From: a virus
Length of the DNA stretch: 64,000 nt
Reading direction: 5' to 3' (one strand)
IMG/VR virus record: IMGVR_UViG_3300045988_084189
Location: 1-64,000 of that record
This document shows positions 1-64,000 of the stretch, piece by piece. The notes under the pieces were generated by a model. It was given only the letters and a program-made list of their open reading frames with translations, had not been told where the DNA came from and did not search any database. The position numbers and the translations under genes were made by a program. How positions within the stretch are numbered: the stretch's first letter is position 1; each line of letters starts with the position of its first letter.

Positions 1-64
1 ATGTACATCTAAGGAAATATAAAGGAACTTATAAGGTAGTTAAAGAAAAGGAGAATAAGGAATA

Positions 65-466
65 ATGAAGGATTTTAAGGAAATGGAAAGTATTGAACTC
101 AAGGATTTTGGCGTTCGTGTTAACCCATATCTAACTTATGCACAAGTTCAGGCCATTGCTAATAGTGTCTACACTCTAAAGAGTTGGGCAGAGCGTGAAC
201 AGAATATTGATATGTTGCTGCTTATCTATGCGACCAACCTAACGGCTGAGGAAGTCAATAACTACAATCATGAACATTGGCTCAAGTCGGGCCTGATTGA
301 CTGTGTTAAGGCGAATGTGCTAAATTTCTATGACATTGAGAAGGCTATCAAGTATGAGGAAAGCCCAATGCGCACTCTCATGAAGTTGGCTAATGAAATG
401 CCTGAATTTAGCAAGAAGTTGAATGAATACCTAGAGGTGGCAAAGAATGCCAACAGCAAGAAGTGA
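65..466 (+). CDS. hypothetical protein (position suggests tail assembly chaperone)
   Basis: 133-aa ORF with an AAGGAG-like RBS upstream. It lies shortly upstream of the tape measure gene. No motif recognised. Confidence 0.4.
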   Translation: MKDFKEMESIELKDFGVRVNPYLTYAQVQAIANSVYTLKSWAEREQNIDMLLLIYATNLTAEEVNNYNHEHWLKSGLIDCVKANVLNFYDIEKAIKYEESPMRTLMKLANEMPEFSKKLNEYLEVAKNANSKK

Positions 467-980
467 GCAAGAGTTAAGAAATCTGTTGCGCAGCCCTATC
501 CAAAAGGCTATTAACTATGTACTTGATAAGATATATGACGAGAATATATCAGTAGTACATGATGTGGTCTATATGGCGTATAGCCCAGAAGATTATAATC
601 GAACGGGTGACCTATATAGAGCATGGAGCACTGAATCTAAGTCAACATCATCTGCGGCCCAAGGCGAGTTCAAGTACGATTATAGCAAGATGAGCATAGG
701 TAGCACCGACCCGCAATCATCCAATTTTGCACAGCATATTGGTGTTGGCGGCGATTTTTATGGACAGGATGCGCGGCCTTATCTAGCTGAACTTATCTAT
801 CAAGGCGCGACTGGTTCATTGTTTGGCGATGGAGCATTTAGAAAGCAACGTGACGCATGGACTGAACTAAATAAGCGCATAGGTAGACGCAAGATGAAAC
901 AATGGATGAAAGAAGGCATGGAGGCGGCTGGGCTTACTGTACAGATGCACAATACGCCGCTTCATGTCGAGGAAAGTTAA
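447..980 (+). CDS. hypothetical virion-module protein
   Basis: 177-aa ORF with a GAGGTGG RBS 6 nt before the ATG. It overlaps the previous ORF by 20 nt in the +1 frame. No motif recognised. Confidence 0.45.
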   Translation: MPTARSEQELRNLLRSPIQKAINYVLDKIYDENISVVHDVVYMAYSPEDYNRTGDLYRAWSTESKSTSSAAQGEFKYDYSKMSIGSTDPQSSNFAQHIGVGGDFYGQDARPYLAELIYQGATGSLFGDGAFRKQRDAWTELNKRIGRRKMKQWMKEGMEAAGLTVQMHNTPLHVEES

Positions 981-981
981 T

Positions 982-1485
982 ATGGTTATATGTGGACTTG
1001 ATGCAAGCACCTCTTGCACTGGATGGTCTATATTTGATAATGGTGAACTCATTGCATATGGCGCAATCAAGCCAAAGGGGGATGATTGGCATGATAGGGT
1101 AATGGGGCTTACTATGGAATTATCAAAAATATTTAGGCAGTATCAACCCACTATTATCTATGCAGAGGAAGTGCCACTAAAGAAAGGCGCATCCACTATA
1201 GAGAAATTGGGCGCAGTGCAAGGTGTGATTTTAGCATTATGCGCTGGCTTCAAGATAAAGCCATGCTTCTTGATGCCAAGTAAATGGCGTGGCGACCTTA
1301 ATCTTTTTGATGGCACAAGGGCCGGTTTACAAAGAGATGTTCTGAAGAAAAAAGCCATAGAGATGGCGAATGAAGAATTTGGCCTCGAATTGGCATGGGT
1401 TGCCCCAAGTAGCAAAAAGAATGAGGATGATTGCGCAGAAGGAATCCTCATAGCCTACTCACAAATTAAGAAAAAGGGAGTGTGA
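982..1485 (+). CDS. RuvC-like Holliday junction resolvase
   Basis: The N-terminal ICGLDASTSCTGWS matches the RuvC-type catalytic Asp/TGW motif, and size (~167 aa) fits. The ATG at 982 follows GAGGAAAG and is preferred to the track start at 964. Confidence 0.7.
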   Translation: MVICGLDASTSCTGWSIFDNGELIAYGAIKPKGDDWHDRVMGLTMELSKIFRQYQPTIIYAEEVPLKKGASTIEKLGAVQGVILALCAGFKIKPCFLMPSKWRGDLNLFDGTRAGLQRDVLKKKAIEMANEEFGLELAWVAPSSKKNEDDCAEGILIAYSQIKKKGV

Positions 1486-1488
1486 TGA

Positions 1489-1914
1489 ATGGCTAAAAGT
1501 TCTAACTACTCGGTTCTCATTGACGCCCAGTTGAATTTGGACGATATTGAGAAAAAGTTAAAATCTAAAAAATATGAAATTCCTCTTGATACATCTAGTA
1601 TAAAATCTGGTAAAAAAGATATTGATGATGCCGTCCAATCCACCAAAAATCTAAATGATGCTGGGCAAGACCTTGAGCTTACATTTAATGTGGCGAATGA
1701 GGTATTTAACAAATTTACCTCTGCTATCAAGGATATGGCCGGTCAAGTATATGAGCTTGATGACGCATTAACCGAGTTCAAGAAGGTATCCGACCTAAAT
1801 GGACAGGCGCTAGATGAATACGCAGATAAACTATCTAAAATTGGTCAAACAGTTGGCCGCACCGGTAAACCAAATCGGTCTGAGCCGGTATGTTGCGATG
1901 GTAAAGCAGCATAG
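1489..1914 (+). CDS. tail tape measure protein, N-terminal fragment
   Basis: The sequence ...LTEFKKVSDLNGQALDEYADKLSKIGQTVGRTGKP... looks like a tape-measure N-terminus and is continued by the start of ORF 2931..7640. The reading frame stops 9 codons into the intervening cassette. Confidence 0.65.
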   Translation: MAKSSNYSVLIDAQLNLDDIEKKLKSKKYEIPLDTSSIKSGKKDIDDAVQSTKNLNDAGQDLELTFNVANEVFNKFTSAIKDMAGQVYELDDALTEFKKVSDLNGQALDEYADKLSKIGQTVGRTGKPNRSEPVCCDGKAA

Positions 1915-2195
1915 AGAACAGCCCCTAAACCCTTGAAAGCCTCAAGAGCCTTATCACTACAACATGAGGATGAGATATGCCTGAGTGTGATTATTAACAA
2001 TGAATTAGTGCGAAAGCAGAAAGACGATAAGGATGATTCCATGGTTGAAAAGCCTAAAGAATTAATGATAAATAATGTATCATAAAAGGGCAGATTGGGC
2101 GCGAAGTCCTGATGAGGGATGTGTCAATCGAATATACAGGGCGACCCTCCAAATATATAGGGTGAAGAAATATTCAGGAAGGGCTTGAAAACCCC

Positions 2196-2224
2196 TTGAC
2201 AAATTATCTAATATGTGCTATTGT
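2196..2224 (+). promoter_or_regulatory. sigma-70-like promoter inside the cassette
   Basis: ccccTTGACAaattatctaatatgtgcTATTGTatag: -35 consensus, 17-nt spacer with TGc, and a weaker -10. It sits about 27 nt upstream of the first small ORF. Confidence 0.45.
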
Positions 2225-2250
2225 ATAGATACTTAAAGGAGGTATCTATT

Positions 2251-2445
2251 ATGGCTTCTGTATTTTTACTGCTTGTGTTACTACCAGTCATGTTCTACAT
2301 TTGGATTGGAACAATCATCAGTTTGTTCAAAAAGCCCAAAGATAAGAAAAATCAATCATATCATATTGATAGTCGAGCCAAAGATGAGGAGCGGCGAATC
2401 AATGAGTGGGGTTTAGATGATGATTGGCGTTGGGGGAAATTATAA
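2251..2445 (+). CDS. small membrane protein, paralog 1 of 3
   Basis: The ATG follows AAGGAGG+8 nt. It has an N-terminal TM helix, a basic linker and a C-terminal ...NEWGLDDDWRWGKL. The track start at 2215 is an upstream alternative codon. Confidence 0.6.
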   Translation: MASVFLLLVLLPVMFYIWIGTIISLFKKPKDKKNQSYHIDSRAKDEERRINEWGLDDDWRWGKL

Positions 2446-2645
2446 TGGAGAATGTGTATATGGCGATAATTGTTGTGGCCGTACTCGTATTCGCAGTCCT
2501 TATTTATCTTTGTTCCATGAGTGGCTATACAACAAAGCGCAAAAATCCAGATGATTATATGGAAATCAATAAGAGGCAACGAGATAAGGATATATCCAAA
2601 ATTAAAGCGCAGGATGAATATGACAATAAGTGGGGTGTGCTATAA
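2445..2645 (+). CDS. small membrane protein, paralog 2 of 3
   Basis: TAATG stop/start overlap with paralog 1. It has a TM helix and the C-terminal motif AQDEYDNKWGVL. Confidence 0.6.
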   Translation: MENVYMAIIVVAVLVFAVLIYLCSMSGYTTKRKNPDDYMEINKRQRDKDISKIKAQDEYDNKWGVL

Positions 2646-2914
2646 TGTGGGTCATAGTGATGCTCATACTGATTCCATTGGTTATATGGTTTATATGTGA
2701 AACGGGTATGCCGCTTGTCGTCATCCTCATTCTTTCTATTTTTGCATTTCCTTTACTTGTCTTACTTAATTCTATTATGAGAAAATGGGTAAGCGATGGT
2801 AGCTATGATGTAAATCTGCATGAACAGCAAATAAATCAAAAACAGAAAGAGCATAGAATAGCACAAGTCAAAGCCCAAGAAAAGTATGACAATGATTGGG
2901 GATATATTAGATAA
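2645..2914 (+). CDS. small membrane protein, paralog 3 of 3
   Basis: TAATG stop/start overlap with paralog 2. It has two TM helices and the C-terminal motif AQEKYDNDWGYIR. Confidence 0.6.
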   Translation: MWVIVMLILIPLVIWFICETGMPLVVILILSIFAFPLLVLLNSIMRKWVSDGSYDVNLHEQQINQKQKEHRIAQVKAQEKYDNDWGYIR

Positions 2915-2930
2915 TTTATAACCGTCAGAG

Positions 2931-5900
2931 ATGGTTGAAGCTGCAACGGAATTTAGAAAGAACGGATTCAATGATTCCGATGCGGCAACATTAGCAAAAA
3001 CTGCTACGATGTTCCAGAACGTCTCGGATGAGGCTATTTCCGCTGGCGATTCTGCATCGTTTATAATTTCTCAGATGATTGCATTTGGCATTGAGGCTGA
3101 AAATGCACAGTCAATCATCGATAAAGTCAATGAAACGGCAAATCGTTTTTCTGTTTCATCTGGCGATTTATCTAAAGCTCTAGGTATTGTGGCATCCACA
3201 TCGTCTGCGATGGGCAACTCTATTGACCAGACTCTTGGTGTTGTCACTGCAATTACAGAGCAAACTCGTAATGCAAGTAAATCTGCAAGAGCGGCCAATA
3301 CAATTTTTAGCCGGTTGGCTCAAGTTGTAGACGAGAATAGTGATACTGGTAAAAAGCTTACAGAGATTTATAATAACCTTGGTATTGCGCTATACGACAG
3401 CTCTGGACAGATGCGCAGTACCTATGATATTCTAGCCGATCTTGCATCAAAGTGGGATTCACTAGATAAGAATACTCAACAATATATAGCTATTACTAGT
3501 GCGGGTACAAATCAGTTAAACAATTTCCTCGCGCTGATGAATAATTTCGATCACGCAGCAGAAGCAACAGCGACATCTATCAATTCAGCTGGTTCAGCAA
3601 TGCGTGAGAATGAAGCATATCAAGAATCGCTCGAATATCAAACTAATAATCTTAAAGCAACATTCCAAGATTTAGCAAATAACGTTATTGATAAGCAACT
3701 TATTTCAGCATTATTAACCCTTGGCGACGCTTTCTTAAAAGTGGCAAATACTGGTCTTGGCACATTTATTACTAAAGTTGGATTACTAGCTGGTACGGGT
3801 TGGGGATTGAGTAGCTTATTAAAAGTTAGCCACATATTGCCAACCATTGCTACACAGTTTAGTAATTTTGGAGCAGTTATATCCCTTGTAGCAGAGGGTT
3901 CTGGTACGTTTGGTGCTGCGATTAGTGCTGCCGGTGGTGCGGCAAGTGTCGCATTGCCAATATTCTTAGCTGTAAGTGCGGCTATTGTAGGTATCATCGA
4001 ACTTGCTAATGCTCTTGAAGAAAATGCCCACAAAGCAGAAAAGCAGCTACAAGACCTAAGAACGCAAATCGATGAGATGGAAGACCCGGTTAGCGAATAT
4101 AGCAACTTAAAGAGCCGAGTTGATGAGCTTACTGAATCTGAGAAAATCCGTCTTGGTGTTCTTCAATCACAACTTGATACACTTAAAGAACAAGAGGAAG
4201 TTATAAGCCGCCAGCAGCTTGCAAAGTGGCAAAAGGGACAAGTTGAAGACCAGACCACATACGTCACAAATTATGACGATTATGGGTATGGTGTAACTGA
4301 GGCATATACTTATAATCAAGCGGCTGATTCTCTAAATAATTTTAGAGAAGCATATCTTGATTTAGAAAGAGATAAGAAGAACGGGCAAATTAGCAATTCT
4401 GAATATGTTTCAAGTCTTCAATCTCTAATTGATAAGAACCAGACAACCATTACTAACCTCAGAGATCTAAAGACGGCATATGAGGAAACTGGCGATGCCA
4501 CATATAAACTCAATGAGAATCAAGAGCGGTTCTTGTTGTGGGCTGATGCTGCTAGTGAAAAATTAGCGACTAATGCAACCAATGTAGCAAATGCGGTACA
4601 AGCTGAACAAGACGCAGCAGATGGTGTTGAAGATGCCATGTCTCAAATTGAGGTAGCCACCTATGACACTTCGACTGCTGCAGCTCAATTGACCGCATCT
4701 CTGTTTGACCAAAATGGACAATTGACTACAGCAGCACAAACAGCGTTGGCGGTTGATGGGTCAATGGTATCTTTGGAGCAGTCTGAGCTACAAGCACAGC
4801 AAGCCGCCGCACAGGCTAATTACGCTAATCTGGTTCTTCAAATTCAACAGGTTGGTGCAGCAGCTGCTATTACATCTAGCCAATTACAGTCGATGATGGC
4901 TATGGCTGGTGTTGCCACTGGTGGAGCATCTATTGGCTCTTCTAGTTCTAATCTACAAAGAACATATAAGGAATTAACTGGTAAAACAGCACAATCTAAC
5001 GAATCGGCTTATAAGTCTTGGTTGACCAACTATCTTGCAGAAAAAGGTCAAGCCAATTACGAAAAGATTATGTCTGAAACCCAGAAAAAACTTGATGAGT
5101 TAAACAAGAATGTCCCATCAGGTGTTGGTGGTGGTGGCGGTTCCTCCAAAAAATCTGCCGAAGAAAAAGCTGCAGAAGAAGCTGAAAAGCAAGCCAAGAA
5201 AGCCCAGCAAGCCCAAGAAAAGGCGGCTAAACAATCTCAGCAAGCATATGAATCAGCCGCAAAATCTGCTGAACAAGCCGCTCAAGAAGCCGCCCGTGCG
5301 GCAGAGCAAGCCGCTGAAGAAGCCAAGCAGAAAATCCTTGATTCTATTCAAGAGCTAAAAGACGCATCTGATGATTTCTGGGATAGCAAAACAGACGCTA
5401 TTGAAGAAACCAATAAAGAGCTTGACCGTCAAAAACAACTTGAGGAAAAGCTCAAAGCCCTAGAAGAAGCCAAGCAAAAGAAAATCCTGCTCTATAAGAA
5501 TGGCCAATTCCAATATGATAAGGATTATGGCACGATTGCCAAAGCTCAAGCCGATTACGAGGAAACCCGTGATAAGATTCAGCGTGAACGTGAGCTAGAG
5601 CAACTTAAAGAAATGAAAGACAACGCCAATGAGATATTCAACGAAATGAAGGATATTGTTCAGAATGGCGGCGATGTCACCCAAGAGATGATTAATAACT
5701 GGCTCAAAAATATGGCCGCATCCGGGGCTGATTATTATGATAGCAATAAGAATCTGCTGAATGAATGGCTGGATTGGGCTAAAAATGCGCTGCAGACATA
5801 TGGTCAAGGCGTGGTTGATGCGGTCAATGGCTACATTTCAACAAGTAGCTTGATGAGCAACGGAACGTATGGCAGTAATGCACAAGGCATGGTAGCTACA

Positions 5901-7640
5901 GACACCAACGGTGCTAGGTATCTTGCAGATAGAAACAGCGACAACCCTCTATATTGGGACAAAGACGGCAATTTTGTTGGCTTTACCAAGGCATTCTGGA
6001 TTGATGTGTTTGATACACAGATAAAGAAGGGGCAATTTGGTGATTATAAGACAACTGATGCTTGGTTGGGCAATCTACCCGGTACGTCTATTTTCGACGA
6101 TTGGGAAGAGGTCTTCAAGTATTGGTCTAGCCAAGAACACGCAGATATCTATGCTCTTCAAGATATGGTTGATAGATTCGATGCCGCCAAACAGGTATTC
6201 CAATATTATAAGGATATATTTAAGAGTCTTGGATACGATGAGTATGCCAAGATGGCCGAGCAGTATGATAATATAGATTCTAGCAAATATTCTCGTATGG
6301 CTTGGCAAATGTCTATGGTGCAACACCCTGACGACCCGTTTGGCTGGCGTAGTTATGAACCGGCTTGGAGGGGTACGCGCAGAGAGGATACAGCCGAACT
6401 ATGGCAAACAATGAACGATATCTTGGATATGATGTGGGCCAACAATTATCAGGGCAATGCTTATGAGACGGCGCTTGGAGAGGCTGAACGAGCTAGTAAG
6501 CGCGATTGGCATATCAATCGAATGGATGAGTCCGACCGGTATGAATATGCTACGTTCGACCTTGACAAGTTAAAAGCGGCTCTCGAAGAAAACGAAGAAG
6601 CCATTAAGCAATTAAGCGAAAAATGGTTTGAAGCTGCAACCGACCTTGAACGACAAGCTATAGCCGTTGAGGCAGAATCTCGCCGCAGATTCCGTGACCT
6701 TGGTTATGCTCAACTTGGCATTGATACCACAGCTCAATCTGAGGCTGAACGTGCGGCTAATCGTCAAACAAGCGGTAAAACATTCGATGAGATGCGACGT
6801 AATAAAAAGTTAGCTAATAATGTCGATGATATCAATAAGACCCTAGAGAAGGTCGAGAATGGTCAAGCTATTAGCCAAGGTTATATCACTAAAGCAAGCG
6901 ATTACATCTCTAAGAAGATAGAGGAGAACTCAGAAAAATGGTTTACTCTATATGACCAGACTGAGAAAGATAAGTTGCATCAACAAACAGAAGAATTGAG
7001 AGCATTGCAAGAAAAATTGCAGAAAGCTAATGATCTAGCTGAAATCAATAATCTGCTTGTACACGGTACGGGCTTATTGCCTAATGAGAAAGCCGACTTT
7101 GAAGACGAAGACTGGAAAGCCGACAAGAAATATGAGGACTGGGTGCGCGAGGCTGAAGACTTAGACGATACGGCTGAGGATATCAGACGGCAGATGGAGT
7201 TAAACGCACAGCGTTGGTTTGATGCTGATGAGAAGACCAAAGATGAGTTACACAGAGCCAATGAAGAGTTGGCTGAACGGTTGGCTCAAGAAACCGGTAC
7301 CAACCTATCTTATTCAGGCGCAACCGGTAAATGGTCAAAAAATGCCACAGGTACGCGCAATTTCAGAGGCGGGCTATCCTTAGTTGGTGAGCGTGGCCCT
7401 GAAATGCGCATTCTTGGTCAAGGCGATAACGTCATCCCGGCTAATCAGACGGCTAATCTTTGGAAGTGGAGTAATACAACGCCACAGCAGATGCTAACAA
7501 CTCTATCGGCAAGAAGCGGCGGTAGTAATACAAGCTATGCCTTTGACGTATCGCGCATTGAGCTACCTAATGTAACAGATGCTAAATCGTTCGTTCAGGG
7601 ACTCAAGAATTATGCGCTACAGTATAGCTATAAGCGATAA
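2931..7640 (+). CDS. tail tape measure protein (main part)
   Basis: 1569 aa. The N-terminus EAATEFRKNGFNDSDAATLAKTATMFQNV resembles a TP901-type tape-measure core. It also has a hydrophobic Gly/Ala segment, a long A/Q/E/K coiled coil and a C-terminal GGLSLVGERGPEM. No RBS lies upstream of the ATG. Confidence 0.85.
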   Translation: MVEAATEFRKNGFNDSDAATLAKTATMFQNVSDEAISAGDSASFIISQMIAFGIEAENAQSIIDKVNETANRFSVSSGDLSKALGIVASTSSAMGNSIDQTLGVVTAITEQTRNASKSARAANTIFSRLAQVVDENSDTGKKLTEIYNNLGIALYDSSGQMRSTYDILADLASKWDSLDKNTQQYIAITSAGTNQLNNFLALMNNFDHAAEATATSINSAGSAMRENEAYQESLEYQTNNLKATFQDLANNVIDKQLISALLTLGDAFLKVANTGLGTFITKVGLLAGTGWGLSSLLKVSHILPTIATQFSNFGAVISLVAEGSGTFGAAISAAGGAASVALPIFLAVSAAIVGIIELANALEENAHKAEKQLQDLRTQIDEMEDPVSEYSNLKSRVDELTESEKIRLGVLQSQLDTLKEQEEVISRQQLAKWQKGQVEDQTTYVTNYDDYGYGVTEAYTYNQAADSLNNFREAYLDLERDKKNGQISNSEYVSSLQSLIDKNQTTITNLRDLKTAYEETGDATYKLNENQERFLLWADAASEKLATNATNVANAVQAEQDAADGVEDAMSQIEVATYDTSTAAAQLTASLFDQNGQLTTAAQTALAVDGSMVSLEQSELQAQQAAAQANYANLVLQIQQVGAAAAITSSQLQSMMAMAGVATGGASIGSSSSNLQRTYKELTGKTAQSNESAYKSWLTNYLAEKGQANYEKIMSETQKKLDELNKNVPSGVGGGGGSSKKSAEEKAAEEAEKQAKKAQQAQEKAAKQSQQAYESAAKSAEQAAQEAARAAEQAAEEAKQKILDSIQELKDASDDFWDSKTDAIEETNKELDRQKQLEEKLKALEEAKQKKILLYKNGQFQYDKDYGTIAKAQADYEETRDKIQRERELEQLKEMKDNANEIFNEMKDIVQNGGDVTQEMINNWLKNMAASGADYYDSNKNLLNEWLDWAKNALQTYGQGVVDAVNGYISTSSLMSNGTYGSNAQGMVATDTNGARYLADRNSDNPLYWDKDGNFVGFTKAFWIDVFDTQIKKGQFGDYKTTDAWLGNLPGTSIFDDWEEVFKYWSSQEHADIYALQDMVDRFDAAKQVFQYYKDIFKSLGYDEYAKMAEQYDNIDSSKYSRMAWQMSMVQHPDDPFGWRSYEPAWRGTRREDTAELWQTMNDILDMMWANNYQGNAYETALGEAERASKRDWHINRMDESDRYEYATFDLDKLKAALEENEEAIKQLSEKWFEAATDLERQAIAVEAESRRRFRDLGYAQLGIDTTAQSEAERAANRQTSGKTFDEMRRNKKLANNVDDINKTLEKVENGQAISQGYITKASDYISKKIEENSEKWFTLYDQTEKDKLHQQTEELRALQEKLQKANDLAEINNLLVHGTGLLPNEKADFEDEDWKADKKYEDWVREAEDLDDTAEDIRRQMELNAQRWFDADEKTKDELHRANEELAERLAQETGTNLSYSGATGKWSKNATGTRNFRGGLSLVGERGPEMRILGQGDNVIPANQTANLWKWSNTTPQQMLTTLSARSGGSNTSYAFDVSRIELPNVTDAKSFVQGLKNYALQYSYKR

Positions 7641-7653
7641 ATTTTAGCAAATT

Positions 7654-7679
7654 AAGGGGGGTAGGCAACTACCCTCCTT
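7654..7679 (+). terminator. strong hairpin after the tape measure gene (possible terminator or attenuator)
   Basis: aaggggggtag-gcaa-ctaccctcctt forms an 11-bp stem with a GCAA loop. The following U-tract is poor. Confidence 0.4.
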
Positions 7680-7705
7680 ATATATCTATATGGAGGAAAT
7701 ATAGA

Positions 7706-8290
7706 TTGGATAATAAGGAAAAATCCCCAGAACAGGAGCTAATAGAATCCATTGGCTTGATGCTCGATAAGGGGCTTGAAACTAACACGGACGTATATAC
7801 AGGCATCCTCAAATCGATTAACGGCAAAAAAGCCGTAGTTACAATGAATGGTCAAGACCAGAACGTGGCCGTCGTATCACCCGATTTGTTGGCTGGTATG
7901 GCGACGCGTGTATTTGTTCCTAACGGCAATATGTCCAATGCGTTCATTATTGGTGGCGGAGGCAGTGACAAGCCTACGCTTCCTACTGTGCAAATGGCGA
8001 CGGGTAGCTATGTTGGTAGTGGTAACGCGAATCAAAGAACGTTGACATTTAATTTTAGTCCAAGGTATGTGTCTATACAAGGATTTGATAGTACTGGTTG
8101 GCGTAGCGCCACAATACTTCAATATCCTGCCGTACATTATGTTTCTGAGGTATACAGTGAAACCCCAACAAGGTCGGAAGCATTTGTAGTTTCTTGGAGT
8201 GGGAATTCAGTGTCTTGGAAGGGTTCAAATGCAGAACGCGGTTTAAACATGTCTAATTCAACATATTATTATTTTGCAATCGGTATTTAA
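7706..8290 (+). CDS. tail structural protein (hypothetical)
   Basis: 194-aa ORF with a TTG start 9 nt after GGAGG. It lies directly downstream of the tape measure gene. Confidence 0.5.
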   Translation: MDNKEKSPEQELIESIGLMLDKGLETNTDVYTGILKSINGKKAVVTMNGQDQNVAVVSPDLLAGMATRVFVPNGNMSNAFIIGGGGSDKPTLPTVQMATGSYVGSGNANQRTLTFNFSPRYVSIQGFDSTGWRSATILQYPAVHYVSEVYSETPTRSEAFVVSWSGNSVSWKGSNAERGLNMSNSTYYYFAIGI

Positions 8291-8315
8291 CAAAATAACT
8301 TTGAGGAGAATCAAT

Positions 8316-8960
8316 ATGATTGATACAAAACAAATTCAAGCAATGGCTGAACTGCGCCGTGCTTTACAGATATTTGCAACCACTCTATACGCTGACGATG
8401 AGGCTGCTATGCAGATTGCAAGCATATATCCGGTATGGGCGGCAGATAAACAATATAAAGCAAATGACGTTATCTCATATGGTAAAAATAGCGTTGGTGA
8501 TCCACAGCTATATCTAGTGCTACAGGCGCACAAGTCACAATCCGACTGGCTACCTGATGCAACTGCAAGCCTATATAAAAAGATGGGCATTAGTGCAAGT
8601 GGCTATCCTATTTGGACACAGCCTTTAGGCGCGGTCGACGCTTATAATATTGGTGATATTGTTAGCTACAATGGCAAGCTCTATAAATCCATTATCAATG
8701 CTAACGTATGGGCACCAGATGTATATCCTGCCGGTTGGGAAGAATATACGGAATCAACTGAAGGTGGCGGTGGTACAACAGAGCCAGAAACTCCTCCAAC
8801 TGAAACAATCCCAGATTTCGTACAACCAACAGGCGCACATGACGCATATAAGAAGGGCGATAAAGTCAAGTTTGAGGGAAAAATCTATGAGAGCCTAATT
8901 GATAATAACGCTTATAGCCCATCTGCATATCCGGCTGGTTGGAAGGAAATAACAGAATAA
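8316..8960 (+). CDS. carbohydrate-binding tail protein (CBM5/12-like repeats)
   Basis: Three repeats of the form Y-x-x-GD-x-V-x-Y/F-x-GK-x-Y...W/Y-x-P...YPAGW. GAGGAG RBS; the ATG at 8316 is preferred to the track start at 8274. Confidence 0.5.
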   Translation: MIDTKQIQAMAELRRALQIFATTLYADDEAAMQIASIYPVWAADKQYKANDVISYGKNSVGDPQLYLVLQAHKSQSDWLPDATASLYKKMGISASGYPIWTQPLGAVDAYNIGDIVSYNGKLYKSIINANVWAPDVYPAGWEEYTESTEGGGGTTEPETPPTETIPDFVQPTGAHDAYKKGDKVKFEGKIYESLIDNNAYSPSAYPAGWKEITE

Positions 8961-8985
8961 AATTTAATAAATAAGAGGTGATATA

Positions 8986-10107
8986 ATGGCACTAACAACT
9001 CCTATTTTATATACTCAAGTGGCATTTGATGCCTCTAAAGACCAAGCATTTAAATTCAATGTAATTGGTGGCGACCAAGTAACAGGCGCGACTATCACGA
9101 TTAAGGATAATGCGTCGTTAGTTACGGCTTATACTGGCACAAGCACCAGCTTTGCATATAGCATTACCGTGCCAGCCGGTTCATTGGCAAATGGGCATTA
9201 CTATCAGGCTAGCATTGTGACGCATAACGCGGCTGGCGAATCATCGCAACCATCTAATACGATTCAATTTTACTGCTATTCAACACCAAGTTTTGAGTTT
9301 AGCAATTTACCATCAACTCACATAATCAATAACGCTTCATATGTATTTGACGTGACGTACAACCAGACCGAAGGCGAAACGCTGAATGCGTATAGATTTG
9401 ACCTATATGATAATACGGGAATTCTCCTGTCTACATCTGGTAGCAAATATGTATCGAGTGGCGGTTTGCCTCTGACTATATCATATACATTTAGCGGCTT
9501 TGAAGATAAGACGGTATATGGCATTCAGTGTACGGGCACAACTGTAAATGGCACGTTGGTTGATACTGGTCTTGTGACCATTTCTGTACAATATGAGACG
9601 GCTCGTGGTTATTCATATCTATATCTAACAAATAACTGCGAAGATGGTAATATCACAATTGAGTCCAATGTTGTTGATATTAACGGCACGTCTTATCCAG
9701 ACCCACCTACATATGTTGGTAATACGGTCGATTTGACTGCAAGCGGCTCATACGTCAAGTGGGCAGAAGGATATCAGCTACCAAATGACTATACTATGAA
9801 AATATGGGGCAAGTCATTTAAAGCCAATACCGACCAAACAAAAGAACCGGCCAACATCGTATCTCTAGTCAATTCAAGCGGCGACACAGTGTCCATCTCG
9901 TATTGGGAAGATACTACAAAAGCATGGTATCAGATGAGAGTGCAAGACGCAAACGAATTGTATGCTTATGTTATAAAATCAGACACAATAACAAAGCCAG
10001 CTAATACCGATTATCTATTCCTATGGATTAGGTGTGTAAGCGGCTTATATGACCTAAAGATTGAGAATTTAGGCGCAGATTGGAATAGTGGGGAGGTGAC
10101 GGCATGA
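8986..10107 (+). CDS. tail/baseplate structural protein (hypothetical)
   Basis: 373-aa ORF with an AGAGGTG RBS, placed in the tail module. No motif recognised. Confidence 0.5.
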   Translation: MALTTPILYTQVAFDASKDQAFKFNVIGGDQVTGATITIKDNASLVTAYTGTSTSFAYSITVPAGSLANGHYYQASIVTHNAAGESSQPSNTIQFYCYSTPSFEFSNLPSTHIINNASYVFDVTYNQTEGETLNAYRFDLYDNTGILLSTSGSKYVSSGGLPLTISYTFSGFEDKTVYGIQCTGTTVNGTLVDTGLVTISVQYETARGYSYLYLTNNCEDGNITIESNVVDINGTSYPDPPTYVGNTVDLTASGSYVKWAEGYQLPNDYTMKIWGKSFKANTDQTKEPANIVSLVNSSGDTVSISYWEDTTKAWYQMRVQDANELYAYVIKSDTITKPANTDYLFLWIRCVSGLYDLKIENLGADWNSGEVTA

Positions 10108-11012
10108 TTGGTCTACTAGGCTATAATTTTTGTTCAGATGGCAATGCGCTTGACCCTATGCCAACAAGCGTAAATAACATTACAACGACCACGATTCAGA
10201 ACGGTATATATGACCATTTCTATGCGGGATATGATGTAACGAGTGAATATAGTCATGCTCTGCCTACTGCATGGGATTTCAATACCATCATGGATTGCAA
10301 TTTTGAGAATAATATCTCGGCTGGTAATATCGACGATTTGACAAGCAATATATCTGGTATTAAAATCAAGAGGCGCGAGAAGGGCACATTTGACTGGACA
10401 ACAATCAAGGAGATTGCCGTCAATAGCATTGATGACCTATCATTTATCTTCACGGATAATCTAGCCTCTAACTATACTCAATATGAATACGCATATGTGC
10501 CAATCACGGGCCAGACTGAGGGCAGCTATACAGTATCTGAGGTTTATTCCAAATTCAAAGGCGTATTTATTTGTGATGTGAATACAATATATAAATTCTA
10601 TGCTGATATTGAATACGGCTCAACTGATAGCGTACAAAAAATTGGCACATATGAGCCGTTTGGCAGAAAATACCCTGTTATGGTGAGCAATGGCTTACTT
10701 GGTTATGATACAGGTACGGTCAGCGCATTGATTGTTCCTAAGAATTTTTCTGAGACGCATGAATTTGACCGTCAGGCAATTACTAAAGAGCGTAATACAC
10801 TATTTAAGTGGTTGACCAATAAGAAGCCAAAGATGTTGAAGGACTGGAACAGCTCAGAATGGTTATGTATCATTACGGGCAATCCTCAGACGGACTATGA
10901 ATCAAATTATGGCATGGGCATTCAGCGTATGACGGCAGAATGGACACAAACAGGCGACCCCAAAGTAAAGGCCGACCTATATGCAAATGGGCTAATCCCA
11001 CGGGAGGATTAA
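10104..11012 (+). CDS. tail/baseplate structural protein (hypothetical)
   Basis: 302-aa ORF with ATGA stop/start overlap and a GGGGAGGTG RBS. Confidence 0.5.
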   Translation: MIGLLGYNFCSDGNALDPMPTSVNNITTTTIQNGIYDHFYAGYDVTSEYSHALPTAWDFNTIMDCNFENNISAGNIDDLTSNISGIKIKRREKGTFDWTTIKEIAVNSIDDLSFIFTDNLASNYTQYEYAYVPITGQTEGSYTVSEVYSKFKGVFICDVNTIYKFYADIEYGSTDSVQKIGTYEPFGRKYPVMVSNGLLGYDTGTVSALIVPKNFSETHEFDRQAITKERNTLFKWLTNKKPKMLKDWNSSEWLCIITGNPQTDYESNYGMGIQRMTAEWTQTGDPKVKADLYANGLIPRED

Positions 11013-11015
11013 CAC

Positions 11016-14000
11016 ATGATTAACATTGGCGCTGAGGATTATAATGTCCTCAAACAGCAATACATCAAAAAATATATACGGCTCGAATTGCTAGATTTTC
11101 AATACAATATCGTTGACGAGTTGAGCGGCAATATGACCAAGTGTTCAATCAATGTGGACTCCAATAGCGACTTGCGACGTTCATGTGACTTGGGCTTTGT
11201 GGTCACTACTAGCACATTTGATATTAAAGCCGGTAGCAAATTATGGCTAGATAAATTTGTTCGTCCTTATGTTGGCTATGAGAATATGCGTACAGGTGAG
11301 ATTCAATGGTACAATCAAGGAATCTATCTAGTCAATAACCCCCAATGGTCATATAATGCGTCAACCAATGAAATATCCATGCAAGCTCTTGACCTCATGA
11401 GCAAGCTAACTGGTCTACGCAATGGCAATCTTGAGGGTATTCCAACTAAAATCGCTAAAGATGAGAATGTGCGTGAGGCGATTATTAGCACATTAGCATT
11501 AGGCGGATTCACCAAATATATCTGCGAAGAATGTAAGACCAATGATGGCACGATTGTACCTGTCCCATATGATATTGAGATTGATGTTGGCGGTACAGTG
11601 TATGATATATTATCTTCATTGCGCGACATTATGCCTAATTATCAAATCTATTTTGATATAAATGGCGTATTTCATTATGAGCCAATTCCTCTTGCACATG
11701 ATGACCCAGTGCTGATTGATGATGATTTGTTCAACAACGTGCTAATCTCAGAAAATATCAACACAGACTTTGAGAGCGTTAAGAATTATGTAGAGGTGTT
11801 AGGGCATACATGGGATGTGGATTATTATAGCCCCTCTGATAAAACGACTGTGAATGGTGGTACAATTACACCGACATTTGCTGATTTGAAGGCACTAGAG
11901 GACGGGACGGCGGTTGGAATTACGTTACCTAGCGATATTGAGGTTAGCGGTGGTGGTGTCACATCTCTTCCTGATGGATATACGCAATTGTTTTACATTC
12001 AGTCTACTGGCACTCAGTACATTGATACGGGTTTTAAACCGTCTGGAAATAGTGGTATAGTTGTAGACTATCAGCAGGTTGGTACAATTGAATATCAAGA
12101 CCCATTGTTTGGTGCAAGACAATCAGAAAATCAATCAGCTTTTGCAATATGGTTAAGTACAAATACTACATATCCGCAATATGGTAGTGTTTATTATAAT
12201 ACAAATCCAATATCTATAAATAATAACACAAGATTGATTTATAAACTAGATAAAGGTGTCGCTAGTTGCGGTGATAAAACTGTATCTTTTGGTCAATCGT
12301 CTTTTACAGGTTCTTATAATTTGGTGTTATTTTCTTTAAATACGGCGGGAACAGTAGATACTAGACGGGCAAGAGGTAAATTATATAGTTGTAAAATATA
12401 CGACAATGACCAGATTGTTCGTAACTTTATTCCTTGTAAAAATCCTTCTGGCATTGTTGGACTATATGATGTTGTAAATTCGCAATTCTACAGCAATGCT
12501 GGGACGGGTGAATTTATTGCGGGGCCTGAAAAAGTTGATTTGCCAAGTGGATATACACAGCTTGAATATATCCAGTCGAGTGGAACGCAACGCATAAATA
12601 CCAATTATAATCCGACACAAAATACAAGGGTTTTAACAAAAGCATATTTTAACGCAATTAGTTCTTCAACAACTAGCTATTTTTTTGGCGCAGCAACATC
12701 ATCAAAAAATGCGGCGTATGAATGTGGTAGTGCAAATAGTAAAATTGGTATTGTGCATAATACCACAGAATCGCAATTTACATTCCCATCCACAAATCCA
12801 TTTACTATTGATTACAATAAAAACGTAATATATTTTAATGGCAGTCAAGTTGGTACTTTTGCCGCTTCTACATTTACGAGTTCACATACGCTATATATTT
12901 TTGATACAAATAGAAATAATGCGGCGTATCGGTCAATTCCTGCTATCACTTTATATTCATTTAAGATTTATACAAATGATGTTTTACAGAGGGATTATGT
13001 ACCATGCAGGAACCAATCAAATGAAATTGGGTTGTATGATGTAGTAAATAATATATTTTATGGAAATGCAGGAAGTGGGGCTTTCGTAGCTGGACAAGAA
13101 GTTATAATGTCGCCAATACAGCAAGATAATAAAATAACTATTAACTATTTGGGTTCTAATGATGTTGTCGATATTGACGATGAGCCAGTTCAATCATTAA
13201 CTAAGGATACAGAATGGATTTTTCAGTATGTTTCTGGCCCAATATTACCAAGTGGCTATACTCAGCTTGAATACATTCAAAGCTCTGGTTCACAATATAT
13301 TAATACCGGGATTATTCCAAATCAGGACACACGTATTATCATTGTTGTAGATTGGCCTATAACTGGAGCATCTTGGCTATATGGGGCCAGAATTGCAGCA
13401 GGCAATAATTCCTTTGGTTTTTTACAAGTTGGTGGTCAATATTATAGATTCGACTATGCCAACAGTATGAACGAGCTAAGTGTTAAACCGTCTGGGAAAT
13501 TCACTATTGATGCAAACAAGAACAAATGTTATATCAATGGAGATTTAGTGTCAACTGCTACATATACTACATTTAGCACTCCTGGTAGTATGTATTTATT
13601 TAGTAGTAATAATAATGGGGCAGCTGGAACTGGCGCATCTGCTAAAATATATAGCTGTATGATATATGACAACAATACGCTTGTGCGCAATTTTATTCCG
13701 TGCAAAAATAATGATGGAACAGTTGGGCTATATGATACGATGAATAGTATATTTTATCAGAATGCGGGTTCTGGTACATTTACTGCTGGCCCAGATGCGG
13801 AACCAGAAGAGGACAAAGGCGGTCCATTCTGGCGTTTCATGGGGCATCAGCAAGCTCAAGCAATATCCTACGACAATAACCCGTCCAGCCCATTCTATGT
13901 AGGCGACCCGATTGGCTCTAGCTCAGTAGGTCGCATTCGTATTGTGTTATATGGCGGAGAATATGATAATATCTATTCAGACGATCTAGCCAAGCAACGA

Positions 14001-14231
14001 GCAGATTTTGAAATATACCAGCGGTCAAGATTGAATGACAGTATATCAATGGAGACAATACCAATCCCATGGATGGATGCAAATATTGTTATATCTCACA
14101 GATTTGGTCAAAAACAAGAACCAAGCAAATATATCGTTAAATCGTTTAGTGTGGATTATGCAACAGGCGGCACAATGACGATTAACGCTATTTCTTGGTA
14201 TCCATATTATGAAGAAAGCGAGGTGGTTTAA
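11016..14231 (+). CDS. baseplate/receptor-binding protein with three tandem lectin-like modules
   Basis: 1071 aa with a GGGAGGA RBS. Three internal modules each start LP(D/S)GYTQL(F/E)YIQS(T/S)G(T/S)Q and end ...IY(D/T)N..(I/L)(V/Q)R(N/D)(F/Y)(I/V)PC(K/R)N...GLYD..N..FY.NAG(T/S)G.F.AG. Confidence 0.6.
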   Translation: MINIGAEDYNVLKQQYIKKYIRLELLDFQYNIVDELSGNMTKCSINVDSNSDLRRSCDLGFVVTTSTFDIKAGSKLWLDKFVRPYVGYENMRTGEIQWYNQGIYLVNNPQWSYNASTNEISMQALDLMSKLTGLRNGNLEGIPTKIAKDENVREAIISTLALGGFTKYICEECKTNDGTIVPVPYDIEIDVGGTVYDILSSLRDIMPNYQIYFDINGVFHYEPIPLAHDDPVLIDDDLFNNVLISENINTDFESVKNYVEVLGHTWDVDYYSPSDKTTVNGGTITPTFADLKALEDGTAVGITLPSDIEVSGGGVTSLPDGYTQLFYIQSTGTQYIDTGFKPSGNSGIVVDYQQVGTIEYQDPLFGARQSENQSAFAIWLSTNTTYPQYGSVYYNTNPISINNNTRLIYKLDKGVASCGDKTVSFGQSSFTGSYNLVLFSLNTAGTVDTRRARGKLYSCKIYDNDQIVRNFIPCKNPSGIVGLYDVVNSQFYSNAGTGEFIAGPEKVDLPSGYTQLEYIQSSGTQRINTNYNPTQNTRVLTKAYFNAISSSTTSYFFGAATSSKNAAYECGSANSKIGIVHNTTESQFTFPSTNPFTIDYNKNVIYFNGSQVGTFAASTFTSSHTLYIFDTNRNNAAYRSIPAITLYSFKIYTNDVLQRDYVPCRNQSNEIGLYDVVNNIFYGNAGSGAFVAGQEVIMSPIQQDNKITINYLGSNDVVDIDDEPVQSLTKDTEWIFQYVSGPILPSGYTQLEYIQSSGSQYINTGIIPNQDTRIIIVVDWPITGASWLYGARIAAGNNSFGFLQVGGQYYRFDYANSMNELSVKPSGKFTIDANKNKCYINGDLVSTATYTTFSTPGSMYLFSSNNNGAAGTGASAKIYSCMIYDNNTLVRNFIPCKNNDGTVGLYDTMNSIFYQNAGSGTFTAGPDAEPEEDKGGPFWRFMGHQQAQAISYDNNPSSPFYVGDPIGSSSVGRIRIVLYGGEYDNIYSDDLAKQRADFEIYQRSRLNDSISMETIPIPWMDANIVISHRFGQKQEPSKYIVKSFSVDYATGGTMTINAISWYPYYEESEVV
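11967..13800 (+). repeat. three tandem ~190-aa coding repeats
   Basis: Module starts are near 11967, 12539 and 13245. A ~145-nt linker separates modules 2 and 3. Confidence 0.7.
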
Positions 14232-14232
14232 G

Positions 14233-14550
14233 TTGGCTACAAATTTTCCTAACCAGACATTCCCTACCATGCAAGATATCACTGCGGCTGATGCGGCGCT
14301 AATTAAGCAATATCAGGATTATATGCAAGCTGGTAATATCAATGCGGCACAGTCTGTATTAGCCAACATTGCTAATCACGATTCTAAGATAATCACAGCC
14401 GACCTAATCAACTCTATCCTTGATACGTGTGTGGCAATTCAGAATTATTATAATGTACGATATAGCCCTGCTTATATCGTATCTGAGACGCAACCTACTA
14501 ATCAGCAACCGACCGATTTTTGGTTTGAGGTAACAGGGGTGACAGCATGA
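14233..14550 (+). CDS. hypothetical tail-module protein
   Basis: TTG start 6 nt after GAGGTGG. The track start at 14209 overlaps the upstream gene. Confidence 0.45.
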   Translation: MATNFPNQTFPTMQDITAADAALIKQYQDYMQAGNINAAQSVLANIANHDSKIITADLINSILDTCVAIQNYYNVRYSPAYIVSETQPTNQQPTDFWFEVTGVTA

Positions 14551-15011
14551 ATTACCAAGATATTCATCTTGAAGATAAGGCGTTATGGAATCAGTTACAG
14601 ACGGCATGGGAGCAGGGTGATTATACTGCTGCACTGAATGTTTTGAAGAATGCCAACTTAACTGACAAACAACTGAATGCGGCAGTTATCAACGCGCTGA
14701 CTACTGAGTTGCTTAGATTACAAAATCAAAAAGACACTGGCTTTAAACAGGATAAGATTGTGGTATCAGCTGAACCACCTGCTGACTTGGCTGATGGAGG
14801 GGTATATTTCAGGCTGATTGGGCCAACTACGGGTTATACCGTGCAGAATTCCTATTTCATTGAGATTCTACAAAAAAATGGTACTTCATATGATACCCTG
14901 AATCCATATGTATATGCAACTGATGTGCAATTACCGGTGGATTTTCAGAGTAGCGGCCAGTTTATGTCGCTAGACGCGATAATGGCTGATATGGCGGGCT
15001 TTTTTTTGTAA
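14547..15011 (+). CDS. hypothetical tail-module protein
   Basis: 154-aa ORF with ATGA overlap to the previous gene. Confidence 0.5.
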   Translation: MNYQDIHLEDKALWNQLQTAWEQGDYTAALNVLKNANLTDKQLNAAVINALTTELLRLQNQKDTGFKQDKIVVSAEPPADLADGGVYFRLIGPTTGYTVQNSYFIEILQKNGTSYDTLNPYVYATDVQLPVDFQSSGQFMSLDAIMADMAGFFL

Positions 15012-15031
15012 GCTGATAAGAGGATTTATCT

Positions 15032-16135
15032 ATGGGCAAAAATACTATATTAAAACAATTAAACGAATCAAGCACATATGATGAGCTGTATCCTACTGGA
15101 GCTGTTGATTATACCATGTTAACTGAGACTACATCTGCGGCATATGGCGTAGAGAATGGTAGTGTTAAGGATGCGCTGAATGGTCTATATCAATATATTC
15201 ATAGTTCAGATGTTGTAACAATAAAAGTGGTAGATGTTAGCAATAATCCGTTGCCAAATATTACGGCCAACGGTATTATAGATAGCCCACAAAGCGGTAC
15301 AGACGGAGTAATTAAGGGTGTGGCAGATAGCAATTCTGTTACATTGGTATCACCATATGTAGATACTATTAAAACCAAGACGGTCGACGTGTCAAAGTAT
15401 AAAAATACAACTAGACCTCTAATTGTTACTATGGACGGTGTAGCCGATGGGGCAATTGTGAGATATACTAGCTCACAAAATGTTATGTTTTCAAATAGAG
15501 TCGCCAATATTGATGTATGTTGCGTTGGAGGCGGCGGAGCTGGTGGTCGTGGCGAGAACGCATCTGCTTCGATGGGCACATTGGGCGCTGGTGGTGGAGG
15601 AGGTGGCATCACCAATTCTTTTTCTGTATCGGTCAATGTGGGAACATATTATAGTATTATCGTTGGTTCCGGTGGTGCATATACCGGAGGTAGGAACGAC
15701 GGCTCTAACAGCTCATTTGGTGGTTTAGTAACTGCTAATGGCGGCAAGGGTGTCACATTTAATCGTACTACTAGCGGTCTACTAGTTTCTGGCGGTGCGG
15801 CTGGTTCTACGGGCGCTGGTAATGGCGGCTCTGAAGACAGTGCCGGTGGAGCAAATACAACATTGTCGGAATTTAATGATGGTGTTACGTTCTACTCTGG
15901 TGGCGGTGGAGGCGGTGTCAGACTTTATTCTGGCGGTGTTGCTTCAACAAATGGTGGCGCGCCAAACGGAGCGAGTGGTGCATACGTCAACATGACGGAT
16001 CATAGAGTGGTAAAAAATGCTACTACTGCTGGAATTGGTGGTGGAGGCGGCGCTGGCGGCGACCAAATAGCAGGTGGTGTTGGCTCCTCTGGTGGCCCTG
16101 GTCTAGTAGCTATTAAAATTCACTTAAAATCATAA
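15032..16135 (+). CDS. glycine-rich tail fibre-like protein
   Basis: 367 aa. The N-terminal segment is followed by a Big/CarboxypepD_reg-like VTIKVVDVSNNPLPN, then a Gly-rich domain (CCVGGGGAGGRG, GAGGGGGGI) ending in GPGLVAIKIHLK. Confidence 0.55.
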   Translation: MGKNTILKQLNESSTYDELYPTGAVDYTMLTETTSAAYGVENGSVKDALNGLYQYIHSSDVVTIKVVDVSNNPLPNITANGIIDSPQSGTDGVIKGVADSNSVTLVSPYVDTIKTKTVDVSKYKNTTRPLIVTMDGVADGAIVRYTSSQNVMFSNRVANIDVCCVGGGGAGGRGENASASMGTLGAGGGGGGITNSFSVSVNVGTYYSIIVGSGGAYTGGRNDGSNSSFGGLVTANGGKGVTFNRTTSGLLVSGGAAGSTGAGNGGSEDSAGGANTTLSEFNDGVTFYSGGGGGGVRLYSGGVASTNGGAPNGASGAYVNMTDHRVVKNATTAGIGGGGGAGGDQIAGGVGSSGGPGLVAIKIHLKS

Positions 16136-16146
16136 GGTGGATAATT

Positions 16147-17319
16147 ATGTCAAAAAAACATATAACAATTAAAGAATTAAATAACGAGCAATCATATGAT
16201 ACTCTATATCCAAACACATCTGCAACTCAAGTCCCACTAAGCAATGCGACATCTCAACTATTTGGGCAGACCGGACTTAATACAGATGCGGCACTATATA
16301 AGATTATTGAGAAATTAAGAGCAGATAAAAAAATTACTGTTAGAGTTACAGATTCAAATGGTAATCCAGTACAAGGCGCAAAAATCAATGGGTTACTAAA
16401 CTCGCCCACTACAAGCGCAAATGGCATTGTAACCGGTGTTTTTGTGTCTGACCCGCTTACCATTATATCGCCGTATGTTGACATACAAAATGGTACTGCC
16501 AATGGTGCAGATTATGTTGGAACTATTAATGTGCTAGAAGTTGTGTTACAGAGTGTGGCTGATGGTACTGAGATACAATATACCAGTTCTACTACTGTTG
16601 CCTTTAGTCAGAATGTAGACAATATTGATATTTGCTGTGTTGGCGGCGGTGGTGGAGGATGCGGTTTACACGCTGGCGGATATTCTATGGCTGCTCCCGG
16701 AGGTGGTGGTGGAGGGATTGTCAACGCCATGGGTGTAACGCCTACTACCACAGTTAAATATACAGTTACAATTGGGGCTGGCGGCGATAAAGGAGTAACG
16801 CCTACATCTGGTGGTTATTCAATAAATCATGGTATAACTGGCGGAACAACAAGTGTAGGGAATTTATGTGTAGCTAATGGCGGTGGTGGTGGCGGTATAA
16901 ATAAAATAACATCTGGACAGTGGGTTGGTTATCCTGCCGGTGGTGTTGCAGGTTCTACTGGTTCTGGTACGGGTGGCGATTATGAGGATGTTCGCGCTGG
17001 TACTGGCAAACAGGCCGACCCGCCCCCCCCTCCATATGGCAATAATGGTACAGCAAATACAACATTGTCGAAATTTAACGAAGGGCAAGTGTTTTACTCT
17101 GGTGGTGGTGGTTCAGGTGCGGCTTATGGTGGTTCGCCAAATGGTTCAAATGGTGGCAATTTAAGTCCGATAACTCCCAATTATGGTGGTGGTGGTGGTG
17201 GAGATTTGTATTTTTATAATAGGTGGTCAGATGAGTTCGGTACATGGATAGACGAATCGCCATATCCCGGTTCAAAAGGTGGCCCCGGTCTAGTAGTTAT
17301 CCGCATCCATCTAAAATAA
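16147..17319 (+). CDS. glycine-rich tail fibre-like protein (paralog of 15032..16135)
   Basis: 390 aa with the same architecture: ITVRVTDSNGNPVQG, CCVGGGGGGCG, GPGLVVIRIHLK. Confidence 0.55.
   Translation: MSKKHITIKELNNEQSYDTLYPNTSATQVPLSNATSQLFGQTGLNTDAALYKIIEKLRADKKITVRVTDSNGNPVQGAKINGLLNSPTTSANGIVTGVFVSDPLTIISPYVDIQNGTANGADYVGTINVLEVVLQSVADGTEIQYTSSTTVAFSQNVDNIDICCVGGGGGGCGLHAGGYSMAAPGGGGGGIVNAMGVTPTTTVKYTVTIGAGGDKGVTPTSGGYSINHGITGGTTSVGNLCVANGGGGGGINKITSGQWVGYPAGGVAGSTGSGTGGDYEDVRAGTGKQADPPPPPYGNNGTANTTLSKFNEGQVFYSGGGGSGAAYGGSPNGSNGGNLSPITPNYGGGGGGDLYFYNRWSDEFGTWIDESPYPGSKGGPGLVVIRIHLK
17023..17030 (+). repeat. C8 homopolymer inside the fibre gene
   Basis: gacccgCCCCCCCCtcc encodes DPPPPPY. 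It is the longest G/C homopolymer I noticed in this AT-rich window. Confidence 0.8.
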
Positions 17320-17335
17320 AATGAGGTAATATAAT

Positions 17336-17554
17336 ATGAATTATTGTATTGTAGACGAAAATGGCATTATTACTAATATCATTATCTGCGAGGATGATGA
17401 GACGGCTAAGAGCTTAGGCGCTGTAGCCGGTTATCCAAGCGCGGCGATTGGGTCACAATATGACCCATATAATTATTATGCCCTAGACGAGCTAAAGAAA
17501 AAGGTAAATGAACAGGAAATTCTAATTAACACCCTAACCGGTGTAATTGAATAA
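17336..17554 (+). CDS. hypothetical protein
   Basis: 72-aa ORF with a TGAGGT RBS. Confidence 0.45.
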   Translation: MNYCIVDENGIITNIIICEDDETAKSLGAVAGYPSAAIGSQYDPYNYYALDELKKKVNEQEILINTLTGVIE

Positions 17555-17567
17555 GGAGGAACAATAA

Positions 17568-17897
17568 ATGAGCGCAGAACAGATTATCAATGTTATCGTA
17601 GCAGTATTGGCAGGTCTAGCAACTTGTATCCCACTAGTTCTAAAGCTAGTACAGTATGTTAAGAAGGCAACCCAAGAAAAGAATTGGAGTGGGCTACTTG
17701 ACCTAGTTATGCAGCTAATGGAACAGGCTGAAAAGAAATTTGCTGATGGCGCGACCCGTAAAGAATGGGTAATGGCTATGGTACAGACAAGCGCAGAATA
17801 TGTGCAGTATCCAATGGACGTTCAGGCTCTTAGCGAAATGATTGACCAACTAACCAATCTAACTAAGAATGTCAACGTAAAGAAGGAGACTAAGTAA
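17568..17897 (+). CDS. holin (LL-H-like)
   Basis: 109 aa with one N-terminal TM helix (IINVIVAVLAGLATCIPLVLKLV) and a charged C-terminus. It has an AAGGAGG RBS and sits immediately upstream of the lysin. Confidence 0.55.
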   Translation: MSAEQIINVIVAVLAGLATCIPLVLKLVQYVKKATQEKNWSGLLDLVMQLMEQAEKKFADGATRKEWVMAMVQTSAEYVQYPMDVQALSEMIDQLTNLTKNVNVKKETK

Positions 17898-18589
17898 TGG
17901 GCATTATGACCAATCTTGAACTTGCAAAGAAGCATGAAGAAGTAGCTAAGAAATATAAGACGATTTATGCTTGGGGCTGTTTTGGTATGCCATGTACTCA
18001 GCAGATTCTAAATGAGAAAAAAGCGCAATATCCAGATTGGTACACTAGCCGTTGGAATATGTATCAACAGAAAGTTGGCACAGGTACGTTTCTATTCGAT
18101 TGTGTAAATCTCACCAAAGGAATTCTATGGGGCTGGAACGGCAACAAGAACGCCTATTATGGTGGCGCAAAATATGCCGCAAATGGTGTGCCTGATGTAA
18201 GCGCCGATGGCATGATTGCTAAATGCAAAAACGTGTCTAGCACAAATTGGGACAAAATGGCTATTGGTGAAGGACTATGGTTACCTGGGCATTGGGGCCT
18301 ATATATTGGCAATGGTCTAGCGGTAGAATGTACGCCAGCATGGAACAACTGCGTTCAAATTACAGCTGTTGGTAATATTGGCGCAAAAGCCGGTTATCCG
18401 ACTAGAAAATGGCAGAAACACGGTAAACTACCATGGGTCGATTATGTTGAATCCGAAGCTGATAAGGAACATGAGGCAAATAAGGCTAAGGTAAAGAGCC
18501 GCTTTGGATTTGACGATAAGACAATCGAGTTCCTAGATGGCTACAAATGGAATAAGGCGCTAATGGAAAAATTAGCGACTAAGCCATGA
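17897..18589 (+). CDS. endolysin, NlpC/P60-type cysteine peptidase-like
   Basis: A Cys in FDCVNLTKG and a His in LPGHWGLYIGNG are arranged as in NlpC/P60 peptidases. It follows the holin directly. Confidence 0.55.
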   Translation: MGIMTNLELAKKHEEVAKKYKTIYAWGCFGMPCTQQILNEKKAQYPDWYTSRWNMYQQKVGTGTFLFDCVNLTKGILWGWNGNKNAYYGGAKYAANGVPDVSADGMIAKCKNVSSTNWDKMAIGEGLWLPGHWGLYIGNGLAVECTPAWNNCVQITAVGNIGAKAGYPTRKWQKHGKLPWVDYVESEADKEHEANKAKVKSRFGFDDKTIEFLDGYKWNKALMEKLATKP

Positions 18590-18852
18590 TGCGGCTTAGT
18601 TATAAGCGAAGATGGAGTAAAGGGCAGATGGCGCGGACATTGGTAATTTACTGTGTTCGCGCCATTACTTTAATTGCAATATGGGCAGCTTGCTTAAAGA
18701 CATATGCTGTTATACGTTGGGGTGAGACGACTGGATGCGACCTTAGCGATGTGCTGATATTTACAGCTACAGCATTTGGTGGCGAATTGCTCTTACTGGC
18801 ATTTAAGCGTGTCTTTGCTAAAAAGAATGAAAATCCAGATGAATATAGTTGA
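18586..18852 (+). CDS. membrane protein (possible lysis accessory)
   Basis: 88 aa with two predicted TM helices and ATGA overlap with the lysin stop. Confidence 0.4.
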   Translation: MMRLSYKRRWSKGQMARTLVIYCVRAITLIAIWAACLKTYAVIRWGETTGCDLSDVLIFTATAFGGELLLLAFKRVFAKKNENPDEYS

Positions 18853-18868
18853 TAGGATGTGATAATAT

Positions 18869-19681
18869 ATGGCAACAATCAGAGCCGCAGATGGTGGTTA
18901 TCTATTAAATTCAGATCAATTTAATTATACAAAGGATGCACAAGGCAGACCCGTGCTCAATGTAAAAGGTGTAGCTGGTGCTGGTGGCGCAACTGGCGAT
19001 TTCAAGTCAGATGGCACAGTGCCAATGAGCGGCAACCTATACATGAACGGCAATAATATTATGGGTGTTAAATCCATTAGCAATACAGACAGCGGCATGG
19101 CTATTGAATCAGAAGTCAGCTTGAATAACCATAAAATCACTGACCTGCTTGACCCAGTTGCAGACCAAGATGCGGCAACCAAGGCATATGTAGATAAGCA
19201 TAGCCTACTTGACGATGATGGCAAGATTGATAGCGATTTGAACATGAATGAACATGGCATTGTCAATGCTCATAGAATCAGCACAGACGGCCCAGCTCCA
19301 TTATATATCGGCTCAACCATTGAGGCAACTGGTACAAATGCGCCTAGATTAACTGGCTCAAATGATGGAACAGCGGCATTCGTTAAGGCTGACACACAAG
19401 CTACTTATGTATCTGTCAGTGTAGGTGCGCCAACATCAGTGAATCACGCTGCTACAAAAGACTATGTGGATGGCAAGACAGGCGCAATCCAAGCCAGTGC
19501 AATCCTTAAATCAGGTGGCACTATGGTAGGCAAACTCAAGTTAACGGCTGAACCAACTGAAGACAATGACGCAGTTGATAAGGCATATGTTGACGCTATT
19601 CTACCAGCATTCACAGACGCTGATAATGACAAGGTACTAGGCATTGTAAATGGCACATTAGCATGGGTAGCTAAAGTATAA
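18869..19681 (+). CDS. tail fibre-like protein
   Basis: Three motifs, DAATKAYVD, HAATKDYVD and DAVDKAYVD, are typical of phage fibre or collar segments. Confidence 0.5.
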   Translation: MATIRAADGGYLLNSDQFNYTKDAQGRPVLNVKGVAGAGGATGDFKSDGTVPMSGNLYMNGNNIMGVKSISNTDSGMAIESEVSLNNHKITDLLDPVADQDAATKAYVDKHSLLDDDGKIDSDLNMNEHGIVNAHRISTDGPAPLYIGSTIEATGTNAPRLTGSNDGTAAFVKADTQATYVSVSVGAPTSVNHAATKDYVDGKTGAIQASAILKSGGTMVGKLKLTAEPTEDNDAVDKAYVDAILPAFTDADNDKVLGIVNGTLAWVAKV

Positions 19682-19702
19682 TTATAGAGAGGGGAATGAG
19701 AT

Positions 19703-20233
19703 ATGGCTAATTTTTGTGGTGGCATTAAGTTAGATAAAAATACACTCAAGATTATTGACGGGGTGATTTGTGATGCAAATGCAACAACTGTTGATAGAAG
19801 TAAAGCAGTATCTACTTGCGGTCAGCTCTGGGATGGAGCATTATTTACCGTGGTTAAAGTTGGCGGCGCTGGTTATATCACTTTACATGGTTCGGAAGGC
19901 GAAGAAATTGGTGCGCCTGTTATGGGTCGTGGTAATTGTGGTGTTGGTCTTGATGGGCGCTTTTTCAAGATTGTAAAGGGTGCAGTTACATTACAAGAGG
20001 GCTTTGTGTTGACTGTTAATGCAACCCCTGCTGATGCTACTATTGCTGTTAAGGATGCAGATAGCGCGGCTGTTACGCCTATTACTGGTACGACCAATCA
20101 GTTTCTGCTTAGTGGTCTAGGTGATAGTTATACTGTTACTGTCAGTAAGACGGGCTATACCACTCAGACTAAGACGATTACAAACGACAAAGACCAGACT
20201 ATCATTGTGACGCTAGTTGCTAGTGGCGATTAA
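19703..20233 (+). CDS. Ig/PEGA-like domain protein
   Basis: The C-terminal YTVTVSKTGYTTQTKTITNDKDQTIIVTL resembles a PEGA/CarboxypepD_reg beta-sandwich. GAGAGGGGA RBS. Confidence 0.4.
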   Translation: MANFCGGIKLDKNTLKIIDGVICDANATTVDRSKAVSTCGQLWDGALFTVVKVGGAGYITLHGSEGEEIGAPVMGRGNCGVGLDGRFFKIVKGAVTLQEGFVLTVNATPADATIAVKDADSAAVTPITGTTNQFLLSGLGDSYTVTVSKTGYTTQTKTITNDKDQTIIVTLVASGD

Positions 20234-20242
20234 TATATAATT

Positions 20243-20285
20243 ATAGGGTAGTATAGATTGATTTCTATACTACCCTATTTTTTAC
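20243..20285. terminator. bidirectional rho-independent terminator between convergent modules
   Basis: Perfect 15-bp stem atagggtagtataga/tctatactaccctat with a 6-nt loop. A T-run follows on the + strand and A/T-rich sequence lies on the other side. Confidence 0.8.
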
Positions 20286-20620
20286 TCCACTACATCATGA
20301 CCCATAGCATCATGTAGTGCCTGTCTATATCCTAGGTCATATCCATCTGATTTGCCTGATTGATATCCATCATCATAACCCGTTTCATATCGTTCTTGAG
20401 CAACTTCTTCCTTACCATCTTCAAGACCATTCAAGTACGCTTCGTCGCAACTTACAATATTAACATCTATCTCATCATATTTAGCAATTTCGGCATTATG
20501 CCTATTGCATAAATCTTCTAGCGTGGCAACCATAATAGAATCGAGCCGTTTACATAAATATAATGTTTCTGTGCCATCTAGCAATTCATAATAATCACCA
20601 ATACGCCTAAATTTCCACAT
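20282..20620 (-). CDS. hypothetical acidic protein
   Basis: 112 aa with a C-terminal GYDDGYQSGKSDGYDLGY repeat. Confidence 0.45.
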   Translation of the reverse strand: MWKFRRIGDYYELLDGTETLYLCKRLDSIMVATLEDLCNRHNAEIAKYDEIDVNIVSCDEAYLNGLEDGKEEVAQERYETGYDDGYQSGKSDGYDLGYRQALHDAMGHDVVE

Positions 20621-20843
20621 CTAGTCCTCCTCCTTCCTCAAAATCTTGAATTGCGTCATCATATCCTGCGCTGTACCCATCATCATATGCCTCAAGCACT
20701 GTGGTCAATAGCTCAAAGAATAGGTCTGCTGTATCATCACTTGTTTCCATTTGAAAAGAGGAATATGGCTCATGTGGATAAGCAGGGTCAACTAGATGGA
20801 TACAGGATTCATCGCCGTCAATGTGTAGAGTAGGGATAATCAT
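20607..20843 (-). CDS. hypothetical acidic protein
   Basis: 78 aa carrying the motif YDDGYSAGYDDA, related to the neighbouring gene. Confidence 0.45.
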   Translation of the reverse strand: MIIPTLHIDGDESCIHLVDPAYPHEPYSSFQMETSDDTADLFFELLTTVLEAYDDGYSAGYDDAIQDFEEGGGLDVEI

Positions 20844-21334
20844 ACGCCAGTAGACCCAAATCCTGCTAGGCCGCGCTCTGTCTTATCTAGTTCATCTACT
20901 AGCTCAAATTCAGATTGATAATAATGACGTAGAGCCATTTGAGCAACACGATCTCCATTGTTGATGCGAATAGGTTTATCAGTTGTATTAAGCATGATTA
21001 CCACAATTTCACCAGTGTAGTCCTCATCTACAATGCCACCAACGCAGATTAGCCCTTTACTAGCTAGACCCGAACGCTGTAGTAGTTGCAGCATATACCC
21101 CTGTTCTGGTTGGAATGCCCATCCTGTAGGGATTTTTACTGTTTCATGTGGACTGACATATACTTGCTCGAAATGGTCTGTATTGACTTCCATATGCTTA
21201 AAGTCCGCATCTGGATTTAATTCAATACATTTATCTACACGTAAGTCACAATATAAATCGCAACACGCCGCCTTTTCACTACCATAAGTAGGTAGCTTGG
21301 CGGTATCTGATAGTCGCTTTGCTTTAATCTTCAA
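20840..21334 (-). CDS. dut: dUTP diphosphatase
   Basis: GGIVDEDYTGEI and the C-terminal RGLAGFGSTG match trimeric dUTPase motifs. Confidence 0.85.
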   Translation of the reverse strand: MKIKAKRLSDTAKLPTYGSEKAACCDLYCDLRVDKCIELNPDADFKHMEVNTDHFEQVYVSPHETVKIPTGWAFQPEQGYMLQLLQRSGLASKGLICVGGIVDEDYTGEIVVIMLNTTDKPIRINNGDRVAQMALRHYYQSEFELVDELDKTERGLAGFGSTGV

Positions 21335-21654
21335 TCAATTAAGTCCTCCTCATACATAGTATCAATACCATATTCAAGAGCGCAATCATGTTCAATTTGA
21401 CATCCTCTAGCTGTCTGCCAACCATTGCAGAAGAATACAACATCAGCTTCGCTCATTAGCTTGATTGATTCTCCTAGATACCATAGAGGTTTAACGTCAT
21501 GCGGCGTGTTTTTGAAGAATGAATAAATAACTTCAATACACTCGTTTTCTCTGGCAAACTGTGTTGCTAGTCTGTCAATGATATAATTGCGCTTATTCTC
21601 AATTTCTTCATTAGTCTTGCCATTCATCGGCTGAGAGATAAAAATTTTAGGCAT
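21331..21654 (-). CDS. DUF4406 / nucleoside 2-deoxyribosyltransferase-like protein
   Basis: 107 aa. FISQPMNG... and ...FFCNGWQTARGCQIEHDCALEYGI resemble that family, from memory. Confidence 0.5.
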   Translation of the reverse strand: MPKIFISQPMNGKTNEEIENKRNYIIDRLATQFARENECIEVIYSFFKNTPHDVKPLWYLGESIKLMSEADVVFFCNGWQTARGCQIEHDCALEYGIDTMYEEDLID

Positions 21655-22195
21655 TTGATTTCTCCTTAAATTTCTTATTATATCCGCATGGGTGGAACTC
21701 GGTGCATAAGCCGCCTCTATATTCGCATAGTGGCACTAGATAATCCTTGAACTCAGGATTTACCTTAACCACCTCATCAACAATCTGTTGCATAACGGCT
21801 CTTGTTTCAGGCGAGGCTTGATTGCATAGGCGCTTATGAGCCATATACACAAGCTGCTGGCCATTAATTGACATAACATGGCTTACTAGTTCATCTTGCG
21901 GTGCTTTGTTACGGTCGTACTTATTCTGTCTATCATTCCGCTGAGATTGGACATAATGATTACACCCGACATGATGGCGAACAAAATGGACTGATACCCA
22001 ATAAGGGATGACCATATGAATACCAAACCATAACTCTCTAAGTGGGCTATGTTCAGATGCGACTAGCTTACGCTTCCATTCGTCAGAGGGAAGAGCTGTT
22101 ACACTCTTCCCCACTGTGTTCAACGTGCAATATCTACACCAAGCCCAGTCATTATCTGTTGGATGTTTAATTAGCTCAACAAGATAATTAGGCAA
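21647..22195 (-). CDS. ThyX-like (FAD-dependent thymidylate synthase family), short variant
   Basis: SEHSPLRELWFGIHM...VHFVRHHVGCNHYVQSQRN aligns to the ThyX motif RHRxxSxxxxSQRY but reads RHH..C....SQRN. At 182 aa it is shorter than typical ThyX. Confidence 0.55.
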   Translation of the reverse strand: MPNYLVELIKHPTDNDWAWCRYCTLNTVGKSVTALPSDEWKRKLVASEHSPLRELWFGIHMVIPYWVSVHFVRHHVGCNHYVQSQRNDRQNKYDRNKAPQDELVSHVMSINGQQLVYMAHKRLCNQASPETRAVMQQIVDEVVKVNPEFKDYLVPLCEYRGGLCTEFHPCGYNKKFKEKSNA

Positions 22196-22462
22196 TTAGT
22201 AGTCCTCCTCTTCATCATCATCATATTGAGCTAGAACATCCTCTGTGATATCATGGCATTCTACATCTACTAGATACAGCTTGTCGCCATCATAGTAATC
22301 AGGCGAATATGTTACCATATCGACCTCTACACAAGTGTTATCATCTACCCATACGCGCTCACCAATGCGAGGGATAATCATACGTGCGGCATGGGTATAT
22401 GACCATACACGTCCTTCACAATCTTCATTACCGTCAATAAAATATCTTAGTAGAAATTCCAT
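22196..22462 (-). CDS. hypothetical protein
   Basis: The ATG (MEFLLRY) follows GGGAGGA+8 nt. The track start at 22522 overlaps the upstream gene. Confidence 0.45.
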   Translation of the reverse strand: MEFLLRYFIDGNEDCEGRVWSYTHAARMIIPRIGERVWVDDNTCVEVDMVTYSPDYYDGDKLYLVDVECHDITEDVLAQYDDDEEEDY

Positions 22463-22466
22463 TCGT

Positions 22467-22691
22467 TCAATCCTCCCAATTATATGGCTTGCAGAAATAG
22501 CTAATTTCATTTGTCGAAACATACTTCTGTAGCACTACATACATTTCCTGTTCATCTTCTTCAGCATTTATTGGCAAATATACCAAATCGCCCTTATTTG
22601 GTTCGCCCATCAGGTCTAGTTCGTCACATGAACAAATCCAGTCTTCATTACCTAGTCTGCCTAGATAGAAATTGATACGATTTTCTGTCAT
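22467..22691 (-). CDS. hypothetical protein
   Basis: 74-aa ORF with an AAGGAGGA RBS. Confidence 0.45.
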   Translation of the reverse strand: MTENRINFYLGRLGNEDWICSCDELDLMGEPNKGDLVYLPINAEEDEQEMYVVLQKYVSTNEISYFCKPYNWED

Positions 22692-22708
22692 TATTTAGTC
22701 CTCCTTAT

Positions 22709-25063
22709 TTATCCTTCACATTTTGACCAAGCACAACTAGAGCATTGGATACAACCACCAATGTGTAGCAGTGGTTCGCCACATTCAGGACACACATCTG
22801 TTGGCGCGTTGTAAACATTACCACTATCCTTTGCCAGTTGAGCAAATTTATCAGCAACTTTATTGATGGACTCTGTTGCTTTATTAAAATTCTCAGCGAG
22901 TGTTTTAGATGCTTTATTTATCTTTCTTAATGTAATAGGAATATCTTCCTCTTTATCATCTAGCTCTGCTTGCATCTCATTATACATCTCCACTAGAGCA
23001 TTGCCAATAGCCATAGGACAACATGAGCCTTTACTAGTATCATGGTGAGTTGCTCTGCGAGTAGCATAAGATGGGCATACACCAGTTGAGTCAAGCTGGT
23101 CTTTAATGGTCATAATATCTACACCAGCACGGCATAGTAGGCTGACCATGCGGCTTAAACCTGTCATGAAATTGGCACATCCACCTGTCGAGCCTTTGTT
23201 GAAATATACCTCTTGTAGATTACCATCAATAGGGTCAAAGAATGCTAGAACATGAAGTGAGCCGCATCCTGTCTGGATTTTGCGCTTTTTGCCAATTAGA
23301 TCATTGCTTGGTTCAATGATTGAGCCACGAGGTAGAATAGATGATGAGGTTTCTGGCTTAGTTTCATCATCTTTCTTTGTGTCCGCATTGAGGATACCAG
23401 ATCTTTTACATCCAGCACGATATACTGTAATTCCCTTTAGATGCTTTTCCCAAGCATACATATATAGGTCTTTCACATCATCTACTGTTGCTTCATTTGG
23501 CAGATTGACAGTAGAGCTAATGCTTGCATCAATATGTTTCTGCCATACTGACTGCATATCAATGCGTCGCTTGATAGGAATGGTAGCAGATGTGACGAAA
23601 TAGGATGGCAAGCCAAGCTCGTCTTTAATACCATGAGCATCCATATATTCCTTGACGATTGGCGTATATACCTTATATACCTCATCATGTCCGTGCAGTG
23701 ATTTTGTGGTGCGCTCATAGTAGTTAGCAAAGATTGGCTCAATGCCACCAGATACGCCAATCATGGTGCTAATAGAGCCGGTTGGCGCAATTGTCAATAG
23801 CTGGCTATTACGAAGTCCATTTGCTTCTACAAATGACCATGCCTCTTCATCATCTGGCTTGATGTGTTCAGCAAAGAATGGTGATGTTGTTACATACTGT
23901 TCATTATATTTATCATAACAACCGGCATATCCAGCAATATCGGCACTAGCTACAATAGCATTACGAGCCATAGAATAGCCAATAGCATCACATAGAGTAA
24001 TAGAATCAGGTGAGCCGTATTCAATACCTAGCTTAATTAGCATATCAGCTAGGCCCATGATACCAAGCCCAATTTGCCGCCAATCTCTAACCGTCTTGCG
24101 TTGTTCAGCTAGTGGATGTCGCTCAAGCCCCTCATCAAGCACATCGTTTAGTGCTTTAACTGCAATATTGACAGTTCTATTGAAATCGTGCCAATCAAAT
24201 TTGCCGTTACGGACAAATGCAGCTAGATTGATTGCACCAAGTAGACATGAGCCTCCTGCTGGTAGTGGTTCTTCTGCGCATGGATTTACACCAGCATATT
24301 CAAAATCTTTATCATTACTTACCAGATTCCAGTTGGTAATTCTATCCCAATAGAGAATACCCGGTTCTGCATAGTCCCAATTATTACGGCATAACAGGTC
24401 AAAAATATCTCGTGCCTTTACTGTTTTCTTGATTTCTTCGCCTGTTTCATTACGCTTATAGTATAGTTCCCAATCTTCATCATTCTTGACTGCTACCATA
24501 AAGCGGTCTGTAACACGAACTGAGATATTAGCAGATGTTACTTTGTTCAAATCGGATTTGACCGTAATGAATTTTTCTAGGTCTGGATGGGTGCAATCAA
24601 TGCTAATCATCAATGCGCCGCGTCTACCATTCTGTCCAATTTGTTCGGTGACTTGGCTGAAGGTATCCATAAAGCTAACTGCGCCAGATGTGGATTTAGC
24701 TTGATTATTTACCTTTGCACCACATGGAGCAAGTTTGCTGATGTCGATGCCGCAGCCTCCACCATAACTATAAGTACGAGCCAGCTTTTTAGCGGTATCA
24801 TAAATTGACTCAATATTATCTTCTGGCGGCGAGATAACATAGCAGTTACTATATGTTACCTTTTCATCATCAATACCGCGATTACTCAAGATGCGCCCAC
24901 CGAATAAGAATTTCTTATCAGCAATAAGCTCTGCTACGTCTGCATCACCACCACTTACACGATCTAGCCAATCTTCAAAAGATTCCCCATTACGTTGGTA
25001 TTTCTTCTTCCAGATATCAATACCTAGCTGATTTTCTTTACCTAGCCATTCTTCAATAAACAA
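22709..25063 (-). CDS. nrdJ: ribonucleotide reductase, class II (B12-dependent)
   Basis: 784 aa. It has the NPCAEEPLPAGGSCLLG active-site loop and a C-terminal CPECG...CIQCSSC zinc ribbon. TTG start 8 nt after AGGAGG. Confidence 0.85.
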   Translation of the reverse strand: MFIEEWLGKENQLGIDIWKKKYQRNGESFEDWLDRVSGGDADVAELIADKKFLFGGRILSNRGIDDEKVTYSNCYVISPPEDNIESIYDTAKKLARTYSYGGGCGIDISKLAPCGAKVNNQAKSTSGAVSFMDTFSQVTEQIGQNGRRGALMISIDCTHPDLEKFITVKSDLNKVTSANISVRVTDRFMVAVKNDEDWELYYKRNETGEEIKKTVKARDIFDLLCRNNWDYAEPGILYWDRITNWNLVSNDKDFEYAGVNPCAEEPLPAGGSCLLGAINLAAFVRNGKFDWHDFNRTVNIAVKALNDVLDEGLERHPLAEQRKTVRDWRQIGLGIMGLADMLIKLGIEYGSPDSITLCDAIGYSMARNAIVASADIAGYAGCYDKYNEQYVTTSPFFAEHIKPDDEEAWSFVEANGLRNSQLLTIAPTGSISTMIGVSGGIEPIFANYYERTTKSLHGHDEVYKVYTPIVKEYMDAHGIKDELGLPSYFVTSATIPIKRRIDMQSVWQKHIDASISSTVNLPNEATVDDVKDLYMYAWEKHLKGITVYRAGCKRSGILNADTKKDDETKPETSSSILPRGSIIEPSNDLIGKKRKIQTGCGSLHVLAFFDPIDGNLQEVYFNKGSTGGCANFMTGLSRMVSLLCRAGVDIMTIKDQLDSTGVCPSYATRRATHHDTSKGSCCPMAIGNALVEMYNEMQAELDDKEEDIPITLRKINKASKTLAENFNKATESINKVADKFAQLAKDSGNVYNAPTDVCPECGEPLLHIGGCIQCSSCAWSKCEG

Positions 25064-25165
25064 TAAATCGTCCTCCTTTTAATTTTCTTTAACATGAATA
25101 ATAATATACTGCATAATGGTGTTATAAAATTCACCAACAGTCATCACATTACCTCCTTGTCATAT

Positions 25166-25194
25166 ATATTATCATGATTCAGTTGATTTGTCAA
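25166..25194 (-). promoter_or_regulatory. sigma-A type promoter
   Basis: Minus strand: cTTGACAaatcaactgaatcaTGaTAATATat (17-nt spacer, extended -10). Confidence 0.65.
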
Positions 25195-25378
25195 GCAGTT
25201 TCTTTAATCCCTTTAGACATTTTGGACAAAGCCAAAATTTAGCTTTACTATCATACGCGATTGCAGAGTTAAACTCATATGCACCGCATACTGAGCATAC
25301 TCTTGCTGGCGCACCACAAATCTCGCCTACTGGAACAGACAATTTGAAAGTACATTCTTTTAGCTTATGGTGGTTCAT
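25172..25378 (-). CDS. zinc-ribbon protein (hypothetical)
   Basis: 68 aa with CGAP..CSVCG ... CPKC. Confidence 0.45.
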   Translation of the reverse strand: MNHHKLKECTFKLSVPVGEICGAPARVCSVCGAYEFNSAIAYDSKAKFWLCPKCLKGLKKLLDKSTES

Positions 25379-25755
25379 TCTTGATCCTCCTTATCCATCA
25401 ATTTATTCACAGCATCAACAAGCTCATTGATTTTATTCAAAATATCATCACTTACCACTCTTACTATTTGACTATTTGATTTGATTGCATTGGCAAAAAT
25501 GTGCTTGTTGCAATCGCTAATTGGCTCAATCCTCTTCTTTTCTTTCTTAGTGAAATCATATGCGCCAATACGAGCAAACACGTCTCTCACGCTACTATAA
25601 AAATTTCTTTGCTCTACATTGGAATATACATCATCACCATCTCTGATTGGTGTATGATTTACCCATGTAAAAGCATCGTCTTCAATAGAAATGATATATC
25701 CAACTGCTCCACTATATGTTTCAACATAATCCCCTACATGAAATTCATAGTTCAT
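25375..25755 (-). CDS. hypothetical protein
   Basis: 126-aa ORF, overlap-coupled to its neighbours. Confidence 0.45.
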   Translation of the reverse strand: MNYEFHVGDYVETYSGAVGYIISIEDDAFTWVNHTPIRDGDDVYSNVEQRNFYSSVRDVFARIGAYDFTKKEKKRIEPISDCNKHIFANAIKSNSQIVRVVSDDILNKINELVDAVNKLMDKEDQE

Positions 25756-26076
25756 TTAATCAACATCCTCCTTTTCACATCTTTCACCAAGACCACCTAA
25801 AATCATAGCATAAATTTCTAAGAATTTATTGGTAATACCAGTGGTAATATTAGCCATATTAGCCATTGTTCCATCATCTTTTGACCAATCCCAACCATGC
25901 CATGCACATTCACTCTGCCAGTAATCAAGATAGAAAATCTTGTCATCATATAGCTTTTCGATGATTGGCTTTAGATCAAGTAGATTATTTCGCACACCTG
26001 TCATAGTAACAGGTTTGTAGCCATTATCGTCAATCATCTTGTTAATTTTGTCAGCAGAATAAGTAAATGGGTTCAT
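25756..26076 (-). CDS. hypothetical protein
   Basis: 106-aa ORF. Confidence 0.45.
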   Translation of the reverse strand: MNPFTYSADKINKMIDDNGYKPVTMTGVRNNLLDLKPIIEKLYDDKIFYLDYWQSECAWHGWDWSKDDGTMANMANITTGITNKFLEIYAMILGGLGERCEKEDVD

Positions 26077-28226
26077 CTAATCAGCATCTCCTTTAATTCA
26101 GTGTCCCTTTCCTTCTCCTCTTGCACCTTTAATCCCTCTTGAATAGCCGCCTCATCTCCAATCAATATTAGCCGCTCTTGTGCACGTGATACCGCTGTAT
26201 AGCACAGGTTGCGACTTAGCATCCTTACGTGGATTCTATCAATCACCACAATCACAGCCTTTGCTTGGCTACCTTGGCAACTATGAATAGAAATAGCATA
26301 TGCTAGTAGCGTATTCTTGATATGCGCCTTATCTACTATACAATCGCCGCAATCATACCGCACAATCATATATGGCTCTTTTTCATCAGGCACAATTTCC
26401 ATTACTGTGCCAATATCGCCATTGGCTACAAAAGCCGTATCGTCATCAACAAGCGGCATAGCATATTCGTTCTTTTTATTGATGACCTTATCACCCACTT
26501 TAAAATAAATAGGCGTATCATTGACTGTATGCCCAACTTTGCTTAATTCATTTGGATTGAATTTGGCTTGAATCGCCGCATTGATAGCCAATGAGCCAAC
26601 ATCGCCCTTATTAAATGGGGATAGAATCAACACATCATCCTTACTATATCCATCTGCTAAGAGCTGCGCATACTCTTGTTCAATTTGCTTGATTACTAAT
26701 GTATCAGTTTCAATAAACTTATAATCTGTAAAAGTATCTGTTAGATGGTCATTTACTCCATTTCGTACATCAGTAGCTATGGTAATAATGCCAGATGTGT
26801 TATATCTGAATACCTTAGTCAAGTTGCATACAGGCACTATGCCACTATCAAGCATATCCTCAACAATGTTGCCACAAGCAATAGATGCAAGCTGAGATGG
26901 GTCAGCTATGAAGATGATTTTGGTGGTATCTGTTACTTTGTAAAATAGCATTGATAGCAAATGGACGCTAACCATACCCATCTCATCAATTAGCACATAA
27001 TCGCCCAAATTACCATCACAAGCCAAGAACATATGAATGGTACTGGCTTCACGCCCTGTTGCTTCTCTTAGCCTCTTTGCCGCGATTCCAGTTGGGGATA
27101 ATAGAGTATAAGTATAATCATTGGCTTCTAGCATCTCAATAATTGCCTTAGTTGTAGCCGATTTCCCCGTTCCGGCGCTCCCCGTCAGCATCATCACATC
27201 CTGCTTACAAGCCATCTCAAGAATCCGTGCCTGTTCATCAGTCAGCTCTAATCCGTCTACACTTGTAAACTTCTGCCAATCCATAGGATAATAATGTGGA
27301 TTGGCTATTTTTTTCTTGATGACATCAGCAATATGTTGTTCGGCGTTATATGTGGCTTGTAGAGCCGTATTTTGGCTAGGCGCGTCATAGTGTACTTGCG
27401 CCGATTTCGTCACAACATCGAGTAGATGATGAACGCATTGAGGGGCTTTGCACTTGACCACATCAAACAACATCTTGGCTTGCATCCTTGTGTTGCCGTC
27501 CAGCTCATTATGCTTTAGAGCATAAATAGTAGCCGCTTCGCATCGTTCATAGCTATTCAACCATTTTGCCGTTTTCTTAATTATCGCCCTATCTGCTCTA
27601 TCAAAAGACCATTCAAGCAAGTTAATCATAACAGCATATGGATTGGCGTTTATATCCTTGCTAAACCCATATACATTTTTATATGTCGCGGCGATTTTAT
27701 TTATGTCCTCATCATGCTCAATGCCCCAAGCATATGTTTCGCCCATAAATTCAACGCGCTTATTGATCGTCTTGATTTTGTCAATATATCTTGGCAATAG
27801 CACCTTGCCTACGCCATAAATTTTTTTGTAGTCTAGTTTATCAGCTTCACCATTCAGCACCATACTAACAAAATGAGGATATGCGGTATGACATGATTCA
27901 GCTTGACCATTGGTCATTAAGCTTCGTAGCGTTTGTAATTCGGCTTTTTCTGTTAGATTGAATTTGCCATCTTTAGCTACAAATCCAGCAAAGCCAATGA
28001 ATTTATAGCTGTATTTGTATTTATCATCCACACATGGCTCTATGATACAATCAATTGATTGCCTCATCTTTAGGTCTGCAATGCCAGTTCCTTTTAGGCT
28101 AATTGTACCATATTTAGGATGAGTCTCTATTGTTTCATCCTTAGTGTTACATGATATAATCGAGAAATTGGTTTCAGGGTTATTGAATATCATGCGCATT
28201 GGGGTTAATTTTACTGTCTGCATCAA
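26073..28226 (-). CDS. RecD-like SF1 DNA helicase
   Basis: Walker A LTGSAGTGKS, Walker B VLIDEMGMV, and the C-terminal SIHSCQGSQAKAVI...YTAVSRAQERL. Confidence 0.8.
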   Translation of the reverse strand: MMQTVKLTPMRMIFNNPETNFSIISCNTKDETIETHPKYGTISLKGTGIADLKMRQSIDCIIEPCVDDKYKYSYKFIGFAGFVAKDGKFNLTEKAELQTLRSLMTNGQAESCHTAYPHFVSMVLNGEADKLDYKKIYGVGKVLLPRYIDKIKTINKRVEFMGETYAWGIEHDEDINKIAATYKNVYGFSKDINANPYAVMINLLEWSFDRADRAIIKKTAKWLNSYERCEAATIYALKHNELDGNTRMQAKMLFDVVKCKAPQCVHHLLDVVTKSAQVHYDAPSQNTALQATYNAEQHIADVIKKKIANPHYYPMDWQKFTSVDGLELTDEQARILEMACKQDVMMLTGSAGTGKSATTKAIIEMLEANDYTYTLLSPTGIAAKRLREATGREASTIHMFLACDGNLGDYVLIDEMGMVSVHLLSMLFYKVTDTTKIIFIADPSQLASIACGNIVEDMLDSGIVPVCNLTKVFRYNTSGIITIATDVRNGVNDHLTDTFTDYKFIETDTLVIKQIEQEYAQLLADGYSKDDVLILSPFNKGDVGSLAINAAIQAKFNPNELSKVGHTVNDTPIYFKVGDKVINKKNEYAMPLVDDDTAFVANGDIGTVMEIVPDEKEPYMIVRYDCGDCIVDKAHIKNTLLAYAISIHSCQGSQAKAVIVVIDRIHVRMLSRNLCYTAVSRAQERLILIGDEAAIQEGLKVQEEKERDTELKEMLIR

Positions 28227-28483
28227 TCCTGTTCCTCAACCAATAGTTGTTCCCATCTATCAATAATAATCTCTATCAGCTTAGTTGCACCAAATGCTGG
28301 TTCCCAGCCCTCATTGTACATTGCTTCAAATCCGGTGCAATCAACAAATGTAATCCAACGATATTTTGTAGCTGTCACTTTAAATTCACTATTACCTGTT
28401 ACGCTTACATTTGCTTTCAGCAAGTTATTGCAAATATGGCATACAGCATCAAGCCATGCTTCATAGGTTAATACGTCTTGCAT
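28223..28483 (-). CDS. hypothetical protein
   Basis: 86-aa ORF. Confidence 0.45.
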   Translation of the reverse strand: MQDVLTYEAWLDAVCHICNNLLKANVSVTGNSEFKVTATKYRWITFVDCTGFEAMYNEGWEPAFGATKLIEIIIDRWEQLLVEEQD

Positions 28484-28513
28484 TAAAACAACCTCCTGTT
28501 CTTTGATAAATCA

Positions 28514-28542
28514 AGTATATCATAGAATCAGGAGGTTGTCAA
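28514..28542 (-). promoter_or_regulatory. sigma-A type promoter
   Basis: Minus strand: aTTGACAacctcctgattctaTGaTATACTtg. Confidence 0.65.
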
Positions 28543-28555
28543 TACCCTATTTTAA

Positions 28556-28786
28556 TTATTTTTCAATCATTTTCTTTAATTCTGCAAATAGCTCTCTGCC
28601 ACAAATAGGACAAGTAGAATCCAGATCAACTACATATTTTTCATCTACAATTAAGCCGCAATTTGGACATTTAATAGGCGCATATTTTAGAGGATGCTCA
28701 ATCCGTTTGCGACGATTTCTTTCTGCTCTGCTCAATTTCTTCTTTCTCCTTATACTTTGCTCTATATTCATCTCGTTTAGCTTCAT
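28556..28786 (-). CDS. small basic zinc-ribbon protein
   Basis: It contains KKKLSRAERNRRKR followed by CPNCG...CPICG. The ATG at 28786 follows GGTGGA+9 nt. The ORF overlaps the 3' end of the upstream gene by ~89 nt. Confidence 0.4.
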   Translation of the reverse strand: MKLNEMNIEQSIRRKKKLSRAERNRRKRIEHPLKYAPIKCPNCGLIVDEKYVVDLDSTCPICGRELFAELKKMIEK

Positions 28787-29795
28787 CACCATCATTCCAC
28801 CATTTGACATTGATGTAGTCTAGCACTTTAGCCATACCAAGTCCCCTATCAGGAATCCACATACCAGAATCATCATATTTACCGCCACGCATACAGTAGT
28901 TGTAGAGTTGAGGATTGATAGTAGCTAATGTTTGGAATTTATTAGGCTCTTTTTCAAGGTGACAACCGAACCCACAAAAGATACAACCTGTGCGCTTTTG
29001 CTTGGTTGTAGTATATACGCCATCCTTTTCTACAATATCACCATAGATTTCTTTGACATATGGGATATTATATTTGACAATATAATGCAATACATCTGAT
29101 TTAGTCCAAAACGACAATGGATTACTGGTTGGTCTATCCTTATCAAATGCGTTACAACCAAACTTGAGCCAATTCGATTCGCGCTGAGCACTCTCATCTG
29201 TCATAGTGCCGATAAATGGATGTAAGCCAGTTTCATGCTCAAATCGCTTTGATGGGTTCTTTTTCATTATATCACAGCATTTGTCACTTACTGGAATATA
29301 ACAAGATGGCTCGATAAACTTGAGCCATTTTTTAGAGATTTTACCACGGTTATATTTGTTCCCATTAAGCCGAATTTGCTTTAGCCGTTCGCTCTTAGAC
29401 GTCCTATATTCTTGAATAAATGCAGCTTGCTCTTTACTGATAATAGGGTAGCCATATTTTTCAATGACCTTAGCAAATGAGACATGATGCCACACCTTCA
29501 TTTTTCTATCGTAGATCGCTGGCTTTAATACAATAACATTTGGCTTACCCATGATGAAATCACGTAATTCAGGATATTCAAGCCCTGTATCGCAATATAC
29601 ATCTGGAACATCTGGATATAATGAATGGACAAGATGACTAAGGACAGTAGAATCAACACCACCTGAGTTTGAGATATACACATCTCCGTTCCAATGTTCA
29701 TACCATTCTTTGATTCGTTGTTTAGACGCAATAATCTTTGCCTCTAACGGTAACGCTTGCTTTTGTCGCAAATCACCAATAGTCATTTTGCTCAA
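28698..29795 (-). CDS. PAPS reductase / PP-loop ATP pyrophosphatase family protein
   Basis: PP-loop NSGGVDSTVL and a C-terminal Cys cluster GCIFCGFGCH. Confidence 0.7.
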   Translation of the reverse strand: MSKMTIGDLRQKQALPLEAKIIASKQRIKEWYEHWNGDVYISNSGGVDSTVLSHLVHSLYPDVPDVYCDTGLEYPELRDFIMGKPNVIVLKPAIYDRKMKVWHHVSFAKVIEKYGYPIISKEQAAFIQEYRTSKSERLKQIRLNGNKYNRGKISKKWLKFIEPSCYIPVSDKCCDIMKKNPSKRFEHETGLHPFIGTMTDESAQRESNWLKFGCNAFDKDRPTSNPLSFWTKSDVLHYIVKYNIPYVKEIYGDIVEKDGVYTTTKQKRTGCIFCGFGCHLEKEPNKFQTLATINPQLYNYCMRGGKYDDSGMWIPDRGLGMAKVLDYINVKWWNDGDEAKRDEYRAKYKEKEEIEQSRKKSSQTD

Positions 29796-31267
29796 TTAAA
29801 ATATTCACTCCAATCAATTTCATTTTCTTTCTTATCAATAATCTCATATCGTTCAATAATAGCTTGTGGCTTAATTTGTCCATTATATTCATTCAATCCA
29901 AGAGATACTACTACCTCTATGGATTTGCCTTGAGCTGATTCAAATTGGCTTGCTTCTTCATTACTAACAAAGAATTTGATAAACTCAATGCCGTCCTGAA
30001 TCAGCTTGACAGTAATTGAGCGATTACGATAAGTATAGATTTGAGGGGATGACAGGACTAGATGAAATAACGGCTTGTTTACATCTTTGCCCCATAAGAT
30101 ATTATTTTCTACACACACATTTGCAAGATTGCGTGTGATATTATTAGGCTCGATTTGAGCCGCTACTTCAATATCTGGCTCTACGTCCAAATCAAGCCCA
30201 TCTAAAAATCGCGCAAATCGTTTTAGGTTGCTTTTCTTGACTGTGATACCAGCTGCGGCATCATGACCTTGACATTTAGCCAATCCTGATTCATTGATAA
30301 TCTCAAGCAAATCAATAGGGCTGCGCATCGAGCCAGACCATGTTGTGCTGTTTAGCTCTCTAAGCAGGAATGTAGGCTTATTATATTTACCACAGAATTT
30401 ATTGGCTACAAGTCCTAAATAGGATTTATTCTCAGGTTCACTAAAGCCGATAATGACCTTATGAGACGTATCAAGTCCATCTGACAACTTATCTACAACT
30501 TTCTTGACCTGATAATCCTGTTTGGACTTGACGGCTTTCATAGCCTTCACAGCGGCTTCTGGCTCAATCTTGCCAATCAGCGCATCAAAAAATATGCGCT
30601 TAGTAGACTGGTCATCACTACGAGCCAGTGCATTAGCAAGAGGCGCAATACCAAATGCCACACCCTCTGGATTAACGCCACGATTGCAACAATGCTCTAA
30701 GCAGTATTGAATGAATGGATTAGTTGGATTAGTCAAGCCGTCATATACATATTTGCGGTTCTCAGGTGAACGCAAGCTGCAAATATCAGATATTAGGCTA
30801 ATAGATACTAGGTCTTTGAAAGATTGGGTCGAGCCAATCGCACAAGCAAATTTTTCTACAACGCCTGTGCCGCTGATGTCGGTATTGATATTCGGCGCAT
30901 TATCGGCTCGATATGGATTGACTACTGTAGCATATCTATTTGACTTCTCAATGATATGATGGTCTAAGATGATAATATCAATACCCATACACATCAGTTC
31001 TTCGCATTGATATATATCGTTCGACCCGGCATCTGGCACGATTAGCAAATCTAATTCATCAGTAGCGATTTGACTTGCTATGTCTGATAGTCCATGCTCT
31101 TTACCAGCGTGACTATAAATACGAATGTCCTCCAGTCCGTTCTCAATACATAGCATATAGGCAATAGCTGCTGAACAAGCCCCATCAAGATCGGAGTCAA
31201 TCACAATACCAACAGAGCCTTTGGCGTGATTGAATAGATTTACAGCCATATCCATATTCTTATACAT
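29792..31267 (-). CDS. RecJ-like DHH-family single-strand exonuclease
   Basis: Motifs DSDLDGACS, VPDAGSND, IILDHH and GHDAAAG. The open frame with RecJ-like sequence continues upstream to 31396 without an ATG, GTG or TTG (see findings). Confidence 0.8.
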   Translation of the reverse strand: MYKNMDMAVNLFNHAKGSVGIVIDSDLDGACSAAIAYMLCIENGLEDIRIYSHAGKEHGLSDIASQIATDELDLLIVPDAGSNDIYQCEELMCMGIDIIILDHHIIEKSNRYATVVNPYRADNAPNINTDISGTGVVEKFACAIGSTQSFKDLVSISLISDICSLRSPENRKYVYDGLTNPTNPFIQYCLEHCCNRGVNPEGVAFGIAPLANALARSDDQSTKRIFFDALIGKIEPEAAVKAMKAVKSKQDYQVKKVVDKLSDGLDTSHKVIIGFSEPENKSYLGLVANKFCGKYNKPTFLLRELNSTTWSGSMRSPIDLLEIINESGLAKCQGHDAAAGITVKKSNLKRFARFLDGLDLDVEPDIEVAAQIEPNNITRNLANVCVENNILWGKDVNKPLFHLVLSSPQIYTYRNRSITVKLIQDGIEFIKFFVSNEEASQFESAQGKSIEVVVSLGLNEYNGQIKPQAIIERYEIIDKKENEIDWSEYFN

Positions 31268-31391
31268 ATCAGGCGATTGATATTCAATACTATCTGGATT
31301 TAGATATGCGTCAACATCGGTTATACCGTAGGCGTGAAGTAAATCCCTTAAAAATGTGGCTTCATTAATGGAATCAAGTAGTGGATGAATC

Positions 31392-31655
31392 TTAATCTAA
31401 ATCACCATCCTTTTTTGGCAAGTTGATATATGCCCAATAATCATCGGATGAGGCTTCCCACACAGCACCATCTGTATCCCACCATTGCAGTTCTGATACA
31501 ACTCCTTCTCTATCTGTAACTGGGTCATATACTCCAACATCTTGCTCATCAATGTTAGCTACGCGCACTTCTGTATAATCGCTATAAGCGCAACAAACCA
31601 ACACATCAACATGACGTTCTGGCATTTTGTCTCTCATATTATGCCATTCAATCAT
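31392..31655 (-). CDS. DUF551-like protein
   Basis: 87 aa. The N-terminal WHNMRDKMPERHVDVLV resembles DUF551, from memory. Confidence 0.4.
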   Translation of the reverse strand: MIEWHNMRDKMPERHVDVLVCCAYSDYTEVRVANIDEQDVGVYDPVTDREGVVSELQWWDTDGAVWEASSDDYWAYINLPKKDGDLD

Positions 31656-32083
31656 TCTTTTTCTCCTCCAATCTTAAACGGTCTGCCTTTCTTAGCTCTA
31701 AGATAACCAGAACGATATGCTAGAGCAATAGCCTGTCTAATATCACATTCATTACAATACTGTTGATAACGAACATTGATATTATTACCAACCCATTCAA
31801 GAATCTGAGATGGGAATGGGTCGTTTTTAATGGATTCAACGTTGTGCCAATGTAGGATATTGTCCATTTTTGGCTCTAACATATCATAAATTTCGCCAAT
31901 ATTCATATCTGTTTCATCATATAGTACAAGACGTTTTAAGTCAATATAAAATTCATCGCCGTATTTTGATTTAATTACGGCTTTTTTGCCATCAATTTGC
32001 TCAATGCAACCAAAGTAATCACGCGGACTCCTAGCAGGCGCTATCTTATCTCCTACTTTGAATTTACTCATAAAAAGATTCAA
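31652..32083 (-). CDS. hypothetical protein
   Basis: 143-aa ORF. Confidence 0.45.
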   Translation of the reverse strand: MNLFMSKFKVGDKIAPARSPRDYFGCIEQIDGKKAVIKSKYGDEFYIDLKRLVLYDETDMNIGEIYDMLEPKMDNILHWHNVESIKNDPFPSQILEWVGNNINVRYQQYCNECDIRQAIALAYRSGYLRAKKGRPFKIGGEKE

Positions 32084-32285
32084 CCTCTCTTTCCACTAAT
32101 TCTAATTCATCATCATAATACAGATCAGAACTATCCAATGGACTCCATATAGTACCTGTGCGTCTTAAAGAATACCCCCAGTGTCCATTCGTATCATTAA
32201 AGTGAATAGCAATGATTTCCGCCGTGTCGCCTGTCCTAATAGCATGAGCCCTGTAAGGATGTGTTTCACCAATAAGTCTCACCAC
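32064..32285 (-). CDS. hypothetical protein
   Basis: 73-aa ORF, first gene after promoter 32349..32377. Confidence 0.45.
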   Translation of the reverse strand: MVRLIGETHPYRAHAIRTGDTAEIIAIHFNDTNGHWGYSLRRTGTIWSPLDSSDLYYDDELELVEREVESFYE

Positions 32286-32348
32286 ATCGTATAAATGAAA
32301 TTTACTAACGTAATAAATAAAATCAACCTCCTTATTGTTGATATAGCA

Positions 32349-32377
32349 ATTATATCATAAAGAGGTTGATTTGTCAA
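32349..32377 (-). promoter_or_regulatory. sigma-A type promoter
   Basis: Minus strand: cTTGACAaatcaacctctttaTGaTATAATtg. Confidence 0.7.
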
Positions 32378-32386
32378 GTATTAAAT

Positions 32387-32707
32387 TTATCTGAATGTTG
32401 TGCCATCCCAAGGCTCATATTCATAGCCGCAATGAGGACAATAATTGGATATACCAATAAGCTCTTTGCCACATCTAGCACACTTATACACATAACCATA
32501 TTGCTCGTCAAATTTATCTGTTGGAATCCAATACAATTCAAGATTATTGCTCAACGGCTTATAAATACCACATAACTCTCTATATTCTTTACTACATTCA
32601 AACGGCTCTTTCACAGCCCAACACTCTGTTCTAACAGCAGTGCACTCCTTGCCGTTCACATATCGCTTATACTGACATTGATGTTCATATTTGCATGGTG
32701 TTCTCAT
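32387..32707 (-). CDS. Cys-rich zinc-finger protein (hypothetical)
   Basis: 106 aa with CARCG...CPHCG. Confidence 0.45.
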   Translation of the reverse strand: MRTPCKYEHQCQYKRYVNGKECTAVRTECWAVKEPFECSKEYRELCGIYKPLSNNLELYWIPTDKFDEQYGYVYKCARCGKELIGISNYCPHCGYEYEPWDGTTFR

Positions 32708-33756
32708 ACTCTTACCCTACTTCCCCATAATTTTATAGCTTGCTCATATGGTATGTCCATCATATTGCATTTATACATATCATAACCTTGATTATTATAT
32801 ACTATCGAACAGTTGAAGAAGGGCTTTAGCTTAGCCGCCAACTTCTTCATCTTGACAACAAAGAACTTAAATTCATCATCGCCCACTTTCTTATAGTCGC
32901 TATCCATACATAGTACCACATCATTCACGCCCAGCTCTAGCAATAGCTGTATATGCTGTTTGCTTATATTAGAGCCAAAGACAGCTAGAGCATTATCTAT
33001 ACCGTATTGGGGCGACTTAAGTACGCTTTTTTCTGATTCAAATAGCACTACTTGGCGCGACTTTTCAATAGCGGCTTTATTTTGGTCATAGCCATATAGG
33101 CAAGCAGATGATGGGAATTTAAGTACCGTCCCATCTAGTGTACATATTGGTCTATATTTGCCTTTAGCCACATCCTGCTCTCTTGTATATCGCCCCCTTA
33201 CGCCTACTAGTTGACCATTAAATATGACAGGTATGGAAATACACGCCTGACGCGCATACCATCCTATACCAAATTTATCAAGTATATCCGCTGAAATTCC
33301 ATAATCTAGCCATTCTTGCGGATATAAATGGTCAAATAGAGACAATATGGACTTGTCATATGTCAAGAGCTTATCTGGCTCTGGTTCGGCATTAGGTAGA
33401 AATCGGCGCAATTCAGCCCAATTATCAAGTTGCTCATTTTGCTCGATTTGCCCTACTTGTAGATGCAGAACAGAGCAAATATATGATACAGCTTGATTGA
33501 AGTCAAGATGCTTGACGTGCTGAACTAGAGATATAGCATCACCTGAAAAGCCGCAACTCCAACAATGGAATGAGCCAGATTCTATATAGTACCATAATTT
33601 GGGCTTGTGTTTATCCCAATCAGTACCCCAATGACAAATTGAGCCGAATATCAGATTATTGCTATCAGCTTTCATCAATGGCGCACCCATAGCATCCATT
33701 AGCTCTATAATGCGGTCATCTGTTAGCTGGGATTTGAGAGATGTGATGTCAATCAT
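32704..33756 (-). CDS. DNA primase (zinc finger + Toprim)
   Basis: Zinc finger CHW...HCWSCGFSGD, followed by Toprim-like VVLFESEKS and CMDSDY. Confidence 0.7.
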   Translation of the reverse strand: MIDITSLKSQLTDDRIIELMDAMGAPLMKADSNNLIFGSICHWGTDWDKHKPKLWYYIESGSFHCWSCGFSGDAISLVQHVKHLDFNQAVSYICSVLHLQVGQIEQNEQLDNWAELRRFLPNAEPEPDKLLTYDKSILSLFDHLYPQEWLDYGISADILDKFGIGWYARQACISIPVIFNGQLVGVRGRYTREQDVAKGKYRPICTLDGTVLKFPSSACLYGYDQNKAAIEKSRQVVLFESEKSVLKSPQYGIDNALAVFGSNISKQHIQLLLELGVNDVVLCMDSDYKKVGDDEFKFFVVKMKKLAAKLKPFFNCSIVYNNQGYDMYKCNMMDIPYEQAIKLWGSRVRV

Positions 33757-34075
33757 GATTTAAGCATATCTTTTCAAATTCAATGTATTGTGTGCCAATA
33801 AAAATCAACCCATCGTCTGGCTTATTATCTGACGTTTGAACATTGAGATAATGCGTAATTGCAGGACATAGATAAACCGGCTCTTTATATAACTTGATGC
33901 CGAGTTTTAGATATTTAGAGCCATCTTCATTATCATGGGATTCTACTACAAAATTATCATAATCATCTTGAGTGTCGAACGATATGATTGTTTCATAGCT
34001 TTTAGTATATGAGCGAGGTGGCTCATGTGGTACATTTATATGTTCTCTTTCTTCTTTCACATTTATATGAATCAT
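33749..34075 (-). CDS. hypothetical protein
   Basis: 108-aa ORF. Confidence 0.45.
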   Translation of the reverse strand: MIHINVKEEREHINVPHEPPRSYTKSYETIISFDTQDDYDNFVVESHDNEDGSKYLKLGIKLYKEPVYLCPAITHYLNVQTSDNKPDDGLIFIGTQYIEFEKICLNHD

Positions 34076-35544
34076 TTAGCATACACCAGCCTTGTCTTAG
34101 TTAATTGATAGGGGTTGTCAAATTTCGTAGTTACAAAACAATCCTTTGTTCGACCTGTATTCAAATCAAGATGGAAATAAATCTTAATACCCTGTTCAAC
34201 TTGTGAAAAGCGCATCTTATAGCATGATAATACACGATTTGGCTTTACCTTATCAGGATATTTCTCCATCATCATATCGGCTATTTCTTGCTCTTTACGG
34301 CGCAACGGCATGATTACACCAGCCACATCAGCCTTGTTTTGAATTGCTCTTGAACCAGCTGCAACGCCGCTATCCATAATCTCCTGTGTCATAGCATTAG
34401 CATTGACCTGAGTAAATGTCAAGACGGCTATATTATATTCAACCGCCAAATCCTTGAGCTTACTTGCTATACCAGATAGCACCTGATCTGAACGAGTAGA
34501 TACACCATTCTTTTTTGCTAAGTCGCTCGATACAGATGAGGATTCGACGATATAATCATAACATAGAAAGCCTACTTGCTTATTGACCACATAATCCTTT
34601 ACATAGGATTCAATCAAATCAACAGTATAATTAGGCATCGTGACAATATATAGCTTAGATTCATGCAGGATTTTAATAGCCTCATCTACACGTTCTTCTT
34701 CACCTTCTTCATATCGCCCATTCAAGATGCTAAAGCATGGTACGCCACTAATTGTAGCCACAATTTTAGGGGTGATTTCAGTGTCACCAGCCATCTCAAA
34801 TTGGAGATATAGACCAGCCTTATGCTGATAGCATGGATTGTCTACATATTGCTCCTTGTCTATATCATAGATTCTAGGACAGCATACTTGTACAAGATTA
34901 GCCAAGCAAATGGTTGATTTGCCTACGCCTGAGCCGACTGAATAGATAGATAGCTGCCCCGGAATCCAGCCTCTAGCAGCTGTGTTTAGGTATTCACTGA
35001 ATGTTGTTGCGCCAAATAGCGGCTCTGCCTTGAAGCCCTCTTTTACCGCCTCAAATCCATCACCAGCTTTTAGCTCATCTATATCTTTGTCTTTATAGAA
35101 TTGCTTCTTTATAGCTATCTGTTGTGCATCAAAATATTGCACTATATCCTCTATGGTTGCCTTATCGTCTTGCTCAAATTTGTCTATGTTGTAACCAGCG
35201 TTTTTATATGAGCGAAGTAATGTGGCGCGGCGTACATTGGTATAGTAAACCTCAAAATTACCTACATTAGCAAGCTGCTTAACTGTATCAATGAAATCGT
35301 CTAGCTGATTTAGCTTGAAAATATCTTCTACTTGCTTATTATTCTTACATAGCATATAAAGGTCTAGTGCAGATATAGATTCAGCTCCACGTTTAGCTAG
35401 AGCAACACAGCCTTGCCATAATCTGAGGTGAAAATCAACCGTGAAATCTTCACGACTTAAGGGGTATTTATCAGAAATAGCAAGAGAGGGCTTGATTAGC
35501 AAACAACCCAATAGCAACCTAACAGAATTTTGGTCATAGAGCAA
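34072..35544 (-). CDS. replicative DNA helicase (DnaB-like)
   Basis: 490 aa with Walker A SVGSGVGKST, a RecA-like C-terminal half and a DnaB-like N-terminal domain. Confidence 0.75.
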   Translation of the reverse strand: MLYDQNSVRLLLGCLLIKPSLAISDKYPLSREDFTVDFHLRLWQGCVALAKRGAESISALDLYMLCKNNKQVEDIFKLNQLDDFIDTVKQLANVGNFEVYYTNVRRATLLRSYKNAGYNIDKFEQDDKATIEDIVQYFDAQQIAIKKQFYKDKDIDELKAGDGFEAVKEGFKAEPLFGATTFSEYLNTAARGWIPGQLSIYSVGSGVGKSTICLANLVQVCCPRIYDIDKEQYVDNPCYQHKAGLYLQFEMAGDTEITPKIVATISGVPCFSILNGRYEEGEEERVDEAIKILHESKLYIVTMPNYTVDLIESYVKDYVVNKQVGFLCYDYIVESSSVSSDLAKKNGVSTRSDQVLSGIASKLKDLAVEYNIAVLTFTQVNANAMTQEIMDSGVAAGSRAIQNKADVAGVIMPLRRKEQEIADMMMEKYPDKVKPNRVLSCYKMRFSQVEQGIKIYFHLDLNTGRTKDCFVTTKFDNPYQLTKTRLVYAK

Positions 35545-35547
35545 TGA

Positions 35548-35913
35548 TTATTCCTCCATCGCGTCTTTGATTTCTTTTACCTTTTCAACATATTCTTTGA
35601 AGCTAAACCATTTGTTTTTCATTAGATGACCAATCCTGTCAATCGTGTTATGCTCATCTACATGGACGCGCACATATTTACCCTTTAGGTCTTCCCATTT
35701 ATCAACCTCAAGCGTTTTCATTAACTCAATGATAGCGCCATACCCATCAGATGAGCCATAATGCCCAACTTCACTACACCAGTGGTCGAGACAATAGCCG
35801 CCCATACCACCTCCCCAACCAGCACCTTCAACATAAATATAAGCTGTTAGGCAACCATGATCTTCACCCAGTTTAGTTTCTGTAATTTTAGCATTCAGCG
35901 TTTCGTTACGCAT
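35548..35913 (-). CDS. hypothetical protein
   Basis: 121-aa ORF. Confidence 0.45.
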   Translation of the reverse strand: MRNETLNAKITETKLGEDHGCLTAYIYVEGAGWGGGMGGYCLDHWCSEVGHYGSSDGYGAIIELMKTLEVDKWEDLKGKYVRVHVDEHNTIDRIGHLMKNKWFSFKEYVEKVKEIKDAMEE

Positions 35914-36199
35914 TCATATCCTCCTTCCAATCAATCATCTGTCCGCAATGACTACAATATTTGCCATTTTCCTTACTTACATTACCATCACAACGAGTAC
36001 AAGCCAATTCGTTCGACCCATCTTGCCAACGGTGATATGGTAAATGTGGAATTTGCTTATCAAGAGCACTAACGATAGCTCCCGGAATGTCTGAATTACC
36101 TTCATAGAAAAAGTTACCTAAAAACCATGTCAACGCCTTATTATAATCAAATTCATCTTCTTTTGGCAAATCATCAGGTACTACTTTATCCATTCTCAT
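35906..36199 (-). CDS. hypothetical protein with C-terminal zinc ribbon
   Basis: 97 aa with CTRC...CSHCG. Confidence 0.45.
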   Translation of the reverse strand: MRMDKVVPDDLPKEDEFDYNKALTWFLGNFFYEGNSDIPGAIVSALDKQIPHLPYHRWQDGSNELACTRCDGNVSKENGKYCSHCGQMIDWKEDMNA

Positions 36200-36678
36200 C
36201 CAAACACATCCTCCTCATCATTCTTTTTCACAATCGTCTCGACCCCATCTTCAGCTTGCCATTGCTGTATATTCTGCCTTACCTGATTTAGCCAAGTATA
36301 ATATTTTTTACATTCATCATATTTATACTTGACCAGTCCAAGCGGCGATTTAGATATATCCAATCCTTGCTCTTTATGGATATATCTGATAGTATAAGCA
36401 ATGCCGCCATATGTCATATCAGGGTTATCTTTCATCAACTGAGCAAGCTGGATGCCTACAAGCCGCATATTGGCATCAGGGGCTACTTGGCTTATATAAT
36501 CCAGCAATTTGCGCCTATCATCTTTTGATTCTTGCTTTGGCTTGACGGTATGAGCATTGATATAATCCTGTTTACATTGCTCACAGCAGAAATAGAATTT
36601 AGGCTTATATTCGATTGCGTCTTGTTTTGGCGTTGATTTACCACATTGACGGCATTTAATTGTAGGTGGCTTGCTCAT
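36196..36678 (-). CDS. hypothetical protein (N-terminal zinc ribbon; possible replication accessory)
   Basis: The ATG (MSKPPTIKCRQCG) follows AGGTGG+7 nt, with ATGA overlap to the upstream small ORF. Confidence 0.45.
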   Translation of the reverse strand: MSKPPTIKCRQCGKSTPKQDAIEYKPKFYFCCEQCKQDYINAHTVKPKQESKDDRRKLLDYISQVAPDANMRLVGIQLAQLMKDNPDMTYGGIAYTIRYIHKEQGLDISKSPLGLVKYKYDECKKYYTWLNQVRQNIQQWQAEDGVETIVKKNDEEDVFG

Positions 36679-36824
36679 TTGCTTACCACCTGTGCGCAAC
36701 AATATCTCTTATCAAATTTGCGAGCTTTGCTAATCGCCTCATCGTAGTTGTCGGCTTTGATATTTATGACATTTTCTTTAATCCAACCGTCTTGTAAGTA
36801 ACAATACCAAACTTTCCAAGTCAT
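36675..36824 (-). CDS. small hypothetical protein
   Basis: 49 aa. The ATG (MTWKVWY) follows AGGAGG+10 nt. The track start at 36887 lies inside the promoter. Confidence 0.45.
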   Translation of the reverse strand: MTWKVWYCYLQDGWIKENVINIKADNYDEAISKARKFDKRYCCAQVVSK

Positions 36825-36858
36825 AATAAAACAACCTCCTGTTTCATTTGTTGGCTTA

Positions 36859-36887
36859 ATTATAGCATATAAATAGGAGGTTGTCAA
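36859..36887 (-). promoter_or_regulatory. sigma-A type promoter
   Basis: Minus strand: cTTGACAacctcctatttataTGcTATAATta. Confidence 0.7.
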
Positions 36888-37513
36888 GAGGAAATTATCT
36901 CATATTCCAACATCCACTTATCAATTTCTTCTTGGCTCATAGCCGTATCTGTTTTTTTATAATCAACCACTCTAAGACCTCTAGGATGCGTTATAACCCT
37001 ATTTTGCTCTATGCTATATCCTGCATCATATTCAAGCCGCAATCGGCATATACAGCCATCACAGCCGTCAGGACGCTTGATGATAAACACCCTGGGCGAA
37101 TCGCCGCATATATTCAAGAATCGGCTCGAATCCAGCCATTGTCCATCCATTTCTATATTCATGCTATCAGCCGCATTATCTTCAACTATGCGGCAATATT
37201 GTACATTATAATACAATGATTTTTTCCATTCATTGATATTGCCTGATACCAATAGCCTAGTAGGTATATTGCATCCTCTCATTGTATAATAATGTTTATT
37301 TTTGATATATATATAGCCGTCTATTCGTGGATGGATATATTGCGCCATAGCCAGCCATGATTTGATTTGTTCCTCGTTCCATTTGCGGCTTAATGTTTGG
37401 CTCATGGTGAGGCATTGATTATTGGTGATGACGCTGAATTTGGCTTTCATATGGGTCTGATATAGGTCGATTCGCAGCTCTTGCAGTTGAGCTACACATA
37501 GAAATTTATTCAA
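36884..37513 (-). CDS. hypothetical protein
   Basis: 209-aa ORF. Confidence 0.45.
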   Translation of the reverse strand: MNKFLCVAQLQELRIDLYQTHMKAKFSVITNNQCLTMSQTLSRKWNEEQIKSWLAMAQYIHPRIDGYIYIKNKHYYTMRGCNIPTRLLVSGNINEWKKSLYYNVQYCRIVEDNAADSMNIEMDGQWLDSSRFLNICGDSPRVFIIKRPDGCDGCICRLRLEYDAGYSIEQNRVITHPRGLRVVDYKKTDTAMSQEEIDKWMLEYEIISS

Positions 37514-37534
37514 GCATCATCACCTACTTTGTCA

Positions 37535-37975
37535 TTATTTTGATCTAAAAATTACCACCATAGATGGAAATGGGGCTGAATTTTTACATCCACCAAATTT
37601 GAGCCGTCCTTTAATGAAACGAATCTCTGTATTTGGCTTATTGTAAATATACTCGTGGAACCAGCGTGTATCAGTTCGAGCCGGTAATAGCATTACTACA
37701 GTAGCAGAACCAATATGAGACGAAATATAGGCGCGTCGCACCCACTCACCAATTTTACGTCCATATGGAGGATTGCACCATACTGTCCCAACCCAAGGGC
37801 GGCTCAATCCATCAATTTCTTTAGTATAGTAATGTTCGCACTTATGATTGTTTTCATCAGCACACACATCTAGTGTGAAATGAAATTCATCATTTAGCTT
37901 ATCGAAAAAATCTTGTGGCGTTGACCAATTATCTGTTGCGCTTGAAAACATTACATCTGTATTCATTTTTATCAC
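37535..37975 (-). CDS. DNA N6-adenine methyltransferase (phage Dam family)
   Basis: The sequence ...TPQDFFDKLNDEFHFTLDVCA... together with motif IV WCNPPYG. Confidence 0.8.
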   Translation of the reverse strand: MIKMNTDVMFSSATDNWSTPQDFFDKLNDEFHFTLDVCADENNHKCEHYYTKEIDGLSRPWVGTVWCNPPYGRKIGEWVRRAYISSHIGSATVVMLLPARTDTRWFHEYIYNKPNTEIRFIKGRLKFGGCKNSAPFPSMVVIFRSK

Positions 37976-37984
37976 CTCACAGCT

Positions 37985-38013
37985 ATTATATAATAAAAAG
38001 GCGGGATTGTCAA
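37985..38013 (-). promoter_or_regulatory. sigma-A type promoter overlapping a terminator hairpin
   Basis: Minus strand: cTTGACAatcccgcctttttattaTATAATag. The -35 hexamer lies in the loop of the hairpin at 38000..38021. Confidence 0.65.
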
Positions 38014-38021
38014 GCCCCGCC
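37995..38021 (-). terminator. rho-independent terminator
   Basis: Minus strand: GGCGGGgcttgacaatCCCGCCttttt, downstream of the gene ending at 38039. Confidence 0.6.
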
Positions 38022-38038
38022 TTTTATATTTTTATATT

Positions 38039-38659
38039 TTATCCGAATGGATTCTCCTCGGAATCATCCCAAGGATTTTCTGATTCAGCAGGAGTGGGCG
38101 TATCAGTAGGCGCAGTATTGAACACATCGCCAAAATCGGGGATTGGGTCATTGGTAGGAGCAGTTGTAGTCTTAGTAGTAGTTAGCTCCTTGAGTGCAGG
38201 AATTTCATATTCGCCCTTTTCAATGGTTTCAACAGAACGAACAGCCGCAACATAGTTACGAACACGAACTTGACCCTTCTGGTTCTGATACTGCTCATCT
38301 GCGATGATTAGACCAACAACCTTATTAACAAGCGTCTTTTCATCAAAATTCCACTGATAGCCCTTGTTTGAGCGCTCAACTGCGTTTGTAAAGCCCTTAA
38401 ACATAGATGCCGCAGAATCCTTATAAGAACGGATGAATGTACCGGCATTAGGCCACTTGCGTTCCTTGCGTGTATCGCCGTCATACTGCTTCTTGAAATA
38501 GCCCTTATCATCGCCCTTTACGATGTCAAAATAAATCTTAAGATATTCCTTCTCAGGATGATCTTCTACGTTAAGAATCTTGCAAATATAGCCATTCGGT
38601 GTTAGACGCTTAAAAGATGTGCTTTCCTGAATATTCTCCCAATTTTCGATTCGCTTCAT
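38039..38659 (-). CDS. DUF669-like protein (possible ssDNA-binding partner of the Sak4-like ATPase)
   Basis: 206 aa, placed next to the Sak4-like ATPase as in many Firmicutes phages. It has an acidic C-terminal tail. The family call is from memory. Confidence 0.45.
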   Translation of the reverse strand: MKRIENWENIQESTSFKRLTPNGYICKILNVEDHPEKEYLKIYFDIVKGDDKGYFKKQYDGDTRKERKWPNAGTFIRSYKDSAASMFKGFTNAVERSNKGYQWNFDEKTLVNKVVGLIIADEQYQNQKGQVRVRNYVAAVRSVETIEKGEYEIPALKELTTTKTTTAPTNDPIPDFGDVFNTAPTDTPTPAESENPWDDSEENPFG

Positions 38660-38711
38660 AGTAAATTTAACCTCGCTTTAATTTGATTTTAATAAATAGA
38701 TTGTTTATATT

Positions 38712-39380
38712 TTACTCAGCTTTTTTAGCTGGAGTAGTAGATTTATCCTTAGGCGCACTTGCCTTTCTTAGCCCATAATATTCTCTGATTGTATCATCAA
38801 CCATCTTTAGGTCATTATCAATCTCAAGAGAATCAAACATACCCATTGGTGACTTGCATGGGTTCGAGCCATCAGACTGTGTGATAAAATAATGCTTGCG
38901 CTCATCTGCTTTACATAGCAGGACAATGCTAAACAAGCCTTCTACTGTGAGCTGCTGGTCTAGCATCTTGCCTAGCGTCTTAGCCTTTACCTTGCCATTT
39001 TCATCAGTGTCAATATGCTGCATGATATATACAATCGTGTCAGGGCTGGTATCTTCCTGAACGACACGCAACATATCTTCATAGTTCTTAGCCATCGTAG
39101 TGAACTTGCCATATCCGACTTCATTTACCTTATCAAAGCTTTCAAATGCCATAAGATACTGAGCGTCATCTACGACCCAACTTAGCTTCTTTCCGCTACA
39201 TACCGCGCCTTTGATACTGGCGTATGTTGCCTTATTCATACTCTGTAGCTTATTTACATTTCTGAATGGTAGCGGCTTAGATGCCACATTTAGGATTCCA
39301 ACATCCTCTTGCTTGAAATTTCTAAGTGACGCTGATTTACCAGAGCCACTTTCACCTAAAATAAGAACTGCTACGCCCAT
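38712..39380 (-). CDS. AAA/RecA-core ATPase (Sak4-like)
   Basis: Walker A GESGSGKS and Walker B VVDDAQYL. Confidence 0.6.
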   Translation of the reverse strand: MGVAVLILGESGSGKSASLRNFKQEDVGILNVASKPLPFRNVNKLQSMNKATYASIKGAVCSGKKLSWVVDDAQYLMAFESFDKVNEVGYGKFTTMAKNYEDMLRVVQEDTSPDTIVYIMQHIDTDENGKVKAKTLGKMLDQQLTVEGLFSIVLLCKADERKHYFITQSDGSNPCKSPMGMFDSLEIDNDLKMVDDTIREYYGLRKASAPKDKSTTPAKKAE

Positions 39381-39404
39381 TTACTTACTTAATCCTCCTT
39401 ATTC

Positions 39405-39782
39405 TTATTCAACTTCTTTTAGCCAAAAATCACAACGGCATTTGCCGCATACTCCTCTTTTTTCACAATCATCCTGAGATTCACGCTGAAGCAACTCAAT
39501 ATTCAACTGGCATGGAGCAATGGTCGGTAGTCCATCATAGCCAATCTCAGCATCGGGCCACTGATTAAAAAACTCGTCCTGTCTTGTTTTTACAGGATGT
39601 TCTTTTGCCCATTTCTCTACCATCTCAACGAATTTATGGTATGCCATTGGATGAAGATTGAATATGTCATTCAGTTTCTCGAAATAGCAAACATCGCATA
39701 ATCGTTTCTTGCCATCTTGAGCAGTATTTTTGCACCACTTACAATATCTTTTCGCTTCTTTCAAAAATTCAACAGCATCCAT
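39405..39782 (-). CDS. Cys-rich hypothetical protein
   Basis: 125 aa with CKWCK..CDVC...CGKCRC. Confidence 0.45.
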   Translation of the reverse strand: MDAVEFLKEAKRYCKWCKNTAQDGKKRLCDVCYFEKLNDIFNLHPMAYHKFVEMVEKWAKEHPVKTRQDEFFNQWPDAEIGYDGLPTIAPCQLNIELLQRESQDDCEKRGVCGKCRCDFWLKEVE

Positions 39783-39799
39783 TATTTATACCTCCTTCA

Positions 39800-40078
39800 C
39801 TACCACTGTGTTCCAAATATATCTTTTTCGTCTAACGGATGATTTGACATTACCCTACATGACCCACAACATTTACAAATTGCCTCTTTGCCATCATCAG
39901 ATAAATATATTCTATCAATATCAAGAGGTTGACAACAACATAAATATTTTTCATTTCTCCGTCTGCCGCATGGTTGCTTTGGTTTACGCTTAAACAACCG
40001 CCACAACAACCAATCAATCTTGGCGAAAAAATATGGGTTTCTTCTTATATTGATTGTAATTGGAAATATATTTTTCAT
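39800..40078 (-). CDS. Cys-rich basic hypothetical protein
   Basis: The ATG (MKNIFPI) follows GGAGG+6 nt, just after the dnaE stop. Confidence 0.45.
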   Translation of the reverse strand: MKNIFPITINIRRNPYFFAKIDWLLWRLFKRKPKQPCGRRRNEKYLCCCQPLDIDRIYLSDDGKEAICKCCGSCRVMSNHPLDEKDIFGTQW

Positions 40079-40079
40079 A

Positions 40080-43000
40080 CTATACCTCCAATTTCTTCCA
40101 ACATTTGATTTCAGTGTAAACATCTCCGGTTCTCACCCATTCCCCGTTTTCATCCTTTTTCATTTTATTTTTCTCTTGTAATACAGCTCTAATTACATCA
40201 CCCTTTAATAATTGATGATTTGTCCAGAATTTTTTATTAGCCCTATATGTGCGTTCTGCGCCATAGCATAGGTTATATAGTGTGCAATAAACCGTACCGT
40301 ATCCTGTTGTCTTGACATCTAGCACCAACCAATCATTAGGGTCTGAATTGGGGTCATTTACTGTACAATAACCTAGGTACTCAAGTTGCCATTTAATGCG
40401 GTCAACAATAGTAGTTGGTTTGATATTGGCTTGCTTAATTAAAGCCGTTATCAATGCTCTATTGTCAATCTCTCTAAATTGCTTCTCGGTTTCTTTGCCA
40501 CAACACGGTCTAATTACATCTATCATTATATCATCAAATGATGATTTTGTCAATACCTTTGCTGAAATATATTTTTGATAAATCTCATATTCAGTAATGA
40601 GCCGATTTGGTTGAGCAAACTTATTAAAATATCCAAGATGGAATAGAATTTCAATGGCTTTCTTATTGATTCTTGGGTCATCCATAAGGGCTTGATATAG
40701 AGCGGCGCGATTCTTTATATCAGACTTTCCAAGCTCATATAGTGCCTCTGGTGCGCTCTTAGGCATATCCTTAATAGATGCCATAGTCTGCACAATACAG
40801 TTGTTATCACGGTCTATATTGAACGCCCTGTTGTCATCGCCAAATTGAATATCTTTGAGCTTATAGCCGCGCTTTAGCATCTCTTGTTTAATGAGCGCAA
40901 CCTTGTCTTTTTCGCCCTTATCAGTAAATCGCTGAAGAACGCACTTATAAAATTCCAGTGGATAATGCGCTTTGAGATAAGCAATCGTTACACTATCAAT
41001 AGCCATACAATAAGCATGGGCTGAATTGAAGCCATATGCGGCGCTATTCTCAATAATCGTCCATACCTTATCAGCAAGCTCATGTGCCTTATTATCATCA
41101 TCTGTTTCGCCGGTATCAAGAATAGCTTGAGCAAAATTCTTGATAAATTTTGGCTTTGCGTCCTTGATGATATAATCCTTTTTCTTACTAATTGCCTTGA
41201 TAATAGTATATGTTTCAGACATGGGGAATCCAGCAAAACCAAGGACTTTCATTAGAGATTCCTGATATAGAATGAATGACGATGAGCAGTATTCATCTTG
41301 AAGCAAATCATCAAGCGCCTTGATACCATAATCAAAATGTTGTCGTTGCTCAAATGTCTGGTACATAGATTGGAAAGACGGCCTGATTGCAGCTATGAAC
41401 TGGGTCAACTCAGCAATATTCTTTGGCTTATATCGCATTACTTTTTGAGTTGACTTTGGCTGTTCACACTGGTTGACGCATTGTGTATAACCATCTGCGT
41501 AAATCTGCCATGTTGCATCATCATGTGCAATTTTTTCAAGAAGCTGGTTGACAGTGAATGGCTCGATTCCAGCCTCTTTATAAATATCATATGTCAAGCC
41601 GATTGAATCAACAATAAGATAATCTTGCTTTAGATAACCAAAAGCATCAATCGTACCCGATTCAATATTGGCTACAAGCACCTCTTTGCCAGTTGCTTCA
41701 GATTTACACAGGCTGATGCCAATGTCAGATTCAATGTCGCCCTCATAGCATAAGCAACCGCAGGGATGCCCCTTTGCAGTATCATAAATACCTAGATATT
41801 TCTTACATCCATCTACCAGCTCTTGATATTTCGGCTCGATATATTTATGAATATCAACCGTTTCACCATCTTCAGCGTGCTTCTTGGCTGTTTCATATCG
41901 GTCTATCTGCTTGCTTACTTCATTAGCTGTATCAGGCTCGACATTATATGCTCTTGCATACATTTTCCATGCGGCTTTGAATTTTAGTGTACCAAGAGCC
42001 AATAGATCATATGTGCCAAGTTCGCCTACTAGATCGCGCTGTGCCTGAATGAATGGTTGACGGTCACTGACGTTGTTATCAATATCAGGTGGCGTATGAC
42101 TATCTAAGACGCGCTCTTTGGTCAAGAACCGCTCTGAATACATAAGGACTGGACTATTGACCTTATCAACTTTAGTAAGCCTCAAGAGCTTATTAAGATA
42201 CATAGATACAGCAGAGCCACGCCCTGATGGAGTCAAGATGCCACCATATTTCTCTTGTCCGCGCTTCATTACCATATATGACAAGATGAAATAATCAGCC
42301 ATATTACAAGCTTCTATCTCGCCTATATCATGCTTAATCTCTTGATAATACTGTTGCAGTTTATCTTTGTTAATATCGGCTTTTTGCAAAACCCATTCAT
42401 CTTTAAGAATCTGCTCAAAGATATGGTTGCGTTCTTCTTGTGTCTTATTGCGCAGCTCTTTTATAACAGGAACTTTCAATGAGCGGTCGAGCTTGATGTC
42501 CTCAAATTCAAACAGCACATTGGTATTATTGATAGCGGCTTTAATCTGACCGTCTGTCAGTACGCCTTGTTGCTTAAACCGCTCAAATAGCACATCATAG
42601 GTTGGATAGTCCATATACCATCCATCTTCATCCTCATAATGGATGTTGCCCGATTTGAGCAATTCATCTCTATCGAGCATTTGGGATTCAGTAATAACAT
42701 GGCTATCACAACCAGCGATAATTGGTACAAGCAATTCTTCACTAATTTGGATGATGTGCCGATTTAATTCTTTCTGCTCTGGCGTGTCGTGCGCCTGTAC
42801 CTCAAGATAAAAATGAGGAAATGACTCAGCTAGATGCCTAACAATGTCGGCAATATCATCATATTTATTCCAGAAAGCAACACAAGCTGTTGTAATCATC
42901 ACATCATCATATGGCAACTGGTCAATCAATTCAAGGTCGATACGAGGACGCGCATAATATCCATCCTTATTAGCAATAGATAGAATCTTATTGATTGCTT

Positions 43001-43328
43001 TGCGCCCTTTATCGGTTCGCGCCAATAATACAATATGGCAGTTGCTTCTATCAGGTTTATGCCTGTCTTTTACCCAGTATGCTTCAGTACCATATATCCA
43101 TCTGATATTCGTGCCGTTCTTCTTATTAAATTTCTCTAGGTCATCATATTGTTTGAAATAATTACCAGCCCATCCATGCTCTACTGTAGTATAGATACAT
43201 GGTTTATCACCATATCGTGCTTTTAGCTCATTCCAATAATCTATTGGCAAGAGCGGGCTATCTTTCATATATCTATTGCTTAGAGATGTATGTTTATGGT
43301 AATTTACCCAAATTGGCTCATTGTTCAT
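40080..43328 (-). CDS. dnaE: DNA polymerase III alpha subunit (DnaE-type, PHP domain)
   Basis: 1082 aa with an N-terminal PHP domain (NYHKHTSLSN), GRGSAVSMYLN and PPDIDNNV. Confidence 0.85.
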   Translation of the reverse strand: MNNEPIWVNYHKHTSLSNRYMKDSPLLPIDYWNELKARYGDKPCIYTTVEHGWAGNYFKQYDDLEKFNKKNGTNIRWIYGTEAYWVKDRHKPDRSNCHIVLLARTDKGRKAINKILSIANKDGYYARPRIDLELIDQLPYDDVMITTACVAFWNKYDDIADIVRHLAESFPHFYLEVQAHDTPEQKELNRHIIQISEELLVPIIAGCDSHVITESQMLDRDELLKSGNIHYEDEDGWYMDYPTYDVLFERFKQQGVLTDGQIKAAINNTNVLFEFEDIKLDRSLKVPVIKELRNKTQEERNHIFEQILKDEWVLQKADINKDKLQQYYQEIKHDIGEIEACNMADYFILSYMVMKRGQEKYGGILTPSGRGSAVSMYLNKLLRLTKVDKVNSPVLMYSERFLTKERVLDSHTPPDIDNNVSDRQPFIQAQRDLVGELGTYDLLALGTLKFKAAWKMYARAYNVEPDTANEVSKQIDRYETAKKHAEDGETVDIHKYIEPKYQELVDGCKKYLGIYDTAKGHPCGCLCYEGDIESDIGISLCKSEATGKEVLVANIESGTIDAFGYLKQDYLIVDSIGLTYDIYKEAGIEPFTVNQLLEKIAHDDATWQIYADGYTQCVNQCEQPKSTQKVMRYKPKNIAELTQFIAAIRPSFQSMYQTFEQRQHFDYGIKALDDLLQDEYCSSSFILYQESLMKVLGFAGFPMSETYTIIKAISKKKDYIIKDAKPKFIKNFAQAILDTGETDDDNKAHELADKVWTIIENSAAYGFNSAHAYCMAIDSVTIAYLKAHYPLEFYKCVLQRFTDKGEKDKVALIKQEMLKRGYKLKDIQFGDDNRAFNIDRDNNCIVQTMASIKDMPKSAPEALYELGKSDIKNRAALYQALMDDPRINKKAIEILFHLGYFNKFAQPNRLITEYEIYQKYISAKVLTKSSFDDIMIDVIRPCCGKETEKQFREIDNRALITALIKQANIKPTTIVDRIKWQLEYLGYCTVNDPNSDPNDWLVLDVKTTGYGTVYCTLYNLCYGAERTYRANKKFWTNHQLLKGDVIRAVLQEKNKMKKDENGEWVRTGDVYTEIKCWKKLEV
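40525..40553 (-). promoter_or_regulatory. sigma-A type promoter internal to dnaE
   Basis: Minus strand: aTTGACAaaatcatcatttgaTGaTATAATga, ~450 nt upstream of the dnaE stop. Confidence 0.5.
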
Positions 43329-43966
43329 TTATGATTCACCGGCATAACCACGCCATCACCATTTTCAGCCTTGAAATAAATTGGGCTGATTCTATTTGCC
43401 GCATACGCCTTACAATCAGGCAGACATTCCATAGCATTAAGCAAATACTGCGGATTGACCCAAAGATTCAATTCCTCATCAAGTAGATAATCGGCTACCT
43501 TCTTATCATTGTTCTTTTCTTTGATTTTATGCGTCTTGATATATACCTTGAGTTCTCCAATATCAGGCAGGGTAATTTCCTCAGAGTCATATATTGGTCT
43601 AACAATCTGCTCAAGCTGCATTTCCTGTCCATGATATTTTTCATCAATCTCAGGCAGGAGCTGCTTTTCATTAAATCTAATAGCTACATAACTGTCACAT
43701 ACACAATACAGTGTTGAGCCATCTTTTGTCTGATTTGTAAACATACCTTCAAGCATAGGGTGATTGCGCAATTCAGCATTCTTGATAATCCTATTGGCCG
43801 CAGTTACAATCGACTTAGTGCCAGATTTCTTTGATTGCTCAATGAGCATATCAGCTTCAAGCTGCTTCAGCACATTATTCATCTCTTCCCCAGTAAAAAT
43901 CATGCCCTCAGCAGTTACAGAATCTCGCCATGTTTTGATAGTATCGTACAGTCTTTCTGTAGTCAT
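43325..43966 (-). CDS. hypothetical protein, possibly sliding-clamp-like
   Basis: 213 aa. It sits next to dnaE, and its C-terminal ISPIYFKAENGDGVVMPV is reminiscent of DnaN C-termini. The evidence is weak. Confidence 0.3.
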   Translation of the reverse strand: MTTERLYDTIKTWRDSVTAEGMIFTGEEMNNVLKQLEADMLIEQSKKSGTKSIVTAANRIIKNAELRNHPMLEGMFTNQTKDGSTLYCVCDSYVAIRFNEKQLLPEIDEKYHGQEMQLEQIVRPIYDSEEITLPDIGELKVYIKTHKIKEKNNDKKVADYLLDEELNLWVNPQYLLNAMECLPDCKAYAANRISPIYFKAENGDGVVMPVNHK

Positions 43967-43968
43967 AA

Positions 43969-44175
43969 TTATTCACCTCTCGCCTTTTTGTCAGTTCTAA
44001 AATCTACTACTCTATTATTAGGGTCAAAATCCTGTGATGGTTTAGGCATGATTTCATCTATCATATCATTAAACCATTTATAGCTATGCAATCTGTTCCA
44101 CAAATTCTCAAATTGTTCTTCTGTAAGAACTGGTAACTTGAATTTATCACCCATACCAACAACCGCCCCTTTCAT
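43969..44175 (-). CDS. hypothetical protein
   Basis: 68-aa ORF, first gene after promoter 44187..44215. Confidence 0.45.
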   Translation of the reverse strand: MKGAVVGMGDKFKLPVLTEEQFENLWNRLHSYKWFNDMIDEIMPKPSQDFDPNNRVVDFRTDKKARGE

Positions 44176-44186
44176 TTGATACTTGG

Positions 44187-44215
44187 ATTATATCATAGAT
44201 TGGAGCGGTTGTCAA
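44187..44215 (-). promoter_or_regulatory. sigma-A type promoter
   Basis: Minus strand: cTTGACAaccgctccaatctaTGaTATAATcc. Confidence 0.7.
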
Positions 44216-44225
44216 GAGGGTTTAT

Positions 44226-44384
44226 TTATTTTTCTTCTTTTTCTGGTTCTGTTTTATTGGTAGTCCAATAGCTTTGGTTTAATATCGGTTCTGTAGTTGT
44301 TGTTCCTCTTATAGAATAGCAATGAAAACAATCGCCATCACAATAAGCCCAGCCTTCTCCACATTTTCTCATCTGCATATCCAT
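44226..44384 (-). CDS. small Cys-rich hypothetical protein
   Basis: The ATG overlaps the upstream stop (TGATG) and follows GAAGGTG. The sequence is MDMQMRKCGEGWAYCDGDCFHC. Confidence 0.4.
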   Translation of the reverse strand: MDMQMRKCGEGWAYCDGDCFHCYSIRGTTTTEPILNQSYWTTNKTEPEKEEK

Positions 44385-45799
44385 CAAAAATACACCTTCT
44401 GATCTTGCTGAGTACATATTACCCTACTTGATTTACCTTGTTTGATTAGCTCATCCTGTAGAGTATTAGCAAATTCTACCTTGCTTGAAAATTCACTATG
44501 TACTAAGCACAGCTTATCATAATCTATATTCTGATAATATTGCATGAGCTGGTTATAATTAGCATGAGATGAAAATGTATTCAAGCAATATATCTGAGCA
44601 TTGTTCTGAATCATTTCACCATCCAGCATGATTTCTTTTGCGCCATGCTTGATTTCATATGCAAGCGTATTAGGACTAGCATAGCCAGAGAATAGCACGG
44701 CATTTCGGTTATTAGGCAGGATATATTTGAGATGCGCCAAAGCCCGTCCAGCATTGAGCATACCACTACTAGCCACTATAATGGCTCGTTCATTTGATTG
44801 CTGAATAGCTTGGCTTTCTTCCCATGATTCAATTAGCCTCAAGTTGAGCTTATCTTCATATTCTAGTTGCTCTGACCATGCTCTATAAATACGACAAGCA
44901 AGTGGCGAATCAAGATAAATAGGAATCATCTGCCCATCAATCTTGCACTCTGTGGCTCGTGTGCGCCATAGAACATCAAGAATATCCTCTACACGCTGTA
45001 GACTAAAAGCTGGCATCAAGATACGGGTATATTGACAAATAGCCGCATTTATAATCTGTTCATCATACCAGCGATCTTTCTTCATGCTATAACATCTTGT
45101 CGGGTCACTATATGTACATTCACCAACCACTACATTACATCTTGGCAATGGCTCGATTGGCGGCACAGATACGCTCTTAGCCTCTGTATTGAAATCACCT
45201 GTAAAGCCAATTCGCTTAATGCTATAACCCTGTTTGATTTCCAACACAGCTTGAGCTGAATGAATGATATGACCGGCATGATAATATGTCAGCTTTGCGC
45301 CGCCTACAATGGTCGTAGGAACCCCAAACGGCACTTCAACAAGCCATTGCATCACCTTATCAATATCAGTCTCAGTAGCCAATGGCGGCGCTTTGATACC
45401 ATGCTTATTCTGCATCTTCAAGCTATCCTGTACCATAATTTTAATACAATCGTCCATCATTATCTTGAGGATAGGGATTGAGCCTTGAGGAATATAGATA
45501 TATGCTTGCATCCCCATAGCAACAGCAATGAGTAGAGCCATACAATGGTCTGAATGGCAATGTGATATAACAACACCATGCACCGTCTTCGGCTTGATTT
45601 TCTTCATCTGATCACGATTAGCTCGATAATCAGCTACTAGATTATTGGTCTGAATCATGCCCATATCAACAGCTAATTTGATATTGTCGAATCTAATAAT
45701 CGTGCATGAACCAGTTACAGATGCGGCATTACCACCAGTGAAATGTAGATATGGCTTGGATGTGCCAGATGATTTAGCTGGCATTAGCCACCTCCTCAT
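44384..45799 (-). CDS. metallo-beta-lactamase / beta-CASP family nuclease
   Basis: HxHxDH motif (SHCHSDH) and a 471-aa length consistent with the beta-CASP RNase J / Artemis-like architecture. Confidence 0.7.
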   Translation of the reverse strand: MRRWLMPAKSSGTSKPYLHFTGGNAASVTGSCTIIRFDNIKLAVDMGMIQTNNLVADYRANRDQMKKIKPKTVHGVVISHCHSDHCMALLIAVAMGMQAYIYIPQGSIPILKIMMDDCIKIMVQDSLKMQNKHGIKAPPLATETDIDKVMQWLVEVPFGVPTTIVGGAKLTYYHAGHIIHSAQAVLEIKQGYSIKRIGFTGDFNTEAKSVSVPPIEPLPRCNVVVGECTYSDPTRCYSMKKDRWYDEQIINAAICQYTRILMPAFSLQRVEDILDVLWRTRATECKIDGQMIPIYLDSPLACRIYRAWSEQLEYEDKLNLRLIESWEESQAIQQSNERAIIVASSGMLNAGRALAHLKYILPNNRNAVLFSGYASPNTLAYEIKHGAKEIMLDGEMIQNNAQIYCLNTFSSHANYNQLMQYYQNIDYDKLCLVHSEFSSKVEFANTLQDELIKQGKSSRVICTQQDQKVYF

Positions 45800-46097
45800 C
45801 CTTCTTACCAGTTGGCAAATAAGCCCATGCTATGACATTATCCCAATTACCATTAAAATCCAAATAAATCAGACCATAAATTCCACAACATCCATCGCTC
45901 ATACAAGTATCTTGATGCACCCAACCTTTTTTAGTTAGAATAAGAATGTCTTCATCCTCATTTGGCATCTGACAATTAAATACATATGATGGATATTCTT
46001 CTGCGCTTAGACCATGTTCTGCAAATCCTTCAAGTTCTTCCTCAGTAGGCGGTCTAGTCACAACCTCATGCCATACAATTTTTTCAACCCATTCCAT
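45774..46097 (-). CDS. hypothetical protein
   Basis: The ATG (MEWVEKIVW) overlaps the upstream stop as TAATG. Confidence 0.4.
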   Translation of the reverse strand: MEWVEKIVWHEVVTRPPTEEELEGFAEHGLSAEEYPSYVFNCQMPNEDEDILILTKKGWVHQDTCMSDGCCGIYGLIYLDFNGNWDNVIAWAYLPTGKKDEEVANAS

Positions 46098-46294
46098 TAA
46101 GCCGACTCGCCATCCTTTCTCATCTTTAGCACATTTCTCAGCACACAATCCATGCAATTCAAATCTGCGTCATTCCACATTTTATCCCTCTGTGCCGTCA
46201 TGCGTGGGTCGATTTTTACATATCGGTCACAATTTGGCTGATAATCACAACGCATACAAGGAATTTCATAAATATGCTTAGGTCTACGGCTCAT
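46097..46294 (-). CDS. hypothetical Cys-rich protein
   Basis: 65-aa ORF. Confidence 0.4.
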   Translation of the reverse strand: MSRRPKHIYEIPCMRCDYQPNCDRYVKIDPRMTAQRDKMWNDADLNCMDCVLRNVLKMRKDGESA

Positions 46295-46554
46295 TCATAT
46301 TCCTCCTCATATTTAGGCTCGGACGGTACGCTAAATCCAATGGCTTGAGTAATAGCAGGACTAGGCGCAATCTTTTCAGCGGCGGCATCATGCTCTGCTT
46401 TATCAAGCTCTAGCTCCATCGACATCCGGTTAATCTTGGCATTGATAACTGACTGTACCAAATCCACAATCGAGCCGCACAGAGGCAACAGTGAGCTTAC
46501 AAACAGGACTGCGCCTCCTGCAATCCATAGCGGCGTTAGGTGGTTTTTATTCAT
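46291..46554 (-). CDS. membrane protein (hypothetical)
   Basis: 87 aa with an N-terminal TM helix. Confidence 0.45.
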   Translation of the reverse strand: MNKNHLTPLWIAGGAVLFVSSLLPLCGSIVDLVQSVINAKINRMSMELELDKAEHDAAAEKIAPSPAITQAIGFSVPSEPKYEEEYE

Positions 46555-46634
46555 AGGCGATTATCCTTTGCTTCGTAAAATAATACAAGAATCCAGAGAA
46601 TGAGAAAGATAAACAGAATCAGCCCATCATCCAT
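46551..46634 (-). CDS. possible 27-aa membrane peptide
   Basis: MDDGLILFIFLILWILVLFYEAKDNRL. Its start overlaps the upstream stop and its stop overlaps the next start (ATGA). It falls below the ORF-track size cut-off. Confidence 0.3.
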   Translation of the reverse strand: MDDGLILFIFLILWILVLFYEAKDNRL

Positions 46635-46881
46635 TATCAGCCTCATCCTCATTGTCTACTGGTGTAGACATTTCTTTCATTTTCTCCATCCTGCCGTCAG
46701 CCTCTCCTACCTTGGCTTTGATTAGGTCTTTAATCGCCTTAGCCGAGGTTAGCGGCGCAATCTGCTTGCTGATTTCATAAATACAAGCATCCCAGCCAGT
46801 CATTAGGCCGCGATTAAAATGTTCTTTCAGCTTTCCTTCAATGCTCTCAGCAATAATTTCTTTCAGCTTATCGTCAGACAT
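46627..46881 (-). CDS. hypothetical protein
   Basis: 84-aa ORF. Confidence 0.45.
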   Translation of the reverse strand: MSDDKLKEIIAESIEGKLKEHFNRGLMTGWDACIYEISKQIAPLTSAKAIKDLIKAKVGEADGRMEKMKEMSTPVDNEDEADNG

Positions 46882-47167
46882 AATTCCCTCCTACTTTAAT
46901 GTCACATCTTGGACAATACACCTCTGTTACTGGCTCGTAACATGGCGGTTCATCCACCTCTGGATGATAAACTAGATGTGTGTATGATTCTAGCTTAGAG
47001 CCACATTCAGGACATCTATTCATTGCCTCTAGCTCTCTAGTTGCCGCATATGCTAAGCGCATATCCTTGAGTGATGCTAAATATAATAGGCAATCAGCCG
47101 CAATATCTTGATTGCTATCATAATAACCTATAACAGCCTCTACAACTTCATCGTGCATATCAGTCAT
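46874..47167 (-). CDS. zinc-ribbon protein (hypothetical)
   Basis: 97 aa with CPECG...CPRC. Confidence 0.45.
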   Translation of the reverse strand: MTDMHDEVVEAVIGYYDSNQDIAADCLLYLASLKDMRLAYAATRELEAMNRCPECGSKLESYTHLVYHPEVDEPPCYEPVTEVYCPRCDIKVGGNYV

Positions 47168-47721
47168 TCTACTAGTTCCAGATTATCGTAGTCAACAACA
47201 TATTCACGTGTTGTGATATTGCTTTTAATCAAAGCACACTTCTTACCATTCTTAGCAGAGCAATTCTCAACATGCAAAACTTGATATTTATTATAGATAG
47301 ACGGTTGCCCAATGCCAGAACTAGACTGAACGACACGAACAATATGCTCTACAGGGATATTATTTTCCTTAAAAAATCTCGTTGCCTCCATACTATTACA
47401 TTGCTGACTCGTTTTTACCTTAACAATATCCCCAACCTTAATTTCTCTTGGCTTCTTTGCTTCGGCCATTCTTTCCTTCAATTCATCAATACCAACCTGT
47501 AGCCGCCAATCATCTTCAGGATGACAACGAGCCTCGACCTTCTTACCGTCCTTACTCGTCATCGTCATGCGATTGCCCTCAATATGCAGGTCATAATCGC
47601 CCTCTAGCCACTTAGGCGCTAGATTCTTTTCATAGAATTTGTATTCTAACTTCATGTCTTTCTTTGTCCTTTCTTTCATAATTTCTTCGTATAGACTATT
47701 AAATACATCGTCCCACATCAT
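47164..47721 (-). CDS. hypothetical protein
   Basis: 185-aa ORF with a GAGGAGGA RBS. Confidence 0.45.
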   Translation of the reverse strand: MMWDDVFNSLYEEIMKERTKKDMKLEYKFYEKNLAPKWLEGDYDLHIEGNRMTMTSKDGKKVEARCHPEDDWRLQVGIDELKERMAEAKKPREIKVGDIVKVKTSQQCNSMEATRFFKENNIPVEHIVRVVQSSSGIGQPSIYNKYQVLHVENCSAKNGKKCALIKSNITTREYVVDYDNLELVE

Positions 47722-47739
47722 TGTTTTATCCTCCTCAAC

Positions 47740-47907
47740 TTACATGATAATATTATTATAAATATACGCATCATCTTTGTAGAAAATTTCATTTGTATGC
47801 AGATACCTACAAATCCATAAATTATCTGTATCATCCCAATTTTCTACAATGGCGTATCGTAGCCCATGTTTGAAAATAGTATCTCTGCATACCAGTCGCT
47901 TTGGCAT
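47740..47907 (-). CDS. small hypothetical protein (55 aa)
   Basis: The ATG follows AAGGAGG+9 nt. The sequence is MPKRLVCRDTIFKHGLRYAIVENWDD... It falls below the ORF-track cut-off. Confidence 0.45.
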   Translation of the reverse strand: MPKRLVCRDTIFKHGLRYAIVENWDDTDNLWICRYLHTNEIFYKDDAYIYNNIIM

Positions 47908-47925
47908 TTTTCATATCCTCCTTAA

Positions 47926-48762
47926 TTAAAAATTCACCACCGACATTGCGGTAATTGCTCTTTGTTCTGTTCTCTTAACGTACCTAGATGTGATCTGGAT
48001 TCCAGAATGTCCCATTGCCTTACTAATGACCTCAATCGGCACATTAGCCTCAGACATCATAGTAGCAAATGTGCGGCGCATTGTATGATTGCTAATATGC
48101 AATTCTTCCCAATTCTCAATACCAGCTTTTCTAGCACATACCTTGAGCATAGCACTAGTATTCTTGCCATCCATTTTATTGCCACGATTACCCACGAACA
48201 GATATTCACAGCCATCTTTGCGCTCATTAGCAATATAGCTATCAATCAGCTTGATCGTTTCATCAGCCAAGCCAACCAATCTATCCTTATCGCCCTTACC
48301 ACGGATGACCAGTACATTATTGCTACGGGATTCATACTGCTCAAGCGTGATATTGGCAAGCTCATGAATACGCAAGCCAGTCTGAGCAAGCATCATAATA
48401 ATCGCCTTATTGCGCAGATTGGTAGCAGCATTGACCATTGCTCTGACCTGTTCGCCATTAAGAGCCGACTGCTCACGATTTTTAATTTGCGGCGCTTCAA
48501 GCATCTCAGCAGGATTGCGGCTAATGAACTCGTTACGATACAGGAACTTGAAATATTCACGAACCGCTGACGTTCTCTGAGCAACAGATGCAGAACTGAG
48601 ATTGCTCATGCTGGACTGCCACAGCTCAAGGTCAATCGGCTTGATTTCAGACTCAGGCTTGTTGACATATGCCATGCAATTCTCAATCGCCTTAGTATAT
48701 TCACGAATAGTGCCCTCGCTACGGTGCTTTGCCTTGAGGCTCATAACAAACAGTTCGTTCAT
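47926..48762 (-). CDS. tyrosine recombinase / integrase (XerC/D-like)
   Basis: Catalytic residues in TGLRIHEL, HTMRRTFAT and GHSGIQITSRYV (R..HxxR..Y). The ATG at 48762 follows AAGGAG+9 nt and lies downstream of promoter 48792..48820; the track start at 48804 lies inside that promoter. Confidence 0.8.
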   Translation of the reverse strand: MNELFVMSLKAKHRSEGTIREYTKAIENCMAYVNKPESEIKPIDLELWQSSMSNLSSASVAQRTSAVREYFKFLYRNEFISRNPAEMLEAPQIKNREQSALNGEQVRAMVNAATNLRNKAIIMMLAQTGLRIHELANITLEQYESRSNNVLVIRGKGDKDRLVGLADETIKLIDSYIANERKDGCEYLFVGNRGNKMDGKNTSAMLKVCARKAGIENWEELHISNHTMRRTFATMMSEANVPIEVISKAMGHSGIQITSRYVKRTEQRAITAMSVVNF

Positions 48763-48791
48763 AATGTTCAGCTCCTTCATTTGATGGTTTA

Positions 48792-48820
48792 AGTATAGCA
48801 CCATAGCGGCGATTTGTCAA
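48792..48820 (-). promoter_or_regulatory. sigma-A type promoter
   Basis: Minus strand: cTTGACAaatcgccgctatggTGcTATACTta. Confidence 0.65.
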
Positions 48821-48830
48821 GCCCTATTTT

Positions 48831-48866
48831 ATAAAAATCCCTACAATCTTTCGACCATAGGGATTT
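48831..48866 (-). terminator. rho-independent terminator after the HU gene
   Basis: Minus strand: aaatccctatggtcgaaagattgtagggattttta. The stem is 8 bp and a T-run follows. Confidence 0.65.
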
Positions 48867-48881
48867 TACCAGGAGGATTAT

Positions 48882-49157
48882 TTACTCATTGATTTCTGCC
48901 TTGAGTGTGCTTGTAGGCTTAAATGTCAGAGCATACTTGGCAGGAACTTCAATGGTTTCGCCTGTCTGTGGATTACGAGCAGTACGAGCATCACGCAGCT
49001 TGGTTGTGAACTTGCCAAAGCCATGAATCACTACATCTTCATGCTGGACTAGGCTGTTCTTTACATAGTTGATAAATTCATCAACAATTTCCTCAGTATC
49101 CTTGATTGTGTTGTCTGTTGACTGAGCTACAAACTTGATTAGTTCCTTCTTGGTCAT
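48882..49157 (-). CDS. hup: HU/IHF-family DNA-binding protein
   Basis: 91 aa with GFGKFTTKLRDARTARNPQTGETIEVPA, the HU arm signature. Confidence 0.85.
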   Translation of the reverse strand: MTKKELIKFVAQSTDNTIKDTEEIVDEFINYVKNSLVQHEDVVIHGFGKFTTKLRDARTARNPQTGETIEVPAKYALTFKPTSTLKAEINE

Positions 49158-49200
49158 AAATTCCTTTTAATTTCCTTTCAATTTCTAATAAAATTTTATT

Positions 49201-49236
49201 AAAACAAGTCGCAATGTTCATGCGCATATTGACTTG
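49201..49236 (-). terminator. hairpin plus short T-run (weak terminator or processing site)
   Basis: The stem caagtc/gacttg encloses an imperfect inner helix and is followed on the minus strand by ttttaataaaatttt. Confidence 0.3.
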
Positions 49237-49602
49237 ATATATAGGGTTATTGTTCCACTATCAACTACTTACAGGGTCCTCTTACCCAAGCCCTATATTG
49301 TTTTGCGCGGAATAGACTATCACCACGCTATGAGCCTGTGTCGAATATCGCTCTTTGTCCAGTTTTCTGTCAGCTGGCAAACACCTCATCTAATGCGCAC
49401 TTAATGAGGATTTAAGGCGTTACTTCATAGCATCAGGTGGTCAACCATCAACTATTCAGCAACTAGCATTACAACCTATAAACTAGACTATCCGCAGTGA
49501 CCAAATCTTGAGGACGGCCTTACAAAGCTAGGATTTTCAGCTTTTCCTCCAGACGTCTATCAAGTGTGCTTACAATGCTAGTAGAGGCATGATAGACGTT
49601 TT

Positions 49603-49675
49603 GACCGTGGTAGGATTCGAACCTACATCTCAACCGCTATGGACGGAGAGTATTACCAATTAGGAGACGCGGTCA
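49603..49675 (-). pseudogene. tRNA-like element (CAT at the anticodon position), degenerate
   Basis: 73 nt with canonical spacing: U8, A14, G18G19, a perfect T-arm GTAGG-TTCGAAT-CCTAC, a 6/7 acceptor stem and A73. The D-stem has 1/4 pairs and the anticodon stem 3/5. No CCA is encoded. Confidence 0.45.
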
Positions 49676-50289
49676 TATGGTAGTAGGCTTTAGGCTCAAC
49701 CTACAGGAACCGCCATTGATTTGTTTTTATCGACCCTAGGCATCGATTGGCTAGTAATCCAAACAATGGTCAACAAACCATAACTACTGGTTATGATAGC
49801 AAGCGAGGCCGCGCGTGACCTCATCTTATATAAATTCCTCAATTACCATCGACAGGTGTAATTATGTCCTCAATATACGTTTTTGAGTAATGTCTACTCT
49901 CATTGAGTACCTTATATAAAATTGCGCTACTTGCTATCATATGGAAATGGGCTTTAAGCATCAACCCATTAGAAGCAAATCAATAAACCTACACTCTAAC
50001 CTAGTCCTAAGACTGCTAGAACCTCACCCTGTTTTTGTATGCCTCGCCTCAGCTTATTGATTACAACTTTAATTAGTAGCCCTTAGTTGCCACGGGGTCA
50101 ATCTCTGCTTAATCCGTCTGGTTCTCGTTATCGACATGATTGACTGCATATGCCTTTATGCTGTTAAGCAATTTAACTTCCTCTCACCAGCTCGATTTGC
50201 ATTTGATAATGGAGTGCTTATGACACATTCTCATCTCCATAATAGTAGTCTATAAACCAGCCACTATATATCATTTCAAGTGGACTTAA

Positions 50290-50366
50290 TGGTAGCTCAG
50301 GTGGAATTCGAATCCACACTTTACGGATTTTGAATCCGCTCCCTCTGCCGATTGGGGTACTGAGCC
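50290..50366 (-). tRNA. tRNA, anticodon CAA (nominally Leu) with a short variable loop
   Basis: GGCTCAG-TA-CCCC-AATCGGCAG-AGGG-A-GCGGA-TTCAAAA-TCCGT-AAAGT-GTGGA-TTCGAAT-TCCAC-CTGAGCT-A-CCA. It folds into a cloverleaf and encodes CCA. Confidence 0.7.
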
Positions 50367-51200
50367 ATATTCAATCTCAAGCCGACTTCCTGCCTCATAG
50401 CTATTTCTAGCATCGGCTCGTGAATGATGTTTACATAATATCCTTATATCACCTTCGTCGTTACGTTTTTGCATGGATGCTAACGTGGCACGATTGGGCG
50501 CGACCCCAATTCTCTAGTCTGTATCTGCCGCTTCTCAAACTCTGCGCAGACCCCAGTGCGGGCGTGATATAGATTTGACGGTTATCTTCAAATCCGGTCG
50601 GATATTATATTATTTGTCAATCCCAATCCCTTTTATTATGCCGAACAGATTGACTAGTGCGCCCTACTTGGCATTAGGCAATTACGCCATTTATGCTTAT
50701 CTCATTTGTCTTACGCACGTTCCCTTGCTCGCTTTTTTATCAAAGACCGACATACCACGTAGGATATGCGGTTAGCTTGGTTTGCCTATCGCACGAGCAA
50801 TGATAGGTTTTTTACGACAATATGGTAGCTATGACCCGGTTTCATGGTCAATTACGAAGAGCAGTTAAAAGTTGTTACCTTTTACTTAAAATCTCTCTTC
50901 AACCTCTTACGAGGGACTAAGCCGTATCATTCGGATTTCCCGACTCATTTCGACTTGCGGATTTGTTACCTACCGCTGCACTACCTGCTAACCTTTCTAT
51001 GTTAGCCCCGACCCGTCTGTTCAACTATCGTTAGCTATTGCCGAAGTGTTATTGCACTCTACTCCATATGGAAGACCTATTTGATCGTTCGAGTGCAACA
51101 TATGATGGCTGTTCATCAAACTCCACTTAGCTGTTTCGTAATGCCCATCTGAACTATGTCAGGACTCAGCGATTTCAGCACCATCATCTTTACATTCTCA

Positions 51201-51229
51201 ATTATACCACACTTGATTTTATTTGTCAA
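51201..51229 (-). promoter_or_regulatory. sigma-A type promoter driving the ORF-free region
   Basis: Minus strand: cTTGACAaataaaatcaagtgTGgTATAATtg. Confidence 0.7.
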
Positions 51230-51304
51230 GCATTATTTTTCATACACTAATAATCAATAAATTTTCTTAAACATCTAACCATACAACTTACCCTACCTAA
51301 TCAA

Positions 51305-51544
51305 CTAATCTGAAATTTCTTCATTATTAGTCAATGATTTCTTTGCCATACGAGCTGATTTGAGCCGTTCTGCCGTAACTTGCTTCTGCTCTTCGGTCAT
51401 TGAGCGGGTACGCCCTGATTTGCCAAATCTCAAGTCATAAAGCGGACAAGACTTAATTGGACAATGTTTCACTTCGTTTGCTGAATCACCTGAGCATTGT
51501 AAACAATATTGTCGTATTCGTTTCAGCGGAGATGCTGAATCCAT
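51305..51544 (-). CDS. small Cys4 zinc-binding basic protein
   Basis: 79 aa with CLQCSGD...HCPIKSCPLY and a basic C-terminal tail. Confidence 0.5.
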   Translation of the reverse strand: MDSASPLKRIRQYCLQCSGDSANEVKHCPIKSCPLYDLRFGKSGRTRSMTEEQKQVTAERLKSARMAKKSLTNNEEISD

Positions 51545-51573
51545 ATTAGGTACTCCTTTTATTTTATTTTATC

Positions 51574-51649
51574 TGGTCGAGGGTAAGTGATTTGAACACT
51601 TGTAGCACGATTATAAGTCGTGTGGACTAGACCGCTGTCCGAACCCTCG
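51574..51649 (-). tRNA. tRNA-Ile (anticodon UAU)
   Basis: CGAGGGT-TC-GGAC-AGCGGTCTA-GTCC-A-CACGA-CTTATAA-TCGTG-CTAC-AAGTG-TTCAAAT-CACTT-ACCCTCG-A-CCA. All stems are fully paired. Confidence 0.85.
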
Positions 51650-51748
51650 ATAATTTGAGCCTTTTATCGTCATGCTCAGGACTATATTCTAGGAGGTTCA
51701 CAATGAAGAACTGTAATTGAGATTACCCAATTTCTCAACCACATCTGT

Positions 51749-51777
51749 ATTATACCATAAGATTCGCTGTTTGTCAA
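51749..51777 (-). promoter_or_regulatory. sigma-A type promoter
   Basis: Minus strand: cTTGACAaacagcgaatcttaTGgTATAATac. Confidence 0.7.
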
Positions 51778-51786
51778 GCATTATTT

Positions 51787-52128
51787 TTACCAATCTGCAT
51801 TGATTACAATTTTATCTCCGTCACTAAGAGCAGATTCTATTAGCCACAATACTTGCTCCATTTGCAACGAACTGCCAAAATCAGGCTGATTTACAAATTT
51901 GATAAGCTCATCAATTTGTTCGTCGTTAAGCGCCATATCCTTACCATACATGGGTTGTGAATACGGTTGTCCTTTTACATATGGCTTATAGTAGCCAATA
52001 GATTCAAGATATTCATACCACCATCTACCGCCGCAATTTATTGTATCAACGTCTCGATATGTCACCAATTCGCCGCAATGTGGACAATAAATCGGTTCAG
52101 CGCGGCTAATGGTAATATCTAATCCCAT
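51787..52128 (-). CDS. hypothetical protein (N-terminal zinc ribbon)
   Basis: 113 aa with CPHCG...NCGG. Confidence 0.45.
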   Translation of the reverse strand: MGLDITISRAEPIYCPHCGELVTYRDVDTINCGGRWWYEYLESIGYYKPYVKGQPYSQPMYGKDMALNDEQIDELIKFVNQPDFGSSLQMEQVLWLIESALSDGDKIVINADW

Positions 52129-52159
52129 ATATCATCATCTCCATTCATTTGATAATTGG

Positions 52160-52188
52160 ATTATACCATATAGAATTTAATTTGTCAA
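52160..52188 (-). promoter_or_regulatory. sigma-A type promoter
   Basis: Minus strand: cTTGACAaattaaattctataTGgTATAATcc. Confidence 0.7.
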
Positions 52189-52191
52189 GCA

Positions 52192-52626
52192 TTATTTGAT
52201 AAATTTATTTTTAATATCCGTCCATTTTTTAATCTGGTCATCTACACGCACCCATGTACCATGATACATATCAGCATCAAACCACCATATACCATAATAG
52301 AGACTATAATAATTAAGATTCGCCTCATTTATAATGGTTGGGAATGGATTACCAAATCCACAATAGTTAAATAACTCCTTAACAAATTTTATATCGCTCT
52401 CATTGCCAACTGTAAAAGCATATACATCATTATCAAAATCGGCCCATACGAATGCGACATCATCAAATTTGATTTCTGTCCCATCTTTTCTATAAAATCC
52501 AAGACAACTGTCTTTGCGTTTCGTTACATCTTTATATCTACATACCCACTCATGGCAATGCGCCTCATATTCATCATCAAATTCTGCGCCGCAATATTCA
52601 CATTTATAAATCGTTGTTTCAATCAT
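52192..52626 (-). CDS. hypothetical protein
   Basis: 144 aa with an N-terminal CEYCG...HCHEWVC. Confidence 0.45.
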   Translation of the reverse strand: MIETTIYKCEYCGAEFDDEYEAHCHEWVCRYKDVTKRKDSCLGFYRKDGTEIKFDDVAFVWADFDNDVYAFTVGNESDIKFVKELFNYCGFGNPFPTIINEANLNYYSLYYGIWWFDADMYHGTWVRVDDQIKKWTDIKNKFIK

Positions 52627-52760
52627 TTCTTAAATTCCTCCGTTGCCTGTTTAATAACACTGATTATACCATATACCAAAAGAATACCAGTGCCAATAAT
52701 TGCCAATGCAAGTACGACAAGTCCAGAATAACGAACAATATTCCATAATACATCAATCAT
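52623..52760 (-). CDS. small membrane protein (45 aa)
   Basis: MIDVLWNIVRYSGLVVLALAIIGTGILLVYGIISVIKQATEEFKK. It has a GGAGGA RBS and its stop overlaps the next ATG. It falls below the ORF-track cut-off. Confidence 0.45.
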   Translation of the reverse strand: MIDVLWNIVRYSGLVVLALAIIGTGILLVYGIISVIKQATEEFKK

Positions 52761-52932
52761 CAACCTCATCCTCCTCGTCATCTAAGATATACTGAAGAAT
52801 AGTTGTATATGTATTTATTTTTGTTTTTGCTTTAATTTTTACAATTTCATCCGTTGTATTATCTCTAATCTCTGTAATCTTATCAATCATATAAAGACAA
52901 AAATCAATTACATCATCCAACGTTGTTTTCAT
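52753..52932 (-). CDS. small acidic protein (59 aa)
   Basis: MKTTLDDVIDFCLYMIDKITEIRDN...DDEEDEVDD. The start overlaps the upstream stop as TAATG. Confidence 0.4.
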   Translation of the reverse strand: MKTTLDDVIDFCLYMIDKITEIRDNTTDEIVKIKAKTKINTYTTILQYILDDEEDEVDD

Positions 52933-53507
52933 TATTCAAATAATTCCTCCATTTCTCTAACATGATATTGCCTATCTTTCAGATCATCCACCCTAGTTCT
53001 AGCCAATTCCCAATTTGAACCAGCAAAGCCGCTTTTCATCACATCAGCTATAATCTGCTCATCTTTATATTTGCGCCGTTCGAGCCGTAAATCATGGAGC
53101 AACTTATATATCTTATATCCATCACGAGCATTGTATGAATTGAACTCAATAGCATGAAGCACGTCTTGAATTTTATTCTCTACCTCTTGTAGCTTATATT
53201 CAACCCATGTCACCCTTGCTACAAGCTGGTCATGCAGGTCACAGAACGAGCCGATTTGCGCCAATGCTGAATCATAATTCACCAAATTTGAATTGTTGAA
53301 CTGGTCGAAATCGACGGGTTTAGATGGTGCATCAATCTGTTGCACAAAATAACCCAGATTGCGCATTTGCTTTGGTAAATTAGAAAGCGCATTATCGGCT
53401 TTGGTTTTATCACTAAATTGAAATGACTCGTTTAATTCGGGCGTTGGTGTCCATTGTCCTATAGCATTGTGCATAAGATAGGATTTTTGATTATATAGTA
53501 CATACAT
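52932..53507 (-). CDS. hypothetical protein
   Basis: 191-aa ORF. Confidence 0.45.
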   Translation of the reverse strand: MYVLYNQKSYLMHNAIGQWTPTPELNESFQFSDKTKADNALSNLPKQMRNLGYFVQQIDAPSKPVDFDQFNNSNLVNYDSALAQIGSFCDLHDQLVARVTWVEYKLQEVENKIQDVLHAIEFNSYNARDGYKIYKLLHDLRLERRKYKDEQIIADVMKSGFAGSNWELARTRVDDLKDRQYHVREMEELFE

Positions 53508-53517
53508 ACATCATCAC

Positions 53518-54198
53518 CTACGGTTCGATTATACCATATTCATTTACATTTGTCAAGAGAATATTTGCCCATTCTGCATTTTTATCTTCAGTCAGATAGA
53601 AAAATTTATGACCACCAATCGTCATCGCATAATTCTGAGATTCATGCCATGGGCTATCGCACAATTTTGGGGCATAGAAAAACAGAATCGGCTTTTCGGT
53701 CACAAATTGCCCCATGTCAAAAATATCATGCACAGCATCCATGACTTCAATATACATTTTTCTATCCTGCTTATCCAAATCCGGATTCCAACCGGCATAC
53801 TGGTAGACCTCTTTGACTTCACGAGCCGTCAAGCCGTCTTTAATCATTGCATCAAAATAGCACTGAGCAACAGCCAACTTGCCTTTATACGGCTCATAGG
53901 CGCATTCACCAGCCATTACAGATTCAATAAACCAACGATCATCCTCTGTTAAATTGATGGGAGATTTATAACGTTCAATTTCAGATTCCTGTTCTACAAT
54001 CTGTGGCTCGACGTAGATATATTGCGGCTCAACAGATTCAAATTTTGATTCCTCAATCGGTTTGGTCTTAACGGTATATTGTACAGATTGCACGTTATGG
54101 CTCGATTCGAATGGACTCAGGATAATACCCATACATCCAGCCAACCCAAATAAGGCAAGCCCAATTCCTGCAACGGCACATCTAGTTGTACGCTTCAT
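53518..54198 (-). CDS. lipoprotein, SleB/CwlJ-like cell-wall hydrolase domain
   Basis: Signal peptide with the lipobox LAGC. GECAYEPYKGKLAVAQCYFD resembles the Hydrolase_2 family. GAGGAGG RBS. Confidence 0.5.
   Translation of the reverse strand: MKRTTRCAVAGIGLALFGLAGCMGIILSPFESSHNVQSVQYTVKTKPIEESKFESVEPQYIYVEPQIVEQESEIERYKSPINLTEDDRWFIESVMAGECAYEPYKGKLAVAQCYFDAMIKDGLTAREVKEVYQYAGWNPDLDKQDRKMYIEVMDAVHDIFDMGQFVTEKPILFFYAPKLCDSPWHESQNYAMTIGGHKFFYLTEDKNAEWANILLTNVNEYGIIEP
53528..53556 (-). promoter_or_regulatory. sigma-A type promoter inside the 3' end of the lipoprotein gene
   Basis: Minus strand: cTTGACAaatgtaaatgaataTGgTATAATcg. Confidence 0.6.
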
Positions 54199-54219
54199 TT
54201 TAATTTACCTCCTCAATAT

Positions 54220-54378
54220 TCATTTTTCATTTTGTGGCTCGTATATATGTATATCACATTTGATTCTATTTGTCAAGTATGAATTTCAATTTTCATTTTG
54301 GGATTATAAATATCAATTCCGATTTTAGAATTTCATTTTCCACATATATTTACAATCTCGAAAGTCATTTTTCATTTT
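54220..54378. repeat. three copies of TCA(T/A)TTTTCATTTT
   Basis: Copies lie at 54220, 54285 (one mismatch) and 54365. The first and third extend to ~30 nt: ...CTCGT(A/GC)ATATAT. Confidence 0.5.
54248..54276 (-). promoter_or_regulatory. sigma-A type promoter (weaker -10)
   Basis: Minus strand: cTTGACAaatagaatcaaatgTGaTATACAta. Confidence 0.5.
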
Positions 54379-54379
54379 C

Positions 54380-54740
54380 CAGCTCGTGCATATATAGATA
54401 TCTATATACGTACACATATACAATAACAATAATCATTATCATTTACACATACATATATCAATCAATCGATATATTAGCACATCCATCTACATATACATTT
54501 ACATATTCATATGCAGATACATCTACATCATCATGCACATAAATGATGCAGATAGCAATACGCATGATATAGATAGATATATTTATCGATAATGCGCAGC
54601 TTTATGTCTATGAATAAAAGCATTACTTTCATGCACATATCACGATTTATATTAGCATCAAAGTCAACATCATTCACATTTTTCATATGAATATTCACCA
54701 ACAGCATCACATTTTTACATGGGAGATTTATGTACATTCA
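54380..54740. repeat. G-depleted CA/TA-rich low-complexity tract
   Basis: The + strand is almost devoid of G for >150 nt (catatatacaataacaataatcattatcatttacacatac...). It also contains the ATCGAT-centred palindromes aatcgatat and TTATCGATAA. Confidence 0.6.
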
Positions 54741-55306
54741 CACATTTTTCCATTGTAAAATAATGTGCGGTTGTCGGCTGGCAACTTGTCTGTATGACAT
54801 AAGACGCACAAGTTATGAGCGCAGATTTCACCATAGCCATGTCGCGCCGTTGGAACCGATTTGAGCCGAGTTTATACTCATCCTAGGTAATATATGCCCA
54901 TAGTCGATTCGAGCCGCCACGCCTGTCCTGAGCCACGCATCGTCGCCGCGATTGTATATAGGCATATATTACCGGGGGAAAATTCGTTTGACCTAATCCG
55001 CACACGCGCACATGAGAAAATCCGGCTCGATTTTTCCGCGCCGATCCATTATATGTACTGTATATTGCTGGGAAAAATGTAAAAAATTGTAAGGTGCGCT
55101 CGTACTTATGCCCGCTCGACCCCTCGATTTTTCACTTCATTTGAGTAAAGCATGGTGGGAAAATATGGTAGTTAAAGTCGTCTAACAAGATTTGTGAAAA
55201 AATGGAAATAGCCTGAAAAGTTGGAAGTTGTGCAGATTGTACAAACATAGTTAAACGCCTTTAACTCATGTTCGACCTTCCCCTCCTCATATGTTATCCA
55301 TAGGTC
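54740..55306 (-). ncRNA. candidate non-coding transcript or structured leader
   Basis: The consensus promoter at 55313..55341 points into an ORF-free GC-rich segment. Only a 9-codon mini-ORF follows the RBS-like GAGGAGGGG. Confidence 0.3.
54886..54973. repeat. perfect 13-bp inverted repeat
   Basis: GGTAATATATGCC (54886-54898) and GGCATATATTACC (54961-54973), separated by 62 nt of GC-rich sequence. Confidence 0.8.
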
Positions 55307-55312
55307 ACTTTG

Positions 55313-55341
55313 ATTATAGCAGATTGATCGCAGCTTGTCAA
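55313..55341 (-). promoter_or_regulatory. sigma-A type promoter
   Basis: Minus strand: gTTGACAagctgcgatcaatcTGcTATAATca. Confidence 0.7.
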
Positions 55342-55351
55342 CAAAAAAATT

Positions 55352-55407
55352 GCATAAAAATAAGCCGCCAATTTTGGGCATATTGTACAATGCCCTTCTG
55401 GCGGCTT
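55352..55407 (-). terminator. long hairpin terminator
   Basis: Outer stem aagccgcca/tggcggctt with inner stem gggcat/atgccc. A T-run follows on the minus strand. Confidence 0.55.
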
Positions 55408-55454
55408 TGGCGGCTTTATACGGCGCGAACTATGCCGGGGATATATAAACATAG

Positions 55455-55493
55455 GGAAGAAAAGAAAAGCCCATAGCGGTCAAGCTATAGGCT
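55455..55493 (-). terminator. rho-independent terminator
   Basis: Minus strand: agcctatagc-ttgacc-gctatgggct followed by tttcttttctt. Confidence 0.55.
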
Positions 55494-55511
55494 TTAGAAT
55501 TGCTATTTGAT

Positions 55512-55820
55512 TCACGGCAGTAAATCATATCTATCATATCGGGCCGATACGATCATATCATCGTGAACGTCCTGCGTTCCCATATCGCAGAAGATACAAG
55601 TGATATCATCTCCAACTTCATAATCACCTGTATCTGTATCAAATGCGTAGACCATGCCGCCCGAAGTTTGAACGGAAACGCGCTCCGTGTCCTTGTCTAC
55701 GGTTTCAATTGCAATGCAGCGGCTTGCATCGGCATAGATTCCATATTTTAGAATATTCTTTTCCTTCGTAGCGGAAAACAGCGAAGAAATCAAAATTGCA
55801 ATAGTGATAATAGCCTTCAT
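55512..55820 (-). CDS. secreted or membrane-anchored small protein
   Basis: 102 aa with the N-terminal signal-like MKAIITIAILISSLFSA and a GGAAGGAG RBS. Confidence 0.5.
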   Translation of the reverse strand: MKAIITIAILISSLFSATKEKNILKYGIYADASRCIAIETVDKDTERVSVQTSGGMVYAFDTDTGDYEVGDDITCIFCDMGTQDVHDDMIVSARYDRYDLLP

Positions 55821-55938
55821 TTTATTTTACTCCTTCCTATTCTCACGCCTTCAGCGCCTCTTCACGGACTTTTCAGCGCGTCGGCATATAGTTTGACGTT
55901 TTTTTCTGTTTGTGGCGTGACGGGCCTTCTATGCCGTT

Positions 55939-56112
55939 TCAGGCGGTATAATATCCGCGCCTGTATAACTCCGCTTCTGCTTCTCGCTCAGCTTTGCAAT
56001 CTTCAGAATACAATGCGCCCGGCATTGGTTTATTACATGCGCGGAAATATGCGGCACGATCCCGCGCCCATTGTAGCACGTCCAGCAGTTCGTCAATGGT
56101 ATATTTCTCCAT
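55939..56112 (-). CDS. small hypothetical protein
   Basis: The ATG (MEKYTIDELL) follows AAGGAGG+8 nt. Confidence 0.45.
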   Translation of the reverse strand: MEKYTIDELLDVLQWARDRAAYFRACNKPMPGALYSEDCKAEREAEAELYRRGYYTA

Positions 56113-56125
56113 GGTAAAATCCTCC

Positions 56126-56311
56126 TTAGCAGTATTCAAACGTCAACTTGTCATAGTCGTAAATTGTAACATATTTGACGGGGATTGATGCAATTTCAAT
56201 ATGTTTTACGCTTCTCAAGTGATTTCTCAATGCTTTTTGATTGGAAAATTTTGTGGTAGTAAAACAGTATTCCCCATTGATATAGCAACGAATTTTTCTA
56301 GTTTTTTCCAT
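56126..56311 (-). CDS. small hypothetical protein
   Basis: 61 aa with an AAGGAGGA RBS. Confidence 0.45.
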   Translation of the reverse strand: MEKTRKIRCYINGEYCFTTTKFSNQKALRNHLRSVKHIEIASIPVKYVTIYDYDKLTFEYC

Positions 56312-56325
56312 AATAAAATCCTCCT

Positions 56326-56550
56326 TTATTTACAATTTTTTACAATAAAATCCATTGCTTCTTCTTCCGTATCAAATGTTTTTACCTTATTTTCCCAAGT
56401 TTTGCAAGTATACGGATTTCCAGCCCATGCAACAAAATAAGGATTTTTTACGCCTCTGCAATGATATTCCAAAATGCCAACATATCCATCTTTTGAATGA
56501 ATATAATACGTATCAAAATAAGCATTCCCTTGTCTGTAAATCTTTTCCAT
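56326..56550 (-). CDS. small hypothetical protein
   Basis: 74 aa with a GGGAGGAGGA RBS. It ends ...VKNCK. Confidence 0.45.
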   Translation of the reverse strand: MEKIYRQGNAYFDTYYIHSKDGYVGILEYHCRGVKNPYFVAWAGNPYTCKTWENKVKTFDTEEEAMDFIVKNCK

Positions 56551-56569
56551 GATAAAAAATCCTCCTCCC

Positions 56570-56776
56570 TTATTTACAATTTTTTACACTTTGCACCCGC
56601 TCAATCACATTGTAAAAAAGTGGTAGAATTTCGGCGGGCGCGGGCTTGTTTCTTGACACTGGCAATAATTTACAAATTTGTAAATAATCTGCATCACTAT
56701 CAATATGGTAGTTTATTGAATCTGCCAATTTCTGGAGTTGGTATAATTTTGAATCCCAGTATTTTACAGTGTGCAT
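56570..56776 (-). CDS. small hypothetical protein
   Basis: 68 aa with an AGGAGG RBS. It also ends ...VKNCK. Confidence 0.45.
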   Translation of the reverse strand: MHTVKYWDSKLYQLQKLADSINYHIDSDADYLQICKLLPVSRNKPAPAEILPLFYNVIERVQSVKNCK

Positions 56777-56904
56777 ATGTTAGCCTCCTAAAATCATATT
56801 GACAAGATATGGAATCCAAAACAAGCTGGAAATTGCTACCAGACCACCCAAATACTGGAAAATCCAGTAAATGGGATTCAAGCGGCGCTTGCGTTTCCTA
56901 TTTT

Positions 56905-57255
56905 TTACCAACATAGCAGCACGTCCTCCATATCATTATCTTTGCAGAATCCGCACGCCGTAAAATCAGCGCCGGAAATTTTCCATGTTTTCCCCCATTT
57001 TTCAGACTGGCCATATTCAAGCGTTGCGGGCTGGAGCGCGTTTAATTCCTGCATGCGCTTTACAAGTCTATCGCGCATTGCGTCATATTGCGTTGCCGTT
57101 TCCAGCTTCAAACCGCGCCGCAACTTATGATCGACAATGCACTCTGCAGCAGCTTTTAACATTCCTGCACTACGCTTTTTTGCGTCAGTGCGAAAGAAAA
57201 AATCCGTCTGCGTCATAGCGTCGAAAGTGGCGTATCCCTTGTAAATTTGTTCCAT
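56905..57255 (-). CDS. hypothetical protein
   Basis: 116 aa with an AAGGGGA RBS. Confidence 0.45.
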   Translation of the reverse strand: MEQIYKGYATFDAMTQTDFFFRTDAKKRSAGMLKAAAECIVDHKLRRGLKLETATQYDAMRDRLVKRMQELNALQPATLEYGQSEKWGKTWKISGADFTACGFCKDNDMEDVLLCW

Positions 57256-57334
57256 TGTAAAAAATCCCCTTTTACTAAAAAATGTTAATGGAGTGCCGCT
57301 TTTTTACGGAAAACGGCCTAGAAAACCGCGTGCT

Positions 57335-57883
57335 TTATTCAGCAAAAAGATTTTTAATTTCTTCCAGATCCTTTTCCGGAATGTTGTCAATCACCCATCC
57401 ATGACCGTATTTATACGGTTTTCCGTCAGCTTTACGGGTACCGATCAAATCAGCGTTTAGAGGTACTTCATACAGTCCACAATTTTTCAACATTTCACAA
57501 GCTTTTTTATAATCGTATTTGTTGCCATTAGCTTCCCATTCTGAAATAGCTTTTTCCTGTTCGGGCGTTCCGGCGTGCATACCGTTCAAGTGATATTTTT
57601 TCCAAAAAGTATAGATTTTTTTGAAAAGAGGCGTTTTAATATATTTTGCAATTTCATCGAGATTTTGACCACCCGAATAAATATCAGAATGACAATGATT
57701 CCAGATACTCCCGCTTGCCGTAAATTCAACATATTTATTGCAATATTTTCCGGTGAAATTGCCGTCTTTATCAAAGACTTTTTCTCCACCCTTTTCTTCC
57801 AGACAAACAGTCACATCAACAGCACAATCTTTCCGGCCTCTGCACATATAGTCGATTTTGCCAAAATTAAAAGTTTTTTTCAT
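57335..57883 (-). CDS. hypothetical protein
   Basis: 182 aa with a GGGAGGA RBS. No motif I can name with confidence. Confidence 0.5.
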   Translation of the reverse strand: MKKTFNFGKIDYMCRGRKDCAVDVTVCLEEKGGEKVFDKDGNFTGKYCNKYVEFTASGSIWNHCHSDIYSGGQNLDEIAKYIKTPLFKKIYTFWKKYHLNGMHAGTPEQEKAISEWEANGNKYDYKKACEMLKNCGLYEVPLNADLIGTRKADGKPYKYGHGWVIDNIPEKDLEEIKNLFAE

Positions 57884-57907
57884 TTTTTTGTTCCTCCCTA
57901 AAATATG

Positions 57908-58120
57908 TTAGTTTTCAAATTGCTTCCGGAACTCTTTTTGATGGCGCGTTGTTGTATTGCTCCATTTTCCAAGCTCTTCCACCTTGCCATTGATGCAGCG
58001 GGAAACGATAGTATTATAACTCTGGAGTTCAAAAGTTCCGTTTTCATGATCGATAACGTGCGCTTTTCCATAAAAGCTCTTGCGTGCATCGAATTGGGGT
58101 TCAAGTGCATAAATTCTCAT
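57908..58120 (-). CDS. small hypothetical protein
   Basis: 70 aa with a TAGGAGGA RBS. This frame is preferred to the overlapping 57898..58110. Confidence 0.5.
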   Translation of the reverse strand: MRIYALEPQFDARKSFYGKAHVIDHENGTFELQSYNTIVSRCINGKVEELGKWSNTTTRHQKEFRKQFEN

Positions 58121-58168
58121 GGTTTTGTTTCCTCCTAAAATGTTTTTTTTGGATCTTATGAATATAAT

Positions 58169-58333
58169 TTAATTAAAATAAATAACTTTAGTGTTACAAC
58201 CCATAAGATTAATAAGCCACTCTGTAGAAAAATTAAAAGTAACAGATTTATTTCTATAAATAATGTTTGTATATGCAGGTTTTCCGATGCGGATATATCC
58301 GTTTTTGATGCAAAAATATTTAGCCTTAAACAT
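58169..58333 (-). CDS. small hypothetical protein (54 aa)
   Basis: The ATG follows GAAGGTGG+4 nt. The sequence is MFKAKYFCIKNGYIRIGKPAYTN... This is a different frame from track ORF 58156..58341. Confidence 0.35.
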   Translation of the reverse strand: MFKAKYFCIKNGYIRIGKPAYTNIIYRNKSVTFNFSTEWLINLMGCNTKVIYFN

Positions 58334-58366
58334 AATACCACCTTCTAAAATATTTTGTTTGTTTGT

Positions 58367-58573
58367 TTACTGATAATAGCGGCGGGTATAGCAGCTCCCA
58401 CGATACGAAAGAAATTCTTCTTCTGGTTCATTGCTACGTTCGTACCAGACTTCGCAAAATTCCGGGCGCGTGCGGTGGATGTTCTTGCAAAGTTCCTTTG
58501 CCTCTGCCGATGTCTTTCTGGTTCCAAAATGCGTTTCCGTATAATCAGCGCGACGTGCAAAAACATAATACAT
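58367..58573 (-). CDS. small hypothetical protein
   Basis: 68 aa with a GGGAGGA RBS. This frame is preferred to 58345..58566. Confidence 0.5.
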   Translation of the reverse strand: MYYVFARRADYTETHFGTRKTSAEAKELCKNIHRTRPEFCEVWYERSNEPEEEFLSYRGSCYTRRYYQ

Positions 58574-58861
58574 TTTAATTTCCTCCCTAAAAATTTTTAG
58601 TATGACATAGCGCTTTTTTTATCTGGTAAAAAACGCTTGAGAAAAACGCCCTTGCATATCGTATCAAATGCAAGTTTGATATATGCGAACTATACGCGTC
58701 GCATATCACGCTAAAAATTTTATCCTCCTATTTTTTGGTTATTTTGCCCGCTTGCGTCGCAATACTGCCTTTATCAACTAAGCGGGACTTTTCATGTTAT
58801 TCACTTGCCAAGGTACAACCGGCGCTTCGTGCCGTGTCGTTGTTTCGCTCTGTATGCTTTC

Positions 58862-58889
58862 ATTATAGGCATATAGCCGGAAAAGTCAA
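58862..58889 (-). promoter_or_regulatory. sigma-A type promoter (TTGACT-N16-TATAAT)
   Basis: Minus strand: cTTGACTtttccggctatatgccTATAATga, ~280 nt upstream of the first island gene. Confidence 0.5.
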
Positions 58890-59271
58890 GAGCTCTGTTA
58901 TAAAAATATTGCACAAAAAAGTACGGCTGATTTTATGCAAATTTACGAAACGGATATTATATATATTATAGTATATAATAGCTGGACAACGATAAAAGTA
59001 TATAATGCCGCTCAGAGGCGCTCAGAGCCGTTTTAAGCGGTTTTTATGTTCAGACGTAAAATCATACGGCGAAGAAAAGTATTCCGTTATACATATTTTA
59101 TACAGTTTCAATATTCATTATTTTAATGGTAAATAGCTATGATATGCACTCAAAAAGTTAGAATATACTAGAATTGTATTGATTATTGTATAGTTATGCA
59201 ATGAATATACTGTATAGATATACATTTCTGTATTATTAAGAATTATTCTTATTATTGAATCAGTATAATTA

Positions 59272-59404
59272 TATCGATATTGATTATTGTATATTTTTAT
59301 CGATATATTATATCGATATATATAGCCATATAGTGTACTGATTATAATAGTTACAATATAGTTACAATGTGTTGCATAGTGGTATCAGTATTTGAATATC
59401 GATA
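59272..59404. repeat. cluster of four TATCGATA palindromes
   Basis: Copies lie at 59272, 59298, 59311 and 59397. They are interspersed with the repeated GATTATTGTATA and AATTGTATTGA motifs. Confidence 0.7.
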
Positions 59405-59765
59405 TAATTGTATTGAATATGACTGTATCTTGTGTAGTGTATTAGATATACTAATTGGTATAATATGGATAGTTTAGTAAATGGTGTTTACTGGTAGGAG
59501 TAAGTGGTGTTTACCAAAAATCATATAATGTGTAACGCGTACGCGCGTATGAACTGTATTAATTCGATTGATACAGTTGGAAAAATTTTGTTCTATAATT
59601 GTAGAATAAGATTGACTCGCATAATCATGCGATAGATATCGCATTTTCATATGAAACAGTGGGAAAGTGCTATTTTCCGGCGTTTTTGATATTAGCAGTA
59701 TTTTACAGGACGGGGGCATGGTTATGGATGAAGATGGTAGAAATGGATGAAATTGGCATTTAGCA

Positions 59766-59935
59766 CAACAATTCACACACCATGTAATCATGCACATTCT
59801 GTCTATAACACTATAACAACAAACCACATAGTCTGTAATATCATACAGACTCCAACAAACTACACAACCTGTAATCAGATATGTTTTATCATCAACAACA
59901 AACCTAATACCATGCGATCAGGATTATCACACAGA
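59766..59935 (+). repeat. four degenerate ~40-nt CA-rich direct repeats (iteron-like)
   Basis: Units start near 59766, 59816, 59854 and 59894, with a core like AACAA(C)AAAC..ACA...(C/T)TGTAATCA. The + strand is G-poor. Confidence 0.5.
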
Positions 59936-60038
59936 TATGAGTTGGGGGGATTTTTATTTCTCTTATAAATATCAAAAATTTTCCCCCATACGCTATAGTA
60001 ATAATTTACAATTCGTTAACAAATAGATGATTAGAATA

Positions 60039-60047
60039 TGGTATAAT
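60039..60047 (+). promoter_or_regulatory. extended -10 promoter candidate for gene 60182
   Basis: TGgTATAAT with no good -35. Confidence 0.35.
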
Positions 60048-60072
60048 TGTTATAAGATTTAGATGAATTTAA

Positions 60073-60160
60073 TTTTTGTCTAAATCGTGATACTAATATA
60101 ATACGCAGTATTATTATAGTATCATCACTTAGACAAAAATTTTTTTCATTTAGACAAAAA
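60073..60160 (+). promoter_or_regulatory. operator or leader hairpin: three copies of the 11-mer TTAGACAAAAA
   Basis: An inverted copy lies at 60073-60083 and direct copies at 60129-60139 and 60150-60160. The first two flank an imperfect palindrome, and a T7 run follows at 60140-60146. Confidence 0.55.
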
Positions 60161-60181
60161 TGTGAAAGAGGCTTATTTTAT

Positions 60182-61210
60182 ATGAGAAAACAAAATATCA
60201 AACAACCAACAGGCGCTGAATTGATTAAATCATTAGAAAAGGTAGAAGGGCGCGAATTAAAATATCAAGACTTATGCAAAGCGCTTAATTTAACACCAAA
60301 AGGCGGCTGTTCGAAAGTAACGCAACTTGATAACATTAGAAATTATTGTCAACTAGATACGCTAGAACATCCTACCCGTTATATTGTCCAAGAGGTATAT
60401 CCTGAAGCAGATGCCCTTATCAATGAGCTAGATAAAGATTCATATCAAGCCGCATTTGAAGCCGCCCTTTATCAAATATTTCTAAAGACAAACTGCGCCA
60501 CTATATATGCGTCAACCAGCAATCTACTTAGAATGTTCCAAGAGGTCAATGATAATTTTAGCTATACATATAGCCAAGCCGTAGAAAATTCAGAGCATTA
60601 TGGCTATATGAGTTTAGTCAATGGCGTTGTATATAATATTCTTGCTCAATGGACTAGGCGCAAATTGCTAACCATGAAAAACCGCTATGTCATTGACTTG
60701 AATAGAGGCTATCGGCTCTATAAGCAAAGAAGCAGCCCAGAAGGAAAAGAAACATGGCTCGAAACATATGACGTACCAGAAGATAGCTCGGATCATCAGA
60801 TTTGTCTTTCTATCCATTCTAAAGCCGTCAATGAGATAATGCCGCCAAATTGGGGTAAGGTTATAGATAATAGGGTCTACAAGCCATATGTGTCCACAGA
60901 GCAATATAAGGCGTTTGAGGCGCGGCTTGCTCAATTAACTCAAGAGGCATTTGGCGGCGAATATGTCAAAGTCAAAGAAGTCTATATCATCAAACCAGCC
61001 ACAAAGGAATGGATAGCTAATCGGTTATTAGATGTCTATGAGCATTATCCTAGCTTTGAAAAAATCAATAAAGAGGCTTGCGCTAAGATTATTCAGACCA
61101 GCCAGCTTAGTTGTATCACAGGCAAACAGCGGCGCGAATTTGTTGATATCAATATGAGCAATAAGCAGAGCGACAAGCTCAAGGATTTAGTCACTAGTGA
61201 AAAACAATAA
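60182..61210 (+). CDS. hypothetical protein, possible DNA-binding or initiator protein
   Basis: 342 aa; the only + strand gene in this part of the window. It is adjacent to the iteron-rich region and has an HTH-like N-terminus (LKYQDLCKALNLTPKGG). The function is inferred from context only. Confidence 0.35.
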   Translation: MRKQNIKQPTGAELIKSLEKVEGRELKYQDLCKALNLTPKGGCSKVTQLDNIRNYCQLDTLEHPTRYIVQEVYPEADALINELDKDSYQAAFEAALYQIFLKTNCATIYASTSNLLRMFQEVNDNFSYTYSQAVENSEHYGYMSLVNGVVYNILAQWTRRKLLTMKNRYVIDLNRGYRLYKQRSSPEGKETWLETYDVPEDSSDHQICLSIHSKAVNEIMPPNWGKVIDNRVYKPYVSTEQYKAFEARLAQLTQEAFGGEYVKVKEVYIIKPATKEWIANRLLDVYEHYPSFEKINKEACAKIIQTSQLSCITGKQRREFVDINMSNKQSDKLKDLVTSEKQ

Positions 61211-61268
61211 AAAATCTGCCCCAATTTATTCCCTGCATATATAGGGTCTTGGGGCAGATTTCATTTTA
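61207..61268. terminator. bidirectional terminator between convergent genes
   Basis: 12-bp stem aatctgccccaa/ttggggcagatt with an inner hairpin. An A-run precedes it and a T-rich run follows. Confidence 0.7.
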
Positions 61269-61580
61269 TTCAGTTGTATTACAAGTCGAACCTTCATCAT
61301 AAATGAACGGAGGGTCTCCTGTATTCACATACGTTTCTCCATTCCACACGTATTTTTGACCAGTGGAAATTTCGGCGCTTCTCCAATTTGTCACAAATTG
61401 CTTATATTTGCATCCTAGCGTCGTTTCTACACATTCAGGCCAATTTGCATTTTCTCTTAGTTGTTTATATTCTGCTTCAGCTCGTTTTACATCTTCACTA
61501 AATTTGCAAATGCGCCAATTCGAGCATCCATCGCATACTGACACGCTAACTTTATCATTTAGTAACATATAACGTACCAT
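61266..61580 (-). CDS. hypothetical Cys-rich protein
   Basis: 104-aa ORF. Confidence 0.45.
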   Translation of the reverse strand: MVRYMLLNDKVSVSVCDGCSNWRICKFSEDVKRAEAEYKQLRENANWPECVETTLGCKYKQFVTNWRSAEISTGQKYVWNGETYVNTGDPPFIYDEGSTCNTTE

Positions 61581-61818
61581 CCTTATTTAATCTTGGCGTG
61601 ATAGCAGTACCTCTAGGATAACCACGTGCTTCGCCGCCAACGACGATATAATTAACGCCTGTTTCTTCATCTACTACTGTCAGCACATCATATGAGCCAT
61701 TAGTGTTCTCAGCCCAAATCTTGATCGGACGATTCTGCTCTGCTCCAACCATCGTAACGCTGCAAGCACCAAGAACGACACATAAAATCATGCAAGCAAT
61801 AATTGCAATTCGCTTCAT
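61555..61818 (-). CDS. small lipoprotein
   Basis: Signal peptide with the lipobox LGAC. 87 aa. Confidence 0.5.
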   Translation of the reverse strand: MKRIAIIACMILCVVLGACSVTMVGAEQNRPIKIWAENTNGSYDVLTVVDEETGVNYIVVGGEARGYPRGTAITPRLNKDGTLYVTK

Positions 61819-62085
61819 CTATTCTTTCTCCTTTCGTTTTTCAATCGCTTTCTTTACTTTATCCTTACATTCATCAGGCACTCCATATCCATCTGCAAAT
61901 CCACCCATTTCCATTAGATTATCTGGCGCATCTCTGAACATCCTGAGAAAAGCCATATAATCCTTTCCGGTTGTTAGCTTATATGCTTTCATTTGTTGTT
62001 CATGACGCTCCAACCAATCCACTACATCACGCAACGCTTTACGATATGCTTTGATGTATTGCAGTGGGATTTCGTTAGTATTCAT
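61819..62085 (-). CDS. hypothetical protein
   Basis: 88-aa ORF. Confidence 0.45.
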   Translation of the reverse strand: MNTNEIPLQYIKAYRKALRDVVDWLERHEQQMKAYKLTTGKDYMAFLRMFRDAPDNLMEMGGFADGYGVPDECKDKVKKAIEKRKEKE

Positions 62086-62381
62086 ACTGGTTTCACCACC
62101 ATCAATGTTCCGCGCAAAATTCCATCATCTTCATATTCATATTTAATACAATTTCCATCTTTGATACCTTCCATTAAGTCGTTGAAAATATGTGCTTTAG
62201 CCAGTTCTATGCTAACTTGTGGGTCGATATGTCCAATAGAATCAACCCAATATTGTGATCTAATCATTTCAACAGGTCTTGTTATTTCAATAAGAGTTCG
62301 CTTATATTCATTACATTTGATACATGGCGCGACACAACCGCCCAATTTTCTAATTAGCCAACATTTGAATTTAGTCCACAT
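62082..62381 (-). CDS. hypothetical protein
   Basis: The ATG (MWTKFKCW) follows AGGAGAAAG+4 nt. Confidence 0.45.
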   Translation of the reverse strand: MWTKFKCWLIRKLGGCVAPCIKCNEYKRTLIEITRPVEMIRSQYWVDSIGHIDPQVSIELAKAHIFNDLMEGIKDGNCIKYEYEDDGILRGTLMVVKPV

Positions 62382-62625
62382 TTTTCTTTCTCCTATAATT
62401 ACAAAATCCATTTGGTTCAGGGTCGTCTAATCCAAATGGATTAAGACAATATGGTACATTTTCGTCATTTAATCTAAAATATTCACAATCTTGACATCTC
62501 ACTACCTGAATCGCGTCAACAGTCGAGCAATTTTGTAGAAAGTTGAGAATACTGTGTCGTTCTTTTGCATCAAGAATGTGTTCAGACACCCACTTAGCTT
62601 CTTCATCAGCATCAATCAGCCGCAT
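62371..62625 (-). CDS. hypothetical protein
   Basis: 84-aa ORF. Confidence 0.45.
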   Translation of the reverse strand: MRLIDADEEAKWVSEHILDAKERHSILNFLQNCSTVDAIQVVRCQDCEYFRLNDENVPYCLNPFGLDDPEPNGFCNYRRKKNVD

Positions 62626-62628
62626 TTA

Positions 62629-62907
62629 TTAATCCTCCATATCTTTTACAGGATTACCTTCTCTGTCTGTAAGCACACACCAGCGTTTTACCTCTTCCCA
62701 TTGAATATAATCCATATAACTTTCTGTTTCCCAACATTCTAACAGATTGTTGTAACAAGCGACAATAAAATCATCATCGTTATGTGAATACAAACTATTT
62801 GGGATTTCTTTCGTTTGTAAGATATGATATGCCCCACTAACAGGCCAAGCGTTGTCTTTGGATGGATACCACCCATCATCTTTAAGCGTTGGATGATGCC
62901 AAATCAT
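62629..62907 (-). CDS. hypothetical protein (DUF551-like?)
   Basis: 92-aa ORF. Confidence 0.4.
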   Translation of the reverse strand: MIWHHPTLKDDGWYPSKDNAWPVSGAYHILQTKEIPNSLYSHNDDDFIVACYNNLLECWETESYMDYIQWEEVKRWCVLTDREGNPVKDMED

Positions 62908-63089
62908 TTATCAATTCTCCTGTTCCATGCTTCCATTGCATCGATTTTTCTAAAATAATCCTGTGTCTCTACGTTACAATTTGCGCATTTAACATGATAC
63001 GTTTCGCCAGTATCCCAAAATGAATCTTTTATTCTAATAATGTCAATCGATTTACAGCCGCAGAACGGACACGGCTTCAGTCTAATCAT
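62904..63089 (-). CDS. Lar-family restriction alleviation-like protein
   Basis: 61 aa. LKPCPFCG...CANC...EAWNRR matches the Lar family pattern, from memory. Confidence 0.55.
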   Translation of the reverse strand: MIRLKPCPFCGCKSIDIIRIKDSFWDTGETYHVKCANCNVETQDYFRKIDAMEAWNRRIDK

Positions 63090-63092
63090 TTA

Positions 63093-63509
63093 TCAATCAA
63101 TCCTTTCTTCAGCAATTCCATCAGCTGTACTATAACAAATATGCTTAATTCCCAATTCTTTTATATATTTCATACAAGCAGGACATGGACGCGCCATTGC
63201 CTTATTGCCATTTGCATATTCACGATATACATACAGCGTTGATTTGCTAAAATCAATATCCAGATATTTTACTTTACTTAATGCCCTGATTTCAGCATGG
63301 AGCGAATTTACCACGCCGCTCTGATTTGGGTCAAATTCACGCTCTGCATTAAGCCGCTTCTGCAATGGGCTTGTTTTGGTGCTATTGCATCCAGTAGCAA
63401 GCAATACGCCCTTATAGTACAGAGCTGCGCCAAGATGGTATCTAGGAAATTCAGATTCTTTGCTTGCTCTACAAGATGATTCAATGCCGCGCTTAGTTCT
63501 CTGGTTCAT
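63093..63509 (-). CDS. dCMP / cytidine deaminase family protein
   Basis: Zinc-binding motifs HAE (HAEIRAL) and PCxxC (PCPACMKYI). Confidence 0.8.
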   Translation of the reverse strand: MNQRTKRGIESSCRASKESEFPRYHLGAALYYKGVLLATGCNSTKTSPLQKRLNAEREFDPNQSGVVNSLHAEIRALSKVKYLDIDFSKSTLYVYREYANGNKAMARPCPACMKYIKELGIKHICYSTADGIAEERID

Positions 63510-63730
63510 TCCTTTTCTTCCAGTTCTCTAATCAATCTGTCAATATACCATTTTGCCTTTTTGACATCTTCAATGCCATTCTTTTCTTCATAACGAAATA
63601 GATACTTGATAGCATTTCCTGCACAAAACGCTTCAATCCCTACTTTTCCAACTATTGCAGATTTAATACAATCAATACATTCTATTTCGCCTTTAACATA
63701 ATGATTAGGATGATTTACATTATCGTTCAT
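63506..63730 (-). CDS. DUF3310-like phage protein
   Basis: NHPNHY...ECIDCI...AIKYLFRYEEKNGIEDVKKAKWYIDRL. The ATG at 63730 follows GGAGAT. Confidence 0.55.
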   Translation of the reverse strand: MNDNVNHPNHYVKGEIECIDCIKSAIVGKVGIEAFCAGNAIKYLFRYEEKNGIEDVKKAKWYIDRLIRELEEKE

Positions 63731-64000
63731 ATTTATATCTCCATTTATAACCGCCAGCAGTTTTTGAAAACCCACGACAACAATTACTAATTGAACCTTG
63801 TCTAATGCCAGTCTCTTTTTCTGCTTCTATTTGATTTGTAAATTCTTTTACAAAATTATTTTCTTTATCAAACATAATTACAGGAACGTATGTTTTACTT
63901 GTTCTATTACCGTAATTGACATTGTACTTTCTTGTACACCATTCTAAGTTATTGACATTATTGTTTGAATGATCGTCATCCTTGTGATTTACTTCTGGTA
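63720..64000 (-). CDS. HNH homing endonuclease (5'-truncated by the window edge)
   Basis: My translation contains ...VNHKDDDHSNNNVNNLEWCTRKYN... (HNH core) and a C-terminal ISNCCRGFSKTAGGYKWRY. It is not in the ORF track because it is partial. Confidence 0.55.
   Translation of the reverse strand, partial: PEVNHKDDDHSNNNVNNLEWCTRKYNVNYGNRTSKTYVPVIMFDKENNFVKEFTNQIEAEKETGIRQGSISNCCRGFSKTAGGYKWRYKYER

Follow-up and report, generated by a model that had tools for sequence, protein, structure and literature searches.

The T4 nrdD (sunY) intron has its core at the 5' end and its ORF in a peripheral loop downstream of P9. This ORF encodes the homing endonuclease I-TevII, and the T4 intron ORFs have their own promoters inside the intron. 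To our knowledge, phage group I introns carry either homing endonucleases or nothing. A small inner-membrane superinfection-exclusion moron, gp15, is found among the tail genes of HK97. Finally, group I introns are described at three sites (TMP-IVS1/2/3) in the tape measure protein (TMP) genes of prophages of the Bacillus cereus group (PMC2504315).

The window analysed here, a whole stretch of 64,000 nucleotides, belongs to a large siphophage of the gut (SPbeta/Enterocloster-phage type). Its TMP gene is interrupted by 1058 nt (1867..2924), which very probably represent a group I (self-splicing) intron with small membrane-protein genes as cargo. All features described below are on the + strand.

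The first exon (1489..1866) has 126 codons and ends in GTT GGC CGC ACC GGT (V G R T G). Its reading frame extends 16 codons into the intron, to a TAG stop at 1912-1914, and the ORF at 1489-1914 has 141 aa with the C-terminus IGQTVGRTGKPNRSEPVCCDGKAA. The second exon (2925..7640, 1571 codons) begins with TCA GAG ATG GTT, read as SEMVEAATEF. Within it, the 1569-aa ORF 2931-7640 opens at ATG 2931 with the N-terminus MVEAATEFRKNGF. The intron itself starts with AAACCAAAUCGG and finishes with UAUAACCG, G2924 being its omega-G.

Homologues lacking the insert read continuously through VGRT[G/T/A]SEMVEAATEF in the protein alignment. In tblastn, the window and six relatives all show an interruption of the match at residue 126/127, which puts the end of exon 1 at 1866 and the start of exon 2 at 2925. 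An intron-less DNA allele (L069) reads GTTGGACGTACTGGT-TCAGAGATGATT and is collinear with this junction. Exact removal of 1867-2924, computed on the sequence, restores the frame and the conserved VGRTG-SEMVEAATEF, in the same layout as the intron-less allele. The predicted ligated junction joins GGCCGCACCGGT to TCAGAGATGGTT (the exon 2 side also given as TCAGAGATGGTTGAAG). The spliced TMP would have 1697 aa, and its predicted tryptic peptide across the exon junction is TGSEMVEAATEFR.

The same element was found in 55 viral contigs, confirming that the interruption of the gene is real and well beyond chance. Among the family members compared, it is always at the same codon of the TMP gene. A blastn search of 1400-3400 against 50,697 phage records gave zero matches. 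In every public contig examined, the annotation of the TMP gene consists of at least two fragments, together with small ORFs labelled “hypothetical”.

The ORF ends, repeated 9-mers, GAAA hairpin and small ORFs listed in the earlier note are all present in the sequence. Its reading of ORF 2931 as starting mid-domain without an RBS also holds, with PF10145 (PhageMin_Tail) matched from profile position 19 only and no Shine-Dalgarno seen on inspection upstream of ATG 2931. The comparison with related phages that it proposed did find the uninterrupted gene, both in the protein homologues and in the L069 allele. As for the insert, placed by the note at 1885-2930 (1046 nt), its reality and its in-frame deletion stand, but its limits do not. 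A junction at 1885-2930 would leave six residues, KPNRSE, that are absent from every uninterrupted homologue. Because these boundaries were set too far 3', by 18 nt at the 5' end and 6 nt at the 3' end, the note found no splice-site pair that satisfies U-1, omega-G and the frame together. The pair 1866/1867 and 2924/2925 satisfies all three.

At the 5' splice site, a 6-bp P1 (1861-66/1884-89, spanning 1861..1889) pairs the exon ACCGGU with the guide GCCGGU, and contains the wobble pair U1866.G1884 at the cleavage site. P1 covaries with the exon in relatives, as in ACUGGU/GCCAGU and AGCGGU/GCCGC. Over 26 members, the splice-site pair is U.G in 19, C-G in 2, G-C in 3 and C.A in 2, so that the family offers natural variation at this position. 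A C.A pair can take the same wobble geometry as U.G, while the G-1 paired to C in three of the members is atypical for group I introns. At the 3' end, all 30 members with a located end (30/30) finish in G directly before TCNGA(A/G/C/T)ATG. P10 (1879-83/2925-29) is formed by UCUGA, directly 5' of the guide, with UCAGA of exon 2. Its strands are different yet still complementary in one relative (L013), and some members (L023) pair weakly here or not at all.

Downstream of P1, the structure follows a canonical P1-P9 core (1861-2197), and the group I layout suspected in the earlier note (structured 5' part, ORFs, short 3' end) is borne out by it and by its covariation. The P2 hairpin (1890..1912) pairs AUGUUGC with GCAGCAU around the loop GAUGGUAAA, with compensatory changes in 5/7 pairs. 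P3 (GCCC 1921-24 / GGGC 2139-42) encloses the P4-P6 domain (1921..2142). This domain contains P4 (1930-32/2097-99), P5 (1939-41/2089-91), P5a (1949-55/2026-32), P5b (1962-69/1980-88), two GAAA hairpins, P5c (2009-18, UGC-GAAA-GCA) and P5d (2043-54), a variable hairpin (2065-83), and P6 (2100-02/2121-23 plus 2106-10/2116-20). P7 (GAAUAU 2130-35 / AUAUUC 2170-75) forms a pseudoknot with P3. It is followed by P8 (2144-48/2159-63), with J8/7 being GAAGAA, and by P9 (2179-83/2193-97). The J6/7-P7 and J8/7-P7' segments read UCAAUCGAAUAU...GAAGAAAUAUUC in the window, against UUCAaAGACUA...gAAGAUAUAGUC in the Rfam RF00028 consensus.

Twenty-six diverse members of the family were used to score this model with its P3/P7 pseudoknot. 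The fraction of cells that pair is 93.8% under the model and falls to 28-44% on sliding the 3' partners. Compensatory (both-side) changes occur in 36/67 pairs, and the covariation score of 0.376 (at most 0.08 when slid) was reached by none of 500 shuffles. P3, P7, P8 and P9 all covary, and the G-binding pair G2130-C2175 of P7 is invariant (26/26). P4 and P5 have just 3 bp each in the model, with no covariation in P4. RNAalifold independently recovers P1, P2, P5, P5a, P5b, P5c, P5d, P6, P7, P8 and P9. The single-sequence minimum free energy is modestly better than that of shuffles (z = -1.9), a weakly informative value.

Some other assignments were considered. CCCUU/AAGGG was rejected as P4 because the competing GCC/GGC helix (P5) covaries, whereas in L010, L045 and L054 the AAGGG strand becomes AAUGG with no matching change opposite. 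CCUUAUC/GAUAAGG, also taken as P4, was placed in P5a on the basis of the RF00028 alignment. A hammerhead reading of CUGAUGAG (2109-2116) has no Rfam match; the motif is the conserved P6b loop, with a covarying stem.

The scan with group I models that the earlier note suggested gave no direct hit. RF00028 has no match on the window at its gathering score (50 bits) or at E<=10, including on a 406-nt slice, and also misses 12 other loci of the same intron family. One homologue aligned with the window (L008, 779-1102) covers the whole model with a score of 31.5 bits (E 2e-6 to 4e-5), below the gathering score, and that alignment assigns P3, P4, P6, P7, P8 and P9 as in our model. Sibling introns in the TMP gene of relatives score 47-95 bits, and the core of one sibling has matches among phage introns that carry the annotation Intron_gpI. 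Since the same model finds the siblings and one homologue, the miss on the window is a sensitivity limit for this lineage and not a contradiction of the structure.

This miss nevertheless bears on the first rival, in which a decayed, non-splicing intron or a simple moron insertion leaves the TMP as two polypeptides, one of 141 aa (1489-1914) and one of 1569 aa (from ATG 2931). The long ORF does open at ATG 2931, the two pieces are called as separate genes in every relative, and the element lacks a homing endonuclease as a sign of active mobility. However, ATG 2931 has no RBS, and its Met belongs to the SEM motif, where it is conserved, and is found in intron-less homologues too. The read-through tail of the first ORF (KPNRSEPVCCDGKAA) is intron sequence, kept as RNA (P1 loop, guide and P2) and not as protein. 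Furthermore, a non-functional RNA would not retain the 36 compensated pairs, the invariant G-binding pair, omega-G in 30/30 members and the P1-exon covariation. We regard this reading as unlikely, and the genuinely two-piece tape measure that the earlier note left as an alternative is not supported.

Turning to the cargo of the proposed intron, three small ORFs follow the core. ORF a (2251..2445) encodes 64 aa with one TM helix and the C-terminus RINEWGLDDDWRWGKL, ORF b (2445..2645) 66 aa with one TM helix and the C-terminus KAQDEYDNKWGVL, and ORF c (2645..2914) 89 aa with two TM helices and the C-terminus KAQEKYDNDWGYIR. The start of ORF b overlaps the stop of ORF a, and the start of ORF c that of ORF b, both as TAATG, and the three are predicted to be translationally coupled. 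A cytoplasmic C-terminus is predicted for the products. With dN/dS computed at 0.02-0.4, they are under purifying selection.

A putative sigma70-like promoter lies upstream (2196..2224), with TTGACA at 2196-2201, a 17-nt spacer and TG-n-TATTGT at 2216-2224, followed by an RBS at 2235-2242 (AAAGGAGG). Its 10/12 match is the joint-highest, and first listed, among 24 sites in 8 kb, and across the alignment TTGACA and TGnTAnnnT are kept in all family members. No terminator was found for this promoter-ORF unit.

The promoter, RBS and three ORFs sit in a loop closed by a 14-bp long-range helix. Its 5' strand (2201..2214, AAAUUAUCUAAUAU, P9.1-like) pairs with 2904..2917 (AUAUUAGAUAAUUU), which ends 7 nt before omega-G and overlaps the closing codons of ORF c, stop included. 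The helix is found in all subfamilies, with a different sequence in each and compensatory changes in every one. Its 5' strand is also the DNA of the promoter spacer, and one stretch thus doubles as promoter spacer and RNA helix strand.

A profile search on the cargo returned 934 homologues (protein clusters), all unnamed, and the three that were sampled are all located in the first TMP intron. The module of promoter, small TM ORFs and closing helix is also found in a different intron at another TMP site, whose core matches RF00028 at 47.2 bits (E 2.9e-10). The cargo proteins gave no usable match in Pfam, PHROGs, NCBIfam or PADLOC. No homing endonuclease of the LAGLIDADG, GIY-YIG, HNH, His-Cys or PD-(D/E)XK types was found in the intron, where the only ORFs are the three small ones (64-89 aa). 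The introns next to it in relatives have larger reading frames (266-382 aa), for which Pfam gives no more than weak indications of a nuclease-like fold. Among the papers searched, no precedent was found for a phage group I intron whose cargo encodes membrane proteins rather than an endonuclease; an absence of this kind does not prove novelty, and the cargo appears new. In terms of moron organisation, a putative promoter and ORFs are present and conserved, but the unit lies inside the intron loop and not between genes. The moron proposed in the earlier note is in this sense half right, as the cargo is moron-like (own promoter, small ORFs) and sits inside a ribozyme loop rather than being a naked insertion.

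A second rival is an IStron or composite mobile element, with a group I ribozyme fused to a transposon and a target-site duplication. The ribozyme at 5', the ORFs at 3' and the very short 3' tail do resemble IStrons, a likeness already drawn in the earlier note, and the flanking 9-mers CGGTCTGAG (1876-1884) and CCGTCAGAG (2922-2930) are identical at 7/9 positions. The likeness fails because there is no transposase (IS200/IS605-type), nor any ORF longer than 94 aa in 1867-2924, and the small ORFs belong to no Pfam, PHROGs or NCBIfam family. The 9-mers, for which that note considered a target-site-like duplication among its alternatives, are the guide with the P10 strand on one side and the 3' splice site on the other. 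CGGUCUGAG contains the P10 strand (UCUGA) and the first G of the guide, and CCGUCAGAG consists of omega-G and the opening bases of exon 2, complementary to the P10 strand. The constant codon of insertion in the same gene also stands against this reading, which we consider very improbable.

Other ways of rejoining a split gene have nothing specific in their favour beyond being generic and are scarcely credible, as a group II intron lacks its GUGYG...AY ends (the 5' end is AAACC), domain V, a reverse transcriptase ORF and an Rfam group II match, translational bypassing would face a length of 1058 nt that is far too long (we know of no ribosomal hop approaching it), protein-level joining lacks intein motifs, and group I features account for the data.

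From the group I features, we infer that the intron is spliced. In the late pre-mRNA, the end of exon 1 (ACCGGU) would pair with the intron guide to form P1, whose U.G wobble would mark the point of cleavage. The P3-P9 core (1921-2197) would fold and bind guanosine at G2130-C2175 of P7, with cleavage directly after U1866. P10 and the 14-bp long-range helix (2201-14/2904-17) would bring omega-G2924 into the site, and ligation of the exons would yield ...GRTG-SEMVEAATEF..., a continuous TMP of 1697 aa. The cargo probably relies on the RNA polymerase of the host for its transcription and does not depend on the late operon. RNAs started at the internal promoter would not include the ribozyme core and would serve simply as mRNA.

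A group I intron in a phage TMP gene is not new per se, and matters chiefly for annotation. The interest lies in the cargo, as this intron family, over its 55 viral contigs, invariably contains small membrane-protein genes behind a predicted promoter. The module is common to a second, unrelated intron core, which suggests that introns can carry accessory, moron-like genes within essential ones. As a weak guess, the cargo could have a moron-like role at the membrane, for example in superinfection exclusion against tape-measure-mediated DNA entry. If it blocks the DNA entry of competing phages or otherwise helps the carrier, such introns may persist through the benefit of their cargo and not by homing. 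We offer only tentatively, and with more doubt than belief, the broader idea that a widespread lineage of phage group I introns swapped its homing endonuclease for a self-promoted small-membrane-protein operon. The intron would then be a splice-out “safe harbour” for a moron in an essential structural gene, and the module would have moved between unrelated ribozyme cores at different TMP sites.

Compared with the RF00028 members in the TMP gene of relatives (L008, L045, L056, L023 and L069), the window has the same P3-P9 architecture, and has in common with them J6/7-P7 (UCAAnnGAnUAU) and J8/7-P7' (GAAGAnAUAnUC). One of them (L069, 5524-5886) has the same promoter and small-TM-ORF module. Unlike these siblings, the window lineage has short P4/P5, a large P5a-d extension, no P7.1/P7.2 and a P6 of unusual, conserved sequence (GCGAAG-NCN-UGAUGAG-NGN-UGUG), and lies under the RF00028 detection limit.

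With morons of the HK97 gp15 type, the cargo has in common small membrane proteins, a promoter of their own (predicted here) and a location in the late structural region near the TMP gene. It differs in having no terminator and in being inside an intron loop, and no sequence relationship between the two is shown. As in the T4 nrdD intron, the core lies 5' and the ORF loop downstream of P9. This leaves several hundred nt between the core and the 3' splice site, which in both introns is returned by long-range pairing. Three small membrane-protein genes are found in the window in place of the T4 endonuclease, and the host gene and lineage differ.

Finally, the TMP introns of the B. cereus group are self-splicing group I introns at conserved codons of a siphophage TMP gene (PMC2504315), as the present one is predicted to be, with several insertion sites per gene and P1/P10 adapted to each in both cases. 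Some of them also have no complete homing endonuclease (PMC2504315), and no similarity in sequence between them and the window was detected by blastn against phages. In the passages of that report on these introns, homing endonucleases are the only cargo mentioned (PMC2504315), whereas the family of the window always carries small membrane-protein genes with a predicted promoter.

The tape measure protein (TMP) gene is interrupted by a group I intron, and the interruption that the earlier note had seen is real. The gene is read as two ORFs, as described there: 1489-1914 (141 aa), similar to a TMP start, and 2931-7640 (1569 aa), which begins mid-domain, with a PF10145 match only from profile position 19, and lacks a ribosome-binding site. 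The two similar 9-mers (1876-1884 and 2922-2930) and the GAAA hairpin are also where they had been placed. The proposed group I reading stands once the boundaries are corrected; the proposed insert ends do not. A search with the fused protein gave many matches, and the homologues crossing the gap read ...VGRT[G/T/A]SEMVEAATEF..., with no counterpart of KPNRSE (protein alignment A1). In tblastn with the spliced protein, the window breaks at residue 126/127, so that exon 1 (1489-1866) is followed by exon 2 (2925-7640), and six close relatives break at the identical codon. An intron-less allele in the related contig L069, GTTGGACGTACTGGT TCAGAGATGATT, is collinear with GGCCGCACCGGT / TCAGAGATGGTT of the window. 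These three results place the insert at 1867-2924 (1058 nt). With these ends, the last base of exon 1 is U, that of the insert is G, and the exons join in frame; the U-1, omega-G and frame combination that could not be found before thus exists at 1866/1867 and 2924/2925. The comparison with relatives proposed earlier did yield uninterrupted TMPs, in the gap-crossing homologues, in the L069 allele and in Enterocloster bolteae phages. The latter (~100 kb, ~40% identity), the closest cultured relatives by TMP, have no interruption at the window's insert site.

The intron family was gathered with a conserved 27-nt core motif from 55 viral contigs and one genome contig, giving 45 distinct cores, 26 of which were aligned (A5). 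RNAalifold alone recovers P1, P2, P5, P5a, P5b, P5c, P5d, P6, P7, P8 and P9, with double changes in 32 of 59 pairs. For the full model, a canonical structure including the P3/P7 pseudoknot was written by hand and its pairs counted on the alignment. The fraction of paired cells is 93.8%, falling to 28-44% once the 3' partners are slid, and compensatory changes occur in 36 of 67 pairs. The covariation score is 0.376 (at most 0.08 when slid), a value reached by none of 500 shuffles. P3 covaries as GCCC/GGGC, GCUC/GAGC, GAAGUG/CACUUC and CCUCC/GGAGG. In P7, G2130-C2175, at the position of the guanosine-binding pair of canonical group I introns, is invariant, and the third pair covaries. The P6 element GCGAAG-NCN-UGAUGAG-NGN-UGUGUCAA is invariant in all family members; its UGAUGAG loop (2109-2116), conserved far above the needs of a hairpin loop, may be a lineage-specific tertiary-contact motif.

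The splice-site pairings are also found. P1 joins ACCGGU (1861-1866) to GCCGGU (1884-1889), with U1866.G1884 at the cleavage site, and covaries with the exon (ACUGGU/GCCAGU, AGCGGU/GCCGC). P10 joins UCUGA (1879-1883), immediately 5' of the guide sequence, to the start of exon 2, UCAGA (2925-2929). The first 9-mer includes this P10 strand and the first guide G, while the second includes omega-G and the exon-2 bases pairing with that strand, which explains their likeness. The final G is present in 30 of 30 members with a locatable 3' end. The cleavage-site pair varies within the family (A5 columns 29/47, window 1866/1884): U.G in 19 members, C.A in 2 (L010, L054), C-G in 2 (L012, L048) and G-C, atypical for group I introns, in 3 (L008, L023, L024). 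C.A can take the same wobble geometry as U.G.

The core ends with P9 at 2197, and omega-G lies 727 nt beyond. AAAUUAUCUAAUAU (2201-2214) is perfectly complementary to AUAUUAGAUAAUUU (2904-2917), 7 nt before omega-G. Such a closing helix is found in every subfamily with differing sequence (...UUAUUUAAUAU/AUAUUAAAUAA..., UUUAGUCUUGA/UCAAGACUAAA, AAUGUAUUGAC/GUUAAUACAUU) and spans the ORFs of the intron, which therefore lie in the loop at the end of a P9.1-like helix.

Right after P9 there is a predicted promoter, TTGACA-17-TGcTATTGT (10/12 match; joint highest and first-listed of 24 sites in 8 kb), then an RBS, AAAGGAGG (+), and three ORFs (2251-2445, 2445-2645 and 2645-2914, all +) with stop/start overlaps TAATG. 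Each encodes one or two N-terminal hydrophobic helices, a basic stretch and a charged tail, the tails ending in a [KE]xQ[DE]KYDNxWGxI-like motif. One to three such ORFs follow the same promoter in every family member, and in no member does this intron encode an endonuclease. Their dN/dS of 0.02-0.4, with dS up to >1, indicates real genes. A profile search found 934 homologues, all unnamed and without Pfam domain; the three sampled (P0131, P0150, P0161) all lie within the first TMP intron. Scans of the small proteins against Pfam, PHROGs, NCBIfam and PADLOC gave no usable match.

At another TMP site, after ESLEA, L069 has a different intron of group I (5584-6498), whose core scores 47.2 bits on the Rfam group I model RF00028. 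The same module recurs in it, with TTGACA-17-TATAAT, an RBS, two small TM ORFs ending QDDYDNYWGxIDWHD and a closing helix CAAAAUUUUAC/GUAAAAUUUUG. The module is therefore common to unrelated ribozyme cores.

The group I model check suggested earlier gave no RF00028 match in the window, and 12 other loci of its lineage are also missed. The aligned homologue in L008 (IMGVR_UViG_3300045988_085338, 779-1102) matches the whole model at 31.5 bits (E 2e-6), in agreement with the assigned P3, P4, P6, J6/7-P7, P8, J8/7-P7' and P9. In the window's lineage P4/P5 is short, the P5a-d extension is large, P6 is distinctive and P7.1/7.2 is absent. TMP genes of relatives are full of RF00028-positive introns (47-95 bits). 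The TMP gene of L008 (462-7363) has six introns within its first ~520 codons, with a 24-nt mini-exon (1415-1438, TCTGAAATGGTTGAAGCAACTACT, SEMVEATT) between two adjacent ones. One sibling core matches phiCD211 introns annotated Intron_gpI and Staphylococcus phage regions under or adjoining the endolysin gene.

The window is part of a large phage and encodes Pol III alpha, DnaB, primase, RNR, RecD-like and RecJ-like proteins. In relatives, an SPbeta Yom-type tail module (YomU, YomW, YomX, YomN) is located 5' of the TMP gene. A RuvC-like resolvase gene (964-1485, +; PF02075, E 4e-6) lies directly 5' of the TMP gene within the tail module, a position kept in three relatives (L065, L070, L072). 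A RAGATH-33 RNA (RF03102; 50923-51035, -; 139.9 bits, above the gathering score) is flanked by tRNA-Leu(CAA) (50290-50366, -) and tRNA-Ile(TAT) (51574-51649, -). The replication module includes a PAPS-reductase-domain protein (PF01507; 28698-29795, -), which might be linked to DNA modification.

Beyond the boundaries, structure, conservation and selection observed here, we infer that the late pre-mRNA would self-splice to give a 1697-aa TMP, and that the internal promoter would give an mRNA without the ribozyme core, encoding the small proteins, which probably act at the membrane. Transcripts from this promoter cannot form the closing helix, since its 5' strand is upstream of the predicted start. 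Several relatives have an intron with a large, possibly nuclease ORF 24 nt downstream, which makes co-conversion a plausible route of spread for the endonuclease-free intron; the window itself has no such neighbour. Sibling-intron ORFs of 266-382 aa (L001 7038-8120; L007 5643-6791; L008 1701-2501 and 4997-6103; L069 4298-5425) share CxxC zinc-ribbon pairs and a C-terminal ...IEVDGxQH...LLRIPYWE motif, with only weak Pfam matches (Zn ribbon, DUF2726, RAP). These ORFs may belong to an uncurated family of homing endonucleases of the PD-(D/E)XK type.

Prophage TMP genes are already described as carrying group I introns, at three sites (PMC2504315). The class is thus known, and the lineage in the window is one of its divergent branches. 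What appears to be new is the self-promoted cargo of membrane-protein genes, consistently free of endonucleases, and the fact that different intron lineages share it. The layout of the window's intron, with its ORFs in the loop of the closing helix, is also that of the T4 nrdD (sunY) intron. By analogy alone, with gp15 of HK97 and other small membrane proteins whose genes lie near TMP genes, our best guess for the small proteins of the window would be a moron-like role, for instance superinfection exclusion.

Follow-up and report, generated by a model that had tools for sequence, protein, structure and literature searches.

A probable promoter-driven array of structured RNA modules and tRNA genes in a gut phage includes a longer form of the RAGATH-33 RNA

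The 64,000 nt of viral DNA analysed here (the window; positions 1 to 64,000 of IMG/VR record IMGVR_UViG_3300045988_084189) contain a gap of 2147 nt without open reading frames (49158-51304), the largest of its kind in the window, where the second largest measures 969 nt. On the minus strand, a promoter within this gap would drive transcription of 2.04 kb without an ORF and then of hup, up to a strong terminator, and no terminators were found inside the array that lies between promoter and hup. The features of the unit, in the order in which they would be transcribed, are the following.

51201..51229 (-), sigma-70 promoter TTGACA-N17-(TG)TATAAT, a 12/12 match to the consensus
51102..51187 (-), M1, a leader domain of ~86 nt closed by AUGAUGG/CCAUCAU, in 8-9 relatives
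51050..51100 (-), M2a, a branched hairpin whose 10-bp closing stem contains UUGCACUC/GAGUGCAA (-17.7 kcal/mol, z = -3.6)
50815..51043 (-), R33x, 229 nt, helices P0-P8, with 67 of its 69 pairs canonical in the window
50923..51035 (-), the segment of R33x matched by the covariance model of Rfam RF03102 (RAGATH-33) over its full length (positions 1-113 of 113)
50726..50814 (-), spacer block 'sp', common to only 3-4 relatives
50614..50725 (-), B1, two hairpin domains, in 17 relatives, with one-sided changes only
50436..50607 (-), B2, a domain of ~172 nt closed by AUAAUAUCC/GGAUAUUAU and holding five inner helices
50367..50435 (-), B3, a hairpin leader always directly 5' of the tRNA-Leu slot (19 sequences, 4 compensatory pairs)
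50290..50366 (-), tRNA(CAA), 77 nt with the CCA encoded, short variable loop (ARAGORN and Rfam)
49942..50289 (-), C1, with a 3' hairpin and then UUCCA-UAU, common to 3-4 relatives
49791..49941 (-), C2, a domain of ~150 nt closed by AUGAUAGCAAG/CUUGCUAUCAU (z = -5.3)
49675..49790 (-), C3, with a 3' hairpin of the C1 type and then ACCA-UAU, directly 5' of the tRNA-like element
49602..49674 (-), decayed homologue of tRNA-Met(CAU)
49243..49601 (-), hairpin domains D0, D1 and D2 (D1 and D2b in 17-18 relatives)
49158..49242 (-), hup leader and ribosome-binding site, in 25/25 relatives, array-less ones included
48882..49157 (-), hup, an HU-type DNA-binding protein (PF00216, 1.2e-30) and the final gene of the unit
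48834..48867 (-), intrinsic terminator, a 15-bp stem then a short U-run (-18.8 kcal/mol, z = -4.1)

A preliminary description of this DNA had reported a perfect TTGACA-N17-TATAAT promoter with an upstream TG at 51229-51201, and the 12/12 match bears this out; the strand holds 11 nearly identical consensus promoters, among them this one, which is kept in 19-22 of 27 relatives. The order proposed there for the transcript (~830 nt, tRNA(CAA), ~610 nt, a tRNA-like element, ~440 nt, hup) agrees with the measured intervals of ~828, 615 and ~444 nt. That hup lacks a recognisable promoter of its own is roughly right, except for a weak match (9/12) at 49220-49193. The hup leader also holds a weak hairpin and U-run (-7.1 kcal/mol, z = -0.6), which is not a convincing terminator, and with these two weak signals in front of it the gene may have some expression independent of the array.

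The region is non-coding, and it stands out as a real gap of ~2 kb in a packed genome, as had been claimed. Its longest ORF is 66 aa, and recoding any one stop codon produces no long open frame in the stretch; nor do the modules show 3-periodic substitutions (p = 0.6-0.98), in contrast to hup (p = 2e-11) and a 79-aa gene (p = 2e-6), so that neither of the two signs of a hidden gene, protein-like conservation or an ORF under another code, was seen. The GC enrichment described for the region is marginal (41.8% against 39.5% for the window, with 18% of 2-kb windows equal or richer). Two hairpins that had been singled out by eye are both present, and attggg/cccaat, one of the two, forms a covarying helix in module B2. 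A global minimum-free-energy fold of the 2-kb transcript was uninformative, its domain borders disagreeing with the comparative breakpoints.

The tRNA at 50290-50366 scores 56.6 bits against a cut-off of 29 (RF00005) and is called tRNA-Leu(CAA) by ARAGORN; leucine identity is thus predicted. The second tRNA-like element of the preliminary description does lie where it was placed, at 49602-49674, but fails as a tRNA: it scores 25.2 bits, under the same 29-bit Rfam cut-off, is not called by ARAGORN, and carries C for U at loop position 33 plus a mismatch in the anticodon stem, whereas its homologues in three relatives (L019, L034 and L026) are called tRNA-Met(CAU). A further tRNA of the window lies at 51574-51649. 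The recurrent '..CCA-UAU' junctions of the array, considered as free CCA ends, are hairpin-plus-tail motifs upstream of a tRNA slot.

Our main new result concerns the block at 50815-51043. Part of it (51035-50923) matches RAGATH-33, a motif from the set of Weinberg et al. (2017; PMC5737381), at 139.9 bits (gathering score 120.4; E = 8e-31), and the three hairpins of the model (P1, P2 and the P5 tip) and its conserved linker CAGCGGuAGGUAAcAAAuCCG are all present in the window copy and aligned to the model consensus. Compared with the Rfam motif, however, the conserved block runs further 3', where it adds a closing stem, P0 (51043-51036 with 50822-50815), a long-range stem, P3 (50985-50980 with 50829-50824; GGUAGU/GCUACC), and four further helices. 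Homologues of this nine-helix RNA, R33x, were collected by profile-HMM searches and are 230-256 nt long. In 57 distinct sequences, 93.4% of the cells are paired (30-46% in slid controls), 39 of the 69 pairs have changed on both sides (10-14 in slid controls), including compensatory changes in P2 and the P5 tip, and the covariation score of 0.338 compares with 0.06-0.11 for slid alignments and was reached by none of 500 shuffles. Identity across many phage lineages ranges from 64% to 98%, and the fold contains 47 invariant unpaired positions, two multi-helix junctions and two invariant GUAAC loops. The transcribed strand is fixed, because G-U pairs are invariant. With a pattern that matches the 3' half specifically, 33 viral stretches were recovered, and the full-length RNA is present in 29 of them. 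Pseudoknots in R33x were sought with a simple covariation scan of all positions against all; G-U noise dominated it, and no credible tertiary pair came out. In the RAGATH-33 block, a T-arm-like hairpin and the AGCU-ACCA after it were first taken for a 3' end of tmRNA or tRNA type; this was rejected because GCUACC pairs with the internal GGUAGU, with a double compensatory GGCAUU/GAUGCC, and the flanks belong to P0. On the strength of these alignments, the 113-nt RAGATH-33 of Rfam is the 5' half of a larger RNA of 230-256 nt. RAGATH-33 was not mentioned by name in the literature searched, and the authors of the 2017 motif set may already have noted a possible extension.

R33x is strictly associated with tRNA arrays: around it, in 60 distinct loci, 370 tRNAs lie on the same strand and none on the opposite one. 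Upstream of R33x the end of a tRNA is 4-7 nt away in 23 loci, and in a divergent subgroup tRNAs are found on both sides, 4-6 nt upstream and 7-10 nt downstream. R33x has a TTGACA promoter of its own in 20 loci, and in one locus (L007) a ROOL RNA follows 1.7 kb downstream in the same array. The copy in the window lacks direct tRNA flanks (the nearest tRNAs are 875 nt upstream and 447 nt downstream), so that its release by RNase P or Z is not obvious at this locus. These sequences come from gut phages, and some of the loci lie in MAGs of Firmicutes type; about one-third of the pattern matches in metagenomes and genomes were due to chance and were removed with nhmmer. Neither twister nor hammerhead ribozymes had a match at gathering score in the 64-kb window; the RAGATH name stems from a search heuristic, proximity to genes associated with these ribozymes, which is no structural criterion and which we treat as non-defining.

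The remaining modules are known from fewer and closer sequences. In B2, whose structure, like those of all modules other than R33x, was drawn from the same alignments, of few sequences with 82-95% identity, in which it is assessed, the share of paired cells is 98.5% (slid, 32-43%); of 44 pairs, 10 are compensatory (slid, 0-2), most of these changes coming from two sequences, and long unpaired runs are invariant. The 5' sub-domain of B2 recurs in four other loci (L150, L158, L159 and L194), and a scan of IMG/VR with the B2 pattern found nothing outside the same phage group. A copy of C2 with 64% identity (L135) keeps 38 pairs, nine of them compensatory, and the terminal stems that close B2 and C2 appear to be supported by covariation. 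For D1, an alignment of 16 sequences contains 9 compensatory pairs and 5 pairs with breaks, which places the covariation at the level of hairpins. M2a was seen only together with the RAGATH-33 block (L011, L101 and L140). Folding energies of M1, C1 and D2 are unremarkable, and M1 (z = -0.4), in which no covariation was seen, has weak structural support. B2, C2, D1 and B3 matched no Rfam family. One block of the region belongs to a family already in Rfam, RAGATH-33.

Presence and absence of ~17 blocks define 23 architectures among 28 related phage loci. Between close relatives, blocks have come, gone and changed places independently of one another; promoter and hup are 484 to 2173 nt apart, and the array is missing from three relatives (L020, L021 and L031). 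R33x also occurs in loci L002-L010 and in many metagenome loci in which the other blocks are absent; single-sequence nhmmer searches with blocks A-D gave essentially no matches in L002-L010, and blastn of the whole 2 kb against GenBank phages matched tRNA-Leu only. We therefore favour, with a probability of roughly three in four, the reading that the region is an early phage transcription unit in which one promoter serves independent RNA modules and tRNAs, hup and a terminator. According to this proposal, the single consensus promoter would drive a beads-on-a-string array of self-folding non-coding RNA modules and tRNA genes, comprising an intact R33x, tRNA(CAA), the decayed tRNA(CAU) and at least three to four more domains (B2, C2, D1, B3), each a separate cassette that related phages would gain, lose and exchange as they do tRNA genes in tRNA islands. 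The host polymerase would make one precursor of ~2.4 kb, from which RNase P, RNase Z, other RNases and possibly the beta-CASP nuclease of the phage itself (44384-45799) would release separate, stable RNAs, and the 3' end portion of the precursor would act as the hup mRNA.

A precedent for such processing exists in the tRNA cluster of phage T4, which contains two stable RNAs of ~120-140 nt, species 1 and 2 (band C and D RNAs), that lie between tRNA genes, are co-transcribed with them and are freed by the tRNA-processing machinery. The route that we propose for the array of the window may be the same; unlike the T4 cluster, the array has one intact tRNA only and is dominated by non-tRNA modules. 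Units of tRNA arrays with ncRNAs are also described for mycobacteria and mycobacteriophages by Morgado et al. (PMC5966550, PMC7549688), with dense same-strand tRNAs in mobile elements together with a large ncRNA, GOLLD; the window differs in host clade (gut phages) and in the ncRNA families involved.

Should the array instead be functionless debris of a decaying tRNA island, kept only through transcription with the useful tRNAs and hup, then the decayed tRNA(CAU), the rampant indels and reshuffling, the loss of the whole array in three relatives, and the failure of M1, C1 and D2 to fold better than random would all be expected. We think this unlikely, since R33x has retained its fold down to 64% identity over many lineages, 39 of its pairs being compensatory and 47 unpaired positions invariant, B2 combines invariant unpaired runs with compensatory pairs, C2 keeps its 38 pairs in a copy that has diverged by about a third, and none of these three modules resembles a tRNA.

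That the promoter is separated from hup by the array, and by no convincing terminator, might also point to a long regulatory 5' leader of hup that acts by attenuation or by control of translation or stability. We consider this quite improbable, because only the ~80-nt leader next to hup is kept in every relative, the three without the array included, blocks of the array are found elsewhere without hup, and a bona fide tRNA gene lies within it.

The preliminary description favoured a single giant structured RNA of ~2 kb, either GOLLD- or ROOL-like or of a new class, with embedded tRNAs. ROOL (RF03087) is ~580 nt long with six multistem junctions, and ROOL and GOLLD occur in phages and prophages, in or beside tRNA islands and probably co-transcribed with the tRNAs; GOLLD, whose 3' domain is conserved, can hold a tRNA in a variable linker, and both have been shown to form homo-oligomeric cages. 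A sole promoter without an internal terminator, the similar tRNA-island context and abundant local structure would fit such an RNA, and to this extent the earlier view of a promoter-driven, non-coding region rich in conserved RNA structure is upheld. Identity with GOLLD or ROOL is not: the Rfam model search that had been suggested gave no match at E <= 10 with permissive filters in 48800-51700, although the ROOL of L007, a positive control, was readily found at 302 bits. A single giant RNA, whatever its class, is largely refuted by the mosaic pattern, and we give it slightly less weight still than the hup leader: the blocks come and go independently in arrays of 0 to 2.2 kb, every well-supported block is closed by its own terminal stem, and R33x stands alone in unrelated phages, with its own promoter or as a tRNA-flanked unit. 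The large ornate RNAs are single conserved folds of >500 nt inherited as units; the 2-kb region is no such fold. R33x itself shares with ROOL and GOLLD a multi-junction fold, many conserved unpaired nucleotides and a place in phage tRNA islands on the strand of the tRNAs; it is much shorter (230-256 nt against 580-800+ nt).

Least probable of all are elements acting as DNA, either miniature mobile cassettes or an origin or packaging region, for while the closing stems could be read as terminal inverted repeats and the blocks do behave as insertions and deletions, the closing and internal helices accept G-U pairs and even have some of them fixed, which would amount to C-A mismatches in DNA or on the opposite strand, all 370 tRNAs share the orientation of R33x, and some copies come with their own promoter.

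GOLLD and ROOL are examples of the large RNAs that lie concealed in tRNA islands of phages. The organisation preferred here, with structured RNAs of medium size strung together behind a promoter in a hyper-mosaic order and tRNAs in the minority, differs from the islands of those two. The extended R33x also corrects the Rfam motif RAGATH-33 and roughly doubles its length. In a biochemical test of the 113-nt segment alone, five of the nine helices would be absent, as would the stems that close the fold. Where tRNAs flank R33x at 4-10 nt, they offer a testable route to its mature ends, and B2, C2 and D1 are candidates for new RNA families of human-gut phages. More speculatively, full-length R33x could act as a new ribozyme or, after the fashion of ROOL and GOLLD, form an RNA-only or tRNA-binding assembly; it would be excised from phage tRNA precursors, and with just the 5' half modelled it may so far have been missed in functional work. 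The array of the window could then be a toolbox with at least three undescribed RNA classes (B2, C2, D1). If so, gut phages would swap the RNAs of this toolbox as they swap tRNA genes.

Within the 64-kb window, 49158–51304 is the ORF-free stretch of greatest length (2147 nt versus 969 nt for the next); it holds no ORF longer than 66 aa, and recoding of any single stop codon opens no gene-sized frame in the array. In alignments with relatives, variable columns of the array are spread evenly across the three phases (p = 0.6–0.98), whereas those of the flanking hup (HU-type protein) and 79-aa genes are strongly concentrated at third codon positions (p = 2e-11 and 2e-6, respectively); protein-like conservation, which the preliminary description had named as the observation that would speak against its proposal, is thus absent, and the region is non-coding. 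That description is largely confirmed, except that it overstated the GC enrichment (41.8% in the region, 39.5% in the window, with 18% of 2-kb windows equally high) and that the region is a modular array of non-coding RNAs and tRNAs, including a known motif, rather than one giant structured RNA. The source, an uncultivated gut phage, carries genes for PolIII alpha, RNR, a RecD-like helicase, HU and a tyrosine recombinase; its closest protein matches among GenBank phages share just 35–39% identity. The features are:

51649–51574, minus strand: tRNA-Ile(UAU), at Rfam gathering score, upstream of the promoter
51229–51201, minus strand: sigma-70 promoter with extended -10, 12/12 match
51035–50923, minus strand: RAGATH-33 (RF03102), 139.9 bits (cut-off 120.4)
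50607–50436, minus strand: block B2, closing stem AUAAUAUCC/GGAUAUUAU around five further helices; long single-stranded runs are invariant
50366–50290, minus strand: tRNA(CAA), at Rfam gathering score
49941–49791, minus strand: block C2, 11-bp closing stem, z = -5.3
49674–49602, minus strand: sub-threshold tRNA, 25.2 bits
48867–48834, minus strand: 15-bp terminator 3' of hup, -18.8 kcal/mol, z = -4.1

An Rfam scan of the window at gathering scores returned three matches (RAGATH-33, tRNA(CAA) and tRNA-Ile(UAU)), to which a permissive scan (E <= 10) of 48800–51700 added solely the sub-threshold tRNA. The suggested kinship with GOLLD or ROOL finds no support here, as the permissive scan yielded neither, nor any other large RNA; the same method found ROOL at 302 bits in comparison locus L007, and is therefore able to detect it. 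That ROOL RNA (L007 4468–5062) lies 1.7 kb downstream of an extended RAGATH-33 RNA (described below) in the same tRNA array, and another such locus carries a RAGATH-18 RNA (L008 1595–1667).

The idea of a single giant RNA fails on the distribution of its parts. Relatives collected via HU (L011–L036) and via the upstream 79-aa gene are close (HU 84–98% identical), yet the spacing between the last promoter and the start codon of hup varies from 484 to 2173 nt, and in three phages the array is missing, the hup leader directly following the 79-aa gene region. When the window array was divided at recurrent BLAST breakpoints into 18 blocks, 28 related loci showed 23 distinct presence/absence patterns. 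The RAGATH-33 block (51101–50726) occurs among relatives only in a 98%-identical contig and two metagenome fragments, the B blocks (50725–50367) in 17–22 of 27 and block D1 in 18 of 27, while nine large phages (L002–L010) share no more with the window than the RAGATH-33 block, plus tRNA(CAA) in some cases. Blocks inherited independently cannot be helices of one obligatory fold.

Comparative alignment shows that the RAGATH-33 motif makes up one half of a larger RNA. In ten loci aligned with their flanks, conservation continues ~110 nt past the 3' end of the Rfam model, and RNAalifold joins GCUACC, close to the 3' end, to GGUAGU, which immediately follows the second hairpin of the model; in L007 this pairing is doubly compensated (GGCAUU/GAUGCC). 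Degenerate-pattern scans of metagenomes and genomes, filtered by profile HMM, gave 63 full-length copies of the extended RNA (R33x), including a divergent subgroup, of which 57 distinct sequences form the structure alignment (A3). This supports nine helices: the closing stem P0, built by the immediate flanks, the long-range P3, P4 to P8, which extend from a second junction, and P1 and P2. Standard pairs fill 93.4% of cells (30–46% in slid-partner controls), both sides change in 39 of 69 pairs (10–14 in controls), and the covariation score of 0.338 (0.06–0.11 in controls) was reached by none of 500 shuffles. P0 has compensatory changes in each of its nine pairs and P3 in three of its six, and several invariant G-U pairs fix the transcribed strand, which counts against a DNA-level element. 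As an independent check, IMG/VR was scanned with a pattern from the 3' half alone (P8 plus tail): 29 of the 33 stretches found contain the complete RNA, Rfam half included, and the remaining four are without RAGATH-33 signal. R33x is 230–256 nt long (median 231) with 85 invariant columns, 47 of them unpaired; in the window copy (51043–50815) 67 of 69 pairs are canonical. Two invariant loops contain GUAAC, one a 7-nt GUAACRA in P7 (50878–50872) whose U2 and purine at position 6 match the pattern of an anticodon loop, the other the 12-nt UAGGUAACAAAU in P4 (50972–50961). As AAC encodes Asn, a GUU anticodon could conceivably pair here, and loop–loop contacts are likewise conceivable, though both are pure speculation.

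R33x is a discrete RNA gene, often flanked by tRNAs at a distance of a few nucleotides or equipped with its own promoter. Across 60 distinct loci all 370 surrounding tRNA genes are on its strand and none on the opposite one; in 23 loci a tRNA ends 4–7 nt upstream of P0, and the divergent subgroup sits between two tRNAs (4–6 nt upstream, 7–10 nt downstream). In twenty loci a promoter of its own, TTGACA-N17-TATACT, lies ~35 nt upstream, and P0 is followed by a run of T. R33x would thus be transcribed alone or, by analogy with known tRNA processing, freed nearly exactly at P0 as RNase P and RNase Z processed the adjacent tRNAs. The window copy is not directly flanked by tRNAs, and its release would require another RNase.

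Several other blocks of the array also close on themselves. In B2 (15 sequences) 98.5% of cells pair (32–43% in slid controls) and compensation is seen in 10 of 44 pairs (0–2 in slid controls), although structure and test share one alignment and two sequences supply most of the compensation. The 5' sub-domain of B2 is also present, with compensatory changes, in a separate group of phages (L150, L158, L159, L194), which in addition have R33x, tRNA-Ile(UAU), tRNA-Leu(CAA) and a multi-kb ORF-poor array. A 64%-identical copy of C2 in L135 keeps 38 pairs, nine of them compensated; D1 has nine compensated pairs and B3, the leader before the tRNA(CAA) slot, four. Folding energy and comparative checks gave no convincing structural support for M1, C1 and D2, and none of these further blocks matched an Rfam family in the window or twelve relatives.

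The element at 49674–49602 is a decayed homologue of the tRNA-Met(CAU) gene identified by ARAGORN in L019, L034 and L026; in the window copy, position 33 of the loop is C and one stem contains a mismatch. The array has two copies (49977–49942 and 49701–49675) of a ~35-nt motif made up of a hairpin plus tail (GGGUUGAnnCUUAAAGCCC..CCAUAU); in relatives this motif lies directly upstream of the tRNA(CAU) slot, which makes it a possible signal for processing or recombination. The window tRNA(CAA) is short (77 nt, 5-nt variable loop) and its amino-acid identity uncertain; in several relatives its slot, behind the same B3 leader, holds an unrelated 85-nt long-arm tRNA-Leu(CAA) (e.g. L012 5382–5466). 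The 76-nt tRNA-Ile(UAU) is replaced in most relatives by an unrelated 93-nt gene (L013 2987–3079). Four closely related phages share a 74-nt tRNA-like scaffold (L015 and L022 5384–5457, L025 5411–5484, L014 5439–5512) varying almost exclusively in the anticodon triplet (TAC, TAT, TGT), as if the anticodon were switched while the rest stayed fixed. ARAGORN reports anticodons of four bases (gcag, tttt, ggta) for tRNA-like genes in the R33x-bearing large-phage arrays, as well as a tRNA with the amber-reading anticodon CTA (L004 3507–3584; L010 635–705, 825–902 and 2858–2930).

The array promoter belongs to a set of eleven near-identical promoters (TTGACAA-N14-TGnTATAAT) on the minus strand of the window, which (as TTGACAA-N14-TGnTATA(A/C)T; 28542–55341) are spread over the replication/early region. 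No terminator was found within the array, and the hairpin upstream of hup is weak (-7.1 kcal/mol, z = -0.6); the predicted unit runs from the promoter through the 2.04-kb array and hup to the terminator. The second-longest ORF-free stretch (54543–55511, 969 nt) has a consensus promoter at 55341, overlaps a very AT-rich segment (~54200–54800, 27–30% GC), and contains short repeats only, with no Rfam match. A 471-aa beta-CASP/RMMBL protein, an RNase J/CPSF-type RNA nuclease encoded on the same strand 3.4 kb downstream of the array (44384–45799), is a candidate enzyme for processing the array transcript.

R33x and the other modules resemble ROOL and GOLLD, which form RNA-only cages of unknown function, in their multi-junction folds, many invariant unpaired bases and location in tRNA islands. 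What is new here is the true extent and structure of RAGATH-33, a motif already known. In the best-supported model, one polycistronic early transcript would be cut into several stable RNAs plus the hup mRNA, and the modules would be swapped between phages in the manner of tRNA genes.

Follow-up and report, generated by a model that had tools for sequence, protein, structure and literature searches.

Replication origins that are activated by transcription or through an R-loop are known from T4 (oriF and oriG), T7 (its primary origin), ColE1 and the lactococcal phage c2. Phased operator pairs, in turn, occur at phage early promoters, as in OR and OL of the lambdoid phages, and the tectivirus GIL01 carries LexA boxes at its terminal promoters. 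Activation by incoming transcription has also been described for oriV of RA3 (PMC9455977). In phage SPP1, transcription signals and oriR are located in the longest intergenic regions, and both oriR and oriL combine direct repeats with an AT-rich unwinding element (PMC6316719). The injection-stop site of T5, iss, lies in the long terminal repeat and contains 8 ordered DnaA boxes (bioRxiv 10.1101/866236).

The locus analysed here is a 1.3-kb non-coding gap (54199-55511) in the genome of a ~97-kb Firmicutes-type gut siphophage, for which we studied positions 1 to 64,000 of IMG/VR record IMGVR_UViG_3300045988_084189; this 64,000-nucleotide stretch is referred to as the window. The surrounding genes are encoded on the minus strand, and the features described below are read on this coding strand as well (Table 1). 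A search of deposited phages for DNA similarity to the window returned none, and the closest matches of the polymerase, from Bacillus and Geobacillus phages, are only 35-39% identical. For comparison we used 22 close contigs (clade A) and a second clade (clade B), with ~28 related contigs overall. Among these relatives the gap region is mosaic, and the small ORFs upstream of it are highly so. A search for hidden coding sequence in the gap yielded only unconserved ORFs of at most 45 aa, and indels among the relatives have lengths that are not multiples of three; a 35-aa ORF running across the palindromes HP-A and HP-B was rejected as a gene, its amino acids changing freely between the clades. 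Positions ~55244-54200 form a self-contained, non-coding module of ~1 kb where two leftward early transcription units meet. The AT-rich part of this module we tentatively regard as a DNA element acting in cis, with a replication origin as its most likely identity.

Like the transcription-activated origins of T4, T7, ColE1, c2 and RA3, the locus has a strong promoter directed into AT-rich DNA, no terminator between the two, and an excess of G over C on the RNA-like strand. In those systems, however, the promoter is an integral and conserved component directly next to the AT-rich DNA, whereas here it belongs to an optional cassette and lies ~550 nt upstream. SPP1 is likewise a Firmicutes siphophage with its own DnaB-type helicase, and shares with our phage the combination of repeats and AT-rich DNA, in the case of oriR within a long intergenic region bracketed by transcription signals. 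It differs in that its repeats are bound by a known initiator, gp38, with oriL located inside the gp38 gene (PMC6316719), while for the putative origin proposed here no initiator was recognised; between SPP1 and the gap there is no sequence similarity. With T5 iss (10.1101/866236) the locus has in common a gene-free stretch of >1 kb that is rich in direct and inverted repeats and palindromes, is shared by relatives in conserved form and is situated beside small early genes, but it lacks a cluster of DnaA boxes.

Table 1. Features in and around the non-coding gap, in the order in which the minus strand is read; coordinates refer to the window.
Feature	Position	Strand	Remarks
Intrinsic terminator t1	55466-55495	-	12-bp stem and U-run; ends the upstream transcription unit
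Terminator t2	55352-55407	-	long hairpin (55407-55362) followed by UUAUUUUUAU; from fold
O1, operator-like 7-3-7 palindrome	55374-55390		TTGTACAATATGCCCAA
Optional promoter cassette	55245-55373	-	129 nt; in 12/22 clade-A contigs
Sigma-A-type consensus promoter	55313-55341	-	TTGACA-17-TGcTATAAT; 12/12 positions, extended -10
Mini-ORF, nine codons	55261-55290	-	MRRGRSNMS; overlaps GAGGAGGGG; ATG at 55290, TAA 55263-55261
Palindrome/hairpin, copy 1	55249-55266		AGTTAAA-GGCG-TTTAACT; cassette 3' end
O2 palindrome plus 12 nt	55216-55244		TTGTACAATCTGCACAA; 96.5% identical between clades
Palindrome/hairpin, copy 2	55169-55186		GTTAGA-CGAC-TTTAAC
Pa, conserved block	55048-55092	-	ends in TATAAT, then GC-rich run
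Pb, promoter-like block	54951-54985	-	ATTTTCCC..AATATATGCC TATA(C/T)AAT
13-bp (17-bp) inverted repeat	54886-54973		54-62-nt GC-rich, indel-rich interior
Three direct repeats	54669-54750		GAAAAATGTG(TG)AATG, exactly 33 bp apart
Palindrome	54625-54664		ACTTTGATGC..GCATGAAAGT; folds on both strands
Tandem imperfect palindromes	54484-54554		HP-A (54554-54520), HP-B (54519-54484)
Further palindromes	54391-54474		ATATATC-N8-GATATAT at 54474-54453
Palindrome	54441-54427		TGATAATGATTATTG
Perfect 18-bp palindrome	54408-54391		TATATAGATATCTATATA
Four repeat copies	54217-54382	-	(G/C)(G/C)AAAATGAAA(A/T)TGA; 40-66 nt apart, around next promoter
Downstream-gene promoter	54248-54276	-	TTGACA-17-TGaTATACA
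Downstream gene	53518-54198	-	lipoprotein-type cell-wall hydrolase (SleB-like)

Every feature named in the original prediction is found at its stated coordinates, but its interpretation stands only partly. The prediction started from a consensus promoter, gTTGACA-N17-TGcTATAAT, just downstream of two tandem terminators, and all three elements are present as it described them. Terminator t1 yields an alignment fold with z = -7.05, on the minus strand only, and t2 a single-sequence z of -4.6 for a 156-nt stretch. With its -35 box TTGACA at 55341-55336 and the TGcTATAAT ending at 55313, the promoter would initiate transcription near 55305. Perfect TTGACA-N16-18-TATAAT sites occur ten times in the window, always on the minus strand, where 0.11 would be expected by chance. 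The promoter does belong to the consensus sigma-A-type promoters of this phage. It is carried by a cassette that also comprises the 3' half and U-run of t2, an SD-like purine run, the mini-ORF and a hairpin; this cassette is missing from 10 of the 22 clade-A contigs, in which the t2 U-run is absent as well, and in clade B a host valS fragment takes its place. Matches to the cassette in IMG/VR are confined to this locus in this phage family, and we rejected the idea that it is a mobile element. The promoter is a strain-variable, optional insert and not a conserved part of the element, and since it is absent or swapped in so many relatives, any conserved function that the region has cannot depend on it.

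Where the cassette is present, its promoter should transcribe a leader of ~1.1 kb and continue into the next gene: between 55300 and 54200 the minus strand has no predicted intrinsic terminator, so that transcripts from this promoter should reach the AT-rich tract. The RBS-like sequence and the nine-codon mini-ORF that had been noted behind the promoter both exist, with GAGGAGGGG lying inside the ORF, but the ORF is not kept in relatives, its ATG being changed to ACG in contigs L112 and L115 and an inner ATG being lost in L001 and L100. In L112 and L115, the copy-1 hairpin carries a compensatory change from A-T to G-C.

The AT-rich tract, which had been delimited to 54380-54740 and described as G-depleted and which we take to span 54760-54200, has a GC content of 26-30% at 54300-54700 (39.5% in the window overall) and, on the minus strand between 54700 and 54400, 3-15 C per 100 nt. 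Between the clades, its identity amounts to 0.72-0.96 at 54580-54481 and 0.88-0.92 at 54380-54281, comparable to the neighbouring coding DNA (~79% for the hydrolase gene and the stretch just upstream), and by this measure the tract is under purifying selection. It is kept whichever promoter lies upstream or gene downstream: relatives without the cassette have it, as do L034, from which the hydrolase gene is absent, and L005, in which this gene is truncated. The hydrolase gene is not an obligatory partner of the tract. The 33-bp spacing of the GAAAAATGTG repeats recurs in clade B, with a 24-nt invariant block at 54697-54668, and AAAAATGTG is found in three copies at exactly 33 nt, a spacing likewise shared with clade B; 9 of the window's 48 minus-strand AAAATG sites fall within 550 nt. 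HP-A and HP-B share the 9-mer arms TATCTGCAT / ATGTAGATG, and identity between the clades is 96% at 54530-54481. The palindromes of the tract fold on both strands (RNA z = -3.2 and -3.6, DNA z = -2.2).

These properties are what leads us to favour, tentatively, a replication origin. The 33-bp-phased repeats and HP-A/HP-B would bind a phage or host initiator, the flanking DNA of 26-30% GC would act as the unwinding element and, in strains with the cassette, transcription through the tract could help to open the DNA. A meltable AT-rich stretch and phased repeats conserved in both clades are both in place, and the independence of the tract from its flanks, together with a palindrome symmetry that exists at the DNA level on both strands, points in the same direction. 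The excess of G over C on the RNA-like strand would favour an R-loop, for which the orientation of promoter and tract in the window is suitable. Several observations speak against an origin, however. There is no initiator gene next to the gap, and neither the neighbouring genes nor the replication module nor the window at large revealed a recognisable initiator family; the replication genes are 11-22 kb away; instead of a DnaA-box cluster, the gap has two isolated one-mismatch TTATCCACA matches, of 30 in the window; the cumulative GC skew does not turn at 54-55 kb; and the four AAAATGAAA repeats may be no more than remnants of former gene starts. Moreover, a second conserved non-coding region at 58.9-60.2 kb competes for the role: with 25% GC at 59.2-59.6 kb it is lower in GC than the tract, GC skew reverses there, and it adjoins a conserved, divergently oriented orphan gene, whose 342-aa product (60182-61210) had no match when Pfam, PHROGs and PDB sequences were searched, profile searches included. 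As for the suggestion that the origin is activated by transcription, the repeats, palindromes, low GC, constraint and promoter direction all agree with it, but the promoter is optional; as it is missing from 10 of 22 relatives and all of clade B, such activation would not be general unless Pa, Pb or another promoter substitutes.

Alternatively, and in our view possible but rather unlikely, the tract could serve transcriptional control only, as a long upstream or leader region for a strong early promoter without any role in replication. It would then hold tandem weak promoters, DNA-bending phased A-tracts and regulator sites, and in some strains the cassette would merely supply an additional early promoter of greater strength. 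The tract is indeed always followed by a consensus or near-consensus sigma-A promoter (54276-54248 here, TTGACAAATAAAATTTTATATGGTATAAT in L034), weak promoter-like sites are found within it, GAAAAATG A-tracts are phased at 33 bp, and O1, O2 and the GTTAGA palindromes resemble operators; in SPP1, intergenic AT-rich islands also serve transcription control (PMC6316719). The mosaic nature of the region is usual for phage early control regions, too. Regulatory regions, however, are usually composed of short motifs with free spacers between them, whereas the conserved blocks here are continuous, 75-100 nt in length and located 200-500 bp upstream of the promoter, and the tract is kept while the promoter and gene that follow it differ between the clades.

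It is improbable that the tract gives rise to a minus-strand, G+U-rich and C-poor RNA, an array of hairpins with HP-A/HP-B as its core that would function as a leader, RNase III substrate or sRNA precursor. Such an RNA would lie on the strand that is transcribed, and the alignment of this strand folds at -26.8 kcal/mol, compared to -9.9 kcal/mol after column shuffling, for 54588-54475 (z = -5.9), with z between -4 and -6.3 across 54750-54380 and weaker values on the plus strand. The prediction of HP-A and HP-B extends to 13 sequences across the two clades, many one-sided changes preserving G.U pairs. The phage already drives an ncRNA, RAGATH-33, from a consensus promoter; the promoter preceding it is 89% identical over 28 nt to the one at 54248-54276. 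Yet compensatory double changes are seen in 0 of 28 predicted pairs, the outer stem of HP-B is broken in the L093/L101 sequence, the palindromes fold on the plus strand and as DNA too, no terminator or defined 3' end was found, and Rfam offers nothing better than chance miRNA-like matches at E = 0.3. A first test for strand-specific RNA selection in the AT-rich stems had seemed significant, but base composition proved to be a confounder, as an equal bias of G.U over A.C is seen in per-site rates and in a control region. The ratio is 134:90 in the stems of the tract and 276:209 in an unstructured control segment, and an excess no larger than that of the control indicates symmetry at the DNA level rather than a strand-specific RNA.

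The segment between cassette and tract (54740-55244) matches its earlier description in composition: it has 44% GC, locally up to 49.5%, a CpG observed/expected ratio of 1.38, as compared to 0.84 for the whole window, no minus-strand ORF longer than 45 aa (55270-54740), and a cluster of GGCTCGA-type motifs in both orientations (GGCTCGAA/GGCTCAAA on the minus strand at 54908 and 54860, GGCTCGAT on the plus strand at 55024, and GAAAAATCGAG twice). Between the clades it is the most diverged part, with identity of 0.28-0.5 over much of its length. What is conserved are short DNA motifs only, namely O2, the GTTAGA-N4-TCTAAC palindrome and two -10-like blocks, and BLAST matches between the clades are limited to the O2 block, a stretch over Pa and Pb, and blocks of the AT-rich tract. 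The copy-2 palindrome reads GTTAGC-ATAT-GCTAAC in clade B, a compensatory change. Pa has a -10-like sequence without a usable -35 (conservation 0.93 within clade A, 0.70 between clades), and Pb resembles a promoter at 58889-58862 and contains the 5' arm of the inverted repeat. We rejected the notion that the segment consists of about three degenerate 97-nt tandem units, as unit alignments did not exceed shuffles (z <2.5); autocorrelation has weak peaks at 96-98 and 194-196 in clade A and at ~90 in clade B (z 2-3), and only short motifs recur (ATTTTCCC..TATAAT and GAAAAATCGAG).

The original prediction had also proposed that the promoter makes a standalone structured RNA from this segment, with a 13-bp helix closing a 62-nt domain, which we now consider very unlikely. 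The inverted repeat itself is present as predicted, its arms (54886-54898 and 54961-54973) pairing perfectly over 13 bp and extending to 17 bp at 94%; a repeat of 13 bp did not arise once in 300 dinucleotide shuffles of 54740-55341, so that, for this sequence, coincidence does not explain it. Across nine sequences, 80% of the helix cells are paired, compared to 25-54% when the register is slid, and clade B retains a GGCA(A)TATA/TATATGCC pairing at the same position. However, the helix is perfect in the window alone: every relative has a central mismatch or bulge, the central pair forms in only one of the nine sequences, and covariation of the 17-bp helix does not rise above shuffles, 76 of 500 of which reach its covariation score and 89 of 500 its paired-cell count. 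The interior of the repeat exists in two unrelated forms with indels, the 5' arm sits in the spacer of the promoter-like Pb repeat, with the 3' arm as its inverted copy, and half of the relatives lack the promoter. The 505-nt segment as a whole folds in an ordinary manner (single-sequence z = -0.95, with a second single-sequence value of +0.62), its alignment folds do not differ from column shuffles on either strand (z -1.3 to +0.5), and it ends in no predicted terminator. Rfam searches of the window and 10 relatives, at gathering and permissive thresholds, gave no gathering-score match for the gap, the best E-values being at least 0.3; these hits are located in the AT-rich tract or at the terminator and are chance miRNA-like matches. 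A conserved structured RNA in the GC-rich stretch is not supported. Lack of conservation or compensation of the repeat had been named in advance as grounds for giving up the proposal; this largely applies to the RNA, but leaves the origin untouched. In this case, a perfect promoter and a perfect inverted repeat in one genome failed to mark the conserved element, and the comparison with relatives shifted the functional core ~400 nt downstream.

Another kind of repeat- and palindrome-rich cis-acting DNA site, such as a T5-like injection stop near the genome end or a site related to partition or packaging, is scarcely credible: 13 of the ~28 related contigs do end at the window equivalent of 53.9-60.1 kb, and the ORFs upstream of the gap are small and highly mosaic, but T5 iss has ordered DnaA boxes in a terminal repeat where this locus has no such cluster, and the contig ends are scattered and coincide with structural polymorphisms (cassette presence, indels), a pattern that assembly breaks among co-occurring strains would produce.

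O1 and O2, which bracket the cassette, are copies of a 17-bp palindrome, TTGTGCA-N3-TGCACAA; O1 lies within the loop of t2, and the O2 block shows the best conservation between the clades upstream of the AT-rich tract. Their distance is 146 bp here and 33 bp in relatives without the cassette, and a regulator bound at both could shut the cassette promoter. As candidate sites, these paired palindromes beside sigma-A promoters are akin to lambdoid OR/OL and the LexA boxes of GIL01, but differ from them in that the palindrome fits no recognised box and spans MAGs of several phyla. To our knowledge, no operator or global-regulator box matches it; a literature search for the motif found nothing, and a search for a phage protein common to the loci that carry it found none.

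Two further readings, which we keep apart and regard as doubtful, extend beyond this locus. In one, the AT-rich array would represent an origin of a new type, belonging to an uncharacterised family of ~97-kb gut Firmicutes phages, whose firing would be tuned strain by strain via a swappable promoter cassette set between two operators. If the array is an origin, it would offer a handle on replication in a widespread uncultured gut phage family, with read-depth estimates of activity, origin-trap or interference constructs and host-range tools as applications, and it would illustrate how such sites can gain or lose a strong promoter in the form of one discrete cassette. In the other, TTGTGCA-N3-TGCACAA would be a new regulatory site, read by an unrecognised and possibly host-encoded regulator whose targets would be the early promoters and genome ends of many unrelated phages and mobile elements from different bacterial phyla; a single regulator reading it would constitute a shared control point of phage early transcription. 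Phased pairs of the palindrome also recur in phages unrelated to this one and in MAGs from several phyla. In relatives and unrelated phages, the two copies of a pair stand ~3, 4 or 6 helical turns apart beside sigma-A promoters, and in small linear phage genomes the palindrome is located near the termini.

All genes around the promoter and the GC-rich segment lie on the minus strand, and a single long non-coding gap (54199-55511) holds everything on which the original prediction was built: a consensus promoter, a GC-rich segment proposed to be structured and an AT-rich tract, together reminiscent of a transcription-activated origin or possibly a standalone ncRNA. Every element that it listed is present. 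The promoter matches the consensus at 12 of 12 positions and carries a TG extension, two terminators precede it, and the mini-ORF, the Shine-Dalgarno-like run, the ORF-free stretch with raised GC and CpG content, and the downstream tract (26-30% GC, C-poor on the minus strand) are all as described. The window comes from a tailed phage that encodes a tape-measure protein and tail proteins, a DnaE-type polymerase, a DnaB-like helicase, a primase, RecJ-like and RecD/Dda-like proteins, ribonucleotide reductase and a Sak4-like annealing protein, together with two tRNAs and a RAGATH-33 RNA, and that uses GGAGG-type ribosome-binding sites. Contigs related to it span 83-98 kb. Its polymerase shares 35-39% identity with the enzymes of large Bacillus/Geobacillus siphophages and human-faecal phage contigs; at the DNA level, the gap has no match among deposited phages. 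A XerC/D-like tyrosine recombinase is also encoded, in a phage that otherwise looks lytic and has its own replication machinery.

Features of the non-coding gap and of related regions in the window
Feature	Coordinates	Strand	Remarks
102-aa ORF	55512-55820	minus	upstream border of gap
O1	55390-55374		17-bp operator-like palindrome, within loop of terminator 2
Cassette	55373-55245	minus	129-nt insert: 3' half and U-run of terminator 2, promoter, purine run, mini-ORF, small hairpin
O2	55244-55228		17-bp operator-like palindrome
Pa	55092-55048		promoter-like block
Pb	54985-54951		promoter-like block
AT-rich tract	~54760-54200		3' part of gap
GAAAAATGTG(TG)AATG repeats			three in tract, exactly 33 bp apart; same spacing in clade B
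Invariant block			24 nt, in tract
Palindrome			40 nt, in tract
HP-A, HP-B			tandem imperfect palindromes, shared arms TATCTGCAT and ATGTAGATG
Further palindromes			three in tract, one a perfect 18-mer
AAAATGAAA(A/T)TGA repeats			four, around next promoter
Cell-wall hydrolase	53518-54198	minus	downstream border of gap; 226 aa, lipoprotein-type; SleB-like domain behind signal peptide (…LAGC); PF07486 below cut-off, phrog_18750 2e-27; early-type promoter
RAGATH-33 promoter	51229-51201		perfect consensus, ~170 nt upstream of the RNA
RAGATH-33 RNA	50923-51035	minus	full-length, 139.9 bits; between tRNA-Leu(CAA) and tRNA-Ile(TAT)
Flanking tRNAs	50290-50366, 51574-51649		
Tyrosine recombinase	47926-48804	minus	Phage_integrase, E = 1e-33
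Small neighbouring ORFs	56326-56550, 56570-56776	minus	both C-termini VKNCK
Second AT-rich region	58870-60180		non-coding
Promoter TTGACT-16-TATAAT	58889-58862	minus	~280 nt without ORF before next RBS (58574-58889)
Orphan gene	60182-61210	plus	342 aa, opposite strand to neighbours
Contig ends	53.9-60.1 kb		L002, L003, L007, L079, L093, L099, L110, L112, L114, L116, L117, L119, L121

The window has ten perfect TTGACA-N17-TATAAT sites (0.11 expected), every one of them on its minus strand and in the 32-55 kb interval, and the gap promoter is the most upstream of them; the phage clearly uses this set to recruit the main sigma factor of its host. No terminator was predicted on the minus strand between this promoter and the next gene, so that its transcripts should cross ~1.1 kb of leader. 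Protein-anchored and motif-anchored scans provided 25 further contigs of the phage family whose gaps were aligned to that of the window, and two additional cassette-bearing contigs were compared by BLAST. In the gap, the close relatives (clade A) are 63-91% identical to the window, while members of a second, more distant clade (clade B) share 55-66% identity with clade A and 92-100% with one another. The promoter is real, yet it resides on an optional cassette, which is present in 12 of 22 clade-A contigs and replaced by a 19-nt filler in the other ten; one subgroup keeps the cassette and lacks the next 150 nt. No copy was found elsewhere in IMG/VR. The mini-ORF is not maintained, since its ATG or an inner ATG is lost in several relatives. 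At the exact cassette position, clade B has, on the opposite strand, part of a gene for a class I aminoacyl-tRNA synthetase, including a ValRS-like PPPNVTGxLHMGHAL motif (PF00133, E = 6e-13). This piece of a host gene, decayed and frameshifted, covers the HIGH-motif region (4548-4745, minus strand, in contig L034) and recurs at the same position in L005, L006, L079, L093 and L101.

Judged by the alignments, the constrained part of the gap is the AT-rich tract. Its identity between the clades is 0.72-0.96 at 54580-54481, 0.88-0.92 at 54380-54281 and 0.64-0.76 at 54730-54631, comparable to that of the hydrolase gene with the adjoining upstream stretch (~79%, one BLAST alignment), and its 550 nt contain 9 of the window's 48 minus-strand AAAATG sites. 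The tract is retained in relatives without the cassette, in L005 despite a truncated hydrolase gene, and in L034, which lacks this gene and has, after the tract, another consensus promoter, then a 56-aa ORF and a tRNA; the tract therefore behaves as an autonomous module rather than as the private leader of one gene. In contig L004 (~4300-4985, window-equivalent 54330-54215), the tract is separated from the hydrolase ribosome-binding site by an inserted HNH_3 homing-endonuclease-like gene, which brings a consensus promoter of its own and takes the place of the native promoter and two AAAATGAAA repeats. The promoter of the gene following the gap (~54277-54250) is 89% identical to that of the RAGATH-33 RNA. 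Within the tract, TGATAATGATTATTG (54427-54441), conserved in both clades, looks like a Fur/PerR-type 7-1-7 box, agreeing with the consensus GATAATGATAATCATTATC at 15 of 19 positions, and overlaps the -35 element of a weak promoter-like site; in DNA so AT-rich, the likeness could be due to chance.

A conserved, gene-free module of ~1 kb that lies in the early region of a phage of lytic appearance, and that combines phased direct repeats and tandem palindromes with a local minimum of GC content, leaves few plausible options: an origin, a transcription control region, or both. The nearest described case is phage SPP1, in which transcription signals and oriR are found in the longest intergenic regions and each of the two origins combines direct repeats with an AT-rich unwinding element (PMC6316719). 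We tentatively favour an origin-like cis element as the candidate reading of the AT-rich array, because its conservation is continuous over blocks of 75-100 nt far from any promoter and is independent of both flanks. Against this reading, we identified no initiator gene, no cluster of DnaA boxes and no GC-skew switch at the site. Since the RNA-like strand has an excess of G over C, transcription from the cassette promoter may help to open the tract in strains that carry the cassette. However, the cassette is dispensable in half of the family, and 'transcription-activated origin' thus does not define the family's element: the origin idea survives, unproven, for the array, and the link to the promoter does not. 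In either role, the array adds an example to the known control and origin regions of phages.

A rival origin candidate, equally good or better, is a second conserved non-coding AT-rich region at 58.9-60.2 kb. Its GC content falls to 25% (59.2-59.6 kb), with a local GC-skew reversal; several ATATCGATAT palindromes lie in it, along with TTAGACAAAAAT repeats. Both clades conserve the region, which adjoins a conserved, divergently oriented orphan gene and likewise counts against an origin in the tract. The two AT-rich regions have 14 11-mers in common (3.4 ± 2.5 in Markov shuffles), which recalls the two origins of SPP1 and proves nothing. The orphan gene is 84-91% conserved at the DNA level, clade B included; its product had no match in Pfam, PHROG or PDB sequences, also by profile, and just 23 homologues, all metagenomic. 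The minus-strand promoter at the edge of this region, with a half-palindrome TTTTGTGCAAT just upstream, could serve another leader or ncRNA (58574-58889), a stretch with no Rfam match at gathering score.

The symmetry of the AT-rich tract itself could alternatively reflect a role as RNA. Alignment folds of its minus strand strongly beat column shuffles (z -4 to -6.3), those of the plus strand less so, and this signal first suggested RNA. No double compensatory changes were found among the predicted HP-A/HP-B pairs, the palindromes fold not just on the minus strand but on the plus strand (z = -3.6) and as DNA (z = -2.2) too, and the sequence of L093/L101 disrupts the outer stem of HP-B. Departures in stems are of G.U type rather than A.C type at 134:90, an apparent sign of strand-specific RNA selection that is confounded, as the unstructured GC-rich control shows the same excess (276:209); stems and loops have similar per-site transition rates. 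On these grounds we read the symmetry as mainly a DNA-level feature, although the palindromes may act in RNA or single-stranded DNA.

The proposed structured GC-rich RNA is not supported. The segment (55244-54740) has an ordinary minimum free energy (minus strand, z = -0.95; plus strand, z = +0.62), sliding alignment folds of nine clade-A sequences equal column shuffles on both strands (z -1.3 to +0.5; terminator 1 reaches z = -7 in the same test), and an Rfam search of the window and ten relatives gave no match in it. Between-clade identity is 0.28-0.5 over much of its length; outside O2, Pa and Pb the clades align poorly, and BLAST matches are confined to the block at O2 and one stretch spanning Pa and Pb. 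The inverted repeat is perfect over 13 bp, a length that none of 300 dinucleotide shuffles reached, and extends to 17 bp. On the aligned sequences, however, the proposed 13-bp helix is a peculiarity of the window. Across nine sequences 80% of cells pair, with the central pair formed in the window only; of 500 shuffles, 89 equal the pairing and 76 the covariation score. The consensus fold retains just 11 of the helix pairs with a covariation term of zero, and the interior (54-75 nt) contains indels and comes in two unrelated versions. The spacer of Pb, a block that resembles the promoter at 58889-58862 and has ATATGCCTATA and TTTCC.GG in common with it, contains the 5' arm, and the 3' arm repeats the Pb block in inverted and degenerate form. 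Nothing here argues for an RNA domain; some constraint on the inverted duplication is possible, since clade B retains a shorter GGCA(A)TATA/TATATGCC pairing at this position.

The most unusual by-product of the analysis is the 17-bp palindrome TTGTGCA-N3-TGCACAA, whose copies O1 and O2 flank the cassette and, with one weak copy, are the only ones in the window. The 29-nt block that O2 opens has 96.5% identity between the clades, amid surroundings too diverged for BLAST alignment, and in relatives without the cassette the two are 33 bp apart. The palindrome is also found in many unrelated viral contigs, often beside TTGACA (sigma-A) promoters or near the ends of 10-17-kb contigs. At 14 of 70 distinct sites, a second copy lies within 120 nt (0.036 expected per site), in phased pairs or arrays with preferred spacings of 30-33, 41-43 and 62-64 nt; four of the 14 (L016, L048, two in L066) are in apparent tandem repeats within coding sequence. 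A scan of one genome per species returned 12 stretches with the exact pair, where essentially none were expected, in metagenome-assembled genomes labelled Christensenellaceae, Eubacteriales, Acutalibacteraceae, Clostridia and Lachnospiraceae among Firmicutes, and Endomicrobiaceae, a Bacteroidales genus, Solibacteraceae and Myxococcales among others. Searches for a protein common to the palindrome-bearing loci and for literature on the motif found nothing. Another small palindrome, GTTAGA-N4-TCTAAC, stands at the cassette end and a second time at 55186-55169; compensatory changes have occurred in it (A-T to G-C in L112/L115, A-T to C-G in clade B), and its centre varies freely.

Thirteen of ~28 related contigs end at window-equivalent 53.9-60.1 kb, among them L112 and L117 at terminator 1, where the cassette polymorphism starts, and L003 and L099 within the AT-rich tract, close to an indel and to an internal repeat of 52 nt. 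We read these ends as assembly breaks from strain-level structural variation, not as evidence for genome ends. The genes at 55.8-58.8 kb are highly mosaic among relatives. The 15-mer encoding the VKNCK terminus of two small ORFs recurs inverted at 55078-55092, just upstream of Pa.
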